A stretch of 64,000 nucleotides of DNA. It comes from an uncultured virus (IMG/VR IMGVR_UViG_3300029286_000014) (lineage: Duplodnaviria > Heunggongvirae > Uroviricota > Caudoviricetes). Positions 1-64,000 of this stretch are shown here, one piece after another. The translations under genes were made by a program, and so were the position numbers. Numbering within the stretch: the first letter of the stretch is position 1; every line of letters begins with the position of its first letter. The stretch lies in the IMG/VR virus record IMGVR_UViG_3300029286_000014, one strand, 5' to 3'. Below the pieces are notes generated by a model, which made no database searches, was not told the DNA's origin, and saw nothing but the letters and a program-made list of their open reading frames with translations.

Positions 1-2
1 TC

Positions 3-563
3 ACAACAATGTTGAGAGAAACAACAAACAGTTTGATTTCGGAATACCTCAATGTTAATAATATTAAAGAGGATGTAGACATCATCACAAGGCAATATGA
101 TGGTGTCTTATCCTTGAAAAAGTTTGAAATACTAGACAGGTATATTCCTCTTTTGCTAAAAGAGATTTATACAATAATGATAATTTCATCAGATAGACAG
201 AAATATATTGCGGTGAATGAATCTGGTGAAGTTATTGTAAAAGGTGTTTCAAATAAATACGAAGCGATGGATAATGTTTATAAAAAAATATTGAATATTA
301 ATTTCATATCTAAAACAGATGTTTTCAAGAGTTTAGAAAAAATAAAAGAGAATATCATTAAAGGAATTGATATTGAGATTTATCTAATCCCAGATGGAGA
401 ATATTATTCTGTATATTTTAAAGAATTTGGCAGAATAAGATTATCAAAAGTTTCCATTGATACAGATATACTTTCTATTGATGGAAACGACATAGATACA
501 AATGTATATTATGATGTATATTTAAAGACCTTTATAAGGTCTATTGTTTATGACTTCATTTGA
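3..563 (+). CDS. C-terminal part of a possible family B DNA polymerase-like protein (probably 5'-truncated by the window edge)
   Basis: Frame is open from the window start. RQYDGV followed later by YIAV..VIVKGV loosely resembles PolB motif C and the KG motif. Confidence 0.35.
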   Translation, partial: TTMLRETTNSLISEYLNVNNIKEDVDIITRQYDGVLSLKKFEILDRYIPLLLKEIYTIMIISSDRQKYIAVNESGEVIVKGVSNKYEAMDNVYKKILNINFISKTDVFKSLEKIKENIIKGIDIEIYLIPDGEYYSVYFKEFGRIRLSKVSIDTDILSIDGNDIDTNVYYDVYLKTFIRSIVYDFI

Positions 564-576
564 GAAGGAGTTAAAC

Positions 577-663
577 ATGGAAACATTTAAAAAATTTGTA
601 AAAATAGTCCTCATTGGCTTTGGTATAATGATCGCAATTGCTGGTGGGGGAGCAATATGTTAA
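577..663 (+). CDS. 28-aa hydrophobic peptide (METFKKFVKIVLIGFGIMIAIAGGGAIC)
   Basis: SD GAAGGAG 6 nt upstream, one hydrophobic segment, followed by a terminator. Confidence 0.55.
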   Translation: METFKKFVKIVLIGFGIMIAIAGGGAIC

Positions 664-682
664 ACTGACAATAATCTAAACA

Positions 683-713
683 AGAAGGAGTCAAATCGAC
701 TCCTCTTTTTTTT
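683..713 (+). terminator. Rho-independent terminator
   Basis: AGGAGTC/GACTCCT stem followed by a T run. Confidence 0.75.
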
Positions 714-757
714 GCTTTTATTTCCTAACAAAATATAAAAGACAGGAAGTATAATCT

Positions 758-1102
758 ATGAACATATTAGAAAAATATTTAAGAAAAATTCAGTCTTCTT
801 CAGAATCTGTTTTTCCAATGGATTCAGCTCATACGGGTAAGAAATTTGATCCTTCACCTCATTATGTATCAGCTGTGGAAGAGGAACATTCTTCAAAAGA
901 AGAAGATCCAAATCGTTATGACATGAAGATTTCAGATATTTTAAAGAAAGTTGATATGTTTCCAGAACTTTTAAAAGACATTAAAAGAAAAATGAACGAT
1001 ACTAGTGATGAAAATGGGGAACCAATTGAAGAAGAACCCGATAAAGTTAAATCTGAAGACGATTTAAATAGTCAAATAGATAATGTTCCATTAGAAGACT
1101 AA
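758..1102 (+). CDS. acidic hypothetical protein, possible internal virion protein
   Basis: ORF track. Preceded by TAACAAAATATAAAA. The N-terminal ILEKYL resembles other late small proteins here. Confidence 0.5.
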   Translation: MNILEKYLRKIQSSSESVFPMDSAHTGKKFDPSPHYVSAVEEEHSSKEEDPNRYDMKISDILKKVDMFPELLKDIKRKMNDTSDENGEPIEEEPDKVKSEDDLNSQIDNVPLED

Positions 1103-1176
1103 AGTCGAAAAATACTTAGAACAAATGTAAAATAACTACTTTTATTGAAAAAATAGTTTCAACGGAGGATTTAAAA

Positions 1177-1884
1177 ATGCCAAGGTCTGATGCGTATGCA
1201 AATGTGTTTGGAAATATTGCAACAAGAAGGTTTGGAGGAAATATTGGATGGGCTGATCCATATGTTTCAGGATATCATTTTATTTGGTTTGAAAGGTTGC
1301 CAGCGCAATTGCCGGCATATGTTTTAAATGAAGATATATCTTCTCCAACCCAGATTAAACAGCTTCTTGCTGCTTCTTGTATGAGGGTAACCCCCCCAGG
1401 TGGAACTTTAAACAGAATTGAGTTTAATGCTCTCGGTGGAACAAAATGGGGCGTACCAGGAAATGTTGATTATGGAAATCAGGTTGGAATACAATTCCTA
1501 GAATTTAGTAATACACCAATTCTTGAAATCTTGCACGGATGGTTTGAATTAATGAGAGATTCCATAACGGGTATGGCTGATTTTGATTCTAATTTAGCAA
1601 GTTACTCAAAGAATGAATATTCGGGGACTCTTCTCTATTTTACGTCAACACCAGATTTGAAAGGAATTGAATATTATGCATATTATGATGGCGTATTCCC
1701 ACTGAAAGATCCTCAGGATCTGTTCACTGGTGATATAACAGCAAGTGATAAACTTGAAATTGAACTTGATTTTAATGTCGATTATGTTTGGCATCAGGAT
1801 TGGGTTTATGAGAAAGCAACAGCACAGTTAGAAGAGTTCAGAACTAGTGCAATAGAAGTGAATGCAAACGGTTCATCATATTAA
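1177..1884 (+). CDS. tail tube protein (T4 gp19-like)
   Basis: Size and pattern (PG...G...F.E...W.....D..TG; Y.YYDGVFP...F.VDY), and position before baseplate genes. Confidence 0.65.
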   Translation: MPRSDAYANVFGNIATRRFGGNIGWADPYVSGYHFIWFERLPAQLPAYVLNEDISSPTQIKQLLAASCMRVTPPGGTLNRIEFNALGGTKWGVPGNVDYGNQVGIQFLEFSNTPILEILHGWFELMRDSITGMADFDSNLASYSKNEYSGTLLYFTSTPDLKGIEYYAYYDGVFPLKDPQDLFTGDITASDKLEIELDFNVDYVWHQDWVYEKATAQLEEFRTSAIEVNANGSSY

Positions 1885-1927
1885 GTTTTAAAAAATAAAA
1901 ATAGATTAAAAAGAAAGGGGATCAAAG

Positions 1928-2716
1928 ATGTTTACAGGATTCGATGTAAAGTTACCAGAATACGAAGTAGTGACACCACAAACGAAAAATTCGTTTACAC
2001 TGAGAACAATGATGGTTAAGGATGAAGAAAAACTTAAAACAAGTGTTATGACACCTGGAAAAGTAACAGAGCATCTCAATAGATGTCTTTATGATGTTAT
2101 GGTTTTAAAACCAGAAAAGATAATTGATTATCAAACTTTTCTGAGAAATACAACCATGAAAGACAGAGATGCAATTCTATTTGGTGTGTATCACATAACT
2201 TATGGAGAAGTTAGAGAATACGACATAAGATGTGGAGACTGCAAAAAAGAGTTTCCAATAACATTTCAAATGTCAGATGCATTTTCTATAAATCCATACC
2301 CAGATGATGATATTCTGGAAAAAAGAGTTAAAGTTGATCTTGTAACTCTGAAAGGAATATCTGTTTATCTTAGGCAACCAACACTTGCGGATGAAGAATC
2401 TGCATTTAAAGAACTAGGAACAAGTTCAACAATTTCGACCGATAGTATTATAAATACCTTGGCAATTGAAAGATTTGAACAAGATGTTGATGTTGCAAAA
2501 GAACCAATTAAATATATTGCAATAGCAGATAAGATTGACGCATTTAAAAATATTCCTCCAAAAGATAAGAAGTTGATTCTTGAAAAGTATATTGAAGAAT
2601 TCGGGAAATATGGAATTGAATTAAAAATAAAAGTTCATTGTATTTATTGTGGGCATACTGATGTTATTCCCATAGATTTGGTGGAAAACTTTTTTCGAAT
2701 GGTGTACACATCCTGA
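1928..2716 (+). CDS. baseplate hub / tail assembly chaperone (T4 gp26-like)
   Basis: LPEYEV..P....F.LRTM.VKDE start, CGDC and CIYC zinc pairs, C-terminal ENFF. Confidence 0.65.
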   Translation: MFTGFDVKLPEYEVVTPQTKNSFTLRTMMVKDEEKLKTSVMTPGKVTEHLNRCLYDVMVLKPEKIIDYQTFLRNTTMKDRDAILFGVYHITYGEVREYDIRCGDCKKEFPITFQMSDAFSINPYPDDDILEKRVKVDLVTLKGISVYLRQPTLADEESAFKELGTSSTISTDSIINTLAIERFEQDVDVAKEPIKYIAIADKIDAFKNIPPKDKKLILEKYIEEFGKYGIELKIKVHCIYCGHTDVIPIDLVENFFRMVYTS

Positions 2717-2924
2717 TTGGATTTCTAATTATAGAAAAGATCTCCAGGAAGAATTATTTAATGCAATGGAAGCAACAAAACAACCATATGAATCTTTAAT
2801 ATCAATGCCTGTTAAAAGATTTAAAGATTTTCTTAAATGGAAAGCTGATCTTGAGGAACAGAAAGCAAAAATGCTTGACGCTGCTAAAGCTCAGATGGGC
2901 AGAACCAACATGAGGAAGAGGTAA
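2694..2924 (+). CDS. +1-frame extension of the chaperone gene (gp51/gpT-like), probably reached by frameshifting
   Basis: 76 open codons (FEWCTHPDW...SLISMPVKRFKDFLKWK...) starting at TTTTTTCGA. No start codon with a well-placed SD. Confidence 0.55.
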   Translation, partial: FEWCTHPDWISNYRKDLQEELFNAMEATKQPYESLISMPVKRFKDFLKWKADLEEQKAKMLDAAKAQMGRTNMRKR

Positions 2925-2931
2925 TAAATAA

Positions 2932-3342
2932 ATGCCAAATATAATGGATAGATTTAACAATAATGTTGTTGGATCTAACAACCAAATTTATGATTACATT
3001 CCTGTTATCTCTTCTAGTGGTGATTTTGTAAGAATTTCAGGAATTGATGTTATTCTTAATTCTTGGAATAATATTCTTGAAACATTTATAGGTTCATATG
3101 ATAACGATCCAGAATTTGGATGTGATTTGTATAAGTATGTATTTGAACAATTTGATAGTAAAACAGAAGAGGATATTGTGTTTACTGTTAAAAATCAAAT
3201 AATGAAATTTGATAATCGAGCGATTATAGAAAATGTTGATATTATGAGAAATATAGCTGAAAAGTTAATAATTATAAAAGTATATGTAGCTTATAGAAAT
3301 CAATATGGAGAAATAACTGTAACAGTTGGAGGATTAACATAA
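2932..3342 (+). CDS. baseplate wedge subunit (gp25-like)
   Basis: NIL.T..G....PEFGC.L..YVFE and FDNRA.I motifs typical of the GPW/gp25 family. Confidence 0.8.
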   Translation: MPNIMDRFNNNVVGSNNQIYDYIPVISSSGDFVRISGIDVILNSWNNILETFIGSYDNDPEFGCDLYKYVFEQFDSKTEEDIVFTVKNQIMKFDNRAIIENVDIMRNIAEKLIIIKVYVAYRNQYGEITVTVGGLT

Positions 3343-3343
3343 A

Positions 3344-3856
3344 GTGTTTCTCTATTATTGTGTACTAAAAAAGTATAAAGGAATTTTTAAAAAGAGACAT
3401 GCTGGGAATTCACATATTTTATATTGTCCTCTCCCAAATGGAAAAACACTAATTTTAGGATTAGTTGGAAAAATTGAAGGAGAAGAGGATTTATATTCAT
3501 CAGTTTTGGTGTATATGGTTCCAACTGATATGGTTGATGATATAGTGCTCAGACAAATGGATGAGTTTGGATGGAAATTTGAAAGATTAGATAAGATTCC
3601 AGTTAGTGTTACTGGAACAACAACAAAATCAAGAATTAGACTTCTTGAAAAAAGTCAATTCATAAAATCTAATCTATCAATTGAATTTGACCCAGACCAC
3701 AGTCAATCACCAGTCTATATATTTTTTATATCAGGAAAATTTGATTTTATGGAAACAGAAATGGTTGGAATCGAAACTGATATGAGATCGGTTGCAATGA
3801 AAAAAAGATCTATAACAAAAAGTATTTTAAGAAAATCAATTATGAGGAAAGATTAG
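3344..3856 (+). CDS. hypothetical protein
   Basis: ORF in the structural operon. Confidence 0.5.
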   Translation: MFLYYCVLKKYKGIFKKRHAGNSHILYCPLPNGKTLILGLVGKIEGEEDLYSSVLVYMVPTDMVDDIVLRQMDEFGWKFERLDKIPVSVTGTTTKSRIRLLEKSQFIKSNLSIEFDPDHSQSPVYIFFISGKFDFMETEMVGIETDMRSVAMKKRSITKSILRKSIMRKD

Positions 3857-3858
3857 TC

Positions 3859-4470
3859 ATGCACAAGAACGACAAAAAAGTATTAGCGTTGTGCTGTAAA
3901 AAGAATTTAATATCTATAATTAAGGAATGCGAAGATTTGGATAACAACATGAAATATAAATTTGCGAAAGAAATTTATAATATGAATAATGATGTTATCT
4001 TAAAAAAAGTATTTATGAATGAACAAGGAACCATTCAAGATCTTGAACCAGATCAATCAAGACAATTAAAATATATGGGTGCGGCAGCTATTGGTGGTTA
4101 TGCTGCTTCAAAAATGGGAGCAAATGTTGGTGTAGGTATTGCTGGGGGTGCAGCTCTTGGAGCGCTTGCATTATTTGTTTACAGAAAAGTTTCAAATCCT
4201 TGTATTCAGCAAGCAGTAAAATTAAAAAGTGCAACAATAACCCAAAGAAGAATGCACGTTCATAAATGCCAAGCGAATGCTGCAAGAAGGGTTATTGCTG
4301 AATTGACGCCAAGAATGTCAGCTTGTGCTGGTGCAAAAAATCCGACAAGATGCCAAATTGATTTAACGAATGTTATCAATCATTGGAAACAGAAGTATCA
4401 AGATGAGATGTTAAAACTTTCAAAACTGGAAAAAGCATCTGCGCCTTATAGTGCTGATGAAGAACAATAA
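3859..4470 (+). CDS. putative virion protein with a Gly/Ala-rich hydrophobic segment and Cys-patterned C-terminus
   Basis: Shares HKCQA..C..C with 4494..5060 and resembles 42146..42676. Confidence 0.55.
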   Translation: MHKNDKKVLALCCKKNLISIIKECEDLDNNMKYKFAKEIYNMNNDVILKKVFMNEQGTIQDLEPDQSRQLKYMGAAAIGGYAASKMGANVGVGIAGGAALGALALFVYRKVSNPCIQQAVKLKSATITQRRMHVHKCQANAARRVIAELTPRMSACAGAKNPTRCQIDLTNVINHWKQKYQDEMLKLSKLEKASAPYSADEEQ

Positions 4471-4493
4471 AAACTAAAGAGAGGATTAAAAAA

Positions 4494-5060
4494 ATGTTAA
4501 AAGACACAGTATCAATTATTTTACAAGAGTATTGCATTAGTGAAGTTTTAGATAAGGTGAAAATTGGTAAGATCCCGGCAAATAAAGCAGACATACTGAT
4601 CAAAAAAATCAATGAGATGGATTTGGTAGAAGTTTCTAGATTATCAGAGAAATTTTTTATGAGTAAAGGTGATAGAAAGACTGTTAAAAAGTCGAAGACT
4701 GCAATGAAGGATCTCAGTTCGGTTGCTAGATTGCATGGAATGAAAGACAGGTGGCGAATGACAGGAATAGCTAAAGGTGGAAACATAATTTCTCAGGGGC
4801 TTGCTGGTATACATAATTTTATATTCCAAACAATGGATGCATGTAGGGATGCAGCAAATGCTATTGAAGATGCTACCCAAAGAAGGGAAAAGTATCATAA
4901 ATGCCAGGCAAAAGTTATCAACGCAACAGTTTCAAGACTACAGCAACTATTGTCAAGATGCGAAGATGATAAATGTAAGAATAAAATTGGCAAAAAGATT
5001 GCGAAACTGAAGAACGCTCTGAGATATCAAGAACTGGGCTCAATCGCAACAGTAGTTTAA
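4494..5060 (+). CDS. putative virion protein, paralog of 3859..4470
   Basis: YHKCQAK...RCEDDKCKNKIGKKI. Confidence 0.55.
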   Translation: MLKDTVSIILQEYCISEVLDKVKIGKIPANKADILIKKINEMDLVEVSRLSEKFFMSKGDRKTVKKSKTAMKDLSSVARLHGMKDRWRMTGIAKGGNIISQGLAGIHNFIFQTMDACRDAANAIEDATQRREKYHKCQAKVINATVSRLQQLLSRCEDDKCKNKIGKKIAKLKNALRYQELGSIATVV

Positions 5061-5067
5061 AATTTTT

Positions 5068-5100
5068 AAGGATCCTTGTTTTTAACAAGGATCCTTTTTA
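5068..5100 (+). terminator. terminator hairpin
   Basis: 13-bp perfect inverted repeat AAGGATCCTTGTT/AACAAGGATCCTT with T runs. Confidence 0.7.
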
Positions 5101-5107
5101 AATTATT

Positions 5108-5761
5108 ATGCAAAATTATCAAAGAACATACGACTACATATATGAGTATTGGCACGAAATTTATGACATATATGCTCGTCACGCGATTGCATATTTGGTT
5201 ACTTATTACAATATAAGTACAGGAGCAACAGTTTGGGATGATTCAAAATTGATGGGAGGTCCTTATGAAAAAATAGGATCACTCTCAGGACTTAGATGGA
5301 ATAGATATTTAACACTTCCAGTATTTTTTATTACCGAAACAGAAACTACATATACAGCTGAAGAAACTGGGTATTTAACAAATGAAAAAATGACAGACTT
5401 TGTTATTCCTAGTGATTATGGAATTATTCCATATCCAGATGACATTATCAAATTGGATCAGAGATATCTTGTTAATAATTTAAGCAATGATAAATTTTCA
5501 TTATATACTGTTCAAGGAATTAAGAAACAATCACCAGCTGATAAAACATATTATCAAGTTCATTGTAGAGTAAATCAGAGTAGAACAACAACAGAAGTTG
5601 ACAGACAACTAGATCAAACATTTGTATTTTTTGATTATGATAAAAAAATACATACAGTTCCTGAATCAGTTGTATTAACTAGAATGTTAAATAAAAATGA
5701 AGAAATCGCAGAGAGACTCACTGGAATGTTCGATGAAAACAGTGGGTTTTACTATATCTAA
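5108..5761 (+). CDS. putative neck / head-completion or other structural protein
   Basis: Context only, plus a PYPDD.I-type beta-barrel pattern. Confidence 0.35.
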   Translation: MQNYQRTYDYIYEYWHEIYDIYARHAIAYLVTYYNISTGATVWDDSKLMGGPYEKIGSLSGLRWNRYLTLPVFFITETETTYTAEETGYLTNEKMTDFVIPSDYGIIPYPDDIIKLDQRYLVNNLSNDKFSLYTVQGIKKQSPADKTYYQVHCRVNQSRTTTEVDRQLDQTFVFFDYDKKIHTVPESVVLTRMLNKNEEIAERLTGMFDENSGFYYI

Positions 5762-5775
5762 AAGAGGAAAATAAA

Positions 5776-6318
5776 ATGACAAATTTAGAAGCAATAAAAG
5801 CATTACTAACAAGAAGAGTACTCCAAAAAGTTAATGAAGGAACAATTAGTAAACCAAGAGCCAAGAAACTTATTATTGAAGGAATCTTGAATCTAACTGG
5901 AACAAAAGTTGTTGAAAAAATAAGAGAAGATGAAGAATCAAATAAACCATCTAAATGGAAGAAAGTTGCTAGAGTTGCTAGAAAAGGAGCCATTTATGCA
6001 GCAGGAACATTAGGTGGAATGTATGCTGGCGGAAAACTTGGAAAGAAATATGGTGGGAAAGCCGGTGAAGGTATTGGTAGTAACTCTGCTTCAATAGTTA
6101 CACAGAATACTGATTGGAATAAAGAGGCTAAACATTACGGAAAACTTGCAGGAGGAGTACACGGAAGAGCTCTTGGAGCTAAAGTAGGAAAAGTTCAGGG
6201 GGCTGCTGTTGGATTAGCTGCCGCGCATGCATTAAACAGAAAGTTGGATGAAAGAAGAAAAAGAAAGGAAGAAGCAACACAACAAATAAATAAACAAATG
6301 ACTACAAAAAATAAATAA
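5776..6318 (+). CDS. basic glycine-zipper protein, tandem paralog 1
   Basis: First ~85 aa nearly identical to 6341..6859. GxxxG repeats. Confidence 0.7.
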   Translation: MTNLEAIKALLTRRVLQKVNEGTISKPRAKKLIIEGILNLTGTKVVEKIREDEESNKPSKWKKVARVARKGAIYAAGTLGGMYAGGKLGKKYGGKAGEGIGSNSASIVTQNTDWNKEAKHYGKLAGGVHGRALGAKVGKVQGAAVGLAAAHALNRKLDERRKRKEEATQQINKQMTTKNK

Positions 6319-6340
6319 TAAATTAAAAGAGGAAATTATA

Positions 6341-6859
6341 ATGACAAATTTAGAGGCAATTAAAGCACTACTAACACAAAGAGTTTTACAAAAAGTTAAT
6401 GAAGGAACAATAAGTAAACGAAGAGCCAAGAAACTTATTGTTGAAGGAATTCTGAATCTTACTGGTGCAAATGTTGTTTCTCATATTAGGGAAGAGGAAG
6501 AAAATAATAAGGAATCTAAATGGAAGAAAGTTGCAAGAGGAGCTGCTAAAGGAGCTATTTATGCAGGCGGAATAGTTGGTGGAATGTATGCTGGAGGCCG
6601 TGCAGGACAAGCTATTGAAAAACATGCTGGAAAACATATTGGTCCTAAAATATATAAAATGTTTAGAAAAGATGGGGATCCTGAAGGTGGCAAAAATGGT
6701 GGGCATCAATTGAGTGTGCTTGGAAATGTTGCTGGTGGTGTAGCAGGATTTAAAACTGCCCAAATGCTAAACAAAAAGCTTTTTGACGCAAAGAAAAAGA
6801 AAGAAGAAGCTGCTAAAGAAGTAGCAAAAGAAACTGCTGCAAAAAAACTTAGAAAATAA
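6341..6859 (+). CDS. basic glycine-zipper protein, tandem paralog 2
   Basis: See the previous feature. Confidence 0.7.
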   Translation: MTNLEAIKALLTQRVLQKVNEGTISKRRAKKLIVEGILNLTGANVVSHIREEEENNKESKWKKVARGAAKGAIYAGGIVGGMYAGGRAGQAIEKHAGKHIGPKIYKMFRKDGDPEGGKNGGHQLSVLGNVAGGVAGFKTAQMLNKKLFDAKKKKEEAAKEVAKETAAKKLRK

Positions 6860-6891
6860 GCTTCACCCCTTAAAGGAGTTCAATACATTAG

Positions 6892-9450
6892 ATGGCCGAT
6901 ATTTTTAATACGTCTTCAACTCAAAAATTGTCTTCACAGATTTTCATGTCTAGAGATCAAATAAGATCGATGATATGTGAATATATGAAAGATTATCTTG
7001 AGCTTGAGAATGTTGACCTAACGAAAAGTTCATTTTTATCTTATCTAATTAATATAATATCAACCCTTACATCTAATCTTTTGTTTTACGAAGGATCAAT
7101 ATATAAAGAATTCTTTTTAACTAAAGCACAACTCCCAGAATCGGTAATCAATTTATCAGCATTTTTAGGGTATGATATTGTCAAAGCAGTTCCTGCAGAT
7201 GCTTCAGTAACAATGAATGTTCCTTTGGGATTTAGTTCAAATTCTGTAAAATTTCAAATACCAAAATATTTCAATTTTTATACCGATGCGTGTTCTTTTA
7301 TGACAACTTACACAACATATATTGAAGTAACTAACAATATTGATGTAAAAATTGAAGCTGATTTTGAATCATACAGATATAGAATTCCATATACATATGT
7401 TGATACCACTGATGGTGGGCCGGCATTCAAATTTGATCTTCCAGTTTTACAACAAAAGATTGTTCCAGATGTCAAATATATTGATGCGGATATCAAAGAC
7501 TATCAATTTCCTGAAGTAATGATCGATGTCGATAACTCACAACAATTATTTAAAACTGATGTTTATGTTACGCCTCCTGATACAACAGTTCCTATTTCTG
7601 AATATATAGAATATTATACCGAATATCAAAGTTTGTATCTCATTCCATTAAATGAAAGAGGGTATGTTTCAAGAAAAACACAGGAAGGAAGAAGAATAAC
7701 ATTTGGTAATGGTCTTGTTGGTGTTCAACCAACAGGAGGATCAAAAGTAGATATTAATTCATATCTAACTTATGGTGCATTAGGAAATGTTCCAGCAGGT
7801 ACAATACTTCGTGGTGACAAGGTTTATTGCACAATTGATAATCAAACTTTCTTAATTGAATATACTTGTATAAATACAATCGCTGCTGAAAATGGCGCAG
7901 ATGAAGAAAGCACAGACGAAATAAGAAGCAATGCTATAAAAAGTCTTGTATCAATGGATAGATTTGTGTCGGAACAAGATTATAAAAATGCAGACGTTAT
8001 TTTAGAAGGAACACCATTTGGAAGTAACTCATTAGCAATTCTTAAAAGATCAGATGTAAGATGTAATGAAATTCAGGTTTATACAACATTAAAATATCAA
8101 GATAGCACAAATGTAGTTGAAATTGTTCCAACAATCAATGCATCTTATAGTGAAGTAACTACTACACCATCAAATAGAATTCCAAAATACACAGAAATTA
8201 TTTCTGATGGAACATCGTATTTGACAATGTTTGATATTAAACCAGAAATTATGAATACTGTTGCAGTTTATGAATATGTTTTAAACTCTATATCCGTTGA
8301 TCCGTCTCTAGTTAATACAGAAAGACAGAGCTATTACGGAATTGAAATTGGAAAAATGGATGTAAGTGTTGACTCAACGAGTAATGCAGCCGTTTTTGTT
8401 CTTAATTATAATGCGGTTTCAGTAGATCCAACTGCTGCGTGCACATTTAAGATTCCTGCATTAAGTGTTGAATATGTGATGGATCACGATCCAATACAAA
8501 AAACATTTACTTTAACTTTTTCACCTTATACATTATTTCCAGAAGGATTTGTGAATATAATTCTTGATATTGAGTCAATAGAAACAAAAGCTTCTTATGA
8601 AGTTTCATTAACATTAAGAAGAGATTTATTTGATACAATGCAATCTAATTTAACCTACGATACAACAAGTAGCACTCTGGTTATTTTTGATATCCCAGTT
8701 GTTCTGACAGATTATTATCGAGGGTTGGCAGATAAAGATGCATTTGAAAGTAATTGTTTACAGAAGCTAGTTAATAATACATATTTTGAAAATAATCGTA
8801 TGCTTACGGACTTTGTGAATTTAAAATTTGCAAATACATTTGGTAATTTGGTAAATATGAAATACAATGTGGCTAGAAAGCCTCCGGTTATAGATTTTGT
8901 ATTTAATTATCCAATAGATTCATCTACTGGGTATAAATATATTATAAGTTCTGATCCAGTTGCTGAACTGATGGACTACAAAGGAAACTATTTAACAAAA
9001 TTGAGTTCAGGATGGAAACTAGAAAGACCAAGCACAAACGATGTTGTTTATGTTATACAAAGAGATCAAAAATATATTTTTAATGGGAGTTCATGGATAA
9101 TTCCGGTATTTAAAATACCACTAGAAATAAAAATTGAAGCATTTAAAGAAAGTTCATATTTTGGAAGTTCTGATGAATTAAAGAATGCTATTACCACAGC
9201 TCTATTTGATAATTTCAGTAGCAGATTTGGTATAAATATACAATTGTATAGATCCGAAATAATCAAGGTTGTTCAATCTGTTGATGGTGTTGACCACTGC
9301 AATCTGATTGAACCAAACTGTGATATATTCTTTGATTTTGATTTGAAAGATTTGACTCAAGATGAATTGATGTTATATTCCCCAGAATATGTTTATTTTG
9401 TTGCGCCTACTGGAACAAAATCAGGAAGTATCTCAATAAGGATTATTTAA
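6892..9450 (+). CDS. baseplate wedge subunit (T4 gp6-like)
   Basis: FLTKAQLPESV..L..FLGY, ITFGNG..G..P, YLT.GA.GNV, GADEES.DEIR and R.V...DY motifs. Confidence 0.8.
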   Translation: MADIFNTSSTQKLSSQIFMSRDQIRSMICEYMKDYLELENVDLTKSSFLSYLINIISTLTSNLLFYEGSIYKEFFLTKAQLPESVINLSAFLGYDIVKAVPADASVTMNVPLGFSSNSVKFQIPKYFNFYTDACSFMTTYTTYIEVTNNIDVKIEADFESYRYRIPYTYVDTTDGGPAFKFDLPVLQQKIVPDVKYIDADIKDYQFPEVMIDVDNSQQLFKTDVYVTPPDTTVPISEYIEYYTEYQSLYLIPLNERGYVSRKTQEGRRITFGNGLVGVQPTGGSKVDINSYLTYGALGNVPAGTILRGDKVYCTIDNQTFLIEYTCINTIAAENGADEESTDEIRSNAIKSLVSMDRFVSEQDYKNADVILEGTPFGSNSLAILKRSDVRCNEIQVYTTLKYQDSTNVVEIVPTINASYSEVTTTPSNRIPKYTEIISDGTSYLTMFDIKPEIMNTVAVYEYVLNSISVDPSLVNTERQSYYGIEIGKMDVSVDSTSNAAVFVLNYNAVSVDPTAACTFKIPALSVEYVMDHDPIQKTFTLTFSPYTLFPEGFVNIILDIESIETKASYEVSLTLRRDLFDTMQSNLTYDTTSSTLVIFDIPVVLTDYYRGLADKDAFESNCLQKLVNNTYFENNRMLTDFVNLKFANTFGNLVNMKYNVARKPPVIDFVFNYPIDSSTGYKYIISSDPVAELMDYKGNYLTKLSSGWKLERPSTNDVVYVIQRDQKYIFNGSSWIIPVFKIPLEIKIEAFKESSYFGSSDELKNAITTALFDNFSSRFGINIQLYRSEIIKVVQSVDGVDHCNLIEPNCDIFFDFDLKDLTQDELMLYSPEYVYFVAPTGTKSGSISIRII

Positions 9451-9452
9451 CA

Positions 9453-10571
9453 ATGACAATGGATGATTTATTAAAAAAAGCGAATGTTAATGAAGCAAAA
9501 TTGAGAACACATATGAATACAATAACAGCCGAAGAACTTGGAAATATATCAGAACCTTGTTATATGCCATCTGTTCAAATGTCATATTTAACAATTCTTA
9601 AATACATGGGATTAACAGAAAATGACTATAGAGAATTTATAAAAAGTTTTTATCTTTATGACCATCAATATGCAAAGTTCAATATGGTTAAAGATTTAGG
9701 AACAAATGTTGTTTTAAGCGCAATATATTATTTCTTAAAGAAGAAAGATATTAAAACATTTTTTACTTGCATGTTATTTCTATCAATTAAATTTCAAGGA
9801 AGCGCAACTAGAAAAGCTTTCACAAAATTTTGTGACCCAGATCTTTATATGTACACTCTAAATCATTTAAGTAAATCACATTTATATGTAAGAGAAAAAA
9901 CAATTGCTGGTGCATTATTTTGGACCACAAAAAATATGGTAAGAATATATCAGCACGATCTAGAAAAATTTGATAATTTTGAAAATGTTGGAAAATTTCT
10001 ATATGCTTTAAGAACAAGAATACAACAGAGTTTCAATAGTTTCTTTGGATTGTATAAAAAATTTTACGAAGAAGGAGTTAAAATTTCTTCTGATGATTCA
10101 GAAGAAGAATCCCCTGCAACGTCATATCTTGAAAGAGGTGGGCATCAGATTGAAGTAGTTGTAAGAAATATAACTGTTTATAAACATGTAGATCAAAAAG
10201 CACTTGAAGATGCTAAAAAATTATCATCAGTATCATTATCTTTTGTTTCACAAATAGTTCGTGGATTGTGCGATGTCAAATATCAAGATAGATTGAAATT
10301 GATTTTTGAATTATTTCTTAGGGATGTTAAAAAAATAGATTATATTTGTGGTGTTGCATTTTTTGATTACGTAAAATCTTTAATGTCTATAAAAAGAACA
10401 AAAATGGAAATTTATTTTAAACAACAAGTTGCTATTTTATTAAAAGAGGTTGCTACTGACGTTGGCATCAAGACAAAACTACAATCATTAACTAATCAAA
10501 CACAATATAACTTATCATTATTCTTAGCTTATTATTTAACATTATGTTTTAGACACACAGTTTGTCAATGA
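9453..10571 (+). CDS. hypothetical protein
   Basis: 372-aa ORF, no recognised motif. Confidence 0.6.
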   Translation: MTMDDLLKKANVNEAKLRTHMNTITAEELGNISEPCYMPSVQMSYLTILKYMGLTENDYREFIKSFYLYDHQYAKFNMVKDLGTNVVLSAIYYFLKKKDIKTFFTCMLFLSIKFQGSATRKAFTKFCDPDLYMYTLNHLSKSHLYVREKTIAGALFWTTKNMVRIYQHDLEKFDNFENVGKFLYALRTRIQQSFNSFFGLYKKFYEEGVKISSDDSEEESPATSYLERGGHQIEVVVRNITVYKHVDQKALEDAKKLSSVSLSFVSQIVRGLCDVKYQDRLKLIFELFLRDVKKIDYICGVAFFDYVKSLMSIKRTKMEIYFKQQVAILLKEVATDVGIKTKLQSLTNQTQYNLSLFLAYYLTLCFRHTVCQ

Positions 10572-11818
10572 TTATTCTTCCTAACAACGCTTCTAAGTAA
10601 TTTAGATGCACTATCATTAGTTCTTTCTAAATGAGCAGCCCTACTATTCTGAGTAACATCCATTCTAACAGCTCTTGCCTGTGCTGGGGCACCAGTTGAT
10701 GTAGTTCTTGTTGATGAAGAAGCAGTTGTGGATGCGCTTCCTCCTGACGTAGGAGTCGTATTAGTGGGATCTTCAACAGTTGTACTTTCTCTTAAATTGT
10801 TAAGATATGTATCCAATCGTGGTCTGAAATCATTCCTTTGACTAGTGTGAGCAGGATCGTAAACAACCATAGTTGAAAATAAATCAGCAAAATCTATTCT
10901 AACATCTATACAAGAAATTCTTTGATTGTATGCTATACTAGAAAATTCTCCTCCTTTTGAGACTGCTATTGCTGATATTCCAGCAGCTGGAAGATAAAAT
11001 AATCCGCGAGCATTCACCTGACAAAAAAATGGATATGAGTATGCGGAGTCCCATCCTTGAGGTAACATTAAACACAATAGAGCCCCCAATGGAGCAACAA
11101 TATTTCTTTCATGTGCTTTTTTATTACCAGGAAATGCATTATATAATTTAACAGTTAAACTGTATTGGCACCCAAATGAACTATTCTTCCAAACCTGAGG
11201 AAAGTCAACTCTTTGCCCTGCAAGAAGAGAATTCATAACTGCAGGAATACTTCGAATGGCAGCATTTGATGATTTTTTCATTTCCTCCCCAGCTTTGCCT
11301 GCTATATCATAAGCATCTTCTGCAAACCCCCCAACCCCCTTTAATATACTATTTGTAGAATTCTGTAAAAATGAAATACTTTGTTTAATCATATCAGTAG
11401 CACTTCGCCCTCCACTCATTTGAGCAATATCACCAACAGTATCCCCAACAACATCAGCAAATTTTGCTAAAAATGTTTGCCCATAATCATTACCAAACGT
11501 TTCACTTGGTAGATTGTCAGGAATAAATGCAACTTTTAATCCTGGGCCTGCACCAACTTTTACCCGAACACTATCAGCTATTGCTTTATAAGCTGGCCAA
11601 TCATTTTCTAGTTTGAACAATCCTAAACCATCTGCCCATGTTGCCCTACATGGATATATTTCAGCAACAGGCATTGCATTTGTCATTTCATGTTTTGCTG
11701 TTACAGGTCTAGGGGGCATTCCTATAGGTTCATCAAAAGATTCACTACTTTGAGCCACAGTTGAGCTTGTTGATGTTACTGTTGATGTTGCCGTTACGGG
11801 AGGAGTTGCTGTTGCCAT
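10565..11818 (-). CDS. putative baseplate / tail-tube initiator (gp48/gp54-like)
   Basis: FPQVWKNS...YSLTVKLY and YSYPFFC..GI..I.V pattern, in tail context. Confidence 0.45.
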   Translation of the reverse strand: MATATPPVTATSTVTSTSSTVAQSSESFDEPIGMPPRPVTAKHEMTNAMPVAEIYPCRATWADGLGLFKLENDWPAYKAIADSVRVKVGAGPGLKVAFIPDNLPSETFGNDYGQTFLAKFADVVGDTVGDIAQMSGGRSATDMIKQSISFLQNSTNSILKGVGGFAEDAYDIAGKAGEEMKKSSNAAIRSIPAVMNSLLAGQRVDFPQVWKNSSFGCQYSLTVKLYNAFPGNKKAHERNIVAPLGALLCLMLPQGWDSAYSYPFFCQVNARGLFYLPAAGISAIAVSKGGEFSSIAYNQRISCIDVRIDFADLFSTMVVYDPAHTSQRNDFRPRLDTYLNNLRESTTVEDPTNTTPTSGGSASTTASSSTRTTSTGAPAQARAVRMDVTQNSRAAHLERTNDSASKLLRSVVRKNNH

Positions 11819-11831
11819 TTTTTATTCTCCA

Positions 11832-14800
11832 TTATGCTGGAAAGTTTCCAGACAATAAACTTGCCATAAGATCATTTTGTCCTGAACCACCATTTCCACC
11901 TGTATTTGAAACAGATGTTGTATTATTATTTGAAACATTTGTATTTGCAATAGATGAATTTCTTGTTGATGCAATTGACAACAATCCTTTTGCAATCATT
12001 TCATTCTGACTAGCTAATCCTGCTATTAAACCATCTGCAACCATGCTGGCCTCATTCTTTTTATTTCTTAAACTTGATTCTAAGAGACTATATCTATTTA
12101 GTCTTGATTTTGCTGCTGATTCTTTTCCTGTCATACCAGGAGCAGCATCACCAGCTTCTGTTTGATATTGCAATGCTTGTTGAGCATTTTGACTACTCTT
12201 TCCACCAACCGTTCCTGCATATGATTTTACATATCTAGCAGGTTGAACGTGCCATTTTTCTGAAACCCATCCAGGCATCTGAATCATTGGTCTAATCATA
12301 CCATATTTCGACAATAATCCCATACTTTCAAGTTCATCTGCAACAGGAGAATTTATATCTATAGCCAATCCTTTTTCATGAGGGGAACGTCCTGGTGTAG
12401 CAAATTTTTTGAGACCTCCACTTTTTCCACCTCTTGAAATAGATGCTTGATATGCGCTACTTCGATATGCTGATGTAACTTGTATATTTTTTCCAGTTTT
12501 TTGTTTGTATTCAGCTGCCATTTTTGCTAAATCCGATTTTACGTCTGGTTTCAATCCTTCAATATCAACTTTTGAGTGTTCTCTCACAACCCCTGGAAGG
12601 GATGTTGATAACCACCCAGCAATACTTTGAGCAGCAGAAACAGCTCTTTTTCCAGCTCCTTTTACAACACCACCAGCTTCTTTTGCAGTTCCAGCAGCAG
12701 CTTTTCCTACAGCTTTTGCTCCTTTTATAAGTTTTTCTGCAACGTTTCCAGCAAAGCTTGCTACATTCGAACCAAGACTTCCAAATATACTACTTTGTTG
12801 GTCAGGAGAAAATGCTTTAACAGCTCCTTTTACTGATCCAAAAATAGCGCCAACAATTCTATCACCAACTTCATCGAATTTATCCATGATTGCTTTAATC
12901 ATACCAATTTGAGAATCTTGTGAAGCATCAACATATTTTTTAGCTGACATTTTTCTAGCAGGGATTGCTTGTCTTCCTAATGATTCAACTTTTTGTAATG
13001 GCGAAGCACTTGAAGATACCAATGAATTCGGGGATGTTACTCCAGGAGCTGCGTCACCTATTAACCCAAGTCCTTGATCTGTTGCTTCCCCATGTGTTCT
13101 TGCATAATCTCTAGCTCGCGCATCTTTTGCTTTTTTGTTTTCTTCAGCAATCTTTTTAGCATCTGCATCAGCCTTTTTATTTTGCTCTTCTAGGAATTTA
13201 GTTGCCTTATCCCCACCGAGAGTATCACCAACTAAACCAAATATTTTTTTCCATCCACCCATAATCATTTTTATAGTTTTGAATGGATGTAAAAATAGAT
13301 TTATTATAAATTTTATTGTGAAAATAGCAGCTTGAAATGCTGGTAATACATTGACTTTAATGAACTCAACTATTGGTGAAATCCATTTCTGCCACCAAGG
13401 TTTAATTGTTTTTTGATAAAAATCAACAGTTTGTTTGATGCCAGGAACATTATTATATGCCCATTTTCCAAAATCAGAAAGTTGTGTTTTTATCCATTTT
13501 GATGCTGAATCAAATGCATCATTTATTGGATTTACAATAAATGCATACCACATTGATTTTATTCCAACCCAGACAGCCCCTAAACTATTTTTAACAACCT
13601 TCCAAGCAAGACTAAATGCAAGTGCTATATTTTTACCACCAATTGCTCCAGCGACACCACCAACAATAGCACCAACAATAGCTCCAATACCGGTTCCAAT
13701 TACAGGAACAAAACTACCAACAGCCGCACCTAACAATGCTCCTTTAGTAGCTCCCCATTTTGCTCTCTTCTTTGGATCGTCACCTACGCCACCAATAGCA
13801 CCGCCTACTGTTGAAAAAACTTTCTCTGATGTTGTTAATTCACCTTCTTTACCTTTTTTACCTTTTTTATCATACCATTCTTTTGCATGTGCTCTTCCAC
13901 GAACTGCATCTACCAGTGTCATTAGTGTTCCAGCAATTCCAGCAATACCCCCAACACCTAATTTCATTGTAAATCCAACCATTCTAGTAAACAATTTGAC
14001 GATGCCTGCTAAATGTGTGAATATCTTGCTTTTGACTAAAATTGCAGCTAGAGACCCAATATTCATTAAAGCAAAACCAATTCCCTTTAATCCCATTCCC
14101 ATAATATTTTTAATGAATCCCCATGCAAATAAAAGAACTGTTCCAATTAATCCTTTTTTCTTTTCCATTTTTTCAGGTATGTAACCTGTATTTTTTGCAA
14201 TTTTCTGTAAGCTTTTTGTGTTCTTTTTTTCTATAGAACCAAGAGCATCTTTCTGTTCTTCAGATTTCTTTTCTCTTCTCTTCCAGTTCTTAAAAAAATC
14301 TAACATGCCATTTCCAGCTTTCGTGGCATCACCTTTTTTCTTTTCACCAAACATATTACTAAAGTCAAAATTGAAAAGCCCAAATGATTTTTCAATAGGG
14401 GTAACAATTTCATTCTCATCAAGTTGTACTTTAGGTCTTTTTCCTTTTTTAACTCTACCCCCTCTTTTCATTTGTGGGAGTTCTACTTCACCGCCCATTC
14501 CTAGAACTTCTATCAATTTTTCAAGAATTCCTTGATTCTCTTTTGGTTTATCACCTGCTTTATTTGTTAGATCATCAGGATTTCCACCAAACAATCTTAT
14601 TAATTGATCTAATTTAGGATTAACTGTTGCATATATCATTCCAAGAATTGTCGCAGAATTCTGAAGAGGACTCGTTGATCTTGGAAGTTGATTGAAGTAT
14701 TTTCCTTTTGGTCTGAATAAAAATTTTAATACTCCTTTGAATACAGTAGCGGCACTAATCAATCCTTTCGTTATTGGATTCTTAGTTAATCCTTCAAATA

Positions 14801-15872
14801 ATGATGCAGTAAATTCACTTCCTAATCCAACCATAGAAAGTCTAAGTTTTCTAATTTCAATAGTCATTTTTGACTTATCTAATGCTTCGGTCATTGTTTC
14901 TGTCAATTTTCCAACAGGTGCAATGACTTCAGCTGGATGAACTTGTACAGTTCCTCCTTTTTTAACGAAACCCCCTTCTGCTAATTTTGGGGGGACTCTG
15001 TTTGGATCGTTACCACCTTTTCCAAAATCTAATTTAAATCCAGATTTTATTGCGCCAAGAGCACCACCTATCATTTTAAACGGCATTAACAGTGCTTTGA
15101 AACCGAGACTTAGTGCTTTAAATGGAAGTGTTAAAATAAATTTACTCATTCCAACAATTCCTTTGAACGCCAATCCTATTGCTTTCATTGGAAGAGTTTG
15201 TATAAACTTTCCCATCTCCCACAATCCACGTAACGACGCACCTACTATTTTAAACGGGAATTTTAATAAACTCTTGAATCCTTCTCCTGCAATTGTCAAT
15301 AATTCAGCAAAACTTTTACCTTTGAATTGACCAAAAAATCCTCTTATTTTATTTCCTAAATAAGAAATTGCTTCACCGAGATTTTCTTTAATCTTATCAG
15401 AGAAATCTCTAAACACACCGCTTTCCATAAACTTAGCTGCAAAATAGCCAAATATAGGGGTGCTAGCAGCGAGAGACATTGCAACAGCATTTGTTTTATT
15501 TAATCTTACATCTTCTTGTATGGATTGAGAAACTTTAAATATTGTTTCAGCACCAGTTTTAGCAGTCGCTTCAAGAATTTTTTTTGCGGACCTGGTTAAT
15601 GTATCAACTGTAAGATTCAAATTTCTTAGAACTTTTTTTGTTCCTCTTTCGAACTCAACAATTCCTTCAGTATAACCAATCTCATTTTCATGTATTAGTT
15701 CTGAAATTTGTTTTTGCTCTTTTGTTATCGCTGATATAGCTTTTGCAGTTTCTTCCATATTGTAAGCTTCTGGATTCGGCTGTTCAGCGTGTTTGGAGAC
15801 AGAACTCATTTGTGATGAAAATTGTTGATCTATTGATTGGAGTTCTTCTTCAGAAATAAAATTTGCAGGCAT
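11832..15872 (-). CDS. tape-measure-like tail protein with a C-terminal M15 (D-Ala-D-Ala carboxypeptidase fold) peptidoglycan hydrolase domain
   Basis: 1346 aa, helical Gly/Ala-rich repeats, hydrophobic segments, VTSAYRS...SPHEKGLAIDI...EKWHVQ. Confidence 0.75.
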   Translation of the reverse strand: MPANFISEEELQSIDQQFSSQMSSVSKHAEQPNPEAYNMEETAKAISAITKEQKQISELIHENEIGYTEGIVEFERGTKKVLRNLNLTVDTLTRSAKKILEATAKTGAETIFKVSQSIQEDVRLNKTNAVAMSLAASTPIFGYFAAKFMESGVFRDFSDKIKENLGEAISYLGNKIRGFFGQFKGKSFAELLTIAGEGFKSLLKFPFKIVGASLRGLWEMGKFIQTLPMKAIGLAFKGIVGMSKFILTLPFKALSLGFKALLMPFKMIGGALGAIKSGFKLDFGKGGNDPNRVPPKLAEGGFVKKGGTVQVHPAEVIAPVGKLTETMTEALDKSKMTIEIRKLRLSMVGLGSEFTASLFEGLTKNPITKGLISAATVFKGVLKFLFRPKGKYFNQLPRSTSPLQNSATILGMIYATVNPKLDQLIRLFGGNPDDLTNKAGDKPKENQGILEKLIEVLGMGGEVELPQMKRGGRVKKGKRPKVQLDENEIVTPIEKSFGLFNFDFSNMFGEKKKGDATKAGNGMLDFFKNWKRREKKSEEQKDALGSIEKKNTKSLQKIAKNTGYIPEKMEKKKGLIGTVLLFAWGFIKNIMGMGLKGIGFALMNIGSLAAILVKSKIFTHLAGIVKLFTRMVGFTMKLGVGGIAGIAGTLMTLVDAVRGRAHAKEWYDKKGKKGKEGELTTSEKVFSTVGGAIGGVGDDPKKRAKWGATKGALLGAAVGSFVPVIGTGIGAIVGAIVGGVAGAIGGKNIALAFSLAWKVVKNSLGAVWVGIKSMWYAFIVNPINDAFDSASKWIKTQLSDFGKWAYNNVPGIKQTVDFYQKTIKPWWQKWISPIVEFIKVNVLPAFQAAIFTIKFIINLFLHPFKTIKMIMGGWKKIFGLVGDTLGGDKATKFLEEQNKKADADAKKIAEENKKAKDARARDYARTHGEATDQGLGLIGDAAPGVTSPNSLVSSSASPLQKVESLGRQAIPARKMSAKKYVDASQDSQIGMIKAIMDKFDEVGDRIVGAIFGSVKGAVKAFSPDQQSSIFGSLGSNVASFAGNVAEKLIKGAKAVGKAAAGTAKEAGGVVKGAGKRAVSAAQSIAGWLSTSLPGVVREHSKVDIEGLKPDVKSDLAKMAAEYKQKTGKNIQVTSAYRSSAYQASISRGGKSGGLKKFATPGRSPHEKGLAIDINSPVADELESMGLLSKYGMIRPMIQMPGWVSEKWHVQPARYVKSYAGTVGGKSSQNAQQALQYQTEAGDAAPGMTGKESAAKSRLNRYSLLESSLRNKKNEASMVADGLIAGLASQNEMIAKGLLSIASTRNSSIANTNVSNNNTTSVSNTGGNGGSGQNDLMASLLSGNFPA

Positions 15873-15892
15873 TTAATTTATAAACTCCCTAG

Positions 15893-16756
15893 TTAATCTA
15901 TTGTTTTCATAGCCGAGATTATTTTTGTCCTAACCAAAGGTAAATGTGAAATTGAGCATATTATTTCGGAAGGAAAAACTGCTTCTTGATAACAAACTTT
16001 CCAACCAACATTTAAACCAAATGCTTTTTTGAATCCCTGCTCAAAACACCAATGAAAAAAATAATAAGGTTTTCTAAAACATCTAGAATCATTATTGAAA
16101 TATAAATATATTGCACCAATATACCAGCTTAAAATATTTTTAAATTCAGTATCATTATATGTAGTTGTTGGTTTTACATATTTTTCAAGAATAGCTTTAA
16201 TTTCATCAAAAGTTAGTGTACTATTTTTCTCACCATTCTTAAAAAGATATTTTCCAATCTCATATCCATCTTTAACAGAAATTCTAGCATTTAGCATAAT
16301 ATTAAAAACATATGAATAATACAAACCAATTTCGTGTGCAAACATTGTAATAAATCTAGAAGATTTATTGCTAGCAAAATAATGTACAAATTCATGAACT
16401 GTAGTTTCACCAATTTCTTGATTTGAAACTATTCCCAACGCAGTTGCATTATTATCCATCAAAAAATAGATTTGATTTCTTTTTGGTGCATAGAAAGCAA
16501 GAGTATAAGTTGCGTGTCTTACCAAATTTCTAACAATAAAATATTTAAATAAACTTTTTGTACCAAAACAAGGGGTTATTGTTTCTTTTTCAATTAAAGA
16601 TTCAATATTCTCAACATAAGGAGACATTGTACTTTCTCTAAAACCTTGTATAAATTTTGCTTTCAATTTATCAGATGTATATAGGGGCATTCCTTCTATT
16701 GTTCCGATTGATTTTAAGCCAACTGGTGAAACCCAAACTTCGTTAATTTTTTCCAT
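15893..16756 (-). CDS. putative zinc metallopeptidase
   Basis: VHEFVHY (HExxH) with a downstream E. Confidence 0.5.
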   Translation of the reverse strand: MEKINEVWVSPVGLKSIGTIEGMPLYTSDKLKAKFIQGFRESTMSPYVENIESLIEKETITPCFGTKSLFKYFIVRNLVRHATYTLAFYAPKRNQIYFLMDNNATALGIVSNQEIGETTVHEFVHYFASNKSSRFITMFAHEIGLYYSYVFNIMLNARISVKDGYEIGKYLFKNGEKNSTLTFDEIKAILEKYVKPTTTYNDTEFKNILSWYIGAIYLYFNNDSRCFRKPYYFFHWCFEQGFKKAFGLNVGWKVCYQEAVFPSEIICSISHLPLVRTKIISAMKTID

Positions 16757-16760
16757 GAAA

Positions 16761-18479
16761 TTAACTCCTATAATATTCTAGGGTATTTACAAAATTATTT
16801 GTGAAACTATCTGTTTCTTTTTTTGCTCTTTTTAAAACTCTTGCATTTAGATCAGCCATATCAGATTCAAATTTGTCTGTATCCATAAGATCTTCTTCAT
16901 CTGCATCAGCTTTATATTTAGCAAAAATATTTTTATCTGATGCATTCATCATAAGAATGTTTCTTAATTCTTCATTAATTTTTCCATCAGCTGCACTTAA
17001 CATTAAAGGTGGGTCGTATTTTCTAACATAACAACAAAATGCTAAACTTAAAGCAATATCATCATTACATCCTGAATCAGCTTCAACTTTTCCACTTGGT
17101 TTTGTTATTAATCCAACTAATTCTAAAGCAAGTCTTTTTGATTTTACCATTTGTGGGTATTGAGTTACATATGAATATAATGAATCTATCATCAATGGTC
17201 TTGTTTTTAAATCAGTTGTAATTCCTCTAACCATTGTATTTTCACTTTTTCTATATTTATAGAGCATTGAACCATATGGGCTTCTATCTAAATATTCTGC
17301 AATTTGATTTCCCAATGAATTATTTTCAGGAACAACAACACCAGGATACAATGCACAAGCATATTCAGCAACTTTACAGAAATCGGTAACTGGAAGTTTT
17401 CCTCTATATTCCCACATTTGATCTAATGTTTCATAATCCCATATGGTTATTGCTGACATATCAGTGCCATATTCTGAGGCTGTATCAATTCCAATAATAT
17501 AATTTTTTCCAGAAATAGGTTTTTCAAAAGTCCAGCATTCACCATTAAATAGTTTTTTCACTTCTACTATTTTTGTATTTTTAGTATATTCCTGTAATAT
17601 TGTACAAGTATTTTCATCGAAGAAAGATCCTTCAATTGAAACAAATCTGAGATCCAATTCTTGCCCAATCTTTTTATCATCATTATCGAACTGTTCACAC
17701 ATTTGTTTAAACCAAAATGGGTCATCAGCTAGTTCAGGAATATCTTTCCAATAATATACAAAGCTTGAAAAACTTCCTTGTGTTCTATTTTCATCTTTTT
17801 CAATATTTAATGCATTACTGTATTTATTGAAAAAGAACTTTCCCATTCCAACTGTTCGATTTGGTGTGCTAACAATTGCTATTCCATAAGGAATATTAAG
17901 TTTTCTAGCATTTTTCTGTGCTGTTGAAACTGCTGGAATAATTGCAGTATAAGCTTCATCAAGTTTGTCAATAAATGCTGCCTCATCAATAATAAGCCAG
18001 GATAATGTTCTTCCTCTCAATGTTTTTGAAGGAGCTTTTGGATCTACAGTATTTGCAGTAACAGAACTACCATTTGTCAATTCAAAATATTGTTCACTTG
18101 CTTTTCTGAATCCTATACCTGCTGCTCCTTTTGGAGGTTTTAACCATGTTGGAAGTTTTTCTATCATTCCTCTAATTATTCTTGCAAATCTTGTAGATTC
18201 TCTTCCATCTTTAGATATAACACCAATATGTATATTTTCATGAAATACATCTAGCCATGTACAAAGAGCTTGTATGACAGTGCTCAATCCAGTCTGTCTA
18301 GATTTTAAAGCAACTAGGAAATGGTCTTCTAATAGTTTTGTTATATATTCTTTCTGCTTATTATAGAGTTTAAATAATACCTCTTCGCCGGGAAGTTCAA
18401 TTAGAATATAATGTTCAATGAAGTATATAGGATCCTTCTTACACCGAACGTATTCTGCAATTTGTTCTTCTCTTGTCAT
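16761..18479 (-). CDS. terL: terminase large subunit
   Basis: KSRQTGLST Walker A, IIDEAAF Walker B, VSTPN coupling motif, GIDTA and DD nuclease motifs. Confidence 0.92.
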   Translation of the reverse strand: MTREEQIAEYVRCKKDPIYFIEHYILIELPGEEVLFKLYNKQKEYITKLLEDHFLVALKSRQTGLSTVIQALCTWLDVFHENIHIGVISKDGRESTRFARIIRGMIEKLPTWLKPPKGAAGIGFRKASEQYFELTNGSSVTANTVDPKAPSKTLRGRTLSWLIIDEAAFIDKLDEAYTAIIPAVSTAQKNARKLNIPYGIAIVSTPNRTVGMGKFFFNKYSNALNIEKDENRTQGSFSSFVYYWKDIPELADDPFWFKQMCEQFDNDDKKIGQELDLRFVSIEGSFFDENTCTILQEYTKNTKIVEVKKLFNGECWTFEKPISGKNYIIGIDTASEYGTDMSAITIWDYETLDQMWEYRGKLPVTDFCKVAEYACALYPGVVVPENNSLGNQIAEYLDRSPYGSMLYKYRKSENTMVRGITTDLKTRPLMIDSLYSYVTQYPQMVKSKRLALELVGLITKPSGKVEADSGCNDDIALSLAFCCYVRKYDPPLMLSAADGKINEELRNILMMNASDKNIFAKYKADADEEDLMDTDKFESDMADLNARVLKRAKKETDSFTNNFVNTLEYYRS

Positions 18480-18491
18480 TTCTTTTGCCTC

Positions 18492-19751
18492 TTAAATGGT
18501 TTTGTTGGTTCTGCAAAGAATTATATTTGCAGTTGGTTTCCAGTTTCCTTCTGGTTTTGTTAATGAAATATCTGAAGCTTTTAAAATGTATTTTCCAGAA
18601 TAATCAGTGTAATCAATTGTCATTGGATCAAATTTAACAGTTTCCCCTACTTTCATTAAATTCATTAGGGGGAGATTTCTTTCTAACCTAATATTTATAG
18701 TTGACATTAATGCTACCTGTCTAGCTAATCTTGCGGTTGCTGCATAATTATTACTTCCATCAGAACTTCCAAGAAATGTATTCTTATAACTTACTCTATT
18801 TTCTACCATTGGATTATAATCAATATTTTTGTTTGAAGATATTAATCCATATTTTTGGCATACCTCATTGGTGTTGAGTTCATAATTAGAAAACAATGAG
18901 TTTAGAGGTTTGTATATATAAACATTTTTCATTGCTTTGGCTGCAAATACTGTATTCCCATGATATTTTGAAACAATATCTGTATAACAATAGAAGTTTT
19001 TTCCATCCATACACTTTTTGATTATGTTTTCATTTTCTGTTGAATCAACTGCAAGCTGATAAATTGTAAATGTTTGACTTTTATTCATTCTCCCTGAAAG
19101 ATTTGATACATACAATATATTATCATGAGAGCAAAATCCCAAATTACAAGCACCATTAAAAATACCATATAGATCATCTAAAAATTGAATAGATTTGTAT
19201 AGTGTTGTTGGAGGAATCAAAACTTGTGGAATTACTTCAGTATTTAAATTTTCTGTATCAAGAACAAGTGTAGATTGTGAATTATCTTTAACTAGTTTTT
19301 CCAATATTTCTTTGATTGTTTTTCCAATAAAAACATCATTAACTGTTGCAGATATTGTTTCAAAAGATTTCTTTGGAACAGTTGTAAATTGATATTCTCT
19401 TTTTTCTCTTGTCTTATTTATAGCTTGTTCTTTTGTAACACCAAATGTTGATGCAGATGTTAACGATACAAGTTCAAGATTAAATTCATCAATAACAGAT
19501 GCTTTATATGCGTCAACAGTTTCATTTCCTTTATATTGAATAGTTATCATTATTGATTCTTTATCATAAATTCTTTCACGAATAATATCTGTCGGATCCA
19601 AAAGTAGACTAATGACGACTGTCGGATAAGCATTTACTACATTAGAAATTATACGAAGTGACTTTAAATCAGCTGTATAATCTAGTTTCGCAATTTTAAC
19701 AAGAACTTTGAATCCAGTAGTTTGGACTAAAACAGCTTCTTTTTCTGGCAT
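18492..19751 (-). CDS. putative baseplate hub / tail protein
   Basis: First gene of the minus-strand structural operon. The C-terminal YSGKYIL pattern resembles gp27/GPD-type hubs. Confidence 0.4.
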   Translation of the reverse strand: MPEKEAVLVQTTGFKVLVKIAKLDYTADLKSLRIISNVVNAYPTVVISLLLDPTDIIRERIYDKESIMITIQYKGNETVDAYKASVIDEFNLELVSLTSASTFGVTKEQAINKTREKREYQFTTVPKKSFETISATVNDVFIGKTIKEILEKLVKDNSQSTLVLDTENLNTEVIPQVLIPPTTLYKSIQFLDDLYGIFNGACNLGFCSHDNILYVSNLSGRMNKSQTFTIYQLAVDSTENENIIKKCMDGKNFYCYTDIVSKYHGNTVFAAKAMKNVYIYKPLNSLFSNYELNTNEVCQKYGLISSNKNIDYNPMVENRVSYKNTFLGSSDGSNNYAATARLARQVALMSTINIRLERNLPLMNLMKVGETVKFDPMTIDYTDYSGKYILKASDISLTKPEGNWKPTANIILCRTNKTI

Positions 19752-19770
19752 ATGCTAAATCATTCCTTGT

Positions 19771-19786
19771 TTTTATTTTTGTTCTG
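19771..19786 (-). promoter_or_regulatory. candidate late promoter (AACAAA..TAAAA motif)
   Basis: CAGAACAAAAATAAAA on the minus strand just upstream of the terminase/tail operon. The same motif precedes other structural genes. Confidence 0.45.
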
Positions 19787-19807
19787 AAATTTAATTACCG
19801 ACTACGT

Positions 19808-19821
19808 TATATATATTAATT
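19808..19821 (+). promoter_or_regulatory. candidate early promoter TATATATATTAATT
   Basis: Exact 14-mer found 7 times, always intergenic and oriented with the downstream gene. Confidence 0.7.
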
Positions 19822-19858
19822 TTTGAGAATAAATAGATTAGATTTTATTTTTTAAAAA

Positions 19859-20173
19859 ATGGAGGAAAAGGTAAGAATGAAGAACTTGAAAGATTGTAAG
19901 GGATTTTATGTAATTAATTCTCAGGAGGTATTTGAATGTTTCTTGAAGCTTCATGGGTGGGATCAAGAAAACTTCAAGAAAAGATCTGGGTTAGATTTCG
20001 AAAAAGTTAGAAATTGGTATTTTCACCTTCCAAAAGAACCTGAAGAACAGGTATTTGAGGAAGCAAAAGCAAAAAAAATAAACACCAACGGAAATTTGCT
20101 AGCACTTTTTCATAAAAATTTTTCAAAAGAAAAAGTTTATGATTACTACAAGTTGTATATAAAGGAAGCCTAA
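19859..20173 (+). CDS. hypothetical protein
   Basis: ORF between the promoter motif and a terminator. Confidence 0.6.
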   Translation: MEEKVRMKNLKDCKGFYVINSQEVFECFLKLHGWDQENFKKRSGLDFEKVRNWYFHLPKEPEEQVFEEAKAKKINTNGNLLALFHKNFSKEKVYDYYKLYIKEA

Positions 20174-20187
20174 CCGCTTCCTTTTTA
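20161..20187 (+). terminator. Rho-independent terminator
   Basis: AAAGGAAGC/GCTTCCTTT stem plus T run. Confidence 0.7.
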
Positions 20188-20219
20188 ATTTCAACAACAA
20201 AAAATGAAAGGAGATAGTC

Positions 20220-21215
20220 ATGGAAGACATTGAAGATCAAAGAAGACAAGAATTAATTATAGAAAGGTATCCTCGTTATAGAAAAATTCGTGATGAGGAA
20301 AAAAAGAACGAATTTGAACATAAACACTTAACAGAAAAAGATATTTATGAAATAAATCAGCAATTATGCATAGAATTTGGGTTTGGGAAAGATTCAATAA
20401 AGATAAATGAGTTATGCTGTGAAAAGGATCTTTCAAAATTTAATAATGTTCTTGAATGGACAATCTATAACCATGAAGATCAAATAAGATTACAAGCTGA
20501 AGATGGAATGACATTAGAGCCATTTGAATTTCACAGATGGGCTTGTCCTGGTGATTGGTTTAGATTTATCGAGAATAAAAAAATGACATACGGAACAATG
20601 TATAATTTGTTTTGGTATGTTTATAACAGAGCTGTTGAGGATGTTCATGATTATGTGAATGAAAAGATTCCATATGACATAAAATGGAAAAAAACACCAC
20701 ACGATATAGATGAAAATGGAAAACCAATTACGTTCAGCGTAAATTTAAAAACAGTGACAAAAACAAAGGGAATGGAAAAGGTTGTTGATGAAATAAATTA
20801 TAGAGTAATGAATTTAGAAAATGATATTTGGTTTTACGAAATTCTAAATAAATGTAAATCTCTAGAATCTTTCACAGGTTATAGAATTAATTATGATAAC
20901 GAATCTGGGGCATCTAAGGAATATGATCCATCTTCTGATTTTATATTCTGTAGTGCTGACGCTGCTAGAAGTGTTTCATTTACAAATTTTTTAGATGATT
21001 TTGAAAAAATTCAAAAAGATCCAGATAAATTAATGAATATAATTGATTATGCAAAAGATTATGTAAAAAACGAATTTGAAAAAGTCTACAATAAAGTGTT
21101 ACAAGAATTTGAACAAGGAGAGTTGATTTTAACTCATAATAAGAAAAAAAGAAAAATTCTTGGGCACACAGAATTTTTTGAGGATTTAAAGGACATTTAC
21201 GATGGAGAAGACTAA
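20220..21215 (+). CDS. hypothetical protein
   Basis: 331-aa ORF with SD GGGAG. Confidence 0.6.
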   Translation: MEDIEDQRRQELIIERYPRYRKIRDEEKKNEFEHKHLTEKDIYEINQQLCIEFGFGKDSIKINELCCEKDLSKFNNVLEWTIYNHEDQIRLQAEDGMTLEPFEFHRWACPGDWFRFIENKKMTYGTMYNLFWYVYNRAVEDVHDYVNEKIPYDIKWKKTPHDIDENGKPITFSVNLKTVTKTKGMEKVVDEINYRVMNLENDIWFYEILNKCKSLESFTGYRINYDNESGASKEYDPSSDFIFCSADAARSVSFTNFLDDFEKIQKDPDKLMNIIDYAKDYVKNEFEKVYNKVLQEFEQGELILTHNKKKRKILGHTEFFEDLKDIYDGED

Positions 21216-21915
21216 AAAAAGAAATTTACCAATCAATGTTGTTGTATCCATAACTTGCGATATTTGCAAAGACTCTTTTAAGAATGAAATTACATCAGTT
21301 GATGACATATGTAAATTTCAAGAAACAATAAGAATAAGGAAAGAGTGTGGTTATGGAAGTATTTTTGGTGATGGAAATTACATCTCTATCGATATTTGCG
21401 AAACATGTTTTAAAAAATTATTTGAAAAATACATTAGGAGGGATTATGAATGAAGAATTCGTTTTAACTGTATGTGCTCCAATTGATGAAAACAACTATA
21501 GGGGTGTTTCATTTTGTAGTGGATTCGGTCTGAAAATAGGAAGATTTGATAGCACGAAAAACCATAATGAACAATCTTATCGAACAAAAGATATTTCAGC
21601 TCCTAATTTATTTATGTTGTGTAGGAAGCATAGGGAAGAAAATGCAGAATTGAGGTTTACCCCAGATCTTCCATATGGAAATTTTAATATTTTGCAAGAA
21701 AAAGATTTTATAATGATTAGTATAATGAAAGAAGGACTAACTATATACACTCTTTCAGTAGACGCTGTGTCAGAAATTTCAAAAATTACATATGATCAAC
21801 TTGAGAACTCAGTTGGTAAAACTAAAACAAAAGATGTAAATGATATTGTAAGAGAGGTTTCCAATAAAATTAGTGATATTTTGTTTGAAAAATTGCCTGC
21901 AAAGGAGGTTTAAAA

Positions 21916-23205
21916 ATGAGAGTTATTTTTCAGGAACTCGAACAATTTATAAATGAAGCAAATGAAACGAATTCAACGCTTGATAAGATCAAAGTTCTTT
22001 CAAAATATAAAGAATTAAAACCTATATTTGTTTGGATATATGATACAATTAATTATCAGTTTGGTGTTACATCTGCAAATGTAAAGAAAAACAAAAATCT
22101 CGGGGTTTCTAATTTTAGTGAAACTAATATAATTAATGTGTTATCACAGTTATCTTCAAGACAATACACTGGGCATGCCGCATTAATGTTAGTAAATTCA
22201 TTAATTGAAAAAAATCCTGAACATGAAGAGCTGATTTATAATATTATCGATAGAAATTTGAAAACAAGAATCGGTGTCGAAATAATAAATAAGGTCTGGC
22301 CAGGATTGATTCCTGTTTTTGATGTTGCTCTTGCTGTTTCACAAGAAGATGCTGGGGAAATCGATTTTACTAATAATAAATATTACGCATCAAGAAAATG
22401 TGATGGTGTGAGATGTTTAGCATTGGTGAACGAAGGAGAAACCAAATTATTTTCAAGACAGGGAAAAGAATTTGAAACTCTCAACAATTTAAAGAAAGCA
22501 ATAAACGAATCAAAAGCTATAAGTACATATGTTCTTGATGGGGAAGTATGTCTAGTCGATAATCAAGGAAATGAAAATTTCCAAGGTGTAATGAAGGAGA
22601 TAAGAAGAAAAAATCATAATATTGAAAAACCAGTTTATATGGTTTTTGATATTTTAAATCTTGAATGTTTTTTGAAAGGATATTTTGAATTGTCATTTGA
22701 AGAAAGATTGAAAAATCTACATCAACTTATTAAAGAGAATGAGAACATAAGAATTCTCGAACAAGTATTAATAACAAGCAATCCTGAACTTTTGGTAATG
22801 GTTGAAAAAGCGAGAGCCCTCGGTTGGGAAGGACTAATTTTAAGAAAAGCATCAAGTCCGTATGAAGGAAAAAGATCTAAAAACATGATTAAAATTAAAG
22901 ACTTCAAAGATGCTGAGTTTGTTGTTAAAGATCTTGAATTTGGAAACATCCGATATATCCTCAATGGAAAAGAAGTTGAAGAAAAAATGTTAAGTAATGT
23001 TTTTATTGAATACAAGGAAAATCTTGTCGGGGTTGGAAGCGGATTTTCAATAGATCAAAGAAAAAGAGCCTATCATGAACCAGAATTCCTTCTTGGAAAA
23101 CTGATAACTGTTTCCTATTTCAATGAAAGTATTAATGAGCATGGAAAATATTCATTGAGATTTCCAACAGTAAAGGCGATTCATGGAGAAAAAAGAGAAA
23201 TCTAA
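21916..23205 (+). CDS. lig: ATP-dependent DNA ligase
   Basis: KCDGVR (KxDG), LDGEV, VFDIL, EGLILR, KIK, VGSGFS and LRFP motifs. Confidence 0.93.
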   Translation: MRVIFQELEQFINEANETNSTLDKIKVLSKYKELKPIFVWIYDTINYQFGVTSANVKKNKNLGVSNFSETNIINVLSQLSSRQYTGHAALMLVNSLIEKNPEHEELIYNIIDRNLKTRIGVEIINKVWPGLIPVFDVALAVSQEDAGEIDFTNNKYYASRKCDGVRCLALVNEGETKLFSRQGKEFETLNNLKKAINESKAISTYVLDGEVCLVDNQGNENFQGVMKEIRRKNHNIEKPVYMVFDILNLECFLKGYFELSFEERLKNLHQLIKENENIRILEQVLITSNPELLVMVEKARALGWEGLILRKASSPYEGKRSKNMIKIKDFKDAEFVVKDLEFGNIRYILNGKEVEEKMLSNVFIEYKENLVGVGSGFSIDQRKRAYHEPEFLLGKLITVSYFNESINEHGKYSLRFPTVKAIHGEKREI

Positions 23206-23323
23206 ATTTAGTATAAGTGGTAAACTATCTTGTTTACCACTTTATAATAAGGAGGAATTATGGATGAATTGTGGATGTGGTTAAGAATAATTTTCTTAAT
23301 CGCTTTTTTTGGGGTGTGTATAA

Positions 23324-26300
23324 ATGGATACCTTAAATGGAAGAAAGGAGAATACAATGAACATTAATGATTTACCTGAAAAAGTTTTGATTGTTGAAAA
23401 AAGAAAAGATGGTTGGGGAACTGATATTCGAGCAAGATTTATTTGCGGATGTACAGATTCTGGATGTGATGTTCATATAGACTTTGAATATAATATTGAA
23501 GACAAAACTCTAATTCTTATGTTTTATAAAAAATTAAAATGGCATGAGTCGTATATGACAGAAAAAAACACATTTTTCGAAAGATTATCCGATAGGTTGT
23601 CAGAGTACAAGGAGAGATTTATCGTGGCATGTAGGGTTCTGTTTACGGGGTATATAGACGTTGAAAGCGATATTTTAATACATGGGGAAAAAGATATTAA
23701 TTCGTTTATTGAACTTTTGACTCAATGTAAAGATTGGTGCCAAAAAGAGGATTAATTTATGCAAACTGAGAGTGGAGAGTTCTGGTGTGATTTTTGCAAA
23801 GATGGTTGTTGCCTTGATCATTGGGTAATTTGCCCAAATTGTATGACAAGAATGCAAACTGAAAATTGGCAAGCAAAAAGAATAATAGAAGAATTAGAGG
23901 AAAAAATCAGAAAACTCGGGGAGGAAATTAAAAATGAAAATAGTAATCAATAATAGCTATGGCGGCTTTGGTCTTTCAAAAAAGGCAATATTAAAATATT
24001 TGGAGTTGTGTGAAATAACACCATATTTCTACAAAAGAGATTCAGATACGCCAAGATCTTTTTATGCGAAGATAACATCAGAAGAATATCTAAATAATAA
24101 TAGACTACGAAAGTCAGTTATTATTTTAAAAAAAGATCTCGGTGATAACTTTTTATGGGAGCCTGAAATAAATAAACAATACTTTTCAGATGATGATATA
24201 GAAAGAACAGACGAAAATCTTATAAAAGTTATTGAACTTCTTGGTCAACAAGCTAATGGAAAATTCGCAAGTCTTAAAATAGTGGAAATCCCGGAGGATG
24301 TGGATTGGGAAATAACGGAAAACGATGGAATGGAGCAAGTATCTGAAAAACACAGATCTTGGTATTGAAAATAAAGGAGGATAAAATGGTTGTTCTAAAT
24401 GGCGAAGACCTTTCTTTTAATATATATTGCCACGAATGTGGAAAATATATTGAAACTAAGAAATATATTACTGACTTAAAACCTTTTCAAAAAATATCTG
24501 GAGCTAGATATTGCTCTTCTGAATGTAAAGCATTTCATACTGACAAGGAATGGTTTGTAAACAATGAATATAAAAAACTAGTATTGGATAATACTGTGGC
24601 TATTAAAAAAACAATTGGAGGTAAAAAATGATCAGTTCGTGGACGATTTATGGGCTTATTGTGTTAGGTAACTTTGGATTTTTGGTTGGGCTCACAGCTG
24701 TATTGCTCACATTTGGATTGATAATTGTTTCTGGTTATTATATTATGGAAACAACTTCTGATTATTCAAATAAAGATGATCTTAAAATAATAAAACCTAT
24801 TATGAAAAAACTAGTAGCAGCAGTGGTTGTATTATGGTTATTGACTGCTTTGTGGCCTTCAACAAAAGAAATGGCAGCTATTTATCTAATTCCTAAAATA
24901 GCCAACAACGAGCATGTTCAAAAGATTCCTGATAAAGCATTGACTGTCCTAAATAAATATTTAGATGAGTGGATTAAAGATCAAGTCTTTGATAAAAAGG
25001 AGAAATAATATGGATCCCCAAACACATCAAACATTTGGTCTTATACAACAACAAATAGAAACATTAGAAGAAAAAGTAGAAAAAATGCAAGATATCATTG
25101 ATGATCTAGTAAAAACAATGGTTGAGGTAAACAATGGTATGCATATTTTACAGAATTTTGCAGAAAGCATGTTGTTATTGTTGCCTAGTATAGATAGGAG
25201 AATTAACAGACTGGATGATAAATTAAAGGAAAAGGGTAATGGCCCTTGGGGAGATCATTAATATGAATATAGACAATAAGATTAATTTAGAGCAAATTAC
25301 AGAAAATAAATATATAATAGAATATATTGAAGAATGTGGTGCTTGCAAAGCAACTGGTTTATATCAAGGTTTTGCAGAAAGTGGTGGCGCAGCAGTTGTT
25401 TGCAGTAGATGCAAAGGAACTGGAAAAGTAAAGGTAAAACAAGGCATAACAATATTCATAGAAAGAAAAGACAAAAAAGGAATAAAAAGAGTTTATTCTA
25501 ATGCTGGAGGTTATGGTATTACAGACAAAGATATAAAAACAGACGAGGGCAAAGTTATTCATTTTTCACAATATGGTGTTGAATATGATTTGTGGAAACA
25601 GGGGGAAGAACCAAAACCTATCGAAGAATTAATATGCCCATACTTAGAAACAAATCAAAATATGCAAGATAGTAACCATTTTGCCCATGATTTATACAGA
25701 AATTTTTGTAACAATAATACAAATTTAGGAAATAGAATAACTGAATGTAAACTTTATGGAATTAAAGATAAATGTTGGAAAATATATTGGGAATTAAAAA
25801 GGAGAAAATAAATGGAAAATAAAAAGTACATTATTGATTATGACTCAATGGTTATTTTTAATACCATTGAAGCAGTTAACGAAATGATCGCTCCTAAAGG
25901 AATTAAGATAATTATTGCAGATGAGGAGCATGATGGGGCTGAGGCTATTTACTTAGAAGAGATAGGAGAATAATATGTTTTGCAAAAAAGAAAAAAATGA
26001 ACCTAGTATTAAAGTTAGTTATATAATAGAAAAAAATGGATTAAATCAATATCGTATAGTTAAAAAATTTAGTAATAGCGGTAGAAATTATTATGTAGGA
26101 GAACATAAAACATTAAGTGATTATTCAAGTACAGCTAAAATGTTTTCTACATTAGAAGAAGCTGAAGATGAAATAAAATCTTATGCATGGGAAATAGTTA
26201 AAAAAATAGAAGGAGAATAAAAATGTATAGCAAAATATTTAAGGTTTGGAGAAATCAGTCAGAATCAGATAAAGCATTTCGAGTAGAGTTTGAAGCTCAA

Positions 26301-29300
26301 TGTTCTTCTTATGAAGCAGATGTACTTTCATACTACATAGGTAAAGCAATATCTTTCTTGTCGAGAGATTGGAGTTCTCTACTTAAAGAGATATCAAAAG
26401 AGGAACCAATACAAAAACAAGAAAGAAAAACAGAAGTTTTATTTAAACTATTTTCACGAGATGAATTCGTTGGTTATGAAAAATGGGATTGTAATTGGCG
26501 ATATTGGAGTTATAGTCAACCAGGCCCTTTTGGTGCTAGACCTTGGAGCGGAGGATATATTCCACATGACTCAAAAATATTGATAGATAAAATTGAAGGA
26601 GAATGAAAATGAATAACCTAGAAATAATTTCATTAATTGGAATTGTTATAATTGCTATTAATCTGGGGTTGATTTATTTTGCTGTAAGGGAACACACACA
26701 ACTTAAGAAAATTAACAAGATACATACGGAAGCGTTGAGGGATAACATATCCCTAGAAAATAAGGCAGATGATCTCAATAGAAAATTAAAAACAATTGAG
26801 GATAAAGAAAAAGAAGAGAAAAAAGTTAAAATAAACGATTTGAAAATTGGAGATTCTATTATTGTCAAAAGTGCAACACCTAATAGCTTTTACGGTTATG
26901 GCATTACACACACTTTTTGTTTTGAAGGATTTGAAATAAGAGAAATAAGTCCAAGCAAACAATATATAAGACTTTATACAAATGAAAATAAAGAAGTTTG
27001 GAGGACTTTTGAATCATTGAATATTATGGAAGTTATTAAAAAGAAAGAACCATTTGTAGGAACTACCGGATGTTTTATAGAGGAAAGATAAGAAGGAGAA
27101 TCTATGAAATGTAAAGATTGCCCAAATGACTTAGGATACAGATCAGGAATGCATTGGCCTCCTTATGTGGCAACCTGTGGATTAGGTAAAAATCAAGTGA
27201 TATCAAAAAAAGGAGAACTATATAATAGAAAGTGTAAACGAAATTATATAGCAAAATTAGTTCTTCCTAAAGATGTTGATTCTGATACAACAACAATGAC
27301 TCTTCCTCCTTATGAAGGAGATAAGAAATTTACAGCTGTAATTGATAATATTGAGGAAATCACCAAGTTTAGAATTCCTTTAGCAACAAAAGGAGAGTAT
27401 ATGGCGGATGAAGATAAAATAAGGGATGACTACAAAAAAGAAACAAAAGAGGATGCTTATTGTTCATATAATGATGATGGTGGAAATTTTACTGATGATT
27501 ATGTTCATTGGTTAGAGGATTCAGTTATAAATAAGAATGAAGAATTAAAACAGAAAAATGATTTGTTGGAAGAGATAAAAAAACATATAAATACTTATTT
27601 TAAAACAGCTAAATCAATAAGTGCTATAGACATCCTGAAAAAAATAGAACAGCAAATGATTTTGTTACAATTATAAAGGAGAAATAAAATGGATGGGTAT
27701 GAACTATTGGGAGAAGATAAAATTCCAAGATGCTGTGGTTCATGTAAATTTATACGATATAGAGGACCTGACCATTATCATAAATTTGTAGATCCTCTAC
27801 CTTTTTGCAAGAAAGAAGAAGAACTTATCTGTATTTTTGGTCTTTGTCTAAAATACAAACCGAGTAAATTAATTTTTATAAAAGGAGAATGAAAATGAAA
27901 AGGGAACTAGAAGATCAACTAAAAGAAAAATATCCAAAAACATTTAAAATTTTAAATATTGGTCGCAAAGAAGATGCTCCATTTTGGGGAATACAAACTT
28001 GGGGATTTGAATGTGCAGATGGTTGGTTTGACATAATAAATCGACTGTGTGAAAAAATTGAACCAATTATTGAACAACAGGAAAATCCTGATGATTATTA
28101 TGTTGAACAAGTGAAAGAAAAGTTCGCTGGTTTAAGATTTTACATGAGTCTTCACGATGAAAAAATTGAAGAGTGTATAAGACAAGCAGAAGAAGAATCG
28201 TTTAAAACTTGTGAATATTGTGGAAACCCTGGTGTGGTAAGAAGGGATGGGTGGTTAAAAACTATGTGTGATGCTTGTTATAAAGAAGATCAAGAACGAA
28301 AAATAAAAGATTCAATTGAATGGGTTGAAAAACAGCTCGAGGATAAAAGTCTTACTCCTGTGAAAAAAGATAAATTGTTAGAACAACTAAAAAAATTAAA
28401 AGGAGAATAAAATGGGGAAAATTACACTTGCATTTTATGTCCAAAATCAGGGGGATGGATCTGCTTCAGTAAGATTCTATGAATCTGAAGAAGTAGCTAA
28501 ATTTGCAGAAGAATTTGATAATTTAGCATATGATTCAGGATGGGCCGAAAGCAGTGTTGATACAATTACACTGGAAGGGGATAACATAAAAGTTAGTGAT
28601 GAAGACAGAAAATATATTCAATCAAAAGCTGACCTAATTGAAGAAATAAAAAGAGATTTAGATAGTGATTGGATAGAGGAAGATGTTGTAGATCAAATAA
28701 AAGAATTATTGAAAGAACTTGAAGGAGACTCCACTGAGGAGGGCATGTGAAACAAGAAATGAATGGTAAGATAAAACATGCTTTTTGCCCAAAGTGCAAA
28801 AGTGATAATATGTATTATGAAGATCCCGTAATTAAAGAGGACAAACTTTATTATTATTTCGAGTGCAACGATTGTGGGCAGACAGGTAAAGAGTGGTATA
28901 AAATAGCATTTTTAGCAGTTACATTTGATGGTGAGTAAACAAAAATAAATAGGAGGATATATGTTAGTAAAGTATAGTTCAAATAACTCAGGTGGACATT
29001 GGTGGCTAGGAGATCAGGATTGGATGAATCTTGAAAAAGCGGGCTGGAAGGTAGGATGGATTAAAGATGAGAGTGGTGATAATAGGAGAAAACACAAACC
29101 AGATAAGAATGGAGAATATCGTTGGTTAGGGGCTCTTGCTACAGATGCATCAAAAGAGTTTAATTCCATAAAAGAAGCATTAGAAGAATTTGAAAGAATA
29201 ACTGACCAAAGGGTATCAGATGAAGGATGTAACTGTTGTGGGGCCCCTCACAGTTTCAACTGGGATGGTGGTTATATAAGTGGAAGTGATTGTTTGAGTT

Positions 29301-29821
29301 ATTTATATGATGAAGTCCCAGGATCATTGAGGGAGGCTTGTGAAAGATTAAATAAATAGGAGGACATATGAAGGAATTAATATGGAAAAAAATTCCAAAT
29401 AAAAATGTTCGTCTTATTTGGAAACACCCAAAATGTTCTCGTAAGAACTGTCAACACTTTAAAGATGTAATTGATGTTCCACCAACATTTTTTGAAAATT
29501 CTGGAACACCAATATGTCCTGAATGTGGTGATGATTATGAATATTTGAGAACTGAAATACTCTCAGGGGGAAAAAATGGCTAGACCAAAAAGAAAGATTT
29601 TTTACTCTTTGGGAGGATTTAGAGGGAAAGATAGTGAGTTGCCAGATATTCTTAAAGACGAAAAACTACGAGCAATGTTTAAAAATGTAAGAACAAAAAA
29701 GCAGGCATTGAAAAAACTTAAATACATTCCAACAGATTCTTTTATTGTAAGGCTTGTCACCAAAGGAGAAGACAGTTATATAAAGAATGTTTGGAAAGGA
29801 ACTAAAAAAATTGAACATTAG
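23324..29821 (+). other. dense run of about 20 small co-oriented hypothetical phage genes, several with CxxC zinc-finger pairs or membrane segments
   Basis: Tightly packed ORFs, most with GGAG SDs. 25239..25811 has two CxxCxxxG motifs. Confidence 0.65.
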
Positions 29822-29841
29822 TTTTTTGAAAACGATTGAGT

Positions 29842-29855
29842 TATATATATTAATT
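29842..29855 (+). promoter_or_regulatory. candidate early promoter TATATATATTAATT
   Basis: Exact motif copy 40 nt upstream of 29896. Confidence 0.7.
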
Positions 29856-29895
29856 TATGAAATGAAGAGATGATTATTTTTTAAAAGGAGTAAAT

Positions 29896-30258
29896 ATGGA
29901 ACACATACAAGAAATGGCAAGGTTGGGAAGTATTAAAAATATTGAAATCTGGGTTTATCATGAAAATTTAATGAATCCTTCATTTCATATTAAAACAAAG
30001 ACTTACGAAATTGTTCTGCAAATTAAAGATTTTAAAATCTTAGAATGGAAATACAGAATTTCGGGACAAAAAAATATATCCACTTCTGATAAATTAATTA
30101 TTTACAAATTTTTAACAGAGAAGCATCGTAAGTTTGCCACCACAAATTGGCAAGTGCTTTTGATTTATTGGAATGATAGTAATTTGGAAAATCAATTATC
30201 AGAAGATACAAAAATTCCTTCATTGAAAGAATTTTTGAATATCAAAGACAAAAAGTAA
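29896..30258 (+). CDS. hypothetical protein (DUF4160-like)
   Basis: I.VY.E...P.FHI pattern. Confidence 0.35.
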   Translation: MEHIQEMARLGSIKNIEIWVYHENLMNPSFHIKTKTYEIVLQIKDFKILEWKYRISGQKNISTSDKLIIYKFLTEKHRKFATTNWQVLLIYWNDSNLENQLSEDTKIPSLKEFLNIKDKK

Positions 30259-30309
30259 GGGAGAATATTTATATTCTCCCATTATTTTTATTTTAAAAAA
30301 TAAAAGGAG

Positions 30310-31362
30310 GTGAAAATGAAAACAGGAGAATTGAAAAAAATAACAACTGATACATATGAAATAAGACATTGGTTAGAAACTGGTTATGAAGAGTTAGAAG
30401 GAATAAATGGAAATCCAGATCCATTTATATTAGAGTTTCCTTCTTTATTAGATATTGGAATAATGGGTAAATGTAATAATAATTGTAAATTCTGTTATCA
30501 AGGAGATAATTATGACGAACACATGTCTCTTGATAATTTCAAAAAAATAATAGATGAATGTAAAGATTTTACAAATCAAATTGCTGCTGGAGGAAAAGGA
30601 GACCCAAACAAACATCCAAATTTTAAAGAGATCCTTGAATATTCTGTTAAAAATAAAGTTACACCAAATTATACGACATCAGGAATTGATTTGACTGATG
30701 AAGAAGTTGAAATAACTAAAAAATACGTTGGTGCCACAGCAGTCAGTATGCACTCAAAAGATTATACTTTCAATGCGCTTAACAAGTTTATTGATGCAGG
30801 AGTAAAAACAAACATTCATTTTGTTTTATCAAAAGAAACATACACTGATGCTTTAAGAATAGCAATTGGTGGAAATCCATGGAATGATAAAATAGATTTA
30901 AATAAAATTAATGGAATTGTTTTTCTTCTTTTTAAAAAACAAGGTCGTGGAAAAAATTTAGAAAACTTTTCATTGAATAAAGAAGAATTAAAATTATTTT
31001 TGAATCTTTTTATTATTCATGACGCATTTAGACAACATACTTGTATGTTAGGTCTCGACCCTTGTTTAGTTAATGTTATGAAAAGACTAAATATTAAGTT
31101 TACTTCTGAGCAAGAAATGTGTGTTGATACTTGTGAAGGTGCAAGAATGGGAGGATATATTTCTCCTGATATGAAATTTGCACCGTGTTCATTTGGAGGA
31201 AAAGAAAGAGGTCAATCAATAATTGATTCAACTATAAGAGAAATATGGAACGATGGAAAAGAAGTTGTTGACTTCAGAGATAAATTAATAAAGGATCCAT
31301 ATTGTTGTCCATATGATTTAATAGATATTGGAGGTGAAAATGACACACAAATGGATGTCTGA
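30310..31362 (+). CDS. radical SAM protein with a C-terminal SPASM/twitch-like region
   Basis: CNNNCKFCY (CxxxCxxC), GGKGDP, CEGAR...ISPD....PCSF. Confidence 0.9.
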   Translation: MKMKTGELKKITTDTYEIRHWLETGYEELEGINGNPDPFILEFPSLLDIGIMGKCNNNCKFCYQGDNYDEHMSLDNFKKIIDECKDFTNQIAAGGKGDPNKHPNFKEILEYSVKNKVTPNYTTSGIDLTDEEVEITKKYVGATAVSMHSKDYTFNALNKFIDAGVKTNIHFVLSKETYTDALRIAIGGNPWNDKIDLNKINGIVFLLFKKQGRGKNLENFSLNKEELKLFLNLFIIHDAFRQHTCMLGLDPCLVNVMKRLNIKFTSEQEMCVDTCEGARMGGYISPDMKFAPCSFGGKERGQSIIDSTIREIWNDGKEVVDFRDKLIKDPYCCPYDLIDIGGENDTQMDV

Positions 31363-31548
31363 TTTATGTCATGAATTATTTGCTATTGTTAGTGGTTCTG
31401 TTGGTGTTGGGGGATCTATTGAAGAAACTGTTGATATAATGATTGATGCTATAAAAGAAGATCTAAAGACACTTTCTTTCTTAGAAATAATAAAACTATT
31501 TATTTATAGTTTAAAACACAAAGTTTTGAATAAAATTGGAGGTTAATA

Positions 31549-32079
31549 ATGCCCAGCTACTTAATTTCAGATTGTCATTTCGGCCATAAAAACATCATGT
31601 TATACGAAAAGAGACCCTTTGAAACAATCGAAGAGATGGATTCACATATTATAAAATGCTGGAATAACAAAGTAAATAAACATGACACAGTATATTTTCT
31701 TGGTGATGTTTCTTTTTATGGAAAAGAAAAAACACGAGAAATAATAAATTCATTAAATGGAAGAAAATTTTTGATTATGGGGAATCACGATCGTGCTCAT
31801 TCAATGATTTGGTGGAAAGATGCTGGATTTGAATGGGTTTCAAAATGGCCAATACTTTTTAAAAAATGGTACATTCTTTCGCATGAACCAATTTATTTAA
31901 ATGAGAATATGCCCTACGTCAATGTTCATGGTCATATTCATAGTAAAAAATATACATCACCACAATATATAAATATATCAGTTGAACAAATAAATTATAC
32001 ACCAGTAGATTTTGAAGCAATACGTTTTCCTGAAGAACCAATTGACCCAGAAATTGCTGAAGACGGTGAAATTCAATAA
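31549..32079 (+). CDS. calcineurin-like metallophosphoesterase
   Basis: SDCHFGH, LGD, GNHD, LSHEP, HGHIH. Confidence 0.9.
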   Translation: MPSYLISDCHFGHKNIMLYEKRPFETIEEMDSHIIKCWNNKVNKHDTVYFLGDVSFYGKEKTREIINSLNGRKFLIMGNHDRAHSMIWWKDAGFEWVSKWPILFKKWYILSHEPIYLNENMPYVNVHGHIHSKKYTSPQYINISVEQINYTPVDFEAIRFPEEPIDPEIAEDGEIQ

Positions 32080-32093
32080 AAAAGGAGAAAATC

Positions 32094-33494
32094 ATGGGAT
32101 TAGACGTTTACTTATACAAATTTGAAAATTTTGAAAAAACAATGGAACTTGAAGAAGAATTCTCTTCAGAATCAACCGAAATGCGGAAAAAAAATACAAA
32201 TGGAAAATCATATAGTAAATTAACAGAAGATGAAAAAAATATACTTTCTAAAAATAGTAAAGAATTGAGAGATGCAATATTTTGTGGGGCTCCATTGATG
32301 GAAAGTATTGAAATTGATTCATCATTATATCCAGAGCATCTATTTAAAATTGGTTATTTTCGAAGCAGCTACAACTCAGGAGGAATCAATTCAGTATTGA
32401 GAAGAACTATTGGAAAAGATCTTTATGATATTTTTCAACCAGATCTACAGGATGAATATTATATAAGACCTGATTGGAATAAAGCATTAACCATAGCAAC
32501 ACAAATAAAAGAAGAGTTTGAACAACATGTTCATCGTTGTCCATTCGATGTTATAAGTGAATCTTTTCGATACGTTTCTAAAGAAATAAATTCTGACAAA
32601 GAAGCTTTGGAAGTATTCATGAAAGAATATGAAGACACTAAAAAAAGAGTATTTGATAACTATAGCAATAGCAATGGAACTTTTTATTTAGGAGAAAATT
32701 TTCTAAAAGTTAGAGGAGTAATAACTGCAAAAAATAAATTGGGGGATTGTTGTTATATTATTTATGAAAAACCATCAGAAGAGTATTGGATAAAAGAGGC
32801 ACTAGAAATAGTGATAGAAACAATAAACTACGTTCTTTCACAACCTGATAAATATCAATATAGACTGGGTTGGAGCAGTTAAGGAGATTATCATGGGTGA
32901 TAGATCAAATATTGTTGTTACGGGATTTGGTGATAAACTTGGTCAAAGAATTTATTTGTATGGGCATTGGATGGGAATGAACCATGTAAAAATCTTGAAG
33001 GAATCTCTATTAAGAGGAAGAGATAGATGGAATGACCCATCATATTTAACTAGAATAATTTTCAGTGAAATGATTAAAAATGATGTAATGGGGACAACAG
33101 GATATGGAATTTCACCTGAGATTATGGATAATGAACATCCATTACTTATTGTCAATGTTGAAATACAAACTGTGACACTTGAAGATTATAAAATTATTTC
33201 TTTTGAAGATTTTATAAAAAATGGATTTCCAGAAGAATATAAGGAGGAGTAATCATGGAAGACAAAACAGATTTTGATGGAAATGAGCTGATACCATTTG
33301 TGATAATAATTCGTGACAATGTTGTAGACGAAATGATTAGATGTCATAATTCTGCCGAGGCTGAAACTATTTTTATTGAGCAGGTAAAACTTCATACAGG
33401 AACAAATGATCAAACACAAGAGTATATTGATATGATACTTGATGATGGGTGTGAATCTTTTGATGATGGATCCGTATGCATTTCTTGGGCATAA
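32094..33494 (+). other. three hypothetical phage genes (32094..32882, 32893..33252, 33255..33494)
   Basis: ORF track, SDs present. Confidence 0.6.
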
Positions 33495-33504
33495 GGAGGT
33501 TTGT

Positions 33505-34026
33505 ATGAAGATACGAATGTCGAATGTAACAAATAGTTCATCAAGTTCTTTTCTGGTTGCTTGGCCAAAGAGAATTAATAAAAAATCAAGAAAAACGGTA
33601 ATTGAGTTCATTGAACCAGAGAAAGTTGATACAATTTTAAATGATTCTACCAAAGGAATAAAAATTAAATATACACCTAGAACAATTGAAAGAATAACTA
33701 ATATTTTTCTCAGAACTGGTGGATGGTTAGATGAAATACCAGAAGAACTAAAAAGTTTATTGGATGAAGAAACAAAAATTATTAATGATAATGTATTGTG
33801 GAATAAGCATTTTGCAAAATATTCAGTATCTAGTGAAAGATATAAAGAATATAAAAAAGATTGGGTTAGTTTTAGAAAAAAATTAGCCGAAGCTTTCATT
33901 AAAAAGACAGAAGGAATGTGGTTATATTCTTATGAATATAGTGATAATGATGGTGAATTTTATGCAGATATGGAACATGGGAGAACATTTTATGAACTTG
34001 TGTATATACAATTAAGTCATCATTAA
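33505..34026 (+). CDS. 'NVTNSSS' N-terminal motif protein 1
   Basis: Start re-called at ATG 33505 after AAGGAGG. MKIRMSNVTNSSSSSF. Confidence 0.7.
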   Translation: MKIRMSNVTNSSSSSFLVAWPKRINKKSRKTVIEFIEPEKVDTILNDSTKGIKIKYTPRTIERITNIFLRTGGWLDEIPEELKSLLDEETKIINDNVLWNKHFAKYSVSSERYKEYKKDWVSFRKKLAEAFIKKTEGMWLYSYEYSDNDGEFYADMEHGRTFYELVYIQLSHH

Positions 34027-34045
34027 AATAAAAAGGAGATAGCTT

Positions 34046-34603
34046 ATGAAAATAAGAGTGTCAAATGTAACAAACAGTTCAAGCGCCAGTTTCTTTTTAA
34101 CTGTTGAAACTGTCTATTCAGATATGGCAGAATTTAAAAAAGGATGGGAAAAATTTATATTAGAATGTTTAGATAATGAATTTTCTGAAAAAAATGAAAA
34201 CTATATTGTAAGGGAAACACAAAATATAGGTATTAAACATATTGGGCAAAATATATTCAGATTAGATTCACACACTTCAATGCTTAATGACATTGTATCA
34301 GATCTTCCAAAACCTTTCTTAAGAATCTTACTTGATGTAAACAGAGAAGTAGCACTTTCAAAATATGGAATAAAAACAGCAAAATTGGAAGTCTTCGAAG
34401 ATAATGGATCTATTGATGATTACAACAGATATCCAATGGAGGAAGAACGGGAAAAGGAATTAAAGAAACATTTGGGAGAGGTCATTAAAAGAATTAAAAA
34501 AGAAGATATTAGTGCTGAAAAACGATGGAAAAAACTTATGGAAGGTATTAATAGAGATAATGTAAAAAGTACCTCAGAAACATATTCGAATGAGGAGGAT
34601 TAA
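34046..34603 (+). CDS. 'NVTNSSS' N-terminal motif protein 2
   Basis: MKIRVSNVTNSSSASF. Confidence 0.7.
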   Translation: MKIRVSNVTNSSSASFFLTVETVYSDMAEFKKGWEKFILECLDNEFSEKNENYIVRETQNIGIKHIGQNIFRLDSHTSMLNDIVSDLPKPFLRILLDVNREVALSKYGIKTAKLEVFEDNGSIDDYNRYPMEEEREKELKKHLGEVIKRIKKEDISAEKRWKKLMEGINRDNVKSTSETYSNEED

Positions 34604-34817
34604 AAATGTCTGTGTATTACAATGCAATAGAACTTGGATTTAACATTTTTATGGTTATTGCATGTTTAGCTTGTATTATTATATCGTCTTTCCACTGGTC
34701 AGATAAATACAAAGAAAAAAATAGTTTCGAAAAAGCTATTTTTTATCTGATGTGGGCTACCTTGCTCATTAGTATTTTAAGATCGTGGAATATAAGTAAT
34801 AATTAAAAGGAGAAAAA

Positions 34818-35492
34818 ATGAAAAAAAATAAAGAAGAAAATGATGTACCTGAGTTTAATGAAAATGAAGGATTACATTCTGATTGCACTTATGCTAAGGG
34901 ATTAAATTGTGATTGCGTTGGTGTTAAAGGATTTATTGGAACAAAAACCCCTGTTAGTAATTCCTACGAAGGAACTACAGGTGTTAAGTGTGATCCTGGT
35001 GTTGCACAAGGGTTAAGTTGTAATTGTGGTGGTGATAAAGGTGATGAAGGATGGAAAGGAAAATATAAAATGGAAAAAGTAGAAAGAATGGGAATGGATG
35101 ATAGCAAAGTAGCGACAAGATTATTGGAAAAAAATTGGAGTCCGCTTTTGGTCCGCAAGTACCAATTACGCGGCTGGCCTCTTTTTTTAGGAATCATAAC
35201 GGATTGTAGCATATCGTCTCTCGATACGTTATTTTATAAAGTTGTTGACGAAGCAGAAAAATTAGGAATGTTCGATCAAGATTTACAAAATATTAGAAAT
35301 TTTGTAGGATTTTTATCAGACAAAGTAATTGAACATTTCGATTCAATGAAACGAGGATCTGTCGAGGGGGTAGCAATAATGTGGTACGTTGATAAATGCG
35401 CTGTGGCTAGTTCACTATTTGGAGATCATATGGTACATAAAGCGTGTAGGGACGAATTCTACTTTATAATCGGCATGTTACCTCACATATAG
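34818..35492 (+). CDS. hypothetical protein with short Gly-X-Y / Cys-rich repeats in its N-terminal half
   Basis: GLNCDCVGVKG, GLSCNCGGDKGDEGWKG. Confidence 0.55.
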   Translation: MKKNKEENDVPEFNENEGLHSDCTYAKGLNCDCVGVKGFIGTKTPVSNSYEGTTGVKCDPGVAQGLSCNCGGDKGDEGWKGKYKMEKVERMGMDDSKVATRLLEKNWSPLLVRKYQLRGWPLFLGIITDCSISSLDTLFYKVVDEAEKLGMFDQDLQNIRNFVGFLSDKVIEHFDSMKRGSVEGVAIMWYVDKCAVASSLFGDHMVHKACRDEFYFIIGMLPHI

Positions 35493-35513
35493 ATTGTTTT
35501 ATAATATCTCGAG

Positions 35514-35559
35514 ATGATCTTCTACTAAACTAGAACAAAATATAAAAGTAGGAGATCAT
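35514..35559 (+). promoter_or_regulatory. RBS-sequestering hairpin with the late-promoter motif in its loop
   Basis: ATGATCTTCTACT pairs with AGTAGGAGATCAT, which contains the SD. The loop contains TAGAACAAAATATAAA. Confidence 0.7.
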
Positions 35560-35564
35560 TTAAA

Positions 35565-37010
35565 ATGAGTCTATGTGATTATGGTTGTGGTCAAGAAGGA
35601 ATTTACAAGATTGGAAATAGATTATGTTGTTCTAAATCTTATAATTCCTGTCCTGCCAAAAAAGTTAGAAAAATTGTACCTAGAGAAAAACCAGAGGTTT
35701 GTGACTACGGATGCGGGCAAGAACCAAAATTTAGATTTGCCAATGATAAGTGGTGTTGTTCTGCATCGCAAAATGCGTGTCCATCTAAAGCAAAAAGATG
35801 TGCAGAAGCATCTTTTGGAAAAAGAGGGGATGGACACGCAAAACCTTTTGGCACAATCGAATTATGTTCTTTTGGTTGTGGAAAAATTGCTGAATTTAAA
35901 TACAAAAGTGGGCAGTATTGCTGTTTAGATGACTGGCATAGATGCCCAGGACAACATGAGAATATATCAAAAAGAACAACTATTATTTGGTCTGACAAAC
36001 AAAGAAGAAAAAATTTAAGCGACCTCAGAAAAAAGAATAAAAAAGTTCCTAAACCTATAGCTCTTTCTGAAGATACAGAATATAAATGTAAATATTGTGG
36101 GGAAAAAGCTAAATTTTTATTTAAAACTCATATGTTATATAGCTGTTCAGATCGCATTGAAAGGTGTCCAGTCGTCAGAGAAGATGCATCAAAAAAGAAT
36201 AAAATAAGATGGGAAGCCCCAGAATTTAGAGAAATGATGTCTGGAAGAGAGTGTTCTGAGGAAACAAGAAATAAGATAAGTAAATCTCAAATTGGAAAAA
36301 CAATATCAGAAGAGACTAAAAGAAAGATTGCTCTTACGAGAAAGGGAAAATCTTTAGAAGAATGGTTAGGAAGTAAAGAAAAAGCAGATGCCTATAGATT
36401 AAAAAAATCTTTACTTATGAAAGGTAAAACTTTTAAAGATAGATTTGGTGAAGAACGTGCTAAAGAAATAATAAAGAAAACCTCAGACAAATTAAAAGGA
36501 AGAACTCACACACTAGAAACTAGAAAAAAGATGTCTATAAAGAAAAAGGAGCACTGGAAAGACCCAAATGTTACTTACAATCAAAAAGAATGGCGAGAGA
36601 TGAAAGGAAGGAATACATCTCAACGATTGTTAGATCCAGAATATTGTAAAATGATGCAACAAGCTTTACATATGAAACCTAATAAACCCGAAACTTTATT
36701 GATAAATCTTTTTAAAGATCTAAATCTTGACTTTAAATATGTTGGTGATTTTTCAGTTATAATTAATGGTAAAAATCCAGACTTTATAGATGAAGAAAAG
36801 AGCCTCATCATTGAGTTTTTCGGCGATTATTGGCATGGAGAAAAATATAGAAATGATGGAATTAGTAATGAAACTCATGAACAACAGCGTATCGAACACT
36901 TCCAGCAGCAAGGTTACGAATGCCTCATAATTTGGGAGACAGACCTACAAGAAAACCTACAAGAAACAGTTAACAAGATTCTCGAATTTAGTTGTAATAC
37001 TCAATTATAA
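35565..37010 (+). CDS. free-standing homing endonuclease: Cys-rich repeats, NUMOD3 repeats and a Vsr/DUF559-like nuclease domain
   Basis: Four CxYGCG..CCS..CP-type repeats, SEETRNKIS/SEETKRKI/HTLETRKKMS, PDF...IIEFFGDYWHG. Confidence 0.8.
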   Translation: MSLCDYGCGQEGIYKIGNRLCCSKSYNSCPAKKVRKIVPREKPEVCDYGCGQEPKFRFANDKWCCSASQNACPSKAKRCAEASFGKRGDGHAKPFGTIELCSFGCGKIAEFKYKSGQYCCLDDWHRCPGQHENISKRTTIIWSDKQRRKNLSDLRKKNKKVPKPIALSEDTEYKCKYCGEKAKFLFKTHMLYSCSDRIERCPVVREDASKKNKIRWEAPEFREMMSGRECSEETRNKISKSQIGKTISEETKRKIALTRKGKSLEEWLGSKEKADAYRLKKSLLMKGKTFKDRFGEERAKEIIKKTSDKLKGRTHTLETRKKMSIKKKEHWKDPNVTYNQKEWREMKGRNTSQRLLDPEYCKMMQQALHMKPNKPETLLINLFKDLNLDFKYVGDFSVIINGKNPDFIDEEKSLIIEFFGDYWHGEKYRNDGISNETHEQQRIEHFQQQGYECLIIWETDLQENLQETVNKILEFSCNTQL

Positions 37011-37034
37011 ATAATTTAACAAAAGGAGAACAGT

Positions 37035-37211
37035 ATGAAACATGCATCATTTACAAAACCGTTATCAATTTCATTCACACAAGAGGTTTTTAAACAGATT
37101 AAAGATATTACTGACCAACAGAGAATTTCAATGGCTGAATGGGTAAGGTATGCTTGTGAAAAGGCACTTAATGAAACAGAAAATGAAAAGATTCCTGCAT
37201 CAGAAAATTAA
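37035..37211 (+). CDS. ribbon-helix-helix (CopG-like) DNA-binding protein, not in the ORF track
   Basis: SD AAGGAG. MKHASFTKPLSISFTQEVFKQIKDITDQQRISMAEWVRYACEKAL fits the RHH pattern. Confidence 0.65.
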   Translation: MKHASFTKPLSISFTQEVFKQIKDITDQQRISMAEWVRYACEKALNETENEKIPASEN

Positions 37212-37217
37212 AATTTT

Positions 37218-37721
37218 ATGTTCACCGAAACGGAAATATTACAAGCAAATAAAACATGTTCATGCGGGTGTGTTATAAAAAATTCAATTGTTCCTAAATG
37301 GATTATGGAAAATATTCCAAGGGATAAATCAATTTTAGATTTTGGTGCAGGAAAACAAGCATACCATGCGAGAAATCTTACAAAAGAAGGATTCACAAAA
37401 GTAGACGCACATGAATTTGGAAAAAACTCAAGAAAAAGAATACACACAACAAAAGCATTAGAAAAAGAATATGATGTTGTTTATGCGAGCAATGTTCTCA
37501 ATGTTCAAACAAGTAAAGAAATGATGCGGGGAACATTACAACTTATTAAAGATGTAACTTCTGTAAACGGTGTATTTGTATTTAATTATCCAAAGTCACC
37601 AAGAAAAAATGATCTTATTTTAGCAGAAGTTTTGGAAATTGTTAAAGAATTTTTTACAACAATCGAATATGATGGAAATGGGATATTTATTTCAAAAAAA
37701 AGTGAAGGAGAAAAGGTATGA
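37218..37721 (+). CDS. class I SAM-dependent methyltransferase
   Basis: ILDFGAGK, YDVVYASNVLNV. Confidence 0.8.
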   Translation: MFTETEILQANKTCSCGCVIKNSIVPKWIMENIPRDKSILDFGAGKQAYHARNLTKEGFTKVDAHEFGKNSRKRIHTTKALEKEYDVVYASNVLNVQTSKEMMRGTLQLIKDVTSVNGVFVFNYPKSPRKNDLILAEVLEIVKEFFTTIEYDGNGIFISKKSEGEKV

Positions 37722-38119
37722 ACAAAGGGGAAGATGGCGCCAGAAAGTTTTACTATTATTTTCGTGATGAAGTAATGAGACCATTAATTACAGTTTGTTT
37801 ACTCGAAGATGATAGTAAATTTTACAGAGGTATTGCTATATGCTCACCACGAGATTTTCCAAAAAAATCTGAAGGTAGAAATATAGCACTTGGAAGAGCA
37901 AGACAAGCACAGAAAAAAGGAAAAACAGACATCAATAGTATTGTTACAAGAGATGAAACAATGTTTGTTCTTAGCCAAGTTGATAATTTAGAAAACTTTC
38001 CATTTGAAGAAGTAACAGATGAATATACAGTTACTTATAAAAGTGCATTCGATGTAAAATTAACACCTTTTGAAAAAGTGTTAATGATGAAACCAGTAAA
38101 GTGTGAAAAAGGAGAATAG
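37718..38119 (+). CDS. hypothetical phage protein
   Basis: RGIAICS..D...K..GR.IALGRA pattern. Confidence 0.55.
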   Translation: MNKGEDGARKFYYYFRDEVMRPLITVCLLEDDSKFYRGIAICSPRDFPKKSEGRNIALGRARQAQKKGKTDINSIVTRDETMFVLSQVDNLENFPFEEVTDEYTVTYKSAFDVKLTPFEKVLMMKPVKCEKGE

Positions 38120-38121
38120 TT

Positions 38122-39042
38122 ATGCCAAGTACATTTGAAACATTTAGAACAAGATGTTTAGCTGCGGGAATGGTTTATGAAGATAATGTTGGATTATATA
38201 TAGATAGATACAGTTGTGTAAAATATAAAGAAGCACAAACAATAAATGGAGCTGAACCACTTCCTCTTTTGGCAGTTTATACAAAAAGTGTAGGCGGGCA
38301 ACAATATAATTATGCAGGTGTTGTTTCTCTTGAATACAATTTTGTTGGAAATGAATCATTGGTCGATTCAATAACAAGATCAATAACTGACATTGGTTCA
38401 TCCGTTCTAGATGAAAATCCAACACTGAATGGAACTTTAACAGGAATGATTAATGAAATTGTTTTGAGAGACACAAATGAAATTGCTAATGTTGGTGATA
38501 TTTATCCACATGTTACATTGATTAATTCATATAATGGAACAAGACAGGCTGAAGTTTCATTTGGAATTACAATGATTGATGCCTCAACGGGATCAAGACA
38601 TAACATGACATTCAGACAAACATTTGGAATGTTTAAACAAATTCATGTTGCAAATGCAAGAACAAGTTTAAATTATACAATGGAAAATACTGTTAAAAGT
38701 ATTAATGAAAATATTGCTGACTTTATCAAGGTAAATACAGAGACAAAAATAGATGAGAGAACTTTGTTGTCTACTCTTGATTTGGTTGAAAAGGTTGGAA
38801 AGAAAAGAAGGGATGAAGTTTCTAATTATATAAAGAATCTTGCAGCTGCTGCCCCAGGAAGAGAAACAACGTCTTGGGATTTGTTTTTAGCAATTTCAAA
38901 ATTTTCATCTGTTGAAAAGAATTTGAATGCTAAAATAGTTCTTGAGGATATTGTTGAAAGAATTATGGTTCTCCCAGCAAAAATGATTAATTCATTACAA
39001 ACGATTAATTCCGAGCCGACTCTAAGCCAAAGAGCGGCCTAG
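38122..39042 (+). CDS. DUF932-like phage protein
   Basis: GVVS..Y..V.N, L.NSYNG and T.WDL pattern. Confidence 0.5.
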   Translation: MPSTFETFRTRCLAAGMVYEDNVGLYIDRYSCVKYKEAQTINGAEPLPLLAVYTKSVGGQQYNYAGVVSLEYNFVGNESLVDSITRSITDIGSSVLDENPTLNGTLTGMINEIVLRDTNEIANVGDIYPHVTLINSYNGTRQAEVSFGITMIDASTGSRHNMTFRQTFGMFKQIHVANARTSLNYTMENTVKSINENIADFIKVNTETKIDERTLLSTLDLVEKVGKKRRDEVSNYIKNLAAAAPGRETTSWDLFLAISKFSSVEKNLNAKIVLEDIVERIMVLPAKMINSLQTINSEPTLSQRAA

Positions 39043-39066
39043 TTCATTTATCCTCCTCCTTGTAAT

Positions 39067-39098
39067 ACGTGGTGCCAGGTGCACGTTAAACACCTGGC
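39067..39098 (+). other. compact H-type RNA pseudoknot between convergent genes
   Basis: S1 ACGTG/CACGT, S2 GCCAGGTG/CACCTGGC, L1 2 nt, L3 TAAA. Confidence 0.55.
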
Positions 39099-39584
39099 TT
39101 ATTGATTATTTTGTGTTGGTTTTTCTGTCATTTTTCTTTCTGCATATCCAAGTGCGGTATTTTTAGCCATTCCTGTTGCCATATTTTTAGCAGCCTGAAC
39201 AGGTTGTGATGTTGTAACTTTATTTACCATTCCTGAATTTTTTATTTGCCCCATTCTTTTAGCAGCTCCAGATGTAACAGCATCAACTCTTTGTTTTGCA
39301 GCTTGAGCAGCTGCGGTATTTCTTAATGCAGTTACTTTGTTTGCTGCTGCTTGTGCCATTCTAGATTTTTGTATATTTGCTGCAACTTGAGCAGCCCCAG
39401 TTCTAATTTGGTTTGCTCCACCTATAACTCTTTTACCAACACCAGTTTGACCAGCTCTTGTAATCGCATTCATGGCTTGCCCAGCATATCTTCCAGCAAA
39501 ATTTGCAATTGGCTGAATAAATTCATGAAGAGCCATTTCGCCTTCTAGATAAAGAAGATAATTTTCAATTATTGTTTTTTTCAT
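39099..39584 (-). CDS. Ala/Gln-rich basic protein, putative internal head protein
   Basis: Late-like motif upstream (39597..39613, minus strand). N-terminal IIENYLLYLE. Confidence 0.55.
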   Translation of the reverse strand: MKKTIIENYLLYLEGEMALHEFIQPIANFAGRYAGQAMNAITRAGQTGVGKRVIGGANQIRTGAAQVAANIQKSRMAQAAANKVTALRNTAAAQAAKQRVDAVTSGAAKRMGQIKNSGMVNKVTTSQPVQAAKNMATGMAKNTALGYAERKMTEKPTQNNQ

Positions 39585-39633
39585 GATATCCTCATCTTTT
39601 ACTTTTTGTTCTCATTTTAGATGTTCATTCTCC

Positions 39634-39647
39634 TATATATATTAATT
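39634..39647 (+). promoter_or_regulatory. candidate early promoter TATATATATTAATT
   Basis: Exact motif copy, back-to-back with a minus-strand late-like motif. Confidence 0.7.
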
Positions 39648-39664
39648 TGTGAGAAAGAAGTGAT

Positions 39665-40603
39665 ATGTTCTTTTTTAAAAAATATAGGGAGGTTTATTTT
39701 ATGAAAGAATTAGAGGAGATGAAAGATCATGATTTATCTGTGGATCTATCGCTATCAGTTTATATAATATATGCGATATATGAGTGGGGGGAACTATCGC
39801 AAAAAATGATGAATTTGAAGATTTTTCGGCATGAAGATCACAGAAAGATCAATCCAGTTAGCACAAGATTATTTTTTGAATGGAGGTATGGGCATATTCC
39901 TAAAATATTTGAAAAATTTACGAGTGATATGATCTCCACAATTTTTTCATCAATACATGGAAAATTAAAAAAGAAAAATTTGGCTAAAGCCTTTGGAATT
40001 CCTGACTCAGATATAACAAGGGGAAATTTCTATGCATTTCATCCTGAATTCTACAATATGCCAATATCACAAATTTTTAAAATAGTTTTTCCTAGAACAT
40101 CATACGCCGATCCTAATTTGGGATGTCTCGAAAATGAACAATTTAATGAAAAAAATAGAATTTATCGAGATGAAAAAATAATGATCACAGATTTTGAATC
40201 TATCCCCCCCTGGAGGCGGAGGACAGAACCCCTTCCAGAAGAAGTTATTTCTTCCTCCAGAAATCGAACAAATAAAAAGTCTAACAAACTGCACGAAATA
40301 GAAGTTGCTCCACCAGTAGTCCCTGTTCTTCCTGAATTACCCAAAAATGGGAATTCTTCTGCTAATGAGATGATTCCAATTAGTTCATTAGGTTCTGAAA
40401 AATACGTAGAGGAGTTTCGGTCGGAACAAAATAAGTTTCGCCCTAAACCTTTGGTAACATCAACACCAACGGTTTTGGATAACTTCGAAGCGGTTCTTCA
40501 TACTCTTACAAAAAATAAATACAGGGTAAAAAGATTCCTATTAACAACAGCGACAGCAGAATTTTTTCTGAAAGACTCTAAGAAGGAGAGAACAGATGAT
40601 TGA
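39665..40603 (+). CDS. hypothetical protein (start probably ATG 39701)
   Basis: SD GGGAGG lies upstream of 39701. Confidence 0.55.
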   Translation: MFFFKKYREVYFMKELEEMKDHDLSVDLSLSVYIIYAIYEWGELSQKMMNLKIFRHEDHRKINPVSTRLFFEWRYGHIPKIFEKFTSDMISTIFSSIHGKLKKKNLAKAFGIPDSDITRGNFYAFHPEFYNMPISQIFKIVFPRTSYADPNLGCLENEQFNEKNRIYRDEKIMITDFESIPPWRRRTEPLPEEVISSSRNRTNKKSNKLHEIEVAPPVVPVLPELPKNGNSSANEMIPISSLGSEKYVEEFRSEQNKFRPKPLVTSTPTVLDNFEAVLHTLTKNKYRVKRFLLTTATAEFFLKDSKKERTDD

Positions 40604-40900
40604 AAATTTAAAAGCAGAAATCGTCAGGATGATTAAAAAAGAAGACATGTTTGATATCCTGGTGACATCAGAGGAGGGGAAGGGAAGCCATTGCGTATAC
40701 TGTCCAATCTGCTCATATACGGATATACTACTTGTAGGAAAAAAAACAATGGAAAATGGGGAAATCGTAAAATCAGTTCTCCATTACCATGTTCCAAAGA
40801 ATGGTGAAGAGTATACTGTATGTAGATGTGGTGTAAAATCCATTCTAATAGATCCAAAATTAGTAATTCCGGAACAATATAGATAAATACTGCGGGTTAG

Positions 40901-40955
40901 ACATTTGGACTTCATTTTTAAATAGAACAAATATTTAAAAATGGAGTTCAAATGT
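40901..40955 (+). promoter_or_regulatory. 24-bp RBS-sequestering hairpin with a GAACAAA loop
   Basis: 40901-40924 pairs with 40932-40955 (two G-U pairs) and covers the GGAG SD of the HNH gene. Confidence 0.75.
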
Positions 40956-40956
40956 T

Positions 40957-41877
40957 ATGATATGCGATTATGGATGTGGAAGAGAAGCAAAATATACATT
41001 CAAAAATGGAAAGTATTGTTGTGAAAGTTGGGTTTCATATTGTCCAAAACAAAAAGAAAAAAATAAAAAAGGACAAGTTAAAAGATATTCACTTGATCCG
41101 AAAACAAGAAAAAATAAAATTGGAAATTGTGAATATTGTAACAAAGAACATGATGGAACTTATGCGAGTGGAAGATTTTGTTCTAAGAAATGTGCAAGAA
41201 AATATTCATCTAATATACACAGAGAAATGATAAATGAAAAAGTCTCTGCAACTTTAAGAAATGAGAAGTATAACAAAGAAAAACACATCTACAATTTAAC
41301 ATGCTTATGTTGCGAAAATTCATTTCAAAAAGAAATACATATTTCATCATACGAGCAAAAAAGATTTATTGCGATATGTGATAAATGTAAAAAAACAGCA
41401 AGGGAAACTGATTTAGATAATTTAGCTTTCAGATTTTGGTTAAAATTTAAGAAACAACAAAGAACTGTTGATGAAAAAATAAATAAACTTTCTTGGGATG
41501 AATTACCACATGCAAGAAAAAGAAAAAAAGTTCTTGAAGAACAAAACTACAAATGTAGTACATGTGGAATTGAAGAATGGAATGGTAAATTAATAACTCT
41601 TAGCCTCCATCATAAAGATGGAAATAATAAAAATAATAGTAGAGAAAATCTTCAATTCTTATGCCCAAATTGTCATACACAAACTGAGACATATGGTATA
41701 AAAAGTTTAATAAAAAGGAACCCTTCTGCTGTTGGAAAAAAACAAGTTTCAGATGAAGATTTATTAAAATATCTTCTTGAAAGTAAAAGTATTATTGCTG
41801 GGGTTCGTAAGGCAGGAATAACAGATACAAGAAGAGCAAAAAGATTGCTTAATAAATATTTTTCATTAAATAAATGA
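40957..41877 (+). CDS. HNH homing endonuclease with an N-terminal Cys-rich module
   Basis: CSTCG...LHHKDGNNKNNSRENLQFLCPNCHTQT. Confidence 0.9.
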   Translation: MICDYGCGREAKYTFKNGKYCCESWVSYCPKQKEKNKKGQVKRYSLDPKTRKNKIGNCEYCNKEHDGTYASGRFCSKKCARKYSSNIHREMINEKVSATLRNEKYNKEKHIYNLTCLCCENSFQKEIHISSYEQKRFIAICDKCKKTARETDLDNLAFRFWLKFKKQQRTVDEKINKLSWDELPHARKRKKVLEEQNYKCSTCGIEEWNGKLITLSLHHKDGNNKNNSRENLQFLCPNCHTQTETYGIKSLIKRNPSAVGKKQVSDEDLLKYLLESKSIIAGVRKAGITDTRRAKRLLNKYFSLNK

Positions 41878-41951
41878 TGCGCGATGGTGTAACAGAAACA
41901 CGATGGTCTCATAAGCCATAACTCCCAGTGCAACTCTGGGTTGCGCAACCA
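41878..41951 (+). tRNA. tRNA-Met (CAT)
   Basis: Cloverleaf, anticodon arm ATGGT-CTCATAA-GCCAT, encoded CCA. Confidence 0.85.
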
Positions 41952-41953
41952 AT

Positions 41954-42042
41954 ATTTGATGGGAGTCGAACACCATCAAATGCAGATCACCAGACAGGTC
42001 TGTGTACCTCCTGAATGTCGGCGGGGTAGCCGTTGTCTGGAA
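41954..42042 (+). ncRNA. unclassified pseudoknotted RNA, copy 1
   Basis: Second copy at 42679..42775 with pairing-preserving changes. Confidence 0.7.
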
Positions 42043-42145
42043 CTCAAAACAATACTTTTCCTTGCTAGGGATTAATCAACAAAATGTAACAAATAATAAA
42101 GATGATATGTTGTATCTTCTTTACTAAAAATAGCGAGGATTAAAA

Positions 42146-42676
42146 ATGAAAAAAGAAAAATTGGTCGATGGGTATCTGGTTTATCTAAAAGAAGATGAAC
42201 CTAAGTATGGTTTTTTTAGAGGAATTCACAAAGCAGTCAAGAGTTTTGGAAATGCCGCAGGAACCGCTGGGGAGACAATGGATCGGGGGCAAGCTGGAAT
42301 GGCAGAATTAAACAAAAAAATTGATGCAGTAGTTGCAAAAATGCCTGAAATCAGAAAATATCTACAGTGGATAGGGATAGGTGTTGTATCAATTATTGGG
42401 TTAGCAGTTTTTTTGAAGATTGTAAAAGCCGTTGTTCTTAATTCAAGAAAATGCTATAGAGTTTGTAAAACAAAGTCCAACGATTCACTAAGTAAAATAT
42501 GCATGTTGAATTGCAAAATTATGATTGCAAAACAAACAATTGCGGCATTAAAACAAGCTTGTGCATCAAGTAAAAATCCTGAAAAATGCAAAGCTAAAAC
42601 TGAAAAGAAAATTGCGGCTCTCGAGAAAAAGATTGCAGAACTGCAAAAGAAAGTTTCATATTATAAAGTAAATTAA
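42146..42676 (+). CDS. putative virion protein with a membrane segment and Cys-patterned C-terminus
   Basis: Late-like motif upstream. CASSKNPEKCKAK resembles the proteins at 3859 and 4494. Confidence 0.6.
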   Translation: MKKEKLVDGYLVYLKEDEPKYGFFRGIHKAVKSFGNAAGTAGETMDRGQAGMAELNKKIDAVVAKMPEIRKYLQWIGIGVVSIIGLAVFLKIVKAVVLNSRKCYRVCKTKSNDSLSKICMLNCKIMIAKQTIAALKQACASSKNPEKCKAKTEKKIAALEKKIAELQKKVSYYKVN

Positions 42677-42678
42677 GT

Positions 42679-42775
42679 ATTTGATGAGTTCACCCCCTCA
42701 TCAAATGCAGACCACCAGATAGGTCTGTCAGCCTCCTTTTTATTTTTAATCCGGTGGGGTAGCCGTTGTCTGGAA
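42679..42775 (+). ncRNA. unclassified pseudoknotted RNA, copy 2
   Basis: See copy 1. Confidence 0.7.
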
Positions 42776-42805
42776 TCCAAATTTTTGTTTGAAAGGAGAA
42801 ACACA

Positions 42806-43171
42806 TTGCCCAAAGAAGGAGATGTTGTTTTAATTTATAGGGATAATAGACCAATGACATTTGCCGAAATTCATGAGATAACATCAAACGAGAAAAAGAA
42901 TTGGTGGAATGTAGATTTTATTGGTTTGTCGTTACCTCTAACAAAATTCACATGGATTTTAAGAATGGAACAGTTAGACGGTGAAGATTTCACAATGGGA
43001 GGAACCCCAGTAAAAATAACTTCTTTAGAGAAGTTATTAAATGTACAAGATAAAAAAACTAAAGTTCTTGAAATACCAAAAAAGAAACAGGAAATAAAGA
43101 AGATGGGAAAGGTGATTCAATTAAGACCAAAAAAAGATGAACCACCAGAAGATGAACCATTAATTGCTTAA
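42806..43171 (+). CDS. hypothetical protein (TTG start)
   Basis: SD AAAGGAG upstream of TTG 42806. Confidence 0.55.
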   Translation: MPKEGDVVLIYRDNRPMTFAEIHEITSNEKKNWWNVDFIGLSLPLTKFTWILRMEQLDGEDFTMGGTPVKITSLEKLLNVQDKKTKVLEIPKKKQEIKKMGKVIQLRPKKDEPPEDEPLIA

Positions 43172-43178
43172 AGGTTAT

Positions 43179-43252
43179 TGGGAAATAGTTCAACAGCAGA
43201 ACTCTGGCCTTTGACGCCAGCAATCTAGGGGCAGAACCTAGTTTCCCTGCCA
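43179..43252 (+). tRNA. tRNA-Gln (TTG)
   Basis: Cloverleaf, CTGGC-CTTTGAC-GCCAG, CCA end, atypical T-loop GGCAGAA. Confidence 0.85.
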
Positions 43253-43266
43253 ACAAAATTTCTTGC

Positions 43267-43427
43267 GCTGCCTGTGAGTGGCCACCTGAAAATTACCAGA
43301 CGATGGATAAAAGCAGCCACTTGACTCCATCGTCTGTACTACGTCAGGGAGATTACCGTTTCGTAATGTCGGTCGAATAGAATGAGTGACTATGAATCCA
43401 ACCATTCTATAAAAGTCTCTGGGCAGC
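43267..43427 (+). ncRNA. unclassified ~160-nt multi-helix RNA with a pseudoknot
   Basis: Five nested helices plus a 7-bp loop pairing, GC-richer than its surroundings, directly after tRNA-Gln. Confidence 0.65.
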
Positions 43428-44220
43428 AACTTTAAAAATAAAAAGGAGAGTGAAAATGCTAGGAGCTTTAGCGATTATATGCACCACAATAGTTTTATTA
43501 TTATTGATTTCTTGGGGTATTATGTATGCTACTCTGAATAAATGTAAACATAAATATAATCCACCAGAAAATGGAATTCAAAAATGTATAAATTGTGGTG
43601 TTATACGTTATGATGAGTGTAACCATTCATGGAAAAGTATTGATGCTATAACTATAGGACCTACTATGGTTAATACTATACAATGTAAAAATTGTGGGGA
43701 AATCGTATATAGGACATTTAATTCACTAAAAGGAGAATAATTATGGGTTTCTTGAATATGTTTGGAGGAAAACCAGGTTATGTTTGTATTCGCTCTAAAA
43801 AAGATCCTCGGTGGAATTATGGGGAAAGGGTGGAGTCTCTAGTTGTTATGGCGGGTATACATCCTGTAATAACCGAAAAGATTGAAGAGCTAAAAAAATT
43901 CTATGGAGAACAGCCAGAGGATTTGGAATACAGTTGCATGAAAGATTAGAAGTACACCATTCCCCTTATCATAAAAATAAGGGGGATTTAAAAAGACTAC
44001 AAATACAAAGGAGAATAAATAATGATACAGAATATACAAGAACTTGCTTCAGAAGTTGCAAAAAGAGAAGGAAAAGAGTGTGAAGTAATAATTGGAAATG
44101 TTAGGGAAGTTTTAGCAATTATAAGCGATATGATTCATGAAGATCCGCATGTCGCTACAATTTTGGAAGAAAATGGTTTCAGAAGGGAGAAAGAAAAATC
44201 TATAGAACCAAAGTAATTAT

Positions 44221-44291
44221 GCGGGGATAGCTCAACGATAGAGCCCACAGATTGTACTGTGGAGATTCCTGTTAAACTCAGGATCCCCACT
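44221..44291 (+). tRNA. degenerate tRNA-like gene (Thr TGT-like, 6-nt anticodon loop, no CCA)
   Basis: D arm GCTC/GAGC, T arm TCCTG/CAGGA, acceptor stem with one mismatch. Confidence 0.5.
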
Positions 44292-44297
44292 AAAAAT

Positions 44298-44372
44298 ACT
44301 CCTGTAATCTAACGGTTAGGATATCAGACCTTCAATCTGAGTATAGCAGTTCGATTCTGCTCGGGAGTGCCA
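44298..44372 (+). tRNA. tRNA-Glu (TTC)
   Basis: TCAGA-CCTTCAA-TCTGA, TTCGATT T-loop, CCA. C at position 33. Confidence 0.85.
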
Positions 44373-44412
44373 ATATTCCAAACACAGTAACAGATTTATT
44401 CATTTGTGTTAG

Positions 44413-45051
44413 GTGAATTCAACTACAAAAACGAAAGGAGAAATTATGAGTAAAGTGATTTTTGAAATACAAGTAGAAATTGATGAGAAGTGCAGTATGA
44501 AAAAACATTATAGACCATATATCTGGGAAGATAGAAATTTATTGAGGGGGAAATGGTATAAACTGAAAGGAAAGAATAAATCTATAATGGTAACATCTTT
44601 AGAAACCTCAGATGTCGGTGTGCTTTTAATAAATGGTATTTCATCTAAAAGTTTTCTAAAGAACTATATTTGGGATAATGAAGATTTAAATGCGCCACAT
44701 ATATGTGGTATTGAAGTGGAAATTCCTGGGCCATCTTTAGATGATTTATACTCAAAAAGACAGCAATATATTTTTAATAAAATAATAGAATTGAATGTTT
44801 CAAAATTAAAGAAAGAATATAATGATATAGAAAGTTGTCTAGCAGATATTTCTTCCCATCAAGCATTTTGGACTACGAGAGAGCAAATTTTTGATTCTGT
44901 GACCTCTTTTGATGATAGAATATCTTTTAGTACTTTGTATAATGATCTAGTGTTTTTAGAAAGCTGTGGTTTGATAAAAAGTAAAAAACTATGTGGGCCT
45001 AAAAATAAAACTGGATATTTCGTTACAACATTTAAAATGGTTGATGAATAA
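44413..45051 (+). CDS. hypothetical protein with a possible C-terminal winged-helix domain
   Basis: ISFSTLYNDLVFLESCGLI resembles a Fur/wHTH recognition helix. Confidence 0.4.
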   Translation: MNSTTKTKGEIMSKVIFEIQVEIDEKCSMKKHYRPYIWEDRNLLRGKWYKLKGKNKSIMVTSLETSDVGVLLINGISSKSFLKNYIWDNEDLNAPHICGIEVEIPGPSLDDLYSKRQQYIFNKIIELNVSKLKKEYNDIESCLADISSHQAFWTTREQIFDSVTSFDDRISFSTLYNDLVFLESCGLIKSKKLCGPKNKTGYFVTTFKMVDE

Positions 45052-45079
45052 TTCATCACTAGTACAATTTAAAAAATAT

Positions 45080-45158
45080 GGTGTGTTCGCCTAGTCTGGC
45101 CTATGGCACATGACTGTCTATCATGATTTCAGGAGTTCGAATCTCCTACACACCGCCA
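45080..45158 (+). tRNA. tRNA-Asp (GTC)
   Basis: CATGA-CTGTCTA-TCATG, TTCGAAT, CCA. Confidence 0.9.
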
Positions 45159-45164
45159 AAATAT

Positions 45165-45240
45165 TCACCCTTAGCTCAGTTGGTAGAGCGAATGACTGTT
45201 AATCATTAGGTCCCTAGTTCGAGCCTAGGAGGGTGAGCCA
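45165..45240 (+). tRNA. tRNA-Asn (GTT)
   Basis: Canonical 76-nt cloverleaf, AATGA-CTGTTAA-TCATT, CCA. Confidence 0.95.
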
Positions 45241-45269
45241 AAATTAAACTTAAAAGAGGATCTATAAAA

Positions 45270-45530
45270 ATGAGTCTTTTACAAAAGTATTTAAAATTAT
45301 TAACTGAAGGATACAAGCAAAGTACCATTAGAAGAACAAGACAAAATAAAATTAATTCATCGACTGGAACTATTGCTGTATCAATGGCCAGAGAAAAGAA
45401 TGACTCTCTTTATCGCAGAATGATTATGTACAAGAAACTATACATCATGGCCAAAAAACAACTAGAGAGAAAATATCGTTCAAAGTCTACACAAAGAGCG
45501 AGAAAGTTAGCATCAGGAACAAGAAAATAA
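45270..45530 (+). CDS. small basic protein, putative internal head protein
   Basis: N-terminal LLQKYLKLLTE, very Lys/Arg-rich. Confidence 0.55.
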   Translation: MSLLQKYLKLLTEGYKQSTIRRTRQNKINSSTGTIAVSMAREKNDSLYRRMIMYKKLYIMAKKQLERKYRSKSTQRARKLASGTRK

Positions 45531-45731
45531 ATGTACAGAAGGAGGTGAATTATGGATTTTAAAGAATTAACAGCACAAGATATTCTTAGAGTTCTAGTTA
45601 AGCAACAATTCTATGAATTTTATGAAGGACCTTTTGTAAAATATATAGAAGGTGAACCTGATGCAAAAACCAAAGAAGAAATTTTGAAAGAGATCGAATC
45701 TCTTTTTAATTTTTAAATTTGGAGGTGAATT

Positions 45732-46262
45732 GTGAAACTAGCGATTGTTGATGGAATTGAAGCGAGCCCATGTTTAGGATGCGGATATTGCTGTCTTCAG
45801 GCACAATGTGGATTATCCGTAAGAGTTCATACTTATAAAGAAATATGTCCATCTTTATACTGGGGTGAAGCACGAAAAAGGCATTTATGCAGAGCAGTTG
45901 AAGGAGATTTGATAGTAACCAATGGAAAAGAATTATCTATTGGTGAAGGTTGTTGCAGTCCTCTAAATTCCTGGAGAAAAGAAATCAAAAATAGAATTCC
46001 AGAAAAACTCGCGTACGTAAATTCTAAAAATATAAACAAAATCAATTTCGATAAATTTTTTCAAGAGTTTGTATTTATTCTTGGAAAACAGTGGCTATCA
46101 GGAGATGTTGTGGCATTAACTTTAGCAGCTTATAAAAGAAGCATTATCGAAAAATTCGGAATATCTGATAGAGACGCATCTCAATTATGCAAAAGAATTC
46201 ATCACATAATGAGAGAACAACAATCTTCTTTTGTGAAAGGATTCATTGGTGAAATAGATTAA
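45732..46262 (+). CDS. Cys-rich putative Fe-S/Zn-binding protein
   Basis: CLGCGYCC....C...CP..C..GCC. Confidence 0.5.
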   Translation: MKLAIVDGIEASPCLGCGYCCLQAQCGLSVRVHTYKEICPSLYWGEARKRHLCRAVEGDLIVTNGKELSIGEGCCSPLNSWRKEIKNRIPEKLAYVNSKNINKINFDKFFQEFVFILGKQWLSGDVVALTLAAYKRSIIEKFGISDRDASQLCKRIHHIMREQQSSFVKGFIGEID

Positions 46263-46267
46263 ATTAT

Positions 46268-46341
46268 GGCACTGGGTGGGAGGTCGCGCGAACAGTACCC
46301 AATCAAACTTTGGAATACTTCGAGCCCATCTGGTGCCGCCA
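46268..46341 (+). ncRNA. 74-nt CCA-terminated tRNA-like hairpin RNA
   Basis: 13-bp terminal helix plus a GCCA end and TTCGAG, but no cloverleaf. Confidence 0.55.
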
Positions 46342-46355
46342 AATAATTATATTAT

Positions 46356-46429
46356 CTAGCTGTAGCTGAGGAGATTAGCACGCGGTTTGGGGCCGTGAGA
46401 CGCTGGTGCGATTCCAGCCAGCTGGACCA
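46356..46429 (+). tRNA. tRNA-Pro (TGG)
   Basis: CGCGG-TTTGGGG-CCGTG, CCA. Confidence 0.88.
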
Positions 46430-46811
46430 TCAAATCTTTTTAAAAGGAGAAAAAATGATAACGTGGAAATGTAAAGATTGTGAATTTAAGTGTACTCTAG
46501 TCTCTGGTAGTGCCTCATCCTCTCCTATATCATGCCCATACAACTATAGTAATTCAGATTGGATGTGCACTGAGGTTTTAGATGATATGCTAAATCCCAT
46601 AAGAGAAGTAATTGATTCTAAATATAAAATAAAATGGGGGGACAAATTTTTTGATGAATTTACTGTCGAAGTTTTTGGGGTTCCAGTTGAGCAACATTTA
46701 AATTTTTATAGAATAACAAGAGAAGCAAGAGAGAAACTAAAACCAAAATTTGAAAATAATATATTGTATATATTTTTAGATGTTCCTAAATAAAAAATGA
46801 AGGAGAATAAC

Positions 46812-47156
46812 ATGGAAGAAACAATCGAAAAGAGGGGGGCGTTTTTAGAGAGCCTACAAAGAAATAACAAACAGATCCGGTTAGATCGAGCTCAAGCAAT
46901 TGGAGATGACACACAACTGGGATACAAAAGGGCAGTTGAAGATCTTGAATTGAGTATTAAAAAGATGAGGAGAGAGCAAGAAAACATGCTAGACCTAAGT
47001 CCTACTAACGCTCAGAGTCTTGTATTGGCGAGTGATTTCGATTCTAATGCTTATATAGCAAAAGATATCGAAATCGGAGTCAAAATCAGGAATGCTGAAA
47101 TTAAACTAGAAATTGCAAAAGCGAGGTATGGTTATCTCTTTGGAAAGGAGGTTTAA
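46812..47156 (+). CDS. coiled-coil hypothetical protein
   Basis: SD AAGGAG, first gene before the VWA/PurA-like pair. Confidence 0.6.
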   Translation: MEETIEKRGAFLESLQRNNKQIRLDRAQAIGDDTQLGYKRAVEDLELSIKKMRREQENMLDLSPTNAQSLVLASDFDSNAYIAKDIEIGVKIRNAEIKLEIAKARYGYLFGKEV

Positions 47157-47157
47157 T

Positions 47158-48054
47158 ATGGGGCATGGCGGATATTCATCGACGTGGGACAACTCAAAAG
47201 GTTCTTATTCTTATGATTCTAGTATTAGAGATTTAAGAGCAAAGGACAGAGGATTCTATACAAAAAGTAGAACAGAAATATTTAACTCAAAAAACATCAA
47301 CAGTTCAATGAACCCTTATGGGGTGCAGATAAGAGAATCAAGAGATTCTATAGAACACCCAAACTCAGTTCCAATAATTATTGGTATTGACGTAACTGGA
47401 TCCATGGGATCTGTTCCTCATTATCTAGTAAAAGAGGGACTCCCAAAGATAATGGAAAAGATTATTCTAAATGGAATATTAGACCCTCAAGTTTTGTTTG
47501 TAGCAATCGGAGATCATGAATGTGATAATAGCCCACTTCAGATAGGGCAATTTGAATCTTCTGACTCTTCTCTTGACAAATGGCTAACGGATACCTGGTT
47601 AGAAGGTGGCGGGGGAGGAAATGCTGGTGAGTCTTATTTATTGGCGTGGTATTTTGCAGCAAATCACACTGCAATAGACAGTCTTGAAAAAAGAGGAAGA
47701 AAAGGATTTTTATTCACAATTGGGGATGAACCAGTTCTTTCAGAAATTCCATCATCTGCGCTGAAAGGAATAATGGGCATCGATCAGCCTCAAAGTTATA
47801 CAGCGCAACAGTTATATGAAAAAGCGAAAGAAAAATATCACGTTTATCATATTCATATAAAAGAAACTTCTTCTGGAAGTAGACAAAGAGTGATAGATGA
47901 ATGGAAACAGTTGCTTTCAGATAATTTGTTGGTTGCAAATAGACACACAGAAGTTTCTGGAATTATTTCAGAAATTATTTTAAAAGAAAAGGATTCAATT
48001 GTTTCTGGTATTTCTACCCCTTCAATTCATGATTCTGTAGAGGAAATGTTGTAG
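47158..48054 (+). CDS. von Willebrand factor A (VWA) domain protein
   Basis: MIDAS-like DVTGSMG, GGGGN..ESY, FTIGDE. Confidence 0.85.
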   Translation: MGHGGYSSTWDNSKGSYSYDSSIRDLRAKDRGFYTKSRTEIFNSKNINSSMNPYGVQIRESRDSIEHPNSVPIIIGIDVTGSMGSVPHYLVKEGLPKIMEKIILNGILDPQVLFVAIGDHECDNSPLQIGQFESSDSSLDKWLTDTWLEGGGGGNAGESYLLAWYFAANHTAIDSLEKRGRKGFLFTIGDEPVLSEIPSSALKGIMGIDQPQSYTAQQLYEKAKEKYHVYHIHIKETSSGSRQRVIDEWKQLLSDNLLVANRHTEVSGIISEIILKEKDSIVSGISTPSIHDSVEEML

Positions 48055-48062
48055 GAGTTAAA

Positions 48063-49190
48063 ATGAAAACAGCAGTTATTGGGCTAGGATTTGGAGACGA
48101 AGGAAAGGGCAGAGTCGTAGATTGGCTCTGCTCTTATCGGCCCGATTCTTTAGTGGTAAGATTTTCAGGAGGATCTAATGCAAGTCATAAAGTTTATAAA
48201 CCAGATGGTTCTGGATTTCATGCTTTTTCAAATTTAGGAAGCGGAACATTCAGAGGATGCCCAACCTACTGGTCAGAGTTTTGTACTTTCGATCCTGCCG
48301 ATTTATTGTTTGAGGCCGAATACATCAAAAAAGCAGGAGTTGAAAATTTTAAACTCTATGTGAATTTAGATTGTCCAGTTGTTACCACATGGGATAAAAG
48401 ATACAACAAGATTCAAAATGATATGACTTTTCATGGGAGTTGCGGTGTCGGTCTAGGAGCTACTCATGAAAGAGAAGAAAATCATTATTCTCTTAGGGTG
48501 AGAGATTTATTTTATTATGATCTGAGATCACAAAAAGTAACAGAAATTATAAAATATTATAAATCTAAAGGAATCAAAGCAACCCTAGAAGAGATCGAAC
48601 TATTCTTCATTTGTGTAGAGAAATCTAAAGAATTATTCACACCAGTTGAAAGCATCCCTCAATCTGTTAATTATCTATTTGAAGGATCACAAGGATTAAT
48701 GTTGGATCAAAATTATGGTGTTTTTCCACATGTAACAAGAAGCAATACAGGAACACAAAACATCATTAAAATGGGATTTGATATGAATTCCTTCTTTCAT
48801 GATAGGTGTTTTCTTGTCACTAGAGCATACCACACTCGACATGGAAATGGATATCACCCAACCGACCATATTCCGCATAATATTAAAGAGAATCCCTATG
48901 AACAAAATGTAGAAAATTATCAGGGAAAGTTTAGAAGGGGATTACTTGATGTAAGTTTGTTGAAATACGCAATTGAAAAAGATAAGATTTTAAAAGGTAA
49001 TCAGTGTGATATGTCAATTGTTATAACATGTCTCGATTTGATAGAAAATGAATGGAGATTTGTTGAGAATGGGGTAATTGTAAATTGTTTAGATGAATAT
49101 GAATTTCTAACAAAGATTAAAAAATTACTACCCTATCCTATAGCGGTTAGTCGTACACCTTATGGGAAAATCGAAATATTTACACTCTAA
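48063..49190 (+). CDS. purA: adenylosuccinate synthetase-like protein
   Basis: GLGFGDEGKG, VRFSGG.NASH, SCGVG.G, FEGSQG.MLD..YG.FPHVT.S, TRHGNG. Confidence 0.85.
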   Translation: MKTAVIGLGFGDEGKGRVVDWLCSYRPDSLVVRFSGGSNASHKVYKPDGSGFHAFSNLGSGTFRGCPTYWSEFCTFDPADLLFEAEYIKKAGVENFKLYVNLDCPVVTTWDKRYNKIQNDMTFHGSCGVGLGATHEREENHYSLRVRDLFYYDLRSQKVTEIIKYYKSKGIKATLEEIELFFICVEKSKELFTPVESIPQSVNYLFEGSQGLMLDQNYGVFPHVTRSNTGTQNIIKMGFDMNSFFHDRCFLVTRAYHTRHGNGYHPTDHIPHNIKENPYEQNVENYQGKFRRGLLDVSLLKYAIEKDKILKGNQCDMSIVITCLDLIENEWRFVENGVIVNCLDEYEFLTKIKKLLPYPIAVSRTPYGKIEIFTL

Positions 49191-49233
49191 ATCATTTAAG
49201 TAAATCACATTTATATGTAAGAGAAAAAACAAT
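49181..49233 (+). repeat. exact 53-nt direct copy of 9852..9904
   Basis: TACACTCTAAATCATTTAAGTAAATCACATTTATATGTAAGAGAAAAAACAAT at both sites. Confidence 0.9.
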
Positions 49234-49288
49234 GGGGTAATGTAAAAAGAAAAATGATATTGGTTCAAATAAATCATTAACAAATTGT

Positions 49289-49323
49289 ACCGGTTATATT
49301 TTATATAGCCGGTCTTTTTCTTT
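49289..49323 (+). terminator. Rho-independent terminator
   Basis: ACCGGTTATAT/ATATAGCCGGT stem plus T run. Confidence 0.75.
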
Positions 49324-49361
49324 GTAAAAAACAAATATAAAAAATTAGAAGGAGAAAAGCT

Positions 49362-49571
49362 ATGCCGTTGTTCGAAGTCGCTGTAATTCAAGATCCAACC
49401 GTAAGAGAAAGGGAAGATGGGGAATTGGAAAAATTGATCTATGGTCCAGAGACCGTGATCGCTGCAAGTGAACAGGCTGCAGGAATGGAAGTGTACACAA
49501 AAGCTGTAAAGATTGAAAATATTGAAAATTTTGATCCGAAAAGATTTAAAATTTTAGTTCGCCCTTTTTAA
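49362..49571 (+). CDS. small protein ending LVRPF at a slippery site
   Basis: SD AAGGAG. C CCT TTT lies immediately before TAA. Confidence 0.7.
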   Translation: MPLFEVAVIQDPTVREREDGELEKLIYGPETVIAASEQAAGMEVYTKAVKIENIENFDPKRFKILVRPF

Positions 49572-49885
49572 GTAGCCTTTCCAACAGTTCTTACTGGTCT
49601 ATTGGATTTATAAAACGGAAAGGCACACAACCAAATTCTTATTGTCATACGAGAGCTATTTCTGGTTTTTCTGGTTATAGCGGAATTTCTGGTTATATCG
49701 GATATTCTGGAAAACCACAAATGATGATCTATAATGGGTCTACAGGATCTACTGGTCCCAATGGCCCTTGTGGGGAATCTGGAGAATCTGGAACGACAGG
49801 AAGATTGGTTGGAAAGGCGAGAGAAGTTTCTATTGTAGAAAAGACAAGCAAAAAAAGGAGTAAAAGTTTTTCAGTAAATAACTGA
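49568..49885 (+). CDS. -1-frame extension with collagen-like Gly-X-Y repeats
   Basis: 105 open codons (SGFSGYSGISGY...GSTGSTGPNGPCGESGESGTTG). Its only ATGs lie downstream of the first repeat block. Confidence 0.6.
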   Translation, partial: LSSLSNSSYWSIGFIKRKGTQPNSYCHTRAISGFSGYSGISGYIGYSGKPQMMIYNGSTGSTGPNGPCGESGESGTTGRLVGKAREVSIVEKTSKKRSKSFSVNN

Positions 49886-51132
49886 AAAACATAGAACCGG
49901 CCACGCCTCTATTTTTGTAGTTTAAATATGCGCACCACGGCCGGTCTTTATAAAAATAACATAGGAGGTGATTGTGAATACTGAACCACAAGATGTTTAC
50001 ACAACTGAAAAAAGAACAGTTAGAAGTAAAAGAATAACACCGTCAAATGAACCATGCCCTAAATGTGCGAGTATGAGAGCAGATAGAAAGTTATATTTTA
50101 AGGGGAATAAAGTCGAAAGAGAATATGGCGATTGTTTTAATAAATTCATAAATATGATTTTAAAATATTCAGAATTTTTTATAAAAGATACTGATTCATA
50201 CAGTGATCGTAATATAGCAAAAGAGTGCATAGTAAGTAAATGCAAATGTTGTGGATATATGTGGCCAACTAAACCACTAAGTTGAATTTTTGGTCGGATG
50301 TTTATAAAATGTTTTATAATAAATATTAAAAAGTAAAAGGAGTTAGTATGGACAGAAGTAGAATTTCTATAACACGTCATGTAGGGAAATTGTGGGGGGA
50401 TATTCCTTCAAGTTTTGTCAAGTGGGCCATTGAAGAAGCTAAAAATTTTAAGGGGTTTACACTTGAAAAACTAATAGAGGAATATGAAAAAAGGGAATTG
50501 AAAACTATTAAAATGGAAGTTTTGGAAAAAACAGAAAAAGCATTAGCTCTTTCAAAACTAAACAAAGAACAAACAGTAAATCCTGAGCAAGAGCAAGAGG
50601 AAACTGTTGAAAAGAAAATGATTTTTGAATACGATCCTGATCAACTTAAACTTTTTAGAAAAAAGATTTTGGGCAAACAAAGAGGAAATGCTGTTATAAA
50701 AGAAGGCATCAAATATGCATTCAATGAGCTTGAAGAATATATAAAAGAAAACTCAAAACTAATAGAAATTTAAAAGGAGAAAATCTATGAAAAACAAACC
50801 ATTTACTTAAGTAACTAAAAACTACTTAAGGAGGTATTTACAATGTCTAGATCTCGTAAAAAGATCTGTGGTGGAGGAATTTGCTGTGGATCAAATCATG
50901 AATGGTCCAAAGCAGAACACAGGAGAGAACGCAGAACTGCTAAACAACTTATTCTGTCGTTTATGGATGAAACACTTATTCCTCATCCAAAGTATTGGGG
51001 GGATCCGTGGTTGTCACCTAGCGATGGAAAAAGTGTTTGGTGGTGGCCTTGGATGTTAAAAACGGATTCTTTCAAAAACAATCCTGAAAAGATTAAATGT
51101 TACATGAAAAGTATCAGAAAGTAAATATCTCA

Positions 51133-51245
51133 TCCACCAAGAGTGGAAGGAGTTGGGTCTTCCCTAGAGAGTAGACCTTGTTTTTAGCTGATCTGCCATG
51201 TGCAGAAACAGTTACAGGATCGTCATTCGTGGCGATCCCAGCTTT
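51133..51245 (+). ncRNA. unclassified four-way-junction RNA abutting tRNA-Ile
   Basis: Three hairpins closed by GGAGTTG/CAGCTTT, including a 9-bp stem with a TTCG loop. Confidence 0.55.
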
Positions 51246-51317
51246 ACCCGAATAGTTCAATAGTAGAACCTTCCGCTGATAATGGAAAAACGGCAGGTGC
51301 GAATCCTCCTTCGGGTA
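51246..51317 (+). tRNA. tRNA-Ile (GAT), no encoded CCA
   Basis: ACCCGAA/TTCGGGT acceptor stem, TTCCG-CTGATAA-TGGAA, imperfect T stem. Confidence 0.75.
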
Positions 51318-51656
51318 AATATCAAAATTCATAGGAGATTTTATGGAATTAGATGGTTCATTAAATATTGAAAAGATTGGTGAGATAAATTTTACAATTG
51401 AACTTGATCAATTTTATGAGAAAGCAGAAAGAACAACAATGGATCATCCTGGATTTCCAGAATCTGTAACATGGGATGGATATACAATAATTGGTTTAAC
51501 TGATTATCCAAATATTTTCAAAGATGTTGATATTCTTATGAAAGAAGCTTTTGGAAATGATGAAATTCGTAAAGAGATTGAATCAGAAATGCTTAGAATA
51601 ATCAAAGAAACTGAAGATTTTGATTAATTATAACAAAATATTAAAGGGAGAGATTT

Positions 51657-51947
51657 ATGAAAAAAATAGTTATCATAATGTTTTTAATAATTATGTTTCT
51701 ATTAACAACAACATCAGTTTTAATCGCGTCACCAATTTTTAAAATAGATGCATCTTCTTCGTTTAAAGAATTTGAAATAAAAGAATTGCAAATTCAAATA
51801 GATCGATATAATTCTTATCATCAAATAGATTTTCGGCAAAAACCAACAAATGCTCCTGCCCCAGTTCCAGAACCAGCAACAATAATTTTATTGGGTTCAG
51901 GAATTATTTTCGTTGGAACTATGGTTCGAAGAAAACCAAAAGGCTGA
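51657..51947 (+). CDS. PEP-CTERM sorting-domain protein
   Basis: Signal peptide plus PVPEPATIILLGSG, a transmembrane segment and RRK. Confidence 0.85.
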   Translation: MKKIVIIMFLIIMFLLTTTSVLIASPIFKIDASSSFKEFEIKELQIQIDRYNSYHQIDFRQKPTNAPAPVPEPATIILLGSGIIFVGTMVRRKPKG

Positions 51948-51951
51948 TGAG

Positions 51952-52209
51952 ATGCCTATCTTAGAGATATGGATGATTATTATTGGTGCTTCATTGGCTT
52001 TTTCAAGTGTTCCACAGATTTTAAAAATAGTTAGAGAAAGAGAATCAAAAAGTGTTTCTATTCCATCATGGATAATAATTAGTCATGCAAATTTCTGGTG
52101 GCTTTGTTATGCAGTTGTTATAAAAAGTGTAAGTTTATTTGTAACAAATATGTTGTCATTGGGTATATCACTAATAACAATTATTGTAATTATGAGATAT
52201 AGAGAATAA
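51952..52209 (+). CDS. SemiSWEET / PQ-loop family transporter
   Basis: About 85 aa, three hydrophobic segments, VPQILKI.R..ESKSVS. Confidence 0.8.
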   Translation: MPILEIWMIIIGASLAFSSVPQILKIVRERESKSVSIPSWIIISHANFWWLCYAVVIKSVSLFVTNMLSLGISLITIIVIMRYRE

Positions 52210-52232
52210 ATTTATACTTTCATTATTTTAGA

Positions 52233-52410
52233 GTATCTATGAGATAAGCCACACACCGGGATGTCGATGAAGCTGAGGCTCGGGGGTGGAGACTTGTGTG
52301 AAACTATCAAAATGGATACGATGAGGATTCGGGAGTTATAATCCTCGATTGAGAATCGGCGCCGATAAACTCAATTAAAAGAGATGTGTTGAGCAAGCAT
52401 CTTACCTCCC
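52233..52410 (+). ncRNA. unclassified ~180-nt structured RNA
   Basis: Four stems and a GGGAG/CTCCC loop-tail pairing in a GC-richer intergenic gap. Confidence 0.5.
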
Positions 52411-52447
52411 AAAAATTTTTATAAAATAAAGGTCAAAGGCGGTTAAT

Positions 52448-52924
52448 ATGATTAAGGCTGCATATACAGGAACGTTTGATCCTTTCACAAAAGGGCATTC
52501 CGATATTCTAAGAAGAGCTTCTGGAATTTTTGATGAAGTTCTTGTTGGGGTTTTAAATAATGCAAATAAGAATTCTATGTTCACAATTTCAGAACGTGTT
52601 GATATAGTTGAACATTATTTTATAGATCTTCCAGAAAATATAAGCGTCAAAGGATATGACGGAACTTCTTTTAACTTTGTTGCTGAAAATAATGCTAATG
52701 TGATAATTAGAGGAATACGAGGAACATTAGATCTTGATATGGAAATGCAATATGCAATTATGAACAAAAAATATGCCGGACTTGAAACCATATTACTTTT
52801 TAGTGATCTTGAAAAATCAATAATAAGTTCAACATTAATAAAAACACTTTTCAAATCTGGCGTAAATATTCTCGAATTTGTAAATGAGTATACATACTTA
52901 AAAATGAAGGAGAAATTACAATGA
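52448..52924 (+). CDS. coaD: phosphopantetheine adenylyltransferase
   Basis: YTGTFDPFTKGH, IIRGIR, ISST motifs, 158 aa. Confidence 0.88.
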   Translation: MIKAAYTGTFDPFTKGHSDILRRASGIFDEVLVGVLNNANKNSMFTISERVDIVEHYFIDLPENISVKGYDGTSFNFVAENNANVIIRGIRGTLDLDMEMQYAIMNKKYAGLETILLFSDLEKSIISSTLIKTLFKSGVNILEFVNEYTYLKMKEKLQ

Positions 52925-53526
52925 TAGACTTTCATGAAGATATAAAATATACACAAATGTTTCTTGGTTTTTGTGGTTTCTACAAAGCAAAGGTTGATGG
53001 AATATGGGGGCCTAAAACGAATAAAGCAATGATTGAGTTTGAGATGCTAACTGAACATATAAAAGATGGTCATTCATTGGTAACTGATTTAAGATCTGAA
53101 AATTGTATATGTAGTCTTCACCCCAATGCACAACTTCTTGCTAGAGATTTTTTATTAAAGTGTGAAGATTTCCCAAATTTTAAAGTAAAAATAATCAGCG
53201 GATTAAGAAGTTACAGGGAACAAAGTATTTTATATGCAAAAGGAAGAACTACATCAGGAATTATAGTAACTAATTCTAAAGCTGGTCAATCATATCATAA
53301 CTTTGGTGTAGCTTTTGATTGTGGGATTTTTTCTAAAAATGGTACTTATTTAAGTGATGATGAATACTACAAAGAAATCGCAGAGAAAATAAAAGATATA
53401 ATGCAAATAGATTGGGGTGGTGATTGGGAAACATTTAAAGATTCCCCTCATTATCAGTTGATTAATTTACCATCAGTAACAAAAATACGAAAACTATTTG
53501 AAAGTGGAAAGGAGTTAATTATATGA
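52921..53526 (+). CDS. endolysin, M15 family peptidase with an N-terminal peptidoglycan-binding-like segment
   Basis: VDGIWGPKT, SGLRS..EQ..LYAKGRT, SYHNFGVAFD, WGGDW..F.D.PHYQ. Confidence 0.88.
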   Translation: MIDFHEDIKYTQMFLGFCGFYKAKVDGIWGPKTNKAMIEFEMLTEHIKDGHSLVTDLRSENCICSLHPNAQLLARDFLLKCEDFPNFKVKIISGLRSYREQSILYAKGRTTSGIIVTNSKAGQSYHNFGVAFDCGIFSKNGTYLSDDEYYKEIAEKIKDIMQIDWGGDWETFKDSPHYQLINLPSVTKIRKLFESGKELII

Positions 53527-53879
53527 AGATAAAAGTGTGTAACGTTACGAATAGTAGTTCATGTAGTTTTTTATTAATTGGAAAAAGAGTTACCATTGAA
53601 GAAGCAAAAGAAAAAAAATTTAAAAACTGTGTTTTTTATAATGGTGAATATATTGTTGATGTAGAGGAAATTATCGAAGATGAAGTACATGACGTAGAAA
53701 AATATATTAATATACATAGTTATGATGAAAATTCATTATATGAATCTTTGTTTGTTGAGCATATTTTTTCTGATGATGAGCCTATGAAAGAAGTTATATC
53801 TTTATATGATTTAGTAAAAGGTTTATCTGAAGAAGAATTGAAAAAATTTAAATTGATAACTGGAATAGCTATGTGTTAA
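53523..53879 (+). CDS. 'NVTNSSS' N-terminal motif protein 3
   Basis: MKIKVCNVTNSSSCSF. Confidence 0.7.
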   Translation: MKIKVCNVTNSSSCSFLLIGKRVTIEEAKEKKFKNCVFYNGEYIVDVEEIIEDEVHDVEKYINIHSYDENSLYESLFVEHIFSDDEPMKEVISLYDLVKGLSEEELKKFKLITGIAMC

Positions 53880-54114
53880 GGAACCATAAATGCGCGTTTT
53901 AAAAATTGATATGGAAATAGAAACATGCAACGAATGCGTTTATTGCAGATTGACATCACCATCTCATCCTGCATTAGACGTATTTTTTTGTTCATATGAA
54001 AAATCTTTTTCTTCCGAAACATCCCAGCCTTTAATCGCAAGAATATCAACTACAGCAGTCCCCCACATGCCTACACCTTCCTGGTGCCCACTACCAAATA
54101 AAAGGAGGATATAA

Positions 54115-54507
54115 ATGACTCTACATGCAAGTAATATAGTAAATACTTCAGGAATGTCATATTTAGTTTCATATGACAAGAAAAAAGAAAATCTTTCTGT
54201 TTTATTTTTAGACTTTTTTGTGGATTTTATTGAAAAAAAAGGAAACGTTTTTTTAAATCAAGACTATGAAATAATTGAGAACATTTCTGAGCATTATGAA
54301 GAATGTTTAAAAGAAGAAGAACTCTTCGAACACAAAGATAGACAGTACATAGAATACTTGATAGATAAAATCAATCTATGTAAGAAAGAACAAAAAAAAG
54401 GAAAAACTGTTATAAAAATAGTGGTTAGTAATGGAGACGAAATTGTTTCAGCTATCTTAGAAAAAGGAAATAAATTAAAAGAGATTAAACTTATAGAAGG
54501 AGATTAA
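54115..54507 (+). CDS. hypothetical protein, possible diverged NVTNSSS-family member
   Basis: MTLHASNIVNTSGMSYLVS. Confidence 0.45.
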   Translation: MTLHASNIVNTSGMSYLVSYDKKKENLSVLFLDFFVDFIEKKGNVFLNQDYEIIENISEHYEECLKEEELFEHKDRQYIEYLIDKINLCKKEQKKGKTVIKIVVSNGDEIVSAILEKGNKLKEIKLIEGD

Positions 54508-54508
54508 T

Positions 54509-55522
54509 ATGAGTTACATTGAAAGTCAAAAGTTAAAAGAAATTCTTTGTAAAATGAATAAGCTTAAAGTTTTAGTCATTGGTGATTTAATGTTAGACGA
54601 ATATATCTGGGGAAAAGTTGAAAGAATTTCCCCAGAAGCTCCAGTTCCAATTGTTGATGTTGTGAAAGAAGAAATAAAGTTGGGAGGCGCAGGAAACGTT
54701 GTTAGAAACTTAGCAAGTTTAGGATGCACAGTTTACATTGGTTCTGTTATTGGTATTGATGATGCTGGTGATAAAGTTAGAAAACTTTTGAGAAAAGAAA
54801 AAACAAATCTAAAATTTTTAATGAATGATGATCGAAGACAAACAACTGTTAAAACAAGACTGATGGCACATACACAACAACTTGTAAGAATTGATAGAGA
54901 AGACAAATACGCAATTGATAAAAATCAAAGAGATCATATTCTCTATACGTTGGGGGAAGAAGAAAAAAATATTGATGCAATAGTTATTTCAGACTACAAC
55001 AAAGGTGTTGTTAATGCCAAATTAATAAGTGAAATTATTAAATTCACAAAAGATGGGCGTAGAATTCCAATAATTGCTGATCCAAAGAAAAACTTCTTGA
55101 ATTACAAAGGAGTTGATATTTTAACTCCTAATTTGAAGGAACTAGGTTTATATAGTGGAAACATAGTTGAGTCAGAAATTGATGTTGTTGAGACTTCACG
55201 AAAAGTTATTGAATCCTCAGAATTAAAAGCTATCCTTGTTACAAAAGGACCTCAAGGAATGAGTTTAATTGCTAAAGATTTTGCATATGATATTCCAACA
55301 TTTGCTCAAGAAGTTTACGATGTTACAGGAGCTGGTGATACTGTGATTGCATGTTTTACATTGGCACTGTTATCAGGAGCTTCAACATACGAGGCAGCAT
55401 TAATATCAAACGTAGCTGCTGGAATTGTTGTAGGTGAAGTTGGTGCAGCAGTTGTCACACAAGAAGAACTATTGAAGAAATGTATTGGTATAATTAGTAT
55501 TGAAGGAAAAAAAGATGAATGA
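54509..55522 (+). CDS. rfaE1: heptose-7-phosphate kinase (HldE/RfaE domain I, PfkB family)
   Basis: GDLMLDEY..G.VERISPEAPVP, GGAGNV, SDYNKG, TPN..E, DVTGAGDT. Confidence 0.9.
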   Translation: MSYIESQKLKEILCKMNKLKVLVIGDLMLDEYIWGKVERISPEAPVPIVDVVKEEIKLGGAGNVVRNLASLGCTVYIGSVIGIDDAGDKVRKLLRKEKTNLKFLMNDDRRQTTVKTRLMAHTQQLVRIDREDKYAIDKNQRDHILYTLGEEEKNIDAIVISDYNKGVVNAKLISEIIKFTKDGRRIPIIADPKKNFLNYKGVDILTPNLKELGLYSGNIVESEIDVVETSRKVIESSELKAILVTKGPQGMSLIAKDFAYDIPTFAQEVYDVTGAGDTVIACFTLALLSGASTYEAALISNVAAGIVVGEVGAAVVTQEELLKKCIGIISIEGKKDE

Positions 55523-56003
55523 AATTCTAATAGTAGCCCCACACATTGATGATGAGGTTATTTCATCTTTTGAGATTTTAGAAACAAAAGTATTAACAAC
55601 AATTATATATACAGATTGTGAAGATTGGTCTGATGTTAGAAGAAGCGAAATTGAAAAAATACGGGGTATATTCAATATAAAAAATATTCTTTTTTTCAGT
55701 GATCTCACCAATTATTATGTAGATTTTATGACAAAAATAAAATATACTTATTATTTTCCAGATCCAATATATGAAACTCATCCTGAACATAGAAAACAGG
55801 GATATATTGGGGAACAAATGTTTAGAGATGGAAAAGATGTAGTATTTTACAACACAACAATGACAGCACCATATATACATAAAGTTAAAAATTGGCAACG
55901 AAAGAAAGAAATTTTAAATAAATTATACCCAAGTCAGAAAAGTTTATGGGAATACGAACATAAGTATTTTCTGTGGGAAGGAAGATGTAAATATCTTCCA
56001 TAA
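55515..56003 (+). CDS. PIG-L/LmbE family deacetylase-like protein
   Basis: IVAPHIDDE, R..E, HPEH. Confidence 0.75.
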   Translation: MNEILIVAPHIDDEVISSFEILETKVLTTIIYTDCEDWSDVRRSEIEKIRGIFNIKNILFFSDLTNYYVDFMTKIKYTYYFPDPIYETHPEHRKQGYIGEQMFRDGKDVVFYNTTMTAPYIHKVKNWQRKKEILNKLYPSQKSLWEYEHKYFLWEGRCKYLP

Positions 56004-56014
56004 CAGATATAGGT

Positions 56015-56028
56015 TATATATATTAATT
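56015..56028 (+). promoter_or_regulatory. candidate early promoter TATATATATTAATT
   Basis: Exact motif copy upstream of 56054. Confidence 0.7.
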
Positions 56029-56053
56029 TATAAGTAAAATAAAAGAGGAGAAA

Positions 56054-56455
56054 ATGGACAAAAAAATTTTAGATTCATTTAAGCTTGAATTTTTTAAGGA
56101 AATAAAGGAATACAAAAGAGTTGAGGAAAAGATTAGGGATCCAAGGTGTACAAAATTTACACTGACTGATGGCAAAACAAAATACGCCATTGTCGGGGCA
56201 CTTCCATTAAAAGGTGTAGGAGTAAACATGATTCTCGCTGTACACCAAGATCATGATGGAAATGGTATTTTGAAAGATGCTTCAGATCTGTTGATAAAAA
56301 AATATAAAACCACAATCATTGTTGATGTCGAAAAAACATCTCCTGAAATCCAAAAATATTTGAATGCAGGATTTGTTAAAGATGATACGGAAATAAGAAA
56401 AAATCAAATAAGATTGGTGAAAGAGAAAGGAGGCTCTTGTGAAAAAGAAAGTTAA
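56054..56455 (+). CDS. GNAT-like acetyltransferase
   Basis: AVHQDHDGNGI and YLNAGF resemble GNAT motifs A and B. Confidence 0.5.
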   Translation: MDKKILDSFKLEFFKEIKEYKRVEEKIRDPRCTKFTLTDGKTKYAIVGALPLKGVGVNMILAVHQDHDGNGILKDASDLLIKKYKTTIIVDVEKTSPEIQKYLNAGFVKDDTEIRKNQIRLVKEKGGSCEKES

Positions 56456-56985
56456 AGAGATAACGATCTTTGTTTTATTAATATCTTTTATGTTGTTATC
56501 AGAGGCATGCTCAACTGTTAAAAAAGCTTTCAATCCAGATCCTGGATTAAAAGCTAAAGTTGAGAATGTTCTTCTTAAAAAAAATTATTACGTTATTGTA
56601 ACTAATAAGGGAACATTTATATGTGGAAATTGTGATTATGTTATACATAGTCAGAAATACTATAGATTTTACTTAGAAGGAAATAAAGTTATAAAAATGG
56701 AAATAATTAAGGAAACAAAAAAATCAAAAAGGAGTTAAAATGAAAGCATTTTTTGGATTGTCATTAATTTTTGGGGGAATTATTCTTGGGGTGTATGTTG
56801 GTGTGTGGGTTATGTTTGTTGGTGGAATTGTTCAATGTATTGAACAAGTAAGAGCAGAAAATATGCAAGCAACAATTCTGGCATATGGTATCCTCAAAAT
56901 AATATCTGCTGGATTTATTGGGTGGGGAACTGCTATTCTTTTAGTTATTCCAGGTGTTGCAGTATTGAAAAAATGAGGAGAATAT

Positions 56986-57312
56986 ATGAGAATGTGGAAT
57001 GTTCCGACAAAAATGATGTGTAGACAACATCTATTGGGAGAGCATCTAGAAACACATATGTTTCACTCATCAATTCTTCAAGGTAGAAAGATTACAGGAT
57101 TTATAACAAATGGTCTTGTTGAAACTGACAAGATCAAAGAAAGACATGATGCGCTTGTTGAAGAAATGATTTCTCGAGGGTATAACCATAAGACTCCTAT
57201 GGAAGAAAACAATTTTCCTCAACAAGGTCGGGTTGATATTTCTAAAAACATTAACATATTAATAAATAAATGTGTTAATTGTAAAGAAAGACATATAAGG
57301 CTTGTGCAATAA
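56986..57312 (+). CDS. pyrimidine dimer DNA glycosylase / endonuclease V-like protein
   Basis: MRMW......MCRQHLLGEH.E.H and RH..L..EM..RGY.H. Confidence 0.8.
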   Translation: MRMWNVPTKMMCRQHLLGEHLETHMFHSSILQGRKITGFITNGLVETDKIKERHDALVEEMISRGYNHKTPMEENNFPQQGRVDISKNINILINKCVNCKERHIRLVQ

Positions 57313-57356
57313 GCCTTATTTTTTTTATAAATTTTATTTAAGAAAAGGAGAATAGT

Positions 57357-57950
57357 GTGTATATAATTGATCTTGACCCTATGTTTTTTAAACTTTTTAA
57401 AAAGGTCGGTGCTTCCTATACTGGAAATATGACACAAGGAGATGATATTTCTGCTCTCCTTTCATTAACAAATGCATTTAGACCAAAAAGATTTTTAGAA
57501 ATTGGTGTAAACCTCGGGCATACCGCAAAACAGATTCTTCAATACTCTCCATTCATTGAAACATATATTGGTGTTGATATTCCCTTTGATCAAAAAGAAA
57601 AAACTTTAGGAGATCAAAGTAAGGAAGTTCCAGAAACCGCAGGAATTGTATGTACAGACAAAAGATTAACAACAATATTAAGACCTTATGGCGTTAAAAA
57701 TATAGATCCAGCAGAAATAGGAACATTCGATTTTATTTTTATTGATGGGGATCACTCTGTAGAAGGAATAACTATTGATACCGAATTTTCAGAAAAAATA
57801 TTGAATCCTGGGGGAGTAATTGTTTGGCATGATTATGTTTGTTTGCCACTTGTTTCAGCTTATTTAGATCTTTATAATGATACAAAATGTGATAATCGTC
57901 TTTGGTGGATTAAAGGAACATCTTTAGCATTTAGAATTGGAACATTATAA
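57357..57950 (+). CDS. class I SAM-dependent methyltransferase (Methyltransf_24-like)
   Basis: [31 protein letters not shown]. Confidence 0.85.
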
Positions 57951-57960
57951 GGAGAAATAT

Positions 57961-58911
57961 ATGGGAAAAAGAATTTTGGTAACTGGAGGATGTGGATTTT
58001 TAGGAAGTCATTTGTGTGAAAGATTATTAAATGAAGAGAATGAAGTAATTTGTTTAGATAATTTGATGACAAGTTCAAAGAATAATATTAGACATTTATT
58101 AGACAATCACTATTTTGAATTTATAAGACATGATGTTACAGTTCCAATAAAATTAGAAGTTGACCAAATATACAATTTAGCTTGTCCTGCTTCTCCCATT
58201 CATTATCAGAAAGACCCAGTTAAAACAATCAGAACATCAGTTATGGGTGCTATAAACATGCTCGATTTAGCTAAAGAAACAGGAGCAAGAATCCTTCAAA
58301 CTTCAACATCAGAAGTATATGGTGATCCTATTGAACATCCCCAAAAAGAAACATATTGGGGGAATGTAAATCCTATTGGAATAAGAAGTTGTTACGATGA
58401 AGGAAAAAGAGTTGCAGAGACTTTGTTTTATGATTATAATAGAAACTGGAATGTTGATATAAGAGTTGTAAGAATATTCAATACTTATGGACCAAGAATG
58501 CATCCAAATGATGGAAGAGTAGTTTCAAATTTTATTGTCCAGGCTCTAAAAGGAGAAGACCTAACAATTTATGGGGATGGAAAACAAACAAGATGTTTTT
58601 GTTATGTTTCTGATACTGTTGATGGACTTATAAAAACTATGGAATCAGATTATATTTATCCAATAAATATAGGAAATCCTGATGAAAAGTCTATAATATC
58701 ATTTGCAAACATAATAATAGATTTAATAAATCCAAAACTTAAAATAAGTTGTAAAACACCACTTCCAAAAGATGATCCAATGCAAAGAATGCCAGATATA
58801 GATATTGCAGGAAAAGTTTTAAAATGGAAACCAAGAGTTGATTTAAGAATAGGTTTGAGATTAACAATAGAATATTTTGGAAATAAGTTAAGTAAAGGAG
58901 ATATGAATTAA
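57961..58911 (+). CDS. UDP-glucuronate decarboxylase-like NAD-dependent epimerase/dehydratase
   Basis: [47 protein letters not shown]. Confidence 0.92.
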
Positions 58912-59549
58912 TGTTCCTAAGTTTTAAAAGCAAAGGAATTGCAATAAAATATTTTTCTGATATGTTAAAAAAATATAATGCTGGAGATATATTAGATTAT
59001 GAAGACTTCAAAAAAGTTATGGAAATATTAGAAGTACATCCTTCTTATGAAGAAAAAATATCAGGAGGAGTAAAAAATATATTAATTTTATATGATAAAT
59101 ATGGGCATAAGGGATTTAATATTGAGCAAGATAATGGAAATATTTTAAATTTTAGTTTTTATAGATGTATAAATGGAGCTTTAAAGAAAAAGGAACTATT
59201 CATTCAAGCAGCTAGACATTCAATAATGAATGATATAATTACATTTAAAAAAACTTATTTTTCTGAAAATAAAGATACAGAAAATAAAGTTATATGCCCA
59301 ATATCAAAAGACCTTGTTGGGTGGTATGAATGTCATGTAGATCACGAACATCCAAAATTTCATGAAATCGTAAGTATGTTCATTGAACAAAAAAATATTG
59401 ATTTAGATAAAGTAGAATATGAAAATATTGTGAATGGGCAAGGAAATACCTTCTCCGACAAAAGATTCGAGAGCGAGTTTGTCGATTTCCATAATGATGT
59501 TGCTAAATTAAGAATTTTAAAAGCTGAAACTAACATTAAATTAAAATAA
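58911..59549 (+). CDS. DUF3223/DCL-like protein with a C-terminal HNH-like motif
   Basis: HPSYEEKI..G...FSFYRCI and CHVDH. Confidence 0.6.
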   Translation: MFLSFKSKGIAIKYFSDMLKKYNAGDILDYEDFKKVMEILEVHPSYEEKISGGVKNILILYDKYGHKGFNIEQDNGNILNFSFYRCINGALKKKELFIQAARHSIMNDIITFKKTYFSENKDTENKVICPISKDLVGWYECHVDHEHPKFHEIVSMFIEQKNIDLDKVEYENIVNGQGNTFSDKRFESEFVDFHNDVAKLRILKAETNIKLK

Positions 59550-60062
59550 AGGAGAATTTTATGAAACATTATAAAGAAATTACTGCATATCATGTTATTT
59601 TTGAAACTGATTTGAAAAAGCTAGACGATAGAGTTAATAACTTAATAAGTAATTGTCTTTGTGAACCAGTTGGTGGATTAAGAATAACGGATGATGGATT
59701 TTATCAAACACTGATTGAATATGAATGGTTTAGTGAAGAAGAATTTAACAAATAAAATTATAAAGGAGAAATTTATGATTACTTACAGTACAAATGATTT
59801 TTTGAAAGCAACCGTTGGAAAAGCGATTAGAAGAGCAAGTTGGGATAAATCACAAAAATTTATTGTAGATGGATTAGAAAAAAATGACAATGAAGGGGAT
59901 TCAGTGTATATCTCAGGTAAACTATCTGACCGGGTGTGTCAATTTAGAATGGATACTGCCGATAATGAAGACATATGGGTCTTCTGTAATACTGGAAATC
60001 CTGTTATATGCACAATGATGGTTAGTAAGGATTAATAAAATAATTGCTAAAAAGGAAATAAT

Positions 60063-60992
60063 ATGTCAAGAATAATATTCGTACCTCAGTTTCCAACACC
60101 TTTAAGATATCAAGAGTTTTTTTTCACTGAAATTCCTAATGAGTTATCGAAACATTATGACGAAGTTATTGTTTTAGGAAAAGGTGTTGCTCCTAGAGAT
60201 GGTGTTGAATATGACAAGAAATTATTCTCACCAATAGATACAGCTTGTCAAGTCGAAATTTATCAGATGAGAGAGTATATGGCTCTAAAGTTGAAGGGTG
60301 ATGATACTCTGCTGCATATGGATCTTTCATTCCCGGGACTTTTTCATAATATTCTTTATCATAAAAGACCAATGAACTGTTATTGTTATTGTCATGCTAC
60401 AAGTCTTAATACTGGTGATTTATTTGAATGGGATAGAAATAGCAAATGGCATACAGAATTAGGTAATTCAAAACTTTATGACAGAATTTTTGTTGGAAGT
60501 AAATATCACGCAGATAAATTAAGATTAGCTAATACAGAAGTTGTTGGATTACCTATTCCTCCATTTCCAACTTTTAAAGAAGAAAAGATATATGACATTA
60601 TTTCAGTTGCCAGACCTAATCCTCAAAAAGTTGATGCTGAATTAGAGAATCATGTTAAAAAATTATTTGGTCCTATTGTAAGAAAAGAATGCAAAACATG
60701 GGAAGAATATTATAAGTTTTTATCTAGTGCAAAAATATTACTCATAAGTTCAATTGAGGATACATTCAATTATTCAATAATGGAAGCAATTTTAAACAAT
60801 ACAATTGTTCTTGCTCCAAACAGATGTTCATACCCAGAATTATTACCTAGTGAATATATTTATTATGATAGAACCAATTTAGATCTTAAAATAAAATACT
60901 ATTTAAATAATTATAAACTTGTTCCTGAACTTTTGTGTTTAGACATGTGTAAAAACTTTTACAATAATATTTCTAATATAATTAAGCAATAA
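60063..60992 (+). CDS. GT-B fold glycosyltransferase
   Basis: EDTFNYSIMEA......LAPNRCSYPE is a GT4-like ExF..S.xEA motif. Confidence 0.7.
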   Translation: MSRIIFVPQFPTPLRYQEFFFTEIPNELSKHYDEVIVLGKGVAPRDGVEYDKKLFSPIDTACQVEIYQMREYMALKLKGDDTLLHMDLSFPGLFHNILYHKRPMNCYCYCHATSLNTGDLFEWDRNSKWHTELGNSKLYDRIFVGSKYHADKLRLANTEVVGLPIPPFPTFKEEKIYDIISVARPNPQKVDAELENHVKKLFGPIVRKECKTWEEYYKFLSSAKILLISSIEDTFNYSIMEAILNNTIVLAPNRCSYPELLPSEYIYYDRTNLDLKIKYYLNNYKLVPELLCLDMCKNFYNNISNIIKQ

Positions 60993-61020
60993 AAAAAGGG
61001 CTTCTTTCGAAGCCTCTTTT
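60991..61020. terminator. bidirectional terminator between convergent genes
   Basis: A run, GGCTTC/GAAGCC stem, T run. Confidence 0.7.
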
Positions 61021-61034
61021 GAACGACTTAAACT

Positions 61035-61310
61035 TTAAGCCTCCGGTTTCGGTTCCAGTTCCGGAGCAGCTTGTGATTTAAGCCTTACCACGGTATACGT
61101 CTTGTTTGCAGCGAGAGATAGTTCCGCTTCTTTGTTATCCCACGGAGTCAACTTCTTCTCAATTTTAAAAGAATTTTCTTTCCGCTTCAGATACAATACT
61201 GCTGCCTTGTCCACGCGCATCGTCAACAGCGACTTTGCAACTGTATCTTCAAAGATCTTCCTCTGCTCAAGTTCGTAAATCTTTTGTGTTTTCGTTTTGA
61301 ATATTGCCAT
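61035..61310 (-). CDS. hypothetical early protein
   Basis: SD AAGGAGG, near-consensus early motif at 61378..61391 (minus strand). Confidence 0.65.
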   Translation of the reverse strand: MAIFKTKTQKIYELEQRKIFEDTVAKSLLTMRVDKAAVLYLKRKENSFKIEKKLTPWDNKEAELSLAANKTYTVVRLKSQAAPELEPKPEA

Positions 61311-61489
61311 TTTATTCCTCCTTCTATCGTTGTTTTTTTTTGAAAGATAAAGATATGGCAATCCTCATTCTTTCATAAATCAATATATATAACGTTGTTT
61401 ATTTTAAATGGAAAGGAATATTATATTCCTATTATTATATATGTAGCAAATTTCAGCAAATAAAAAATGGGCATTTCTGCCCATTCTAC

Positions 61490-61735
61490 TTATAGTTCTG
61501 TTGTAACCTTTTTAGGTTCTTTCCATAATAGCTCAAACCAAACTTGAGACACAATTGTCACCAAAATAGTATACCCCAAAAAGTACCACTTGTATTTGCT
61601 TGCAATTCTAAACCAGAATGTGATGAACCTGGGGAGCCACTTTATAGCTGCAATTTTTCCATTTAGATCCCAAATATTAGATAGTGCCGCTCCCACTATA
61701 CCGATGATACCACTAATTCTTAAAAACCAAATCAT
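61490..61735 (-). CDS. small two-transmembrane protein
   Basis: Start re-called after AAGGAG. Early motif at 61772..61785 (minus), terminator at about 61461..61486. Confidence 0.65.
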   Translation of the reverse strand: MIWFLRISGIIGIVGAALSNIWDLNGKIAAIKWLPRFITFWFRIASKYKWYFLGYTILVTIVSQVWFELLWKEPKKVTTEL

Positions 61736-61829
61736 GTCGTTGGTCTCCTTCACTGTTTTATTTTGTTCATCAATTAATATATATAATAAACTTAGAAATA
61801 AAAAAGGGGCATCACTGCCCCCTGCGGTA

Positions 61830-61904
61830 TTACTTCTTAAATTTAAAAAATACTGCACCACCGATTGCTCCGAGAACTAATGTAACAATAAGAAGTTTTT
61901 TCAT
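61830..61904 (-). CDS. 24-aa membrane peptide (MKKLLIVTLVLGAIGGAVFFKFKK)
   Basis: SD AAGGAGG, early motif at 61934..61947 (minus), terminator GGGGCA/TGCCCC plus T run. Confidence 0.65.
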   Translation of the reverse strand: MKKLLIVTLVLGAIGGAVFFKFKK

Positions 61905-61933
61905 GGCGTATCCTCCTTTTTCTTATTTGTATC

Positions 61934-61991
61934 AATTAATATATATAGAAAAAATTTTAATTAAAAACACGTCTTACTATATATATTAATT
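61934..61991. promoter_or_regulatory. divergent pair of TATATATATTAATT motifs
   Basis: 61934..61947 on the minus strand and 61978..61991 on the plus strand. Confidence 0.7.
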
Positions 61992-62043
61992 CTTGAATCA
62001 AGAGAAACATATTATTTATTTAAATCAAAAAGGAGGAGAAAGA

Positions 62044-62844
62044 ATGGAAAAGTTACTTGATGAGTTAATTGAGTTGCTTTCCAAAAACAAAGACGGCTTG
62101 AGCATTCAAGTCATTTCATCATTGTTAAACCAACAGTGTTCGACAATAAAAAATTTAATTTGGAAGGTAAATGATCTGTCGGAAAAGGAAATCTTCAAAG
62201 AAATAAAACTTAGAGGATTTCAAAATTTTTCTCTTGTATCATTAGATTTAGATGTTATAAAAGAAAAATTCAAAAAATTCGAACGTTGTATGGATTCGTA
62301 CGAATTTTTGATTTTGAAATGTCTTAGAGTTTTCGATGAAGATGGTGCCCCATTGTGGCAACTTGAAAAAGAATTACATCAAGAAGGATTATCAGCCGTC
62401 TGCATTCAAATGTTTTTGAAAAAAATTAAAGAATCAGCAGCAGGGATCTTCATCGAATATTCTCAAACGAAATGGAAAATATTGGATGACACTACATCAA
62501 TTGCTGAGATCATTGCATTATATGGGGCTCCTACAAAACCAGCATTGATGGAACCAGAACACAAAATAGATGATATAGCGAACCACGTTTTTGTAACAAC
62601 ATGCAGGGAATTGGCTGCAACAGTTGATACATACTACAAGAATAACGATGTTCAAGTATTTGAGTCAAAGGATTATTTCGTAAGCATATCAAAAAAAGGT
62701 AAAAATCCATTTGATGAGAAGACAACACAAGGTATATTGGTATTTGCGAGAGATATCGCAAGAGCGCTAGAAGACATTAGATGGAATGGTGGAGGGTGGA
62801 AACAACTTGAAAATCTATCAACAACAATCCAAAAGGAGGATTAA
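62044..62844 (+). CDS. hypothetical protein, possible winged-helix domains
   Basis: SD AGGAGGAG upstream of ATG 62044. Confidence 0.55.
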   Translation: MEKLLDELIELLSKNKDGLSIQVISSLLNQQCSTIKNLIWKVNDLSEKEIFKEIKLRGFQNFSLVSLDLDVIKEKFKKFERCMDSYEFLILKCLRVFDEDGAPLWQLEKELHQEGLSAVCIQMFLKKIKESAAGIFIEYSQTKWKILDDTTSIAEIIALYGAPTKPALMEPEHKIDDIANHVFVTTCRELAATVDTYYKNNDVQVFESKDYFVSISKKGKNPFDEKTTQGILVFARDIARALEDIRWNGGGWKQLENLSTTIQKED

Positions 62845-63546
62845 GTGAGAACAAAAAAATCAATAGTCAAGAATAATGGAGAAAAAGTGAAAAACTTTAG
62901 AACCACAACGGACATCTTCAGAAAGATCATAGTGTTTCTACTAAGTCAAAAAACGGTTGAATCAGCAGAGATTTTTGAATCTGTTGGAGACAACGAGAAA
63001 TCAGCAGGAGCAATGTTGAATTTGATGGTTAAGTTTATTCCGGAGTTTATTAAGGTTGAAAAAATATCGAGTAGAAAAAATATATACACTTTGACTCCTG
63101 CTGGGCATCAAACTGATATTGAAGAAATGAGGGAGGTATACAGAAAGAGAAAATACGATTATAAGTTTAGTCGCAAAGGTAAACTCCCATCATTGTTGAA
63201 AAGAATTACCCCTGCTCCTGGGATCTTTGTTAAAAATTCTGAAACAAACGCAGAAAAAGAAATAGAAAAAATTTCTACGGAAAAAGCTTCAGAAAGAATG
63301 GTTCTTTCGTATTTGAAAGAAATATTTGAAACAAAACCTGAAATTCTTTCAGAAACTTCTCAGGAAGAGGAATTCTCCATAGCCAGAAACTCCGATACGA
63401 TGGTCTTGGGGTACCTTCAGAAACTTCTTGAAAGCTACAAGAAAAAAGAGATGTTGGAGATTTCTATCAAACCTGGAAATAGGGAAAAAATTTATTTCCT
63501 TAGAACAAAGGAAGGAAATAAATTAACCATCTCTTTTGGCGAATAG
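62845..63546 (+). CDS. hypothetical protein, possible winged-helix domain and a short internal repeat
   Basis: KNIYTLTPAG wing-like motif, repeated MVL.YL. Confidence 0.5.
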   Translation: MRTKKSIVKNNGEKVKNFRTTTDIFRKIIVFLLSQKTVESAEIFESVGDNEKSAGAMLNLMVKFIPEFIKVEKISSRKNIYTLTPAGHQTDIEEMREVYRKRKYDYKFSRKGKLPSLLKRITPAPGIFVKNSETNAEKEIEKISTEKASERMVLSYLKEIFETKPEILSETSQEEEFSIARNSDTMVLGYLQKLLESYKKKEMLEISIKPGNREKIYFLRTKEGNKLTISFGE

Positions 63547-64000
63547 AAAAGGAGGCCCACAAAAATAATAAAAAATAAGGGAGGTGAGTACATTGTATGA
63601 CTATGGATAAAGTTTCTAAAAGAAACAAGAAAAAATTTACAAAGAAACAAATCGAAGCAATGAAAGAAGAAACCATAAAACAGAAAAACAACAATATTAA
63701 TAGCACTCCTAAAGGTGCTGTTTCAGATCCTAACATTGTTATAAAAAATATGTAAGAGGGGTTACTAGGCTGCATCCATGTCATAAGGCAACATGGATGC
63801 CAAAACCATTTTCATATGCAAAAGGATCTATATGGTGCATGAACATTATGTAACGATGGTTCCATTGGTAATAACAAAACAATTTGGCCGAAACATATTT
63901 TCAAAAGGATACCTGATAAACTTCAAAATAATAATACCGTGAGAATTTCTAAGCGAGACTGGTAAACCAGTCCACTCGGAAACTTTTCTCTGCTCATTTT

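Follow-up and report, generated by a model that had tools for sequence, protein, structure and literature searches.

Several RNAs encoded in phage tRNA regions (T4 RNAC and RNAD, GOLLD, ROOL) still lack a known function, and the locus studied here raises the question of what the foldable, non-coding elements among its tRNA genes are and what they might do. The window, that is, the whole 64,000-nt stretch of DNA analysed, comes from a 129-kb genome fragment of a jumbo-type myovirus (G000, 41% complete), which carries virion and RNA-polymerase genes. We found eight tRNA genes interleaved with such elements in the region 41878..52410. ARAGORN called seven of them, the one at 44221 without an assignment, and Rfam added the tRNA-Gln at 43179 that ARAGORN had missed, which bears out the sequence-only reading of seven tRNAs and one degenerate copy. 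All lie on the + strand: tRNA-Met(CAT) (41878..41951, CCA encoded), abutted by the stop codon of an HNH endonuclease gene (40957..41877, +); tRNA-Gln(TTG) (43179..43252, atypical T-loop, CCA encoded); the degenerate tRNA (44221..44292, irregular anticodon loop, no CCA); tRNA-Glu(TTC) (44298..44372), tRNA-Asp(GTC) (45080..45158), tRNA-Asn(GTT) (45165..45240) and tRNA-Pro(TGG) (46356..46429), all four found by both ARAGORN and Rfam; and tRNA-Ile(GAT) (51246..51318, no encoded CCA). A scan for sigma-70-like sites was at background (47 found, 60 expected) and established no promoter.

The six elements that had been claimed (here A to F) were all present and, at 0.45-0.58 GC against 0.307 for the genome, are indeed GC-richer. 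The list was incomplete, as a seventh element, G (49894..49948), had been overlooked. The elements span 55-178 nt each, have folds of different kinds and lie closely behind stop codons, between co-oriented genes and on one strand. A hairpin with a U-run resembling an intrinsic terminator (49289..49323, +) parts A-D from G, E and F. The description 'ORF-free' holds for gene-sized ORFs but not for short ones (41-72 codons), which overlap A, B, C and E. Four of the six adjoin tRNA ends, as claimed (gaps of 1 nt for A, 14 for C, 14 for D and 0 for E), and the nearest tRNA end is 405 nt from B and 914 nt from F; B, F and G are each about 400-1300 nt from a tRNA. In a test over the 22 gaps of the region, 6 of which contain tRNAs, this adjacency was modestly above chance (p = 0.025 for 4/6 elements; p = 0.054 for 4/7 with G counted).

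Fold stability was compared with 200 dinucleotide shuffles per element. A to E were more stable than nearly all of their shuffles, with z = -2.7 for A (6/200 equally stable), -3.5 for B (0/200), -5.3 for C (0/200), -2.5 for D (2/200) and -2.7 for E (3/200). F as a whole failed this test, with z = -1.1 and 23/200 shuffles as stable; only its 5' half outfolds shuffles (z -2.35, against -1.27 for the 3' half), and it is the weakest candidate. Among same-length windows outside the region, which were not GC-matched, those at least as stable numbered 0/788 for A, 1/788 for B, 0/393 for C, 0/788 for D, 0/788 for E and 4/393 for F. A z-score is not distinctive by itself, because ordinary hairpins elsewhere in the genome reach -5 to -9. 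C (43267..43426, +) is a multi-arm fold of ~160 nt with an 8-11-bp closing helix, whose loop GCCACUU, judged by eye, could pair with either of two UGAGUG sites. E (51133..51245, +) consists of a small 5' hairpin and a closed three-arm junction and directly abuts tRNA-Ile at its 3' end, and F (52233..52410, +) is GC-rich, intergenic and precedes a coaD-like cytidylyltransferase gene.

Elements A and B are paralogues that share a predicted pseudoknot. A (41953..42040, +) starts 1 nt past the tRNA-Met CCA; B (42678..42773, +) starts 1 nt past a stop codon with no tRNA adjacent, and a 176-aa gene of no known family (42146..42676, +) sits between the two. In A, a 5' hairpin (41954-62 with 41973-81) is followed by an H-type pseudoknot (S1, 41982-88/41997-42003; S2, 41990-96/42034-40) whose loop 1 is 1 nt long and whose loop 3 contains a short stem. 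B has the same helices and is 76% identical to A over the BLAST-aligned core. Each copy keeps 28/28 pairs of the hairpin and 7+7-bp pseudoknot, and substitutions fall in 5/56 paired versus 15/31 unpaired columns (Fisher p 9e-5; the structure was derived from the same two sequences). Changes in paired columns comprise one two-sided and three wobble changes. This is the pattern of purifying selection on base pairs, as read from the two aligned copies. A 7+7-bp pseudoknot arose in 14/5000 and 7/5000 shuffles; an alignment shuffle control (236/500) was powerless because there are only two rows. A possible second, inner pseudoknot (columns 56-59/80-83 with 76-79/86-89) pairs in both copies. Only 1-2 nt would be left to span a stem of 4-5 bp, an unlikely arrangement given pseudoknot geometry, so the two inner pairings were taken as alternatives.

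Pattern searches for A/B homologues returned, in the viral collection, only an identical copy of the same phage and unrelated chance matches, and in metagenomes a contig of 100% identity and a single chance match. A first GTDB pattern gave 108 loci scoring 16.2 bits or less with the A/B model R1, and a second gave 120 loci from 39/64 parts, none with the pseudoknot and 115/120 with gaps in multiples of three. R1 had no match in 81 sources or in 41 records, nor, with filters off, in five array loci. The pseudoknots of type III antitoxins were considered and rejected: according to the available text of PMC12373285 and PMC12283969, ToxI, CptI and TenpI are tandem repeats of ~34-50 nt forming H-type pseudoknots 5' of a toxin gene, tenpI having a conserved A-run in addition, whereas the A and B units are 88-96 nt long, lie 725 nt from each other and lack an A-run in loop 3.

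Element D (46268..46341, +) mimics the top half of a tRNA, and its terminal helix is 13 bp long. It has a discriminator G followed by CCA and places UUCGAGC in the exact canonical T-loop register; 5' of this loop lies a 39-nt insert that contains a hairpin. The fold is rod-like and lacks both a D arm and a standard 7-nt anticodon loop. Acceptor/T-arm minihelices are synthetic model substrates, and D has their features: a 12-bp acceptor plus T helix, a T-loop consensus spaced as in canonical tRNAs, and an NCCA end. In 375 kb of this phage and of relatives' arrays, searched on both strands, D was the sole helix of at least 11 bp ending in N-CCA. It is not a tRNA, having no cloverleaf, no ARAGORN call even at relaxed score and no Rfam match; the missing cloverleaf also rules out an allo-tRNA. 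D is predicted to act as a substitute for the top half of a tRNA. Like allo-tRNAs, which the accessible part of PMC5389517 describes as having 8/4 or 9/3 branches, and like minihelices, D combines an acceptor branch of 12-13 bp with a T-loop motif and NCCA; unlike both, its T-stem 5' strand directly follows the acceptor 5' strand and it carries the 39-nt insert.

Element G is a single abiF-type RNA hairpin on the + strand. It matches Rfam abiF (RF03085) at 30.4 bits, below the gathering cut-off of 37 bits, and shows the abiF architecture of an outer 6-7-bp stem, a bulged A, an inner 3-bp stem and a 6-nt 3' bulge. A stricter first abiF pattern found 0 GTDB loci; a pattern taken from G found 45 bacterial ones, and 19/26 ORFs scanned 3' of these encode Abi_2/AbiF toxins. 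Rfam abiF matched at 13 of 14 such loci tested, 11 of them above cut-off, and locus L435, whose loop is 18 nt long and which has an Abi_2 gene, likewise remained below it at 34.2 bits. The inner loop is 19 nt in G versus 7-9 nt in most bacterial copies. When G was aligned with 14 bacterial copies, themselves picked by the pattern from G, 98.7% of cells in the 15 rows were paired, all invariant columns of the bacterial copies were present in G, and a G-C pair in G replaced the C-G, U-A or U-G of the other 14 rows, a compensatory change.

The gene that follows G is not Abi_2, and its ORF has no Pfam match. No Abi_2 gene was detected in G000 or G002 (~143 kb, about half of the genome) with a positive control that matched; as only about half of the genome is covered, the gene could lie elsewhere. 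Judged by sequence and gene context, G is an orphan abiF-type motif and not part of an AbiF system. As reported in the available text of PMC12373285, abiF motifs are the toxin-binding unit, neutralise AbiF in trans, require the stem and tolerate compensatory swaps. G may quite possibly act as an AbiF decoy by analogy, a claim we hold tentatively and at a little below even. The idea of anti-defence decoys thereby gains specific support, from an RNA absent from the original list.

Homologues in related phages had been proposed as a check, and here the expectation failed: none of A to G was found in relatives, and A to F had no homologue in ~46 related phage records or in the collection scans, so that conservation is confined to that between A and B. 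By blastn, A-C, D and E-F had no similarity to phage records and G had no match in phages or plasmids; blastn and nhmmer gave no homologue of E or F, one scan scoring only six candidates per record. Single-sequence models of C and of D, a low-power model type, matched only themselves in 23 sources. Among the 22 proteins of the region, only the HNH protein matched the clade loci that were compared. Relatives' arrays also contain other non-tRNA GC-rich elements, and tmRNA was detected by the Rfam search in relatives G004, G047 and G052. A to F had no match to E 10 in Rfam 15, including tmRNA, RNase P, SRP and riboswitches. A motif in relatives that we took to be 'manA-like' found no Rfam support, and neither did by-eye likenesses to SAM-I, THF, Y RNA, tRNA-Sec and group I cores. 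The presence of undescribed structured RNAs is supported by the way A and B keep their pairs, by the placing of D in exact tRNA register and by the strong fold of C. From such sequence features, A/B, C, D and G are very probably real RNAs, E is probably one, and F is a somewhat doubtful case.

RNase P cleavage and tRNA 3' processing are established steps of tRNA maturation, and we propose that they shape this RNA-gene island of a jumbo-type phage. The tRNAs and the seven non-coding elements would be co-transcribed and cut apart by host tRNA-maturing enzymes. RNase P acting at the 5' ends of tRNA-Ile and of D would set the E 3' end and the D 5' end. A and C would gain their 5' ends through 3' processing of the tRNAs before them, and exonucleases would be halted by terminal helices or the pseudoknot. 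Punctuation of this kind can directly serve only 4/7 elements. The elements would then bind proteins in trans and so serve as decoys against RNA-targeting defences of the host, the weakest step of the explanation, with G predicted to neutralise the AbiF (Abi_2) toxin. By analogy with tRNA processing, release as discrete RNAs seems probable, with modest confidence, but a decoy role for A to F is rather unlikely. The explanation as a whole is put forward tentatively, as one slightly more apt to be wrong than right.

The elements could instead be cis-acting processing or stability signals of a long polycistronic message and not free, targeted RNAs. D would then be a tRNA-like cut site, A would cap the 42146 mRNA at its 5' end and B at its 3' end, F and G would act as leaders or attenuators for the genes that follow them, and C and E would shield fragment ends. 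The siting of all elements just past stop codons agrees with this, as do the flanking of exactly one gene by A and B, the position of F before the coaD-like gene and the retention in D of only that portion of a tRNA which RNase P reads. G lies 20-30 nt before the next start codon, as bacterial cis copies do, and so may be a leader or a relic. However, the shared orientation and full-length conservation of A and B are better explained by duplication of an RNA gene than by two different end signals; capping an end would not require structures as complex as C (160 nt) and E; the cut sites beside A, C, D and E already come from true tRNAs; and an abiF motif is a unit that binds the toxin (PMC12373285, available text). 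We regard cis-acting signals as somewhat unlikely. Passive collection and decay appears less probable still: G would be a relic of a captured abiF operon that lost its toxin, D and the 44221 tRNA would be decaying tRNAs, and C, E and F functionless remnants. The lack of conservation in relatives, the richness of the region in lineage-specific genes, the degenerate tRNA and the failure of F against shuffles fit such decay, but the apparent selection on A/B pairs, the retention in G of every invariant position with a compensatory change, the perfect 13-bp helix of D in a rearranged register and a GC content of 45-58% in a 31% GC genome do not.

Self-cleaving ribozymes of a new class, A/B above all, maturing tRNA or mRNA ends in the manner of theta ribozymes, are very improbable. 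A has a compact pseudoknot in which an unpaired segment is conserved, it begins 1 nt past a tRNA 3' end, and its 7-bp S1 opens with G-U, as HDV P1 does. The sequence-only reading had named theta/HDV ribozymes as precedents, but topology and position are both wrong: the A/B helix order has no P3, L3 or P1.1 between S2 and the S1 3' strand, and the nested P1-P2-P3-P1.1 with a J4/2 cytosine was not found. B has no tRNA, and there was no Rfam ribozyme match to E 10. A loose HDV descriptor, applied with no positive control, gave 0 + strand matches in the six elements and two overlapping - strand matches in C, for which shuffles gave rates of 2/60 and 5/60. The G opening S1 lies at 41982, 30 nt from the tRNA end at 41951, unlike the theta G, which is placed within 5 nt of the tRNA 3' end, and tRNA-Met already encodes CCA, true of only 4.5% of theta-linked tRNAs (PMC10879173, as far as its accessible text goes).

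Returning to the decoy explanation, its most far-reaching form would be an RNA counter-defence arsenal consisting of an orphan abiF antitoxin, a CCA-ended top half that traps tRNA-targeting enzymes, and a duplicated family of pseudoknot mimics. We consider this arsenal improbable at present. Under it, the A/B pseudoknots may mimic the antitoxin or ligand of an undescribed defence system, and the abiF antitoxin would disarm the AbiF toxin of the host, which belongs to a family linked to the origin of Cas13. If it were true, the orphan RNA motifs of such tRNA islands in phages could lead to new RNA-guarded defence systems. A/B and D are in any case two folds not in Rfam. The family of G has a known biochemical job, abiF RNA binding and neutralising the AbiF toxin, and for that reason the decoy idea is directly testable with one small RNA and one protein.

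Several known systems resemble the island in part. Element A shares with theta ribozymes the placing of a pseudoknotted RNA at a phage tRNA 3' end (PMC10879173, accessible text). GOLLD and ROOL, also named beforehand, are likewise phage-encoded structured RNAs that lie close to tRNA islands and have no known function, and GOLLD often exceeds 800 nt (PMC12286853 and PMC5737381, in the parts available); they do not account for the elements here, which are 55-178 nt long and have no Rfam match to either. RNAC and RNAD, from the T4 tRNA region, are small non-tRNA RNAs without known function; they are two RNAs of shown expression, unlike the seven dissimilar folds predicted here from sequence (PMC3014915 and PMC9697503, available portions).

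For G, the comparison is with bacterial abiF RNA and with the C. difficile antitoxin RCd22, which has two motifs in the form tested with AbiF (PMC12373285, available text). G shares the two-stem hairpin, with the GCCACGCCUCU 5' arm and the GCGYACCACGGC 3' arm of bacterial copies that precede Abi_2, but it is single-copy, has a longer loop, scores below cut-off, lies in a phage tRNA island and has no Abi_2 gene adjacent or in the covered half of the genome. In the literature covered, which leaves out most subscription papers, no report of an orphan abiF RNA was found. Our working model for G is phiTE pseudo-ToxI, a phage RNA copy of a host antitoxin without its cognate toxin; G differs in its target (AbiF, not the ToxN family), in being a single hairpin versus expanded repeats, and in that its role is predicted (PMC10286901, as available). 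If true, an orphan abiF RNA would add to pseudo-ToxI a second kind of RNA-antitoxin mimicry.

The sequence-only reading had proposed that the tRNA region doubles as a cluster of structured non-tRNA RNAs. We found seven tRNAs and one degenerate tRNA, as claimed, and GC-rich elements (GC 0.45-0.58) at all six proposed positions: A (41953..42040), B (42678..42773), C (43267..43426), D (46268..46341), E (51133..51245) and F (52233..52410). The minimum free energies of A-F lay below those of nearly all same-length windows elsewhere. Folding better than dinucleotide shuffles held for A-E (z -2.5 to -5.3), whereas it failed for F (z -1.1). Adjacency to tRNA ends was likewise confirmed for A, C, D and E (1, 14, 14 and 0 nt, respectively), with B and F not adjacent; the enrichment inside the region was modest (p 0.025, or 0.054 once the additional element G was counted). 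Plain hairpins elsewhere in the genome matched the z-scores of the elements, and the case therefore depends on the anatomy of each one. Short ORFs of 41-72 codons overlap A, B, C and E. Rfam searches with A-F gave no matches at the gathering score, nor up to E 10. Departures from the T-loop consensus UUCRA were seen in the tRNAs at 41878 (UGCAACU), 43179 (GGCAGAA), 44221 (UUAAACU), 46356 (UGCGAUU) and 51246 (UGCGAAU).

A and B are paralogues, 725 nt apart and flanking one gene. In the predicted fold, a 5' hairpin stacks upon a 7-bp helix, and the loop closed by that helix forms 7 bp with the 3' end; loop 1 is a single nucleotide and loop 2 is absent, which is standard geometry for an H-type pseudoknot. 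All 28 pairs, among them the 5 bp of a stem in loop 3, are preserved in both copies. Substitutions fell in 5 of 56 paired columns and 15 of 31 unpaired ones (p 9e-5), the structure having been derived from the same two sequences and a shuffle control being powerless with two rows. Such a pseudoknot arose in 14/5000 and 7/5000 shuffles, and a genome-wide search with the pseudoknot descriptor gave six matches, three of them in A and B. An inner pairing is also present inside the pseudoknot; the inner linker presumably has too few nucleotides to let the two inner stems coexist. A and B are a new, duplicated hairpin-pseudoknot family, apparently under selection. No homologues were detected in pattern scans of viral, metagenome and GTDB collections or in model searches. 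A 17-nt stretch of the B loop (42733-42749) matches, as an exact reverse complement, two ribosome-binding regions (genome position 4910 and window position 43448); 16 nt of it also match genome position 52656, and CCUCCU is retained in A and B alike; the complementarity may be low-complexity chance.

D is a rearranged tRNA top half. Read backwards from its G-CCA end, D begins with seven acceptor bases; five T-stem bases come next, and UUCGAGC then occupies the exact T-loop position. The T-stem partner directly continues the 5' acceptor strand, giving a single 13-bp helix, and 39 nt are inserted 5' of the T-loop. No other helix of at least 11 bp ending in N-CCA occurs on either strand in 375 kb of this phage and its relatives' arrays. 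D forms no cloverleaf, nor is it an 8/4 or 9/3 allo-tRNA as described in PMC5389517. Neither blastn nor single-sequence model searches found homologues of D. For C, E and F, one sequence each was available, and their structures are therefore predictions only. C folds most stably (z -5.3); it has several arms, and by eye two sites could serve as alternative pairing partners for one of its loops. E is predicted to form a closed three-arm junction, and its 3' end adjoins tRNA-Ile. F is a doubtful element and may be the leader of a coaD-like gene. Homology searches found no relatives of these three.

A seventh element missed by the sequence-only reading, G (49894..49948), is a hairpin of the type of abiF RNA (RF03085), the antitoxin of the AbiF (Abi_2) toxin. 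The Rfam match at 49897-49945 scores 30.4 bits, below the cut-off of 37 (E 0.032 across all families for the region); this score was the highest among 47 clade records, with none of 14 control genomes matching. A strict abiF pattern found no loci in GTDB, while the core pattern found 45, at 27 of which an ORF of at least 110 aa lies within 250 nt downstream. Abi_2 was identified in 19 of the 26 ORFs scanned, the omitted one running off its locus. Rfam matched abiF at 13 of 14 loci tested, 11 of them above the cut-off (L407 at a second site); L435, whose loop is 18 nt long and which has an Abi_2 gene, likewise fell below it. Pairing holds in 98.7% of the cells of a 15-row alignment, and one variable pair is G-C in the phage copy alone. 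The expected number of exact pattern matches in the virus record containing the window (G000) is 7e-10, for a pattern itself drawn from the window. No Abi_2 gene was found in G000 or in a second record, G002 (~143 kb together).

G000 is a linear record of 128,853 bp with 31% GC, 41% complete by CheckV. Its genes include those for a terminase, for baseplate proteins and for several subunits of a multisubunit RNA polymerase. A terminase search gave relatives at 44-55% identity, and a clade marker gene gave others. One of these relatives, G021, is a complete genome of 277 kb that has terminal repeats, and a 292,511-bp ENA contig carries proteins 86-99% identical to those of the present phage; from these large genomes we infer, with good support, a jumbo phage. 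No sequence variation comes from G002 or from one metagenome contig, both of them copies with 100% identity. Conservation in related phages failed for every element: the relatives' arrays carry different RNAs. They contain 2-29 tRNAs, in three genomes also a tmRNA, and further GC-rich stretches that are not tRNAs. Packing extra RNAs among tRNAs appears to be a general habit of the clade, with the individual RNAs varying between members. By eye, we noted CCA-ended tRNA-like RNAs (L271:10497-10575 and L272:572-637), a multi-hairpin RNA directly 3' of tRNA-Gln (L019), a hammerhead-like sequence directly 3' of tRNA-Val (L270) and, unaligned, two motifs apparently common to genome pairs (L269/L272:9865; L271:10121-10408 and L274:11149-11500). 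No Rfam family matched these array elements. Immediately past the end of G000, a HEARO RNA (113.5 bits; L011:5962-6226, minus strand) has no adjoining HNH ORF and is thus an orphan; its neighbours are genes of 223 aa and 682 aa, the latter tail-sheath-like by eye.

Several other features were recorded. A 58-nt repeat (49176-49233 and 9847-9904, 98% identical) resembles an AT-rich motif of many clade relatives and may mark promoters or gene ends in the clade. An intergenic motif centred on TATATATATTAAT (19803, 29837, 39629 and 56010), with the copy at 39629 upstream of the RNA island, is a candidate phage promoter. A 69-aa ORF in 49362-49885 terminates CCC TTT TTA A. G-rich repeats are encoded in another frame, which stays open over 49553-49882, and programmed frameshifting may occur. 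Small genes at 39099-39584 (minus strand), 42146-42676, 45270-45530 and 564-1102 share an N-terminal L-x-x-Y-L-x-x-L/I pattern and may form a family encoding processed virion proteins. Hints of the host come from a 128-aa protein (42785-43171) with one named homologue only, in Thermodesulforhabdus norvegica (45% over 59%), a PEP-CTERM gene (51657-51947) and 3 of the 45 abiF-pattern loci, which are in Desulfobacterota-named records, though no downstream ORF was detected at them.

The genes and elements of the island are co-oriented, the elements lie directly after stop codons, and there is one clear terminator, at 49289. In tRNA maturation, host enzymes cut at tRNA ends. By cutting there and at the ends of D, they would free A, C, D and E, which end-closing helices would protect; B, F and G would require other cuts. 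The elements may act as decoys, a role most firmly suggested for G. A tRNA-processed RNA island carrying decoys is our tentative reading, at somewhat below even chances. That the elements are instead cis processing signals is less likely. The lack of conservation of each element fits rapid turnover, expected for counter-defence cargo or for relics, and we consider relics improbable. New ribozymes are the least probable of these explanations. A and B are ruled out as theta ribozymes: P3/L3 is absent, the tRNA encodes CCA, and 30 nt separate the G-U pair from the tRNA end, whereas the cleavage-site G of theta ribozymes, as described in PMC10879173, lies within 5 nt of a tRNA 3' end.

The decoy role of G is modelled on pseudo-ToxI of phiTE, described as a phage RNA copy of a host antitoxin without the cognate toxin (PMC10286901). 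A Clostridioides difficile RNA with two abiF motifs is reported to neutralise AbiF in cis and in trans, with stems required and compensatory swaps tolerated (PMC12373285). Against such a role, G has a single motif, a long loop and the same distance to the next start codon as bacterial leader copies, and was absent from 99 clade loci. New here are the orphan abiF-type RNA, of which a literature search of titles and abstract openings found no report, the duplicated hairpin-pseudoknot family and the rearranged tRNA top half. Phage tRNA regions are already known to hold RNAs other than tRNAs, namely RNAC and RNAD of T4 (PMC3014915, PMC9697503) and likewise GOLLD and ROOL (PMC12286853, PMC5737381), and the island is a variant of such RNAs.

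Follow-up and report, generated by a model that had tools for sequence, protein, structure and literature searches.

The window analyzed here is a 64-kb stretch of DNA from an uncultured freshwater phage, in which two copies of a structured element alternate with a tRNA gene and two small open reading frames. The features that bear on the element are the following, given with the evidence for each where it is not the reading frame itself.

35565-37010, a homing-endonuclease-like gene
40957..41877, + strand, another endonuclease gene, of the HNH type (PHROG HNH families, best E 9.4e-25), the stop codon of which abuts tRNA-Met
41878..41951, + strand, tRNA-Met (CAU), CCA included in the gene, immediately 5' of copy 1 (ARAGORN; Rfam tRNA, 51 bits)
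41952..42046, + strand, copy 1 of the element (sequence, pairwise alignment, covariance model R1 at 113.6 bits)
42146..42676, + strand, ORF176, 176 aa, between the copies, with a single membrane helix predicted and a tail that is rich in Cys and Lys and resembles a coiled coil
42677..42779, + strand, copy 2 of the element (sequence, pairwise alignment, covariance model R1 at 124.4 bits)
42793..42799, + strand, Shine-Dalgarno sequence AAGGAGA of ORF128 (sequence)
42806..43171, + strand, ORF128, 121 aa from a TTG start, after copy 2, with a predicted N-terminal small beta-barrel, Lys-rich linker, and acidic tip

The order on the + strand is thus HNH gene, tRNA-Met, copy 1, ORF176, copy 2, ORF128, and more tRNAs, and the flanking genes are all on that strand. 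The HNH gene product also gave a weak Pfam HNH match (E 0.0038), and three upstream ORFs of ~306 to 312 aa were not paralogs. Between 40.5 and 47 kb, no terminator-like sites were found on the + strand, and promoter-like sites were no commoner than in shuffled sequence (23 versus 27.7). No RNA run was listed as containing the locus.

The two copies are diverged relatives of one another. Their alignment spans 103 columns with a mean identity of 85%, and the copies lie 725 nt apart and differ by 8 nt in length. Within the 64-kb window there are exactly two occurrences of the 20-mer GGGGTAGCCGTTGTCTGGAA, a number reached or exceeded in 0 of 100 shuffles, and R1 run with filters off over the 64 kb recovered the two copies alone (124.4 and 113.6 bits), the next match being hairpin 1 read on the other strand (15.9 bits). 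Identity was concentrated in a core, where 66 of 72 columns (92%, counted from the conservation line of the alignment) were the same in both copies, versus 4 of 26 columns (~15%, with 8 of the columns being gaps) in the loop of the first hairpin, the junction after the second hairpin, and the linker. The junction reads GUA in one copy and CAG in the other, and the segments CCUCCU and GGGGUA are invariant. The G+C content of the element is 47 to 51% versus 32% for the genome, and A/U-rich sequence lies 3' of both copies. Hairpin 1 begins at 41954 in copy 1, 2 nt past the CCA of tRNA-Met (41951), and at 42679 in copy 2, 2 nt past the TAA stop codon of ORF176 (42674-42676). The original prediction had described two diverged copies with shared motifs, a kept core beside divergent loops and linkers, and this 2-nt spacing after the CCA and the stop codon; the positions and motifs were re-read as described, and the spacing holds in the window but is 3 bases longer after the CCA in a relative discussed below. 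We conclude that the contrast between the core and its loops is unlike the pattern of a recent neutral duplication.

Five helices can be drawn in each copy, all on the + strand, with the following positions and folding energies.

Copy 1, H1, 41954-41962 with 41973-41981, + strand, -10.2 kcal/mol
Copy 1, H2, 41982-41988 with 41997-42003, + strand, -8.3 kcal/mol
Copy 1, pseudoknot a, 41990-41996 with 42034-42040, + strand, -7.9 kcal/mol
Copy 1, pseudoknot b, 42006-42010 with 42023-42027, + strand, -3.8 kcal/mol
Copy 1, H3, 42019-42022 with 42029-42032, + strand, -6.7 kcal/mol
Copy 2, H1, 42679-42687 with 42698-42706, + strand, -7.3 kcal/mol
Copy 2, H2, 42707-42713 with 42722-42728, + strand, -10.6 kcal/mol
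Copy 2, pseudoknot a, 42715-42721 with 42767-42773, + strand, -5.8 kcal/mol
Copy 2, pseudoknot b, 42731-42735 with 42756-42760, + strand, -3.5 kcal/mol
Copy 2, H3, 42752-42755 with 42762-42765, + strand, -4.7 kcal/mol

In outline, a 9-bp hairpin (H1) adjoins a 7-bp hairpin (H2), the 8-nt loop of which pairs over 7 bp with the 3' tail to give an H-type pseudoknot in which a single A crosses the deep groove. The geometry is a first loop of 1 nt (A), a second stem of 7 bp, and a second loop of 0 nt, and since there is a single-A crossing and no spacer, H1, H2, and the pseudoknot helix can stack over ~23 bp. At the junction with H1, the closing pair of H2 is a G-U wobble in each of the two window copies. 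The long third loop encloses a 4-bp hairpin (H3), and the GGGGUA loop of H3 can pair with the upstream CCUCC.

The pairing is maintained where the copies differ. The five helices comprise 32 pairs, and 64 of 64 cells are paired across both copies, with pairing kept in all 6 helix columns that differ. Five pairs vary, one on both sides (G-C to A-U, in H1) and four on one side, and the one-sided changes are C/U opposite G or A/G opposite U. When the 3' partners were slid by 1 to 3 columns, only 30 to 44% of cells paired; a shuffle control for the pair count is uninformative with two sequences, as 245 of 500 shuffles reached the observed value. G-U pairs occur in at least one copy at 6 of the 32 pairs and would be C-A mismatches on the - strand, and it is mostly such pairs that keep the pairing where the copies differ. 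Folding z-scores likewise were better on the + strand (-2.71 and -2.78) than on the - strand (-1.62 and -2.25). A loose descriptor of a 7+7-bp H-type pseudoknot is common in this AT-rich DNA (21 + strand matches versus a mean of 18.5 in 20 shuffles), but a G+C-rich version of it matched twice, both times at the elements, versus a shuffle mean of 0.025 and a match in 1 of 40 shuffles.

A relative of the locus was found in a sediment metagenome (run X5), with ~90% identity and the same layout of tRNA, element, gene, element, and gene. The X5 contigs are thin (depth 2.9 to 4.8), and the differences given here are those listed. The element is known from four sequences of one lineage. All four stem substitutions listed keep pairing: 41977 C>T changes G-C to G-U in H1 of copy 1, 41982 G>A changes G-U to A-U at the base of H2 of copy 1, 42768 G>A changes U-G to U-A in pseudoknot a of copy 2, and 42770 C>T changes G-C to G-U in pseudoknot a of copy 2. 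At column pair 44-92 of pseudoknot a, copy 1 has C-G, copy 2 has U-G, and X5 copy 2 has U-A, and each of the five helices has a natural pair-preserving variant. Outside the helices, the H1 loop of X5 copy 1 carries at least 5 substitutions and 1 deletion, and both linkers are replaced or resized. The indels listed in X5 copy 2 (+1, -2, and -2, with a sum of -3) shift the reading frame inside the element, and thus conservation is not at the peptide level. X5 also has 3 extra bases between the tRNA CCA and the element, and thus the spacing is not fixed.

The original prediction had placed the RNA on the + strand, had proposed that differences in the paired regions keep pairing, and had joined a CCAGAYA loop to a 3' UGUCUGG as a first pseudoknot; each of these claims is borne out by the pair counts, the one-strand G-U pairs and z-scores, and column pair 44-92, at which the relative lends the first pseudoknot independent support. 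Its second pseudoknot, (A/G)CCUC with GGGGU, can form in both copies but is short, and it is the weakest part of the fold because a stem of 5 bp must be crossed by a loop of 1 nt (A), which is sterically tight. That pairing is plausible, and it may form only partly or alternate with H3. We conclude that the element is a real, strand-specific structured RNA, a hairpin stacked on an H-type pseudoknot that encloses a second small hairpin and a possible second knot, and that its paired core is under selection.

The element matched no known RNA family, as had been predicted. Rfam 15 (4,227 models, which include hammerhead, twister, twister-sister, pistol, hatchet, HDV, riboswitches, tmRNA, and SRP) found 8 tRNAs and nothing else in the 64 kb at gathering scores. 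At E<=10, the 1-kb region gave the tRNA and 5 chance rows, two of which touched copy 2 (ceN22 at 18.7 bits against a threshold of 45 and FuFi-1 at 16.1 against 59.6), and each element scanned alone gave 0 rows.

Covariance-model and pattern searches of IMG/VR, JGI metagenomes, and GTDB genomes likewise found no copy outside the lineage. Among viral contigs, the pattern GGGGTAGCCGTTGTCTGG was found at 1 locus that was G+C rich and unrelated, CAGAYCACCAGAYAGGTCTG at 1 unrelated locus, and CCTCC-N5-30-GGGGTANNNNTTGTCTGG at 2 loci in apparent coding sequence (R1 <=7.2 bits). The pattern ATTTGATG-N8-16-CATCAAATRCAG was found in 81 stretches, of which 80 loci were scored with R1 and mostly belonged to two unrelated hairpin families; the best R1 match among those 80 listed loci (25.2 bits, L145) falls within an open frame of 210 aa on the opposite strand. 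Metagenome contigs contained ACCAGAYAGGTCTGT-N2-5-CCTCC at 5 loci, 2 of which were the phage's own contig and 3 of which were chance matches (R1 <=10.2 bits), and genome contigs contained CCAGAYAGGTCTGT-N2-5-CCTCC at 26 loci, the best of which scored 7.9 bits with R1 (E 0.95). A blastn search of GenBank phages with the 1-kb region gave no match. Five IMG/VR records with a large terminase 51 to 100% identical were also scanned with R1, and 0 of 5 matched; for G003 (149 kb) and G002, scanned in full with filters off, the best score was 12.8 bits (E 0.36), and the quicker search was used for G004 and G005. The tRNA cluster of G003 had no analogous repeat. Of the predicted conserved functional RNA, the conservation stands only within one phage lineage, as the patterns and model applied here revealed no homologs in IMG/VR, JGI metagenomes, or GTDB genomes. 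We conclude that the element is uncatalogued and, in these searches, confined to the lineage of this freshwater phage.

The proteins encoded beside the element were also compared with known families. In a word-indexed search, ORF176 matched nothing but the cluster to which it belongs (99% identity), comparisons with Pfam, PHROG, PADLOC, and NCBIfam gave no real family, and tblastn against GenBank phages gave no match; as judged by these sequence comparisons, ORF176 is known only from this lineage. ORF128 had 184 relatives at E<=0.001. A relative of ORF128 with 85% identity (protein P0003) is encoded on 21 contigs, of which the longest has 292,511 bp. An AF2 model of ORF128 reached a pLDDT of 86.5 (an earlier 3-sequence input gave a useless 37.9), and its best fold matches were barrels of the SH3/Tudor/KOW type, which are generic (Z <=6.2). 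Foldseek returned nothing for ORF128 at E<=0.001 (E 0.069 or more), the ORF128 family profile matched no PDB sequence, and among 60 family members compared with Pfam, one matched Gp22 and one Cpn10, both weakly. Neither neighboring protein matched a single-stranded-DNA-binding (SSB) family, nor a toxin or defense family in Pfam, PADLOC, or NCBIfam, and the ESM Atlas gave unnamed clusters only. ORF176 and ORF128 are not paralogs of one another, and the repeat therefore did not arise by tandem duplication of a gene.

One way in which the element could act is in cis, as a module of a tRNA/mRNA polycistron that protects or marks RNA ends, and this is the reading that we tentatively favor. Each copy would be transcribed within a + strand polycistron, and the transcript would fold at each copy into a compact knot, located 2 to 5 nt beyond the point where the upstream gene product ends and followed by an A/U-rich single-stranded stretch. 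Host RNases would cut the precursor, and the knot would then mark or protect the new RNA ends, as either a mechanical block to exonucleases or a 5'/3' stabilizer. Consistent with such punctuation, the genes lie on one strand with no + strand terminator, both copies begin 2 nt past the preceding gene in the window, A/U-rich sequence follows them, and their G+C content is high. Against punctuation, the tRNA spacing is 3 nt longer in the X5 relative, and simple hairpins are usually enough as stabilizers, which counts against the need for a double knot. Moreover, a tRNA 3' trailer must be removed, and a nuclease-proof knot 2 nt past the CCA would thus need an extra endonucleolytic cut.

The proposed mechanical block is the same idea as in the exoribonuclease-resistant RNAs (xrRNAs) of flaviviruses and the coremin/xrRNA-C type. 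By analogy, both would be compact knots at gene or RNA ends that are often repeated. Unlike the xrRNAs, with which it has no sequence or demonstrated fold similarity, the element is larger (~95 nt versus 25 to 70 nt), its fold gives no grounds for proposing a ring around a 5' end, and the relevant bacterial nucleases differ from Xrn1. A stronger form of the punctuation reading, that the element represents a new class of RNA knot punctuating a tRNA/mRNA precursor, being either an unrecognized self-cleaving fold or the first phage-encoded mechanical stop of bacterial exoribonucleases and a counterpart of viral xrRNAs, is rather improbable. Several kinds of small knotted RNA are turning up in phage tRNA clusters, theta ribozymes among them, and at ~95 nt the element is a compact test case, with natural variants in five helices and two copies that have different loops. 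Were it to cleave itself or stop bacterial exonucleases, a short list would gain a new fold and RNA engineering a useful part; as no more than a stabilizer or operator confined to one lineage, it would be a modest addition to the catalogue of phage cis elements.

The invariant CCUCCU fits a regulatory role at least as well as it fits punctuation, as does its pairing with the Shine-Dalgarno sequence of the next gene. CCUCCU is an anti-Shine-Dalgarno sequence that would be held by the GGGGU loop of H3 when knotted, and in an alternative fold it would pair with the ribosome-binding site of the next gene, the state being chosen by a ligand, by folding kinetics, or by a protein, as happens in the autoregulation of T4 gene 32. 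We rate such a translational operator or switch for the downstream ORFs as unlikely. The minimum free energy (MFE) fold of 42677-42825 pairs CUCCUUU (42733-42739) with AAAGGAG (42792-42798) over 7 Watson-Crick pairs and gives up the pseudoknot helix to do so, and copy 2 ends 14 to 18 nt before the Shine-Dalgarno sequence of ORF128. Copy 1, however, lies ~90 nt from the Shine-Dalgarno sequence of ORF176 with a pairing potential of only 4 bp, and the fold of the ORF176 leader pairs that sequence with a different spacer segment. The pairing at copy 2 may be incidental, as any CCUCCU pairs with any strong Shine-Dalgarno sequence, and where a homolog of ORF128 is encoded on another phage contig (L065), its leader is a plain 65 nt that lacks the element. 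Conservation of both CCUCCU and GGGGUA is consistent with an operator, and the predicted small beta-barrel of ORF128, with its Lys-rich linker and acidic tip, is of a type that often binds nucleic acids or RNA polymerase, but its fold matches are the generic ones noted above.

A close precedent for an operator of this geometry is the leader of T4 gene 32, which has the same single-A first loop, 7-bp second stem, and lack of spacer (CC-A-GCTATGA-GG...TCATAGC), a geometry shared by the solved structure of the T2 gene 32 pseudoknot. As in that leader, A/U-rich and probably unstructured RNA follows toward the ribosome-binding site, at the distances to the Shine-Dalgarno sequence given above for copy 2 and copy 1. 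Unlike the gene 32 leader, the element has a third loop of 38 to 46 nt with a hairpin and perhaps a second knot inside it, a further hairpin on its 5' side, and two copies ahead of two unrelated ORFs without an SSB match, and there is no sequence similarity beyond CC-A...GG. The preQ1-II riboswitch is also an H-type pseudoknot, with a hairpin set into its third loop, and, as generally described, it resembles the element in its stem 1, its loop-to-3'-tail pseudoknot, an embedded hairpin beside the 3' strand, and the involvement of a motif like a Shine-Dalgarno or anti-Shine-Dalgarno sequence. The element matched neither PreQ1-II nor any other riboswitch in Rfam, its 3' strand is UGUCUGG rather than a ribosome-binding site, it contains no terminator or Shine-Dalgarno sequence, and copy 1 follows a tRNA.

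Another way in which a knot beside a tRNA could act is as a new class of small self-cleaving ribozyme, which would cut the polycistron beside the tRNA and ORF176 in a role like that of theta ribozymes but with another fold. We consider this quite improbable. According to PMC10879173, theta ribozymes are minimal HDV-like ribozymes by phage tRNA genes with a cleavage site within 5 nt on either side of the tRNA end, and copy 1 sits directly 3' of a tRNA, where they do. In bacteria, hammerhead and twister ribozymes show enrichment close to phage genes and close to one another (PMC10085705), and the two copies here flank one small phage ORF. Like theta ribozymes, the element is a small, compact, double-pseudoknotted RNA as proposed, it would be cotranscribed with the tRNA gene, and it has a first helix of 7 bp with a closing G-U wobble (at the H1/H2 junction in both copies) and a second helix made with the 3' end. 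However, the G-U at the base of H2 is A-U in X5 copy 1, the sequence just after H2 differs between the copies, an active site would have to be built from very few conserved unpaired nucleotides (A38, U90, AA98-99, and the CCUCCU/GGGGUA segments), and no Rfam ribozyme matched even at E<=10.

The helix order also differs. That of HDV-like ribozymes is P1-P2-P3-L3-P3'-P1'-P1.1-(P4)-J4/2-P2' (based in part on PMC10879173). That of the element is H2(5')-PKa(5')-H2(3')-PKb(5')-H3(5')-PKb(3')-H3(3')-PKa(3'), where PKa and PKb are pseudoknots a and b, and with 0 nt between PKa(5') and H2(3') there is no P3/L3 at the required place. Unlike in theta ribozymes, the hairpin of the second knot lies after rather than before the 3' strand of the first helix. 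Where HDV-like ribozymes have an unpaired catalytic C as the first residue of J4/2, just ahead of the last strand (P2'), both copies have a lone U (column 90), which follows the GCCG strand paired in H3. Before all of this comes an additional hairpin of 9 bp, the plain H1, which is what lies 2 nt past the CCA. H2, the only P1-like helix, begins at 41982, 31 nt past the CCA, whereas in theta ribozymes the cleavage site within 5 nt of the tRNA end is G1 of P1. The order matches neither twister nor pistol, as those layouts are generally known, and the Rfam HDV models gave no match to the element. We conclude from the order of its helices that the element is neither an HDV-like nor a theta ribozyme.

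Copy 1 is the 3' trailer of a tRNA, and sponges derived from tRNA 3' external transcribed spacers provide a comparable case. A trans-acting decoy or sponge RNA could be released by tRNA-processing enzymes and titrate a putative host or phage RNA or protein with its CCUCCU and G-rich loop. Two copies per transcript, a compact, G+C-rich, and probably stable knot, and the lack of a promoter or terminator of its own are consistent with such release, but the motifs that could serve as seeds are base paired in the fold as drawn, and no feature sets the 3' end of a released RNA. We doubt the decoy seriously.

The copies could instead be a repeat at the DNA level, marking the boundaries of an ORF176 cassette gained by recombination in a hyperplastic tRNA/homing-endonuclease region, with no RNA function. 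T4-type phages carry promoter/stem-loop cassettes to which such a repeat may be likened, the direct repeats flank exactly one lineage-specific ORF, the HNH gene and the homing-endonuclease-like gene at 35565-37010 are nearby, and the two ORFs are unrelated. A DNA repeat nonetheless leaves unexplained the five mutually complementary helices, the one-strand pair-preserving changes (6 of 6 between the copies and 4 of 4 listed in X5), and the contrast of 92% versus 15% between core and loops, and we find it very improbable. Recombination between functional RNA modules could account for the two copies.

Several other candidates were rejected. For a hammerhead, UGAUGAG is present in copy 2 only, where the first base is U rather than C, copy 1 has G for A, and Rfam gave no match. 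The differences between the copies are not adenine specific, as the template and variable repeats of a diversity-generating retroelement (DGR) would require, and the copies are homologous to each other rather than complementary halves of a group I intron. H1 as a palindromic DNA operator conflicts with X5 41977 C>T, which keeps RNA pairing and breaks the DNA palindrome, and a protein-coding repeat is excluded by the 8-nt difference in copy length and the frame-shifting indels of X5. The original prediction had also suggested an antitoxin-like RNA. Type III antitoxin RNAs (ToxI-like) are tandem pseudoknot repeats of ~34 to 45 nt directly upstream of an endoribonuclease toxin gene, whereas the copies here are two of ~95 nt, 725 nt apart rather than tandem, with an ORF between them and flanking proteins without a toxin or defense match, making that suggestion unlikely.

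Finally, ORF176 and ORF128 share a frame with no stop codon from 42677 to 42806 (108 nt between the ORFs being open), structured RNA begins 2 nt past the ORF176 stop codon, and the X5 indels sum to -3, but stimulation by copy 2 of read-through of the TAA into ORF128 is extremely improbable, as copy 1 follows a tRNA rather than an ORF, the indels of X5 alter the reading frame within the element, ORF128 is equipped with a TTG start and a strong Shine-Dalgarno sequence of its own, and homologs of ORF128 elsewhere are stand-alone proteins of ~100 to 150 aa.

Copy 1 and copy 2 of the element align over 103 columns, and every motif named in the original prediction was found where it had been placed. 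The core takes in both H1 strands, the whole of H2, H3, the two pseudoknots and the 3′ tail; counted from the alignment, 66 of its 72 columns are identical. Identity falls to 4 of 26 columns over the loop of H1, the linker and the 2-nt junction that follows H2, which together differ in length by 8 nt. A 20-mer common to both copies is present twice in the window, a count never reached in 100 shuffles. R1, a covariance model built from the two copies and run with filters off, gave no window match above 15.9 bits besides the copies themselves and no further match in G001, an IMG/VR record 100% identical to the window DNA (3 kb compared) that coordinate arithmetic puts some 16 kb past the end of the window.

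The five helices (hairpins H1, H2 and H3; pseudoknot a, between the H2 loop and the 3′ tail; pseudoknot b, between CCUCC and GGGGU) were entered as one pseudoknotted structure, and pairs were counted in both copies. All 32 pairs form in both (64 of 64 cells). In every helix a single pair varies, and all variants are standard pairs. Sliding the 3′ partners by 1 to 3 columns left only 30 to 44% pairing; a shuffle control of the pair count (245 of 500) says nothing with two rows. Because six pairs are G-U in one or both copies, only the + strand, the strand originally assigned from such pairs, can form the structure; folding z-scores were also better for that strand.

Helices of the element: varying pair, and single-helix nearest-neighbour energy in kcal/mol (copy 1/copy 2)
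H1: G-C or A-U; -10.2/-7.3
H2: U-G or C-G; -8.3/-10.6
Pseudoknot a: C-G or U-G; -7.9/-5.8
H3: C-G or U-G; -6.7/-4.7
Pseudoknot b: A-U or G-U; -3.8/-3.5

H2 and pseudoknot a are a textbook H-type pseudoknot, with a 7-bp stem 1, a loop 1 consisting of a single A, a 7-bp stem 2, and 0 nt between the 5′ strand of stem 2 and the 3′ strand of stem 1. In pseudoknot geometry, a 1-nt loop can cross the deep groove of 6 to 7 bp. Moreover, H1 adjoins H2 without a spacer, such that a stack of about 23 bp could form. Two pseudoknots had been proposed; pseudoknot a gains support from a compensatory series that includes a relative, and pseudoknot b is plausible but sterically tight. If H3 and all five pairs of pseudoknot b formed at once, a lone A would have to span the shallow groove across a stem of 5 bp; pseudoknot b, the weak point of the fold, therefore probably forms only partially or in alternation with H3. 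A loose descriptor of two 7-bp helices with at most two G-U pairs each matched the + strand 21 times, where 20 shuffles averaged 18.5 matches, and thus the architecture alone is not special in this AT-rich DNA. With at least three G-C pairs per helix, only the two elements matched (shuffle mean, 0.025; 1 of 40 shuffles with a match), a contrast that in part simply reflects their local G+C richness (47 to 51%).

A search of Rfam 15 at gathering scores returned tRNAs only. With E≤10, the 1-kb region gave the tRNA and five chance rows, and each element alone gave no match. A text search of the published literature, made by words rather than by sequence and outside the supplementary catalogues of PMC10690425, found no report tied to the motif, the nearest topics being theta ribozymes, catalogues of candidate phage RNAs and xrRNA work. 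We conclude that the element is a real structured RNA, specific to one strand and not catalogued, for which internal support is good for four helices and moderate for the fifth.

A relative in run X5, from freshwater sediment, was found when public contigs were compared with 41000-44000 (records 17-21) and has the same tRNA-element-gene-element-gene order. Its contigs are thin (depth, 2.9-4.8), and substitution counts are among the differences listed (11 rows more). In its copy 1, the H1 loop carries five substitutions and lacks one nucleotide, a G-C pair of H1 becomes G-U through 41977 C>T, the G-U that forms the base of H2 becomes A-U through 41982 G>A, and a longer linker replaces the one after CCUCCU (loose ends 42012 and 42018). 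In its copy 2, the H1 tip is changed (loose end 42690) with loss of the apical G-C pair, the linker has lost 2+2 nt and has two substitutions, and the 3′ strand of pseudoknot a carries 42768 G>A and 42770 C>T, which produce U-A and G-U. All four substitutions listed for H2, pseudoknot a and the nine pairs of the H1 core leave pairing intact, and column pair 44-92 reads C-G, U-G and U-A over three sequences, which makes the compensatory series complete. Within copy 2 of the relative, indels of +1, -2 and -2 shift the reading frame inside the element, and therefore conservation is not due to a peptide. Selection acts on the helices of the knot and not on the loops.

The window phage is large, AT-rich (31.7% G+C), uncultured and tailed, and encodes a large terminase, baseplate and tail proteins, a DNA ligase and a tRNA cluster. 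Its DNA is also present in a JGI metagenome contig (L017/L018), and at least half of the sampled words of 41000-44000 occur in three lake-water DNA runs, two of which are possibly the source sample. From 40957 to about 49190, all annotated genes (longest ORF at each place) lie on the + strand.

Local order of features around the element
40957-41877, +, HNH endonuclease gene, first in the local order; its last base adjoins tRNA-Met
41878-41951, +, tRNA-Met with encoded CCA, directly upstream of copy 1
41952-42046, +, copy 1, between tRNA-Met and the spacer
Between copy 1 and ORF176, A/U-rich spacer of 100 nt
42146-42676, +, ORF176, between the spacer and copy 2
42677-42779, +, copy 2, between ORF176 and ORF128
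42806-43171, +, ORF128, with Shine-Dalgarno AAGGAGA (42793-42799) and a TTG start (42806), followed by more tRNAs

The putative polycistron around the element is poor in promoters and terminators and is co-oriented with it. Two copies around one lineage-specific ORF are most simply explained by recombination between functional modules, which would account for the arrangement and not for the function. A second homing-endonuclease-like gene (NUMOD3 plus DUF559) is found at 35565-37010, and the tRNA region resembles a hotspot of mobile genes. Of the + strand tRNAs at 43179-43249 and 44221-44291, one was found by Rfam only (44.8 bits) and was not called by ARAGORN, and the other scored 35.1 bits in Rfam and received an undetermined, two-letter anticodon from ARAGORN.

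Besides this co-orientation and the selection on helices, three features are constant: the element starts 2-5 nt past the end of an upstream product (a tRNA once, a stop codon once), an A/U-rich single-stranded stretch follows it, and the knot is compact, stacked and G+C rich. The proposed 2-nt spacing after CCA or stop codon applies to both window copies but not to copy 1 of the relative, which has three extra bases between the tRNA and H1. Based on orientation, start position, the A/U-rich stretch and knot compactness, we tentatively favor a cis-acting module in which the knot would mark or protect the ends of a processed precursor.

The main rival, a translational operator or switch, is somewhat less likely. 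The invariant CCUCCU is an anti-Shine-Dalgarno sequence, and in a predicted extended fold of copy 2 its partner is the AAAGGAG of ORF128 rather than the GGGGU loop. The core knot also has gene 32 operator geometry, as the T4 gene 32 leader (leader sequence compared) has the same H-type layout as H2 plus pseudoknot a. Copy 1, however, is far from the ORF176 ribosome-binding site, whose Shine-Dalgarno region UAGCGAGGA is predicted to pair with UCCUUGCUA upstream in the spacer (42056-42064 with 42128-42139), a possible separate translational control of ORF176.

A new self-cleaving ribozyme is doubtful, and known classes were rejected. Theta (minimal HDV-like) ribozymes have cleavage sites within 5 nt either side of phage tRNA 3′ ends, according to PMC10879173. 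In the element, the helix order differs, with no P3/L3 between the 5′ strand of the second helix and the 3′ strand of the first; a U after the paired GCCG, and not an unpaired catalytic C, precedes the last strand; and the P1-like helix begins 31 nt past CCA. Non-circular permutations are documented for hammerheads (PMC10085705). A strand-connectivity permutation of the HDV fold was rejected here, since H2 and pseudoknot a, with 0 nt at their junction, must stack on each other. In HDV, P1 and P2 lie side by side. The permutation is also opposed by the H2-base G-U that is A-U in the X5 relative. Layouts of twister, pistol, hatchet and hammerhead are unlike that of the element, and their Rfam models gave no score.

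A released decoy RNA is as doubtful as a new ribozyme, and a purely DNA-level cassette boundary is more doubtful still. An antitoxin-like (type III) role, also suggested originally, is unlikely because the copies form no tandem array and none of the neighbors was found to be toxin-like. Read-through stimulation by copy 2 is very improbable: ORF176 and ORF128 share a frame, with one TAA and 108 stop-free nt between them (42674-42806, +) that copy 2 fills, and indels between them in the X5 relative sum to -3, but those indels shift the frame inside the element.

ORF176 had no relatives beyond its own cluster in a word-indexed search. ORF128 belongs to an unnamed family (184 clusters or representative proteins at E≤0.001) with no Pfam family, and on another phage contig a homolog is preceded by a plain leader, indicating that the RNA element does not travel with the ORF128 gene family. 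The N-terminal ~75 aa of ORF128 are confidently modelled (pLDDT 86.5) as a small beta-barrel that resembles the N-terminus of CarD, domain I of EF-P and the Tudor domain of PcrA/UvrD (Z 5.5-6.2); after the barrel come a Lys-rich linker, a GKVIxL motif and an acidic tip. One ORF128 homolog (L065) adjoins a radical-SAM gene that appears QueE-like by inspection of its sequence.

The search for homologs in metagenomes succeeded only through the X5 relative; pattern scans of viral contigs, metagenome contigs and GTDB genomes, with each match judged by eye or with R1, gave the phage's own contig and chance matches, and no element outside that contig. Relatives with 51-53% identical terminase have no element, and the tRNA cluster of a 149-kb relative (G003) has no analogous repeat. 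In these searches, the element appears restricted to one freshwater phage lineage. In G003 (terminase 51% identical), a tmRNA gene and 12 tRNA genes form one cluster on one strand (L050, 1-12400). The H1-like pattern ATTTGATG-N-CATCAAATRCAG matched 81 viral stretches, far above chance (IMG/VR loci L066-L145). These are mostly two conserved hairpin families of other phages that resemble the element in the hairpin only, one of which lies ~20 nt ahead of a GGAGG ribosome-binding site in some 50 contigs. Farther along the window, the gene at 48063-49190 (+) is adenylosuccinate-synthetase-like (Pfam PF00709, E 1.7e-46), and its best PHROG is the PurZ-type "2-aminooxy adenylosuccinate synthetase" family (E 3e-51), which hints that 2-aminoadenine may replace adenine in the phage DNA.

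Follow-up and report, generated by a model that had tools for sequence, protein, structure and literature searches.

A 161-nt structured element, probably an RNA, behind a tRNA-Gln gene of an uncultured freshwater giant phage

Behind a tRNA-Gln gene of an uncultured freshwater phage lies a 161-nt element that is real and clearly bounded and is probably an RNA. As judged from sequence comparisons, it is a single-lineage orphan, from which nothing general can be inferred yet. Our tentative reading, by analogy with phage T4, is that it may be an accessory structured-RNA module, co-transcribed with the tRNA, whose 5' end would be made by tRNA maturation and which would persist either on its own, as a small stable RNA, or as a 5' block that protects the downstream message. 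If expressed and stable, it would be a compact small RNA of a phage tRNA cluster with clear boundaries and natural alleles with and without it, amenable to deletion or heterologous expression.

The stretch of DNA that was analyzed (the window, 64,000 nt) is part of a large phage genome with 32% GC, and its genes include those for a large terminase, a baseplate protein, a ligase and a PurZ-like protein. A nearly identical IMG/VR record of 64.7 kb (G001) is rated 31% complete, and the three sequencing runs containing the full stretch are lake-water metagenomes, two of which may be the source of the window; none of the runs with the stretch is recorded as RNA. Between 41.8 and 51.3 kb, small plus-strand genes are interspersed with tRNA genes. 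The element sits in this region, and all its neighboring genes are on the plus strand. Its surroundings are as follows.

42785..43171, plus strand: upstream gene, 128 aa, ending 8 nt before the tRNA, no family match
43179..43252, plus strand: tRNA-Gln(UUG) with an encoded CCA, non-canonical (Rfam RF00005, 44.8 bits)
43253..43266, plus strand: spacer of 14 nt, ACAAAAUUUCUUGC, predicted single-stranded in the context fold
43267..43427, plus strand: structured element, 161 nt, between tRNA-Gln and the next small gene
43428..43455, plus strand: leader, A/U-rich and unstructured (from sequence and context fold), with a Shine-Dalgarno GGAG at 43445-43448
43456..43740, plus strand: downstream small gene, 94 aa from the ATG, with an N-terminal hydrophobic (membrane) helix and four CxxC-type cysteine pairs
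43254..43429, plus strand: 176-nt unit composed of spacer and element, with the direct repeat CAAC on either side (43251-43254 and 43427-43430)

The tRNA-Gln has the anticodon loop CUUUGAC and ends in CCA at 43250-43252, and the element starts 14 nt after this CCA, as had been noted in a preliminary description of the sequence. The tRNA is odd in several respects: its T-loop is GGCAGAA (without the usual UUC), its D-loop lacks GG, and there is a U1-U72 mismatch. ARAGORN misses 43179-43252 with default settings and finds it in mitochondrial mode only. Several tRNAs of this phage are non-canonical, including one at 44221-44291 (plus strand) to which ARAGORN assigns a two-base anticodon. On the other side, 17 nt separate the element from the GGAG of the next gene, whose product has a weak PHROG match to phrog_7696 (function unassigned). 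The element contains no plus-strand open reading frame of at least 30 aa, in agreement with the earlier description of it as non-coding, and a 63-aa frame that spans it on the minus strand has no family matches. Between 43018 and 43950, the plus strand shows neither a promoter-like nor a terminator-like site.

The predicted fold comprises the following parts, with element position i corresponding to window position 43266+i.

43267..43273, plus strand: 5' strand of the closing helix P1, GCUGCCU, pairing with 43421-43427 (pair probability 0.98-1.0)
43421..43427, plus strand: 3' strand of P1, GGGCAGC (pair probability 0.98-1.0)
43276..43282, plus strand: GAGUGGC, candidate pseudoknot strand with its partner GCCACUU at 43317-43323; in the minimum free energy (MFE) fold it pairs with 43371-43375 and 43417-43419 instead
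43285..43348, plus strand: Domain 1, made of a 5-bp helix, a 7x7 internal loop, a perfect 11-bp helix and an 18-nt loop including GCCACUU
43352..43367, plus strand: small hairpin AUUAC-CGUUUC-GUAAU, 43352-43356 pairing with 43363-43367 (probability 0.97-1.0)
43377..43410, plus strand: hairpin AUAGAAUG / 18-nt loop / CAUUCUAU, 43377-43384 pairing with 43403-43410 (probability 0.9-1.0)

The closing helix and the two helices of Domain 1 came out as the preliminary description had drawn them. In Domain 1, CCUGA/UCAGG joins 43285-43289 to 43344-43348 (probability 0.98-1.0) and encloses the perfect 11-bp helix, 43297-43307 with 43326-43336 (probability 0.86-1.0). The MFE fold lengthens P1 by G8-U154 and by 10-12/151-153, and the model ensemble further contains 13-17/105-109 along with 10-12/151-153. 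The second domain of the earlier drawing is retained in its inner helix, AUAGAAUG/CAUUCUAU, but not in its outer one. Although GGAGAUU and AGUCUCU (43348-43354 and 43414-43420) are complementary, this helix shares G82 with UCAGG, has an ensemble probability of 0.00, and is displaced by the AUUAC/GUAAU hairpin and by the pairings of 10-17 with 151-153 and 105-109. The nested fold as first drawn reaches only -41.9 to -47.1 kcal/mol, versus -58.2 kcal/mol for the MFE fold.

The element folds far better than expected from its composition. Dinucleotide shuffles have a mean MFE of -37.2 kcal/mol (sd 3.6), which places the -58.2 kcal/mol of the element at a z of -5.81, and none of 200 shuffles was as good. 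Among the 200 windows (160 nt each) of a sliding scan across 40-48 kb, the off-register windows over the element are beaten only by a hairpin at the start of an HNH endonuclease gene and by one coding window. At 46.6% GC versus a window mean of 31.7%, which bears out the earlier remark that it is GC-richer than the genome, the element ranks in the top 0.44% of 161-nt windows, and the remaining leading GC islands are tRNA genes. In a fold that includes the flanks, the element and the tRNA cloverleaf are independent domains, and the spacer, the leader and the Shine-Dalgarno are left unpaired. The z score, the GC island, the independent folding in context and the lack of a separating promoter-like or terminator-like site thus fit the earlier proposal of a structured RNA within the tRNA transcript, as far as folding models go, and they count in favor of an accessory RNA module. 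On the other hand, each of the four robust helices is an inverted repeat with Watson-Crick pairs only, which forms equally in DNA or on the minus strand (the reverse strand has a z of -3.96). The helices alone do not show whether RNA or DNA is concerned, or which strand; for the plus strand we rely on the orientation of the genes.

Domain 1 also carries the candidate pseudoknot of the preliminary description. The 7-bp complementarity between GAGUGGC and GCCACUU is real, with a G-U first pair and a duplex energy of -11.6 kcal/mol, but it competes with nested pairings. It was equalled in 39 of 5000 shuffles of both segments and is the best of 21 segment pairs examined; after multiple testing over these 21 pairs it is not significant, only suggestive. 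With both strands reserved, the nested fold falls to -49.2 kcal/mol from -58.2, so the knot must repay ∼9 kcal/mol plus any knot penalty. In addition, the connector from the loop strand GCCACUU to the 11-bp stem is only 2 nt, and a 3' connector of this length across a 7-bp stem is tight by pseudoknot geometry. This is the sole crossing pairing in the element, a simple H-type arrangement of 10-16 with 51-57 across 31-41/60-70.

The same description had called the element ribozyme- or aptamer-like. It would then be a catalytic or ligand-binding RNA with tertiary structure, for example a self-cleaver trimming the tRNA trailer in the manner of theta ribozymes. The position 14 nt behind a phage tRNA is the context of theta ribozymes as given in PMC10879173, and both the loop-to-junction complementarity and the 7x7 loop, which has no Watson-Crick option, would suit such an RNA. 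We nevertheless find this idea very unlikely. No self-cleaving ribozyme or riboswitch family matches the element at E values up to 10, the knot is a plain H-type one without P3, P1.1, P4 or an identifiable catalytic C, and the energy model prefers the nested fold, at -58.2 kcal/mol, over the knotted one, which has -49.2 plus no more than -11.6 with the knot penalty still to be paid. The element is moreover dispensable in a relative, as detailed below.

Searches for known families were run at two levels. With Rfam 15 at gathering thresholds, only tRNAs are found in the window. At E values up to 10 over 43100-43560 on both strands, the only matches are tRNA-Gln and a structure-less lncRNA model (E=1, 22.4 bits versus a threshold of 55), the latter being noise; no family therefore matches the element, a check that the preliminary description had proposed for a known motif. 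Several candidates were considered and rejected. A tRNA or tRNA-like RNA (acceptor stem plus a T arm with a GUUCRANYC-type loop) gives no partial match to the tRNA model at E values up to 10, and relaxed ARAGORN settings return only low-threshold calls on the opposite strand. An HDV-like or theta ribozyme matches no HDV-type Rfam model, and P3, P1.1 and P4 are absent by inspection. The cores of hammerhead, twister and hairpin ribozymes find support in none of the Rfam models at E values up to 10. For a riboswitch, the Shine-Dalgarno is unpaired in the context fold, there is no plus-strand terminator-like site, and no family matches at E values up to 10. Finally, the ends of the element are not copies of the tRNA-Gln tail: in local alignments of 43253-43440, 221 of 300 shuffles are as good in sense and 289 of 300 in reverse complement.

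That phage tRNA clusters can harbor additional small RNAs has been known since T4. In that phage, rnaD (119 nt) starts 1 nt after tRNA-Arg, and rnaC (139 nt) follows 6 nt behind rnaD; the annotation lists both as small stable RNAs. They resemble the element in being non-coding RNAs (119-139 nt) that follow a phage tRNA gene directly and in the same orientation, and rnaC, like the element, folds far better than its shuffles (z -4.6). In contrast, rnaD is not unusually stable (z -0.8), and rnaC has a tRNA-type T arm, GGGUUCGAAUCCC, whereas the element has none. A covariance model of the element (R1, see below) gives no score at the rnaC/rnaD coordinates even with filters off, and there is no sequence or model similarity. 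The element would thus be analogous to rnaC/rnaD, not homologous.

It is well established that structured RNAs occur next to phage tRNAs (PMC10879173, PMC12286853). Theta ribozymes, minimal HDV-like ribozymes described in PMC10879173 as lying directly downstream of tRNAs in gut Caudoviricetes phages with a proposed role in 3' trailer processing, are likewise small structured RNAs immediately behind phage tRNAs. They differ in their HDV double pseudoknot and catalytic C in J4/2, while the element is ∼3 times larger and lacks that topology. GOLLD and ROOL RNAs, which PMC12286853 places "often near tRNA islands" of phages, share with the element a location by tRNA islands in phages or prophages, and this adds to the case for an accessory RNA. 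However, they are much larger (many GOLLD RNAs exceed 800 nt according to PMC12286853), are conserved across many genomes and are Rfam families, neither of which the element matches. A survey of structured RNAs in IMG/VR mentions tRNA-like candidates (PMC10690425).

To search for relatives, we used R1, which was built from the single sequence with 36 base pairs from the four robust helices and the small hairpin. With a score of 213.6 bits, R1 picks out the element in the window, in G001 and in the JGI contig from which locus L020 comes. L020 is also the only locus found when the 128-aa protein is compared with JGI metagenome contigs. All full-length copies (G001, L020, runs X1-X3) are 100% identical and probably come from the same phage population, not from independent ones. 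Covariation cannot be assessed because these copies are identical, which counts against the accessory-RNA reading, and a conserved core, as expected of a ribozyme or aptamer, is not definable because no diverged full-length copy was found. In INPHARED, neither blastn "distant" with 43150-43460 nor megablast with 40000-48000 gave a match, and the flanking proteins (128 and 96 aa) have no relatives in IMG/VR. Twelve IMG/VR loci were fetched with the 313-aa protein (47113-48054); what they have in common with the window is a three-gene PurZ module and not the tRNA region. In these loci and their whole records, blastn-short, nhmmer and R1 find no element (best non-self E 1.4, 11.3 bits). Nor does R1 find it in any of five records of large-terminase relatives (four 51-53% identical; the fifth, a 6-kb contig, stems from the very phage under study), and its absence from the 12 PurZ-module and four large-terminase records is a further point against the accessory module. 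Pattern scans gave a similar picture. The tRNA-Gln anchor pattern has no match in IMG/VR. An element pattern with 22 specified bases has seven matches there, all coding look-alikes and none recognized by R1, and the same pattern finds 109 stretches in GTDB genomes, with R1 scoring in none of the 80 scanned. The search for structured homologues near phage tRNA clusters suggested by the preliminary description therefore came back empty for INPHARED, the IMG/VR relatives and the pattern scans of IMG/VR and GTDB.

A diverged relative did emerge when the contigs of four public runs were compared with 42700-44300. The freshwater sediment run X6 contains a phage that is roughly 80-87% identical, in which 45 of 344 positions of the 128-aa gene (record 10) and 11 of 70 positions of the tRNA-Gln are changed. 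Two contigs with one and the same tRNA-Gln variant part right after the CCA. In record 11, the spacer and element positions 1-14 come next, with 8 further differences; after one inserted A there follows GCCACCUGA, an exact match to element positions 15-23. That GCCACCUGA is kept between flanks differing by 13-20% favors an accessory RNA module. Record 12, in contrast, runs from the tRNA-Gln straight into AAUCUUUAAAAAU... and then AAGGAGA, a ribosome-binding leader that resembles the window's own leader behind the element (AACUUUAAAAAU...AAGGAGA). Because this motif is a generic one among such phages, seen as well after tRNA-Pro at 46430, in L012 and in G016, record 12 does not prove that the same downstream gene follows. 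The 176-nt unit is thus present in one genotype and absent from another of a related phage, which makes it a dispensable cassette, and the close relative without it speaks against the accessory module. The simplest history is that the element predates the split of both lineages and was then lost from some genomes by microhomology deletion, insertion of the 176-nt unit being a possible alternative. In the lake-water run X3, otherwise an exact match, an 18-kb contig stops at 43293 inside the element and the next starts at 43515; the gap (43294-43514) could be strain variation or an assembly gap and proves nothing.

There are two further explanations. One is that the element is a neutral structured spacer with no function, for example eroded former tRNA genes or a palindromic insertion, which would agree with its being an orphan, dispensable in the relative and without covariation support. 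This is unlikely in our view: a z of -5.8 and a GC excess of 15 points are unlikely to persist neutrally in a genome with 32% GC, no residual tRNA similarity is seen, and a relative with ∼20% divergence has kept the 5' core GCCACCUGA unchanged. The other is set at the level of DNA, the unit being an insertion/deletion cassette (a non-autonomous mobile element or cargo driven by a homing endonuclease) with an incidental fold. One tRNA-Gln variant with and without the unit in a single metagenome, the CAAC repeat that flanks the 176 nt, the HNH gene 1.4 kb upstream and the different inserts found at the same position in G016 and L012 speak for such a cassette. Even so, we rate it as rather improbable. 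Within this partial genome, the 64-kb window and the 64.7-kb G001 each have one copy of the element, and 17 related records gave no further copy. Of the features of a MITE-like element, a flanking direct repeat and presence/absence are seen, but the 7-bp inverted repeat lies not at the ends of the unit but internally at its 5' side. A 4-nt repeat fits microhomology deletion equally well. The element is also dissimilar to the tRNA tail.

The slot behind tRNA-Gln was then compared in six phages, three of which (the window, G016 and L012) have a structured insert there.

Window: 161-nt structured element behind tRNA-Gln
G016 (149 kb, large terminase 51% identical): 7 nt after tRNA-Gln, a 108-nt fold, then an A/U-rich leader and the next gene
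G016 insert, L138 11593..11700, minus strand: 12-bp closing helix and UUCG hairpin, z -3.0
L012: 22 nt behind tRNA-Gln, a roughly 115-nt tRNA-like RNA (9120-9235, plus strand)
L005: tRNA-Gln, then directly a ribosome-binding site
L007: tRNA-Gln, then a short A/T-rich leader and the next gene
L002: tRNA-Gln, then another tRNA

The arrangement around the G016 insert is that of the element: it comes after a tRNA-Gln(UUG) and a short spacer, is closed by a long terminal helix, and precedes an A/U-rich leader and the next gene. Its occurrence in the same position supports the accessory-RNA reading. The insert differs in its length of 108 nt, in its helices and in the canonical tRNA that precedes it; it has no Rfam match, and when aligned with the element 213 of 300 shuffles score as well, which makes it an analogue and not a homologue. 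In L012, 9177-9232 gives a partial tRNA match of 16.9 bits. These findings suggest that the tRNA-Gln trailer is a habitual home for structured modules. The RNAs at 9120-9235 in L012 and at 15880-16100 in L002 (both plus strand) are tRNA-like, with good T arms (GGUUCGAUUCC) and large 5' extensions; both are missed by ARAGORN and lie inside tRNA arrays of PurZ-bearing phages. A tmRNA gene is found in the same 14-kb stretch as the G016 insert.

The layout of G016 (tRNA-Gln, fold, leader, ATG) would also suit a cis-acting 5' leader of the downstream membrane/zinc-ribbon gene, that is, a stabilizer against 5'-end-dependent decay or a protein-binding operator instead of a free RNA. The position of the element 17 nt before the GGAG of that gene, with no terminator between, is in line with this. 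We consider such a role possible but not likely, since the Shine-Dalgarno is not sequestered in any predicted fold and no expression platform is therefore visible, the relative has a ribosome-binding leader directly behind its tRNA without the element, and none of the neighboring proteins matches an RNA-binding family.

An accessory RNA module, the reading we tentatively prefer, could arise as follows. One plus-strand transcript would comprise the 128-aa gene, the tRNA, the element and two small downstream genes. Host tRNA maturation would free the tRNA, with RNase P acting at its 5' end and an endonuclease cut plus exonuclease trimming in the 14-nt trailer. The tail RNA remaining after tRNA excision would then begin with the element at its very 5' end, where the terminal 7-11-bp helix and the three internal hairpins would form a compact, nuclease-resistant body. 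If the A/U-rich leader were cut as well, this body might persist as a free small stable RNA; otherwise it might stay on the downstream message and protect it as a block at its 5' end. T4 provides the precedent, with rnaD and rnaC made likewise behind tRNA-Arg, and release by tRNA processing, which the preliminary description had put forward, is a reasonable inference from it. Unlike T4 rnaC, however, the element has no T arm or CCA that would explain handling by RNase P or the CCA enzyme. A bolder view, to which we give little credence, is that the element belongs to an undescribed class of small pseudoknotted RNA cassettes in tRNA trailers of freshwater giant phages, gained and lost as units, with different cassettes per slot and acting in their own right (for example as a self-processing RNA or as a decoy for a host nuclease or defense).

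Other features of the window were observed along the way. The HNH endonuclease gene (40957-41877, plus strand) ends 1 nt before tRNA-Met, ∼1.4 kb upstream of the element. The hairpin at its start (40896-40960, plus strand) has ∼25 bp and buries both the ribosome-binding site and the ATG. No other fold signal in 40-48 kb is as strong (sliding-scan z about -9 to -10), and the hairpin looks like translational masking of a homing endonuclease. A second structured repeat is present in two copies (41952-42050 and 42677-42781, plus strand) with 81% column identity, one directly 3' of tRNA-Met and the other directly 3' of the stop codon of the open reading frame 42146-42676. Each copy opens with the hairpin AUUUGAUG..CAUCAAAU, which shows a compensatory change, followed by conserved blocks ending in GGGGUAGCCGUUGUCUGGAA; a C-to-U change preserves a long-range CCAGAyA/UGUCUGG pairing. 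This repeat has no Rfam match and no similarity to the element, and a 20-nt block of it has no matches in IMG/VR.

A 15-nt exact identity, AAUCCAACCAUUCUA, links 13972-13986 to 43395-43409 in the element (blast E 0.035 in 0.59 Mb). On sequence grounds, a transcript of the element would be antisense here to the message of a minus-strand gene for a 1346-aa tail/lysin-like protein (11832-15872), but this may be chance. Further downstream, a 74-nt tRNA-shaped stretch (46270-46343, plus strand; GGCACUG...CUGGUGCC then GCCA) is found just 5' of tRNA-Pro, within the highest GC island of the window, and is called by neither ARAGORN nor Rfam. Finally, the three-gene module at 46797-49190 (plus strand) encodes proteins of 119 aa, 313 aa (phrog_2971) and 375 aa (adenylosuccinate-synthetase/PurZ-like, phrog_1211). 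It is conserved in 12 otherwise unrelated IMG/VR contigs, and its gene content hints that the phage may make 2-aminoadenine DNA.
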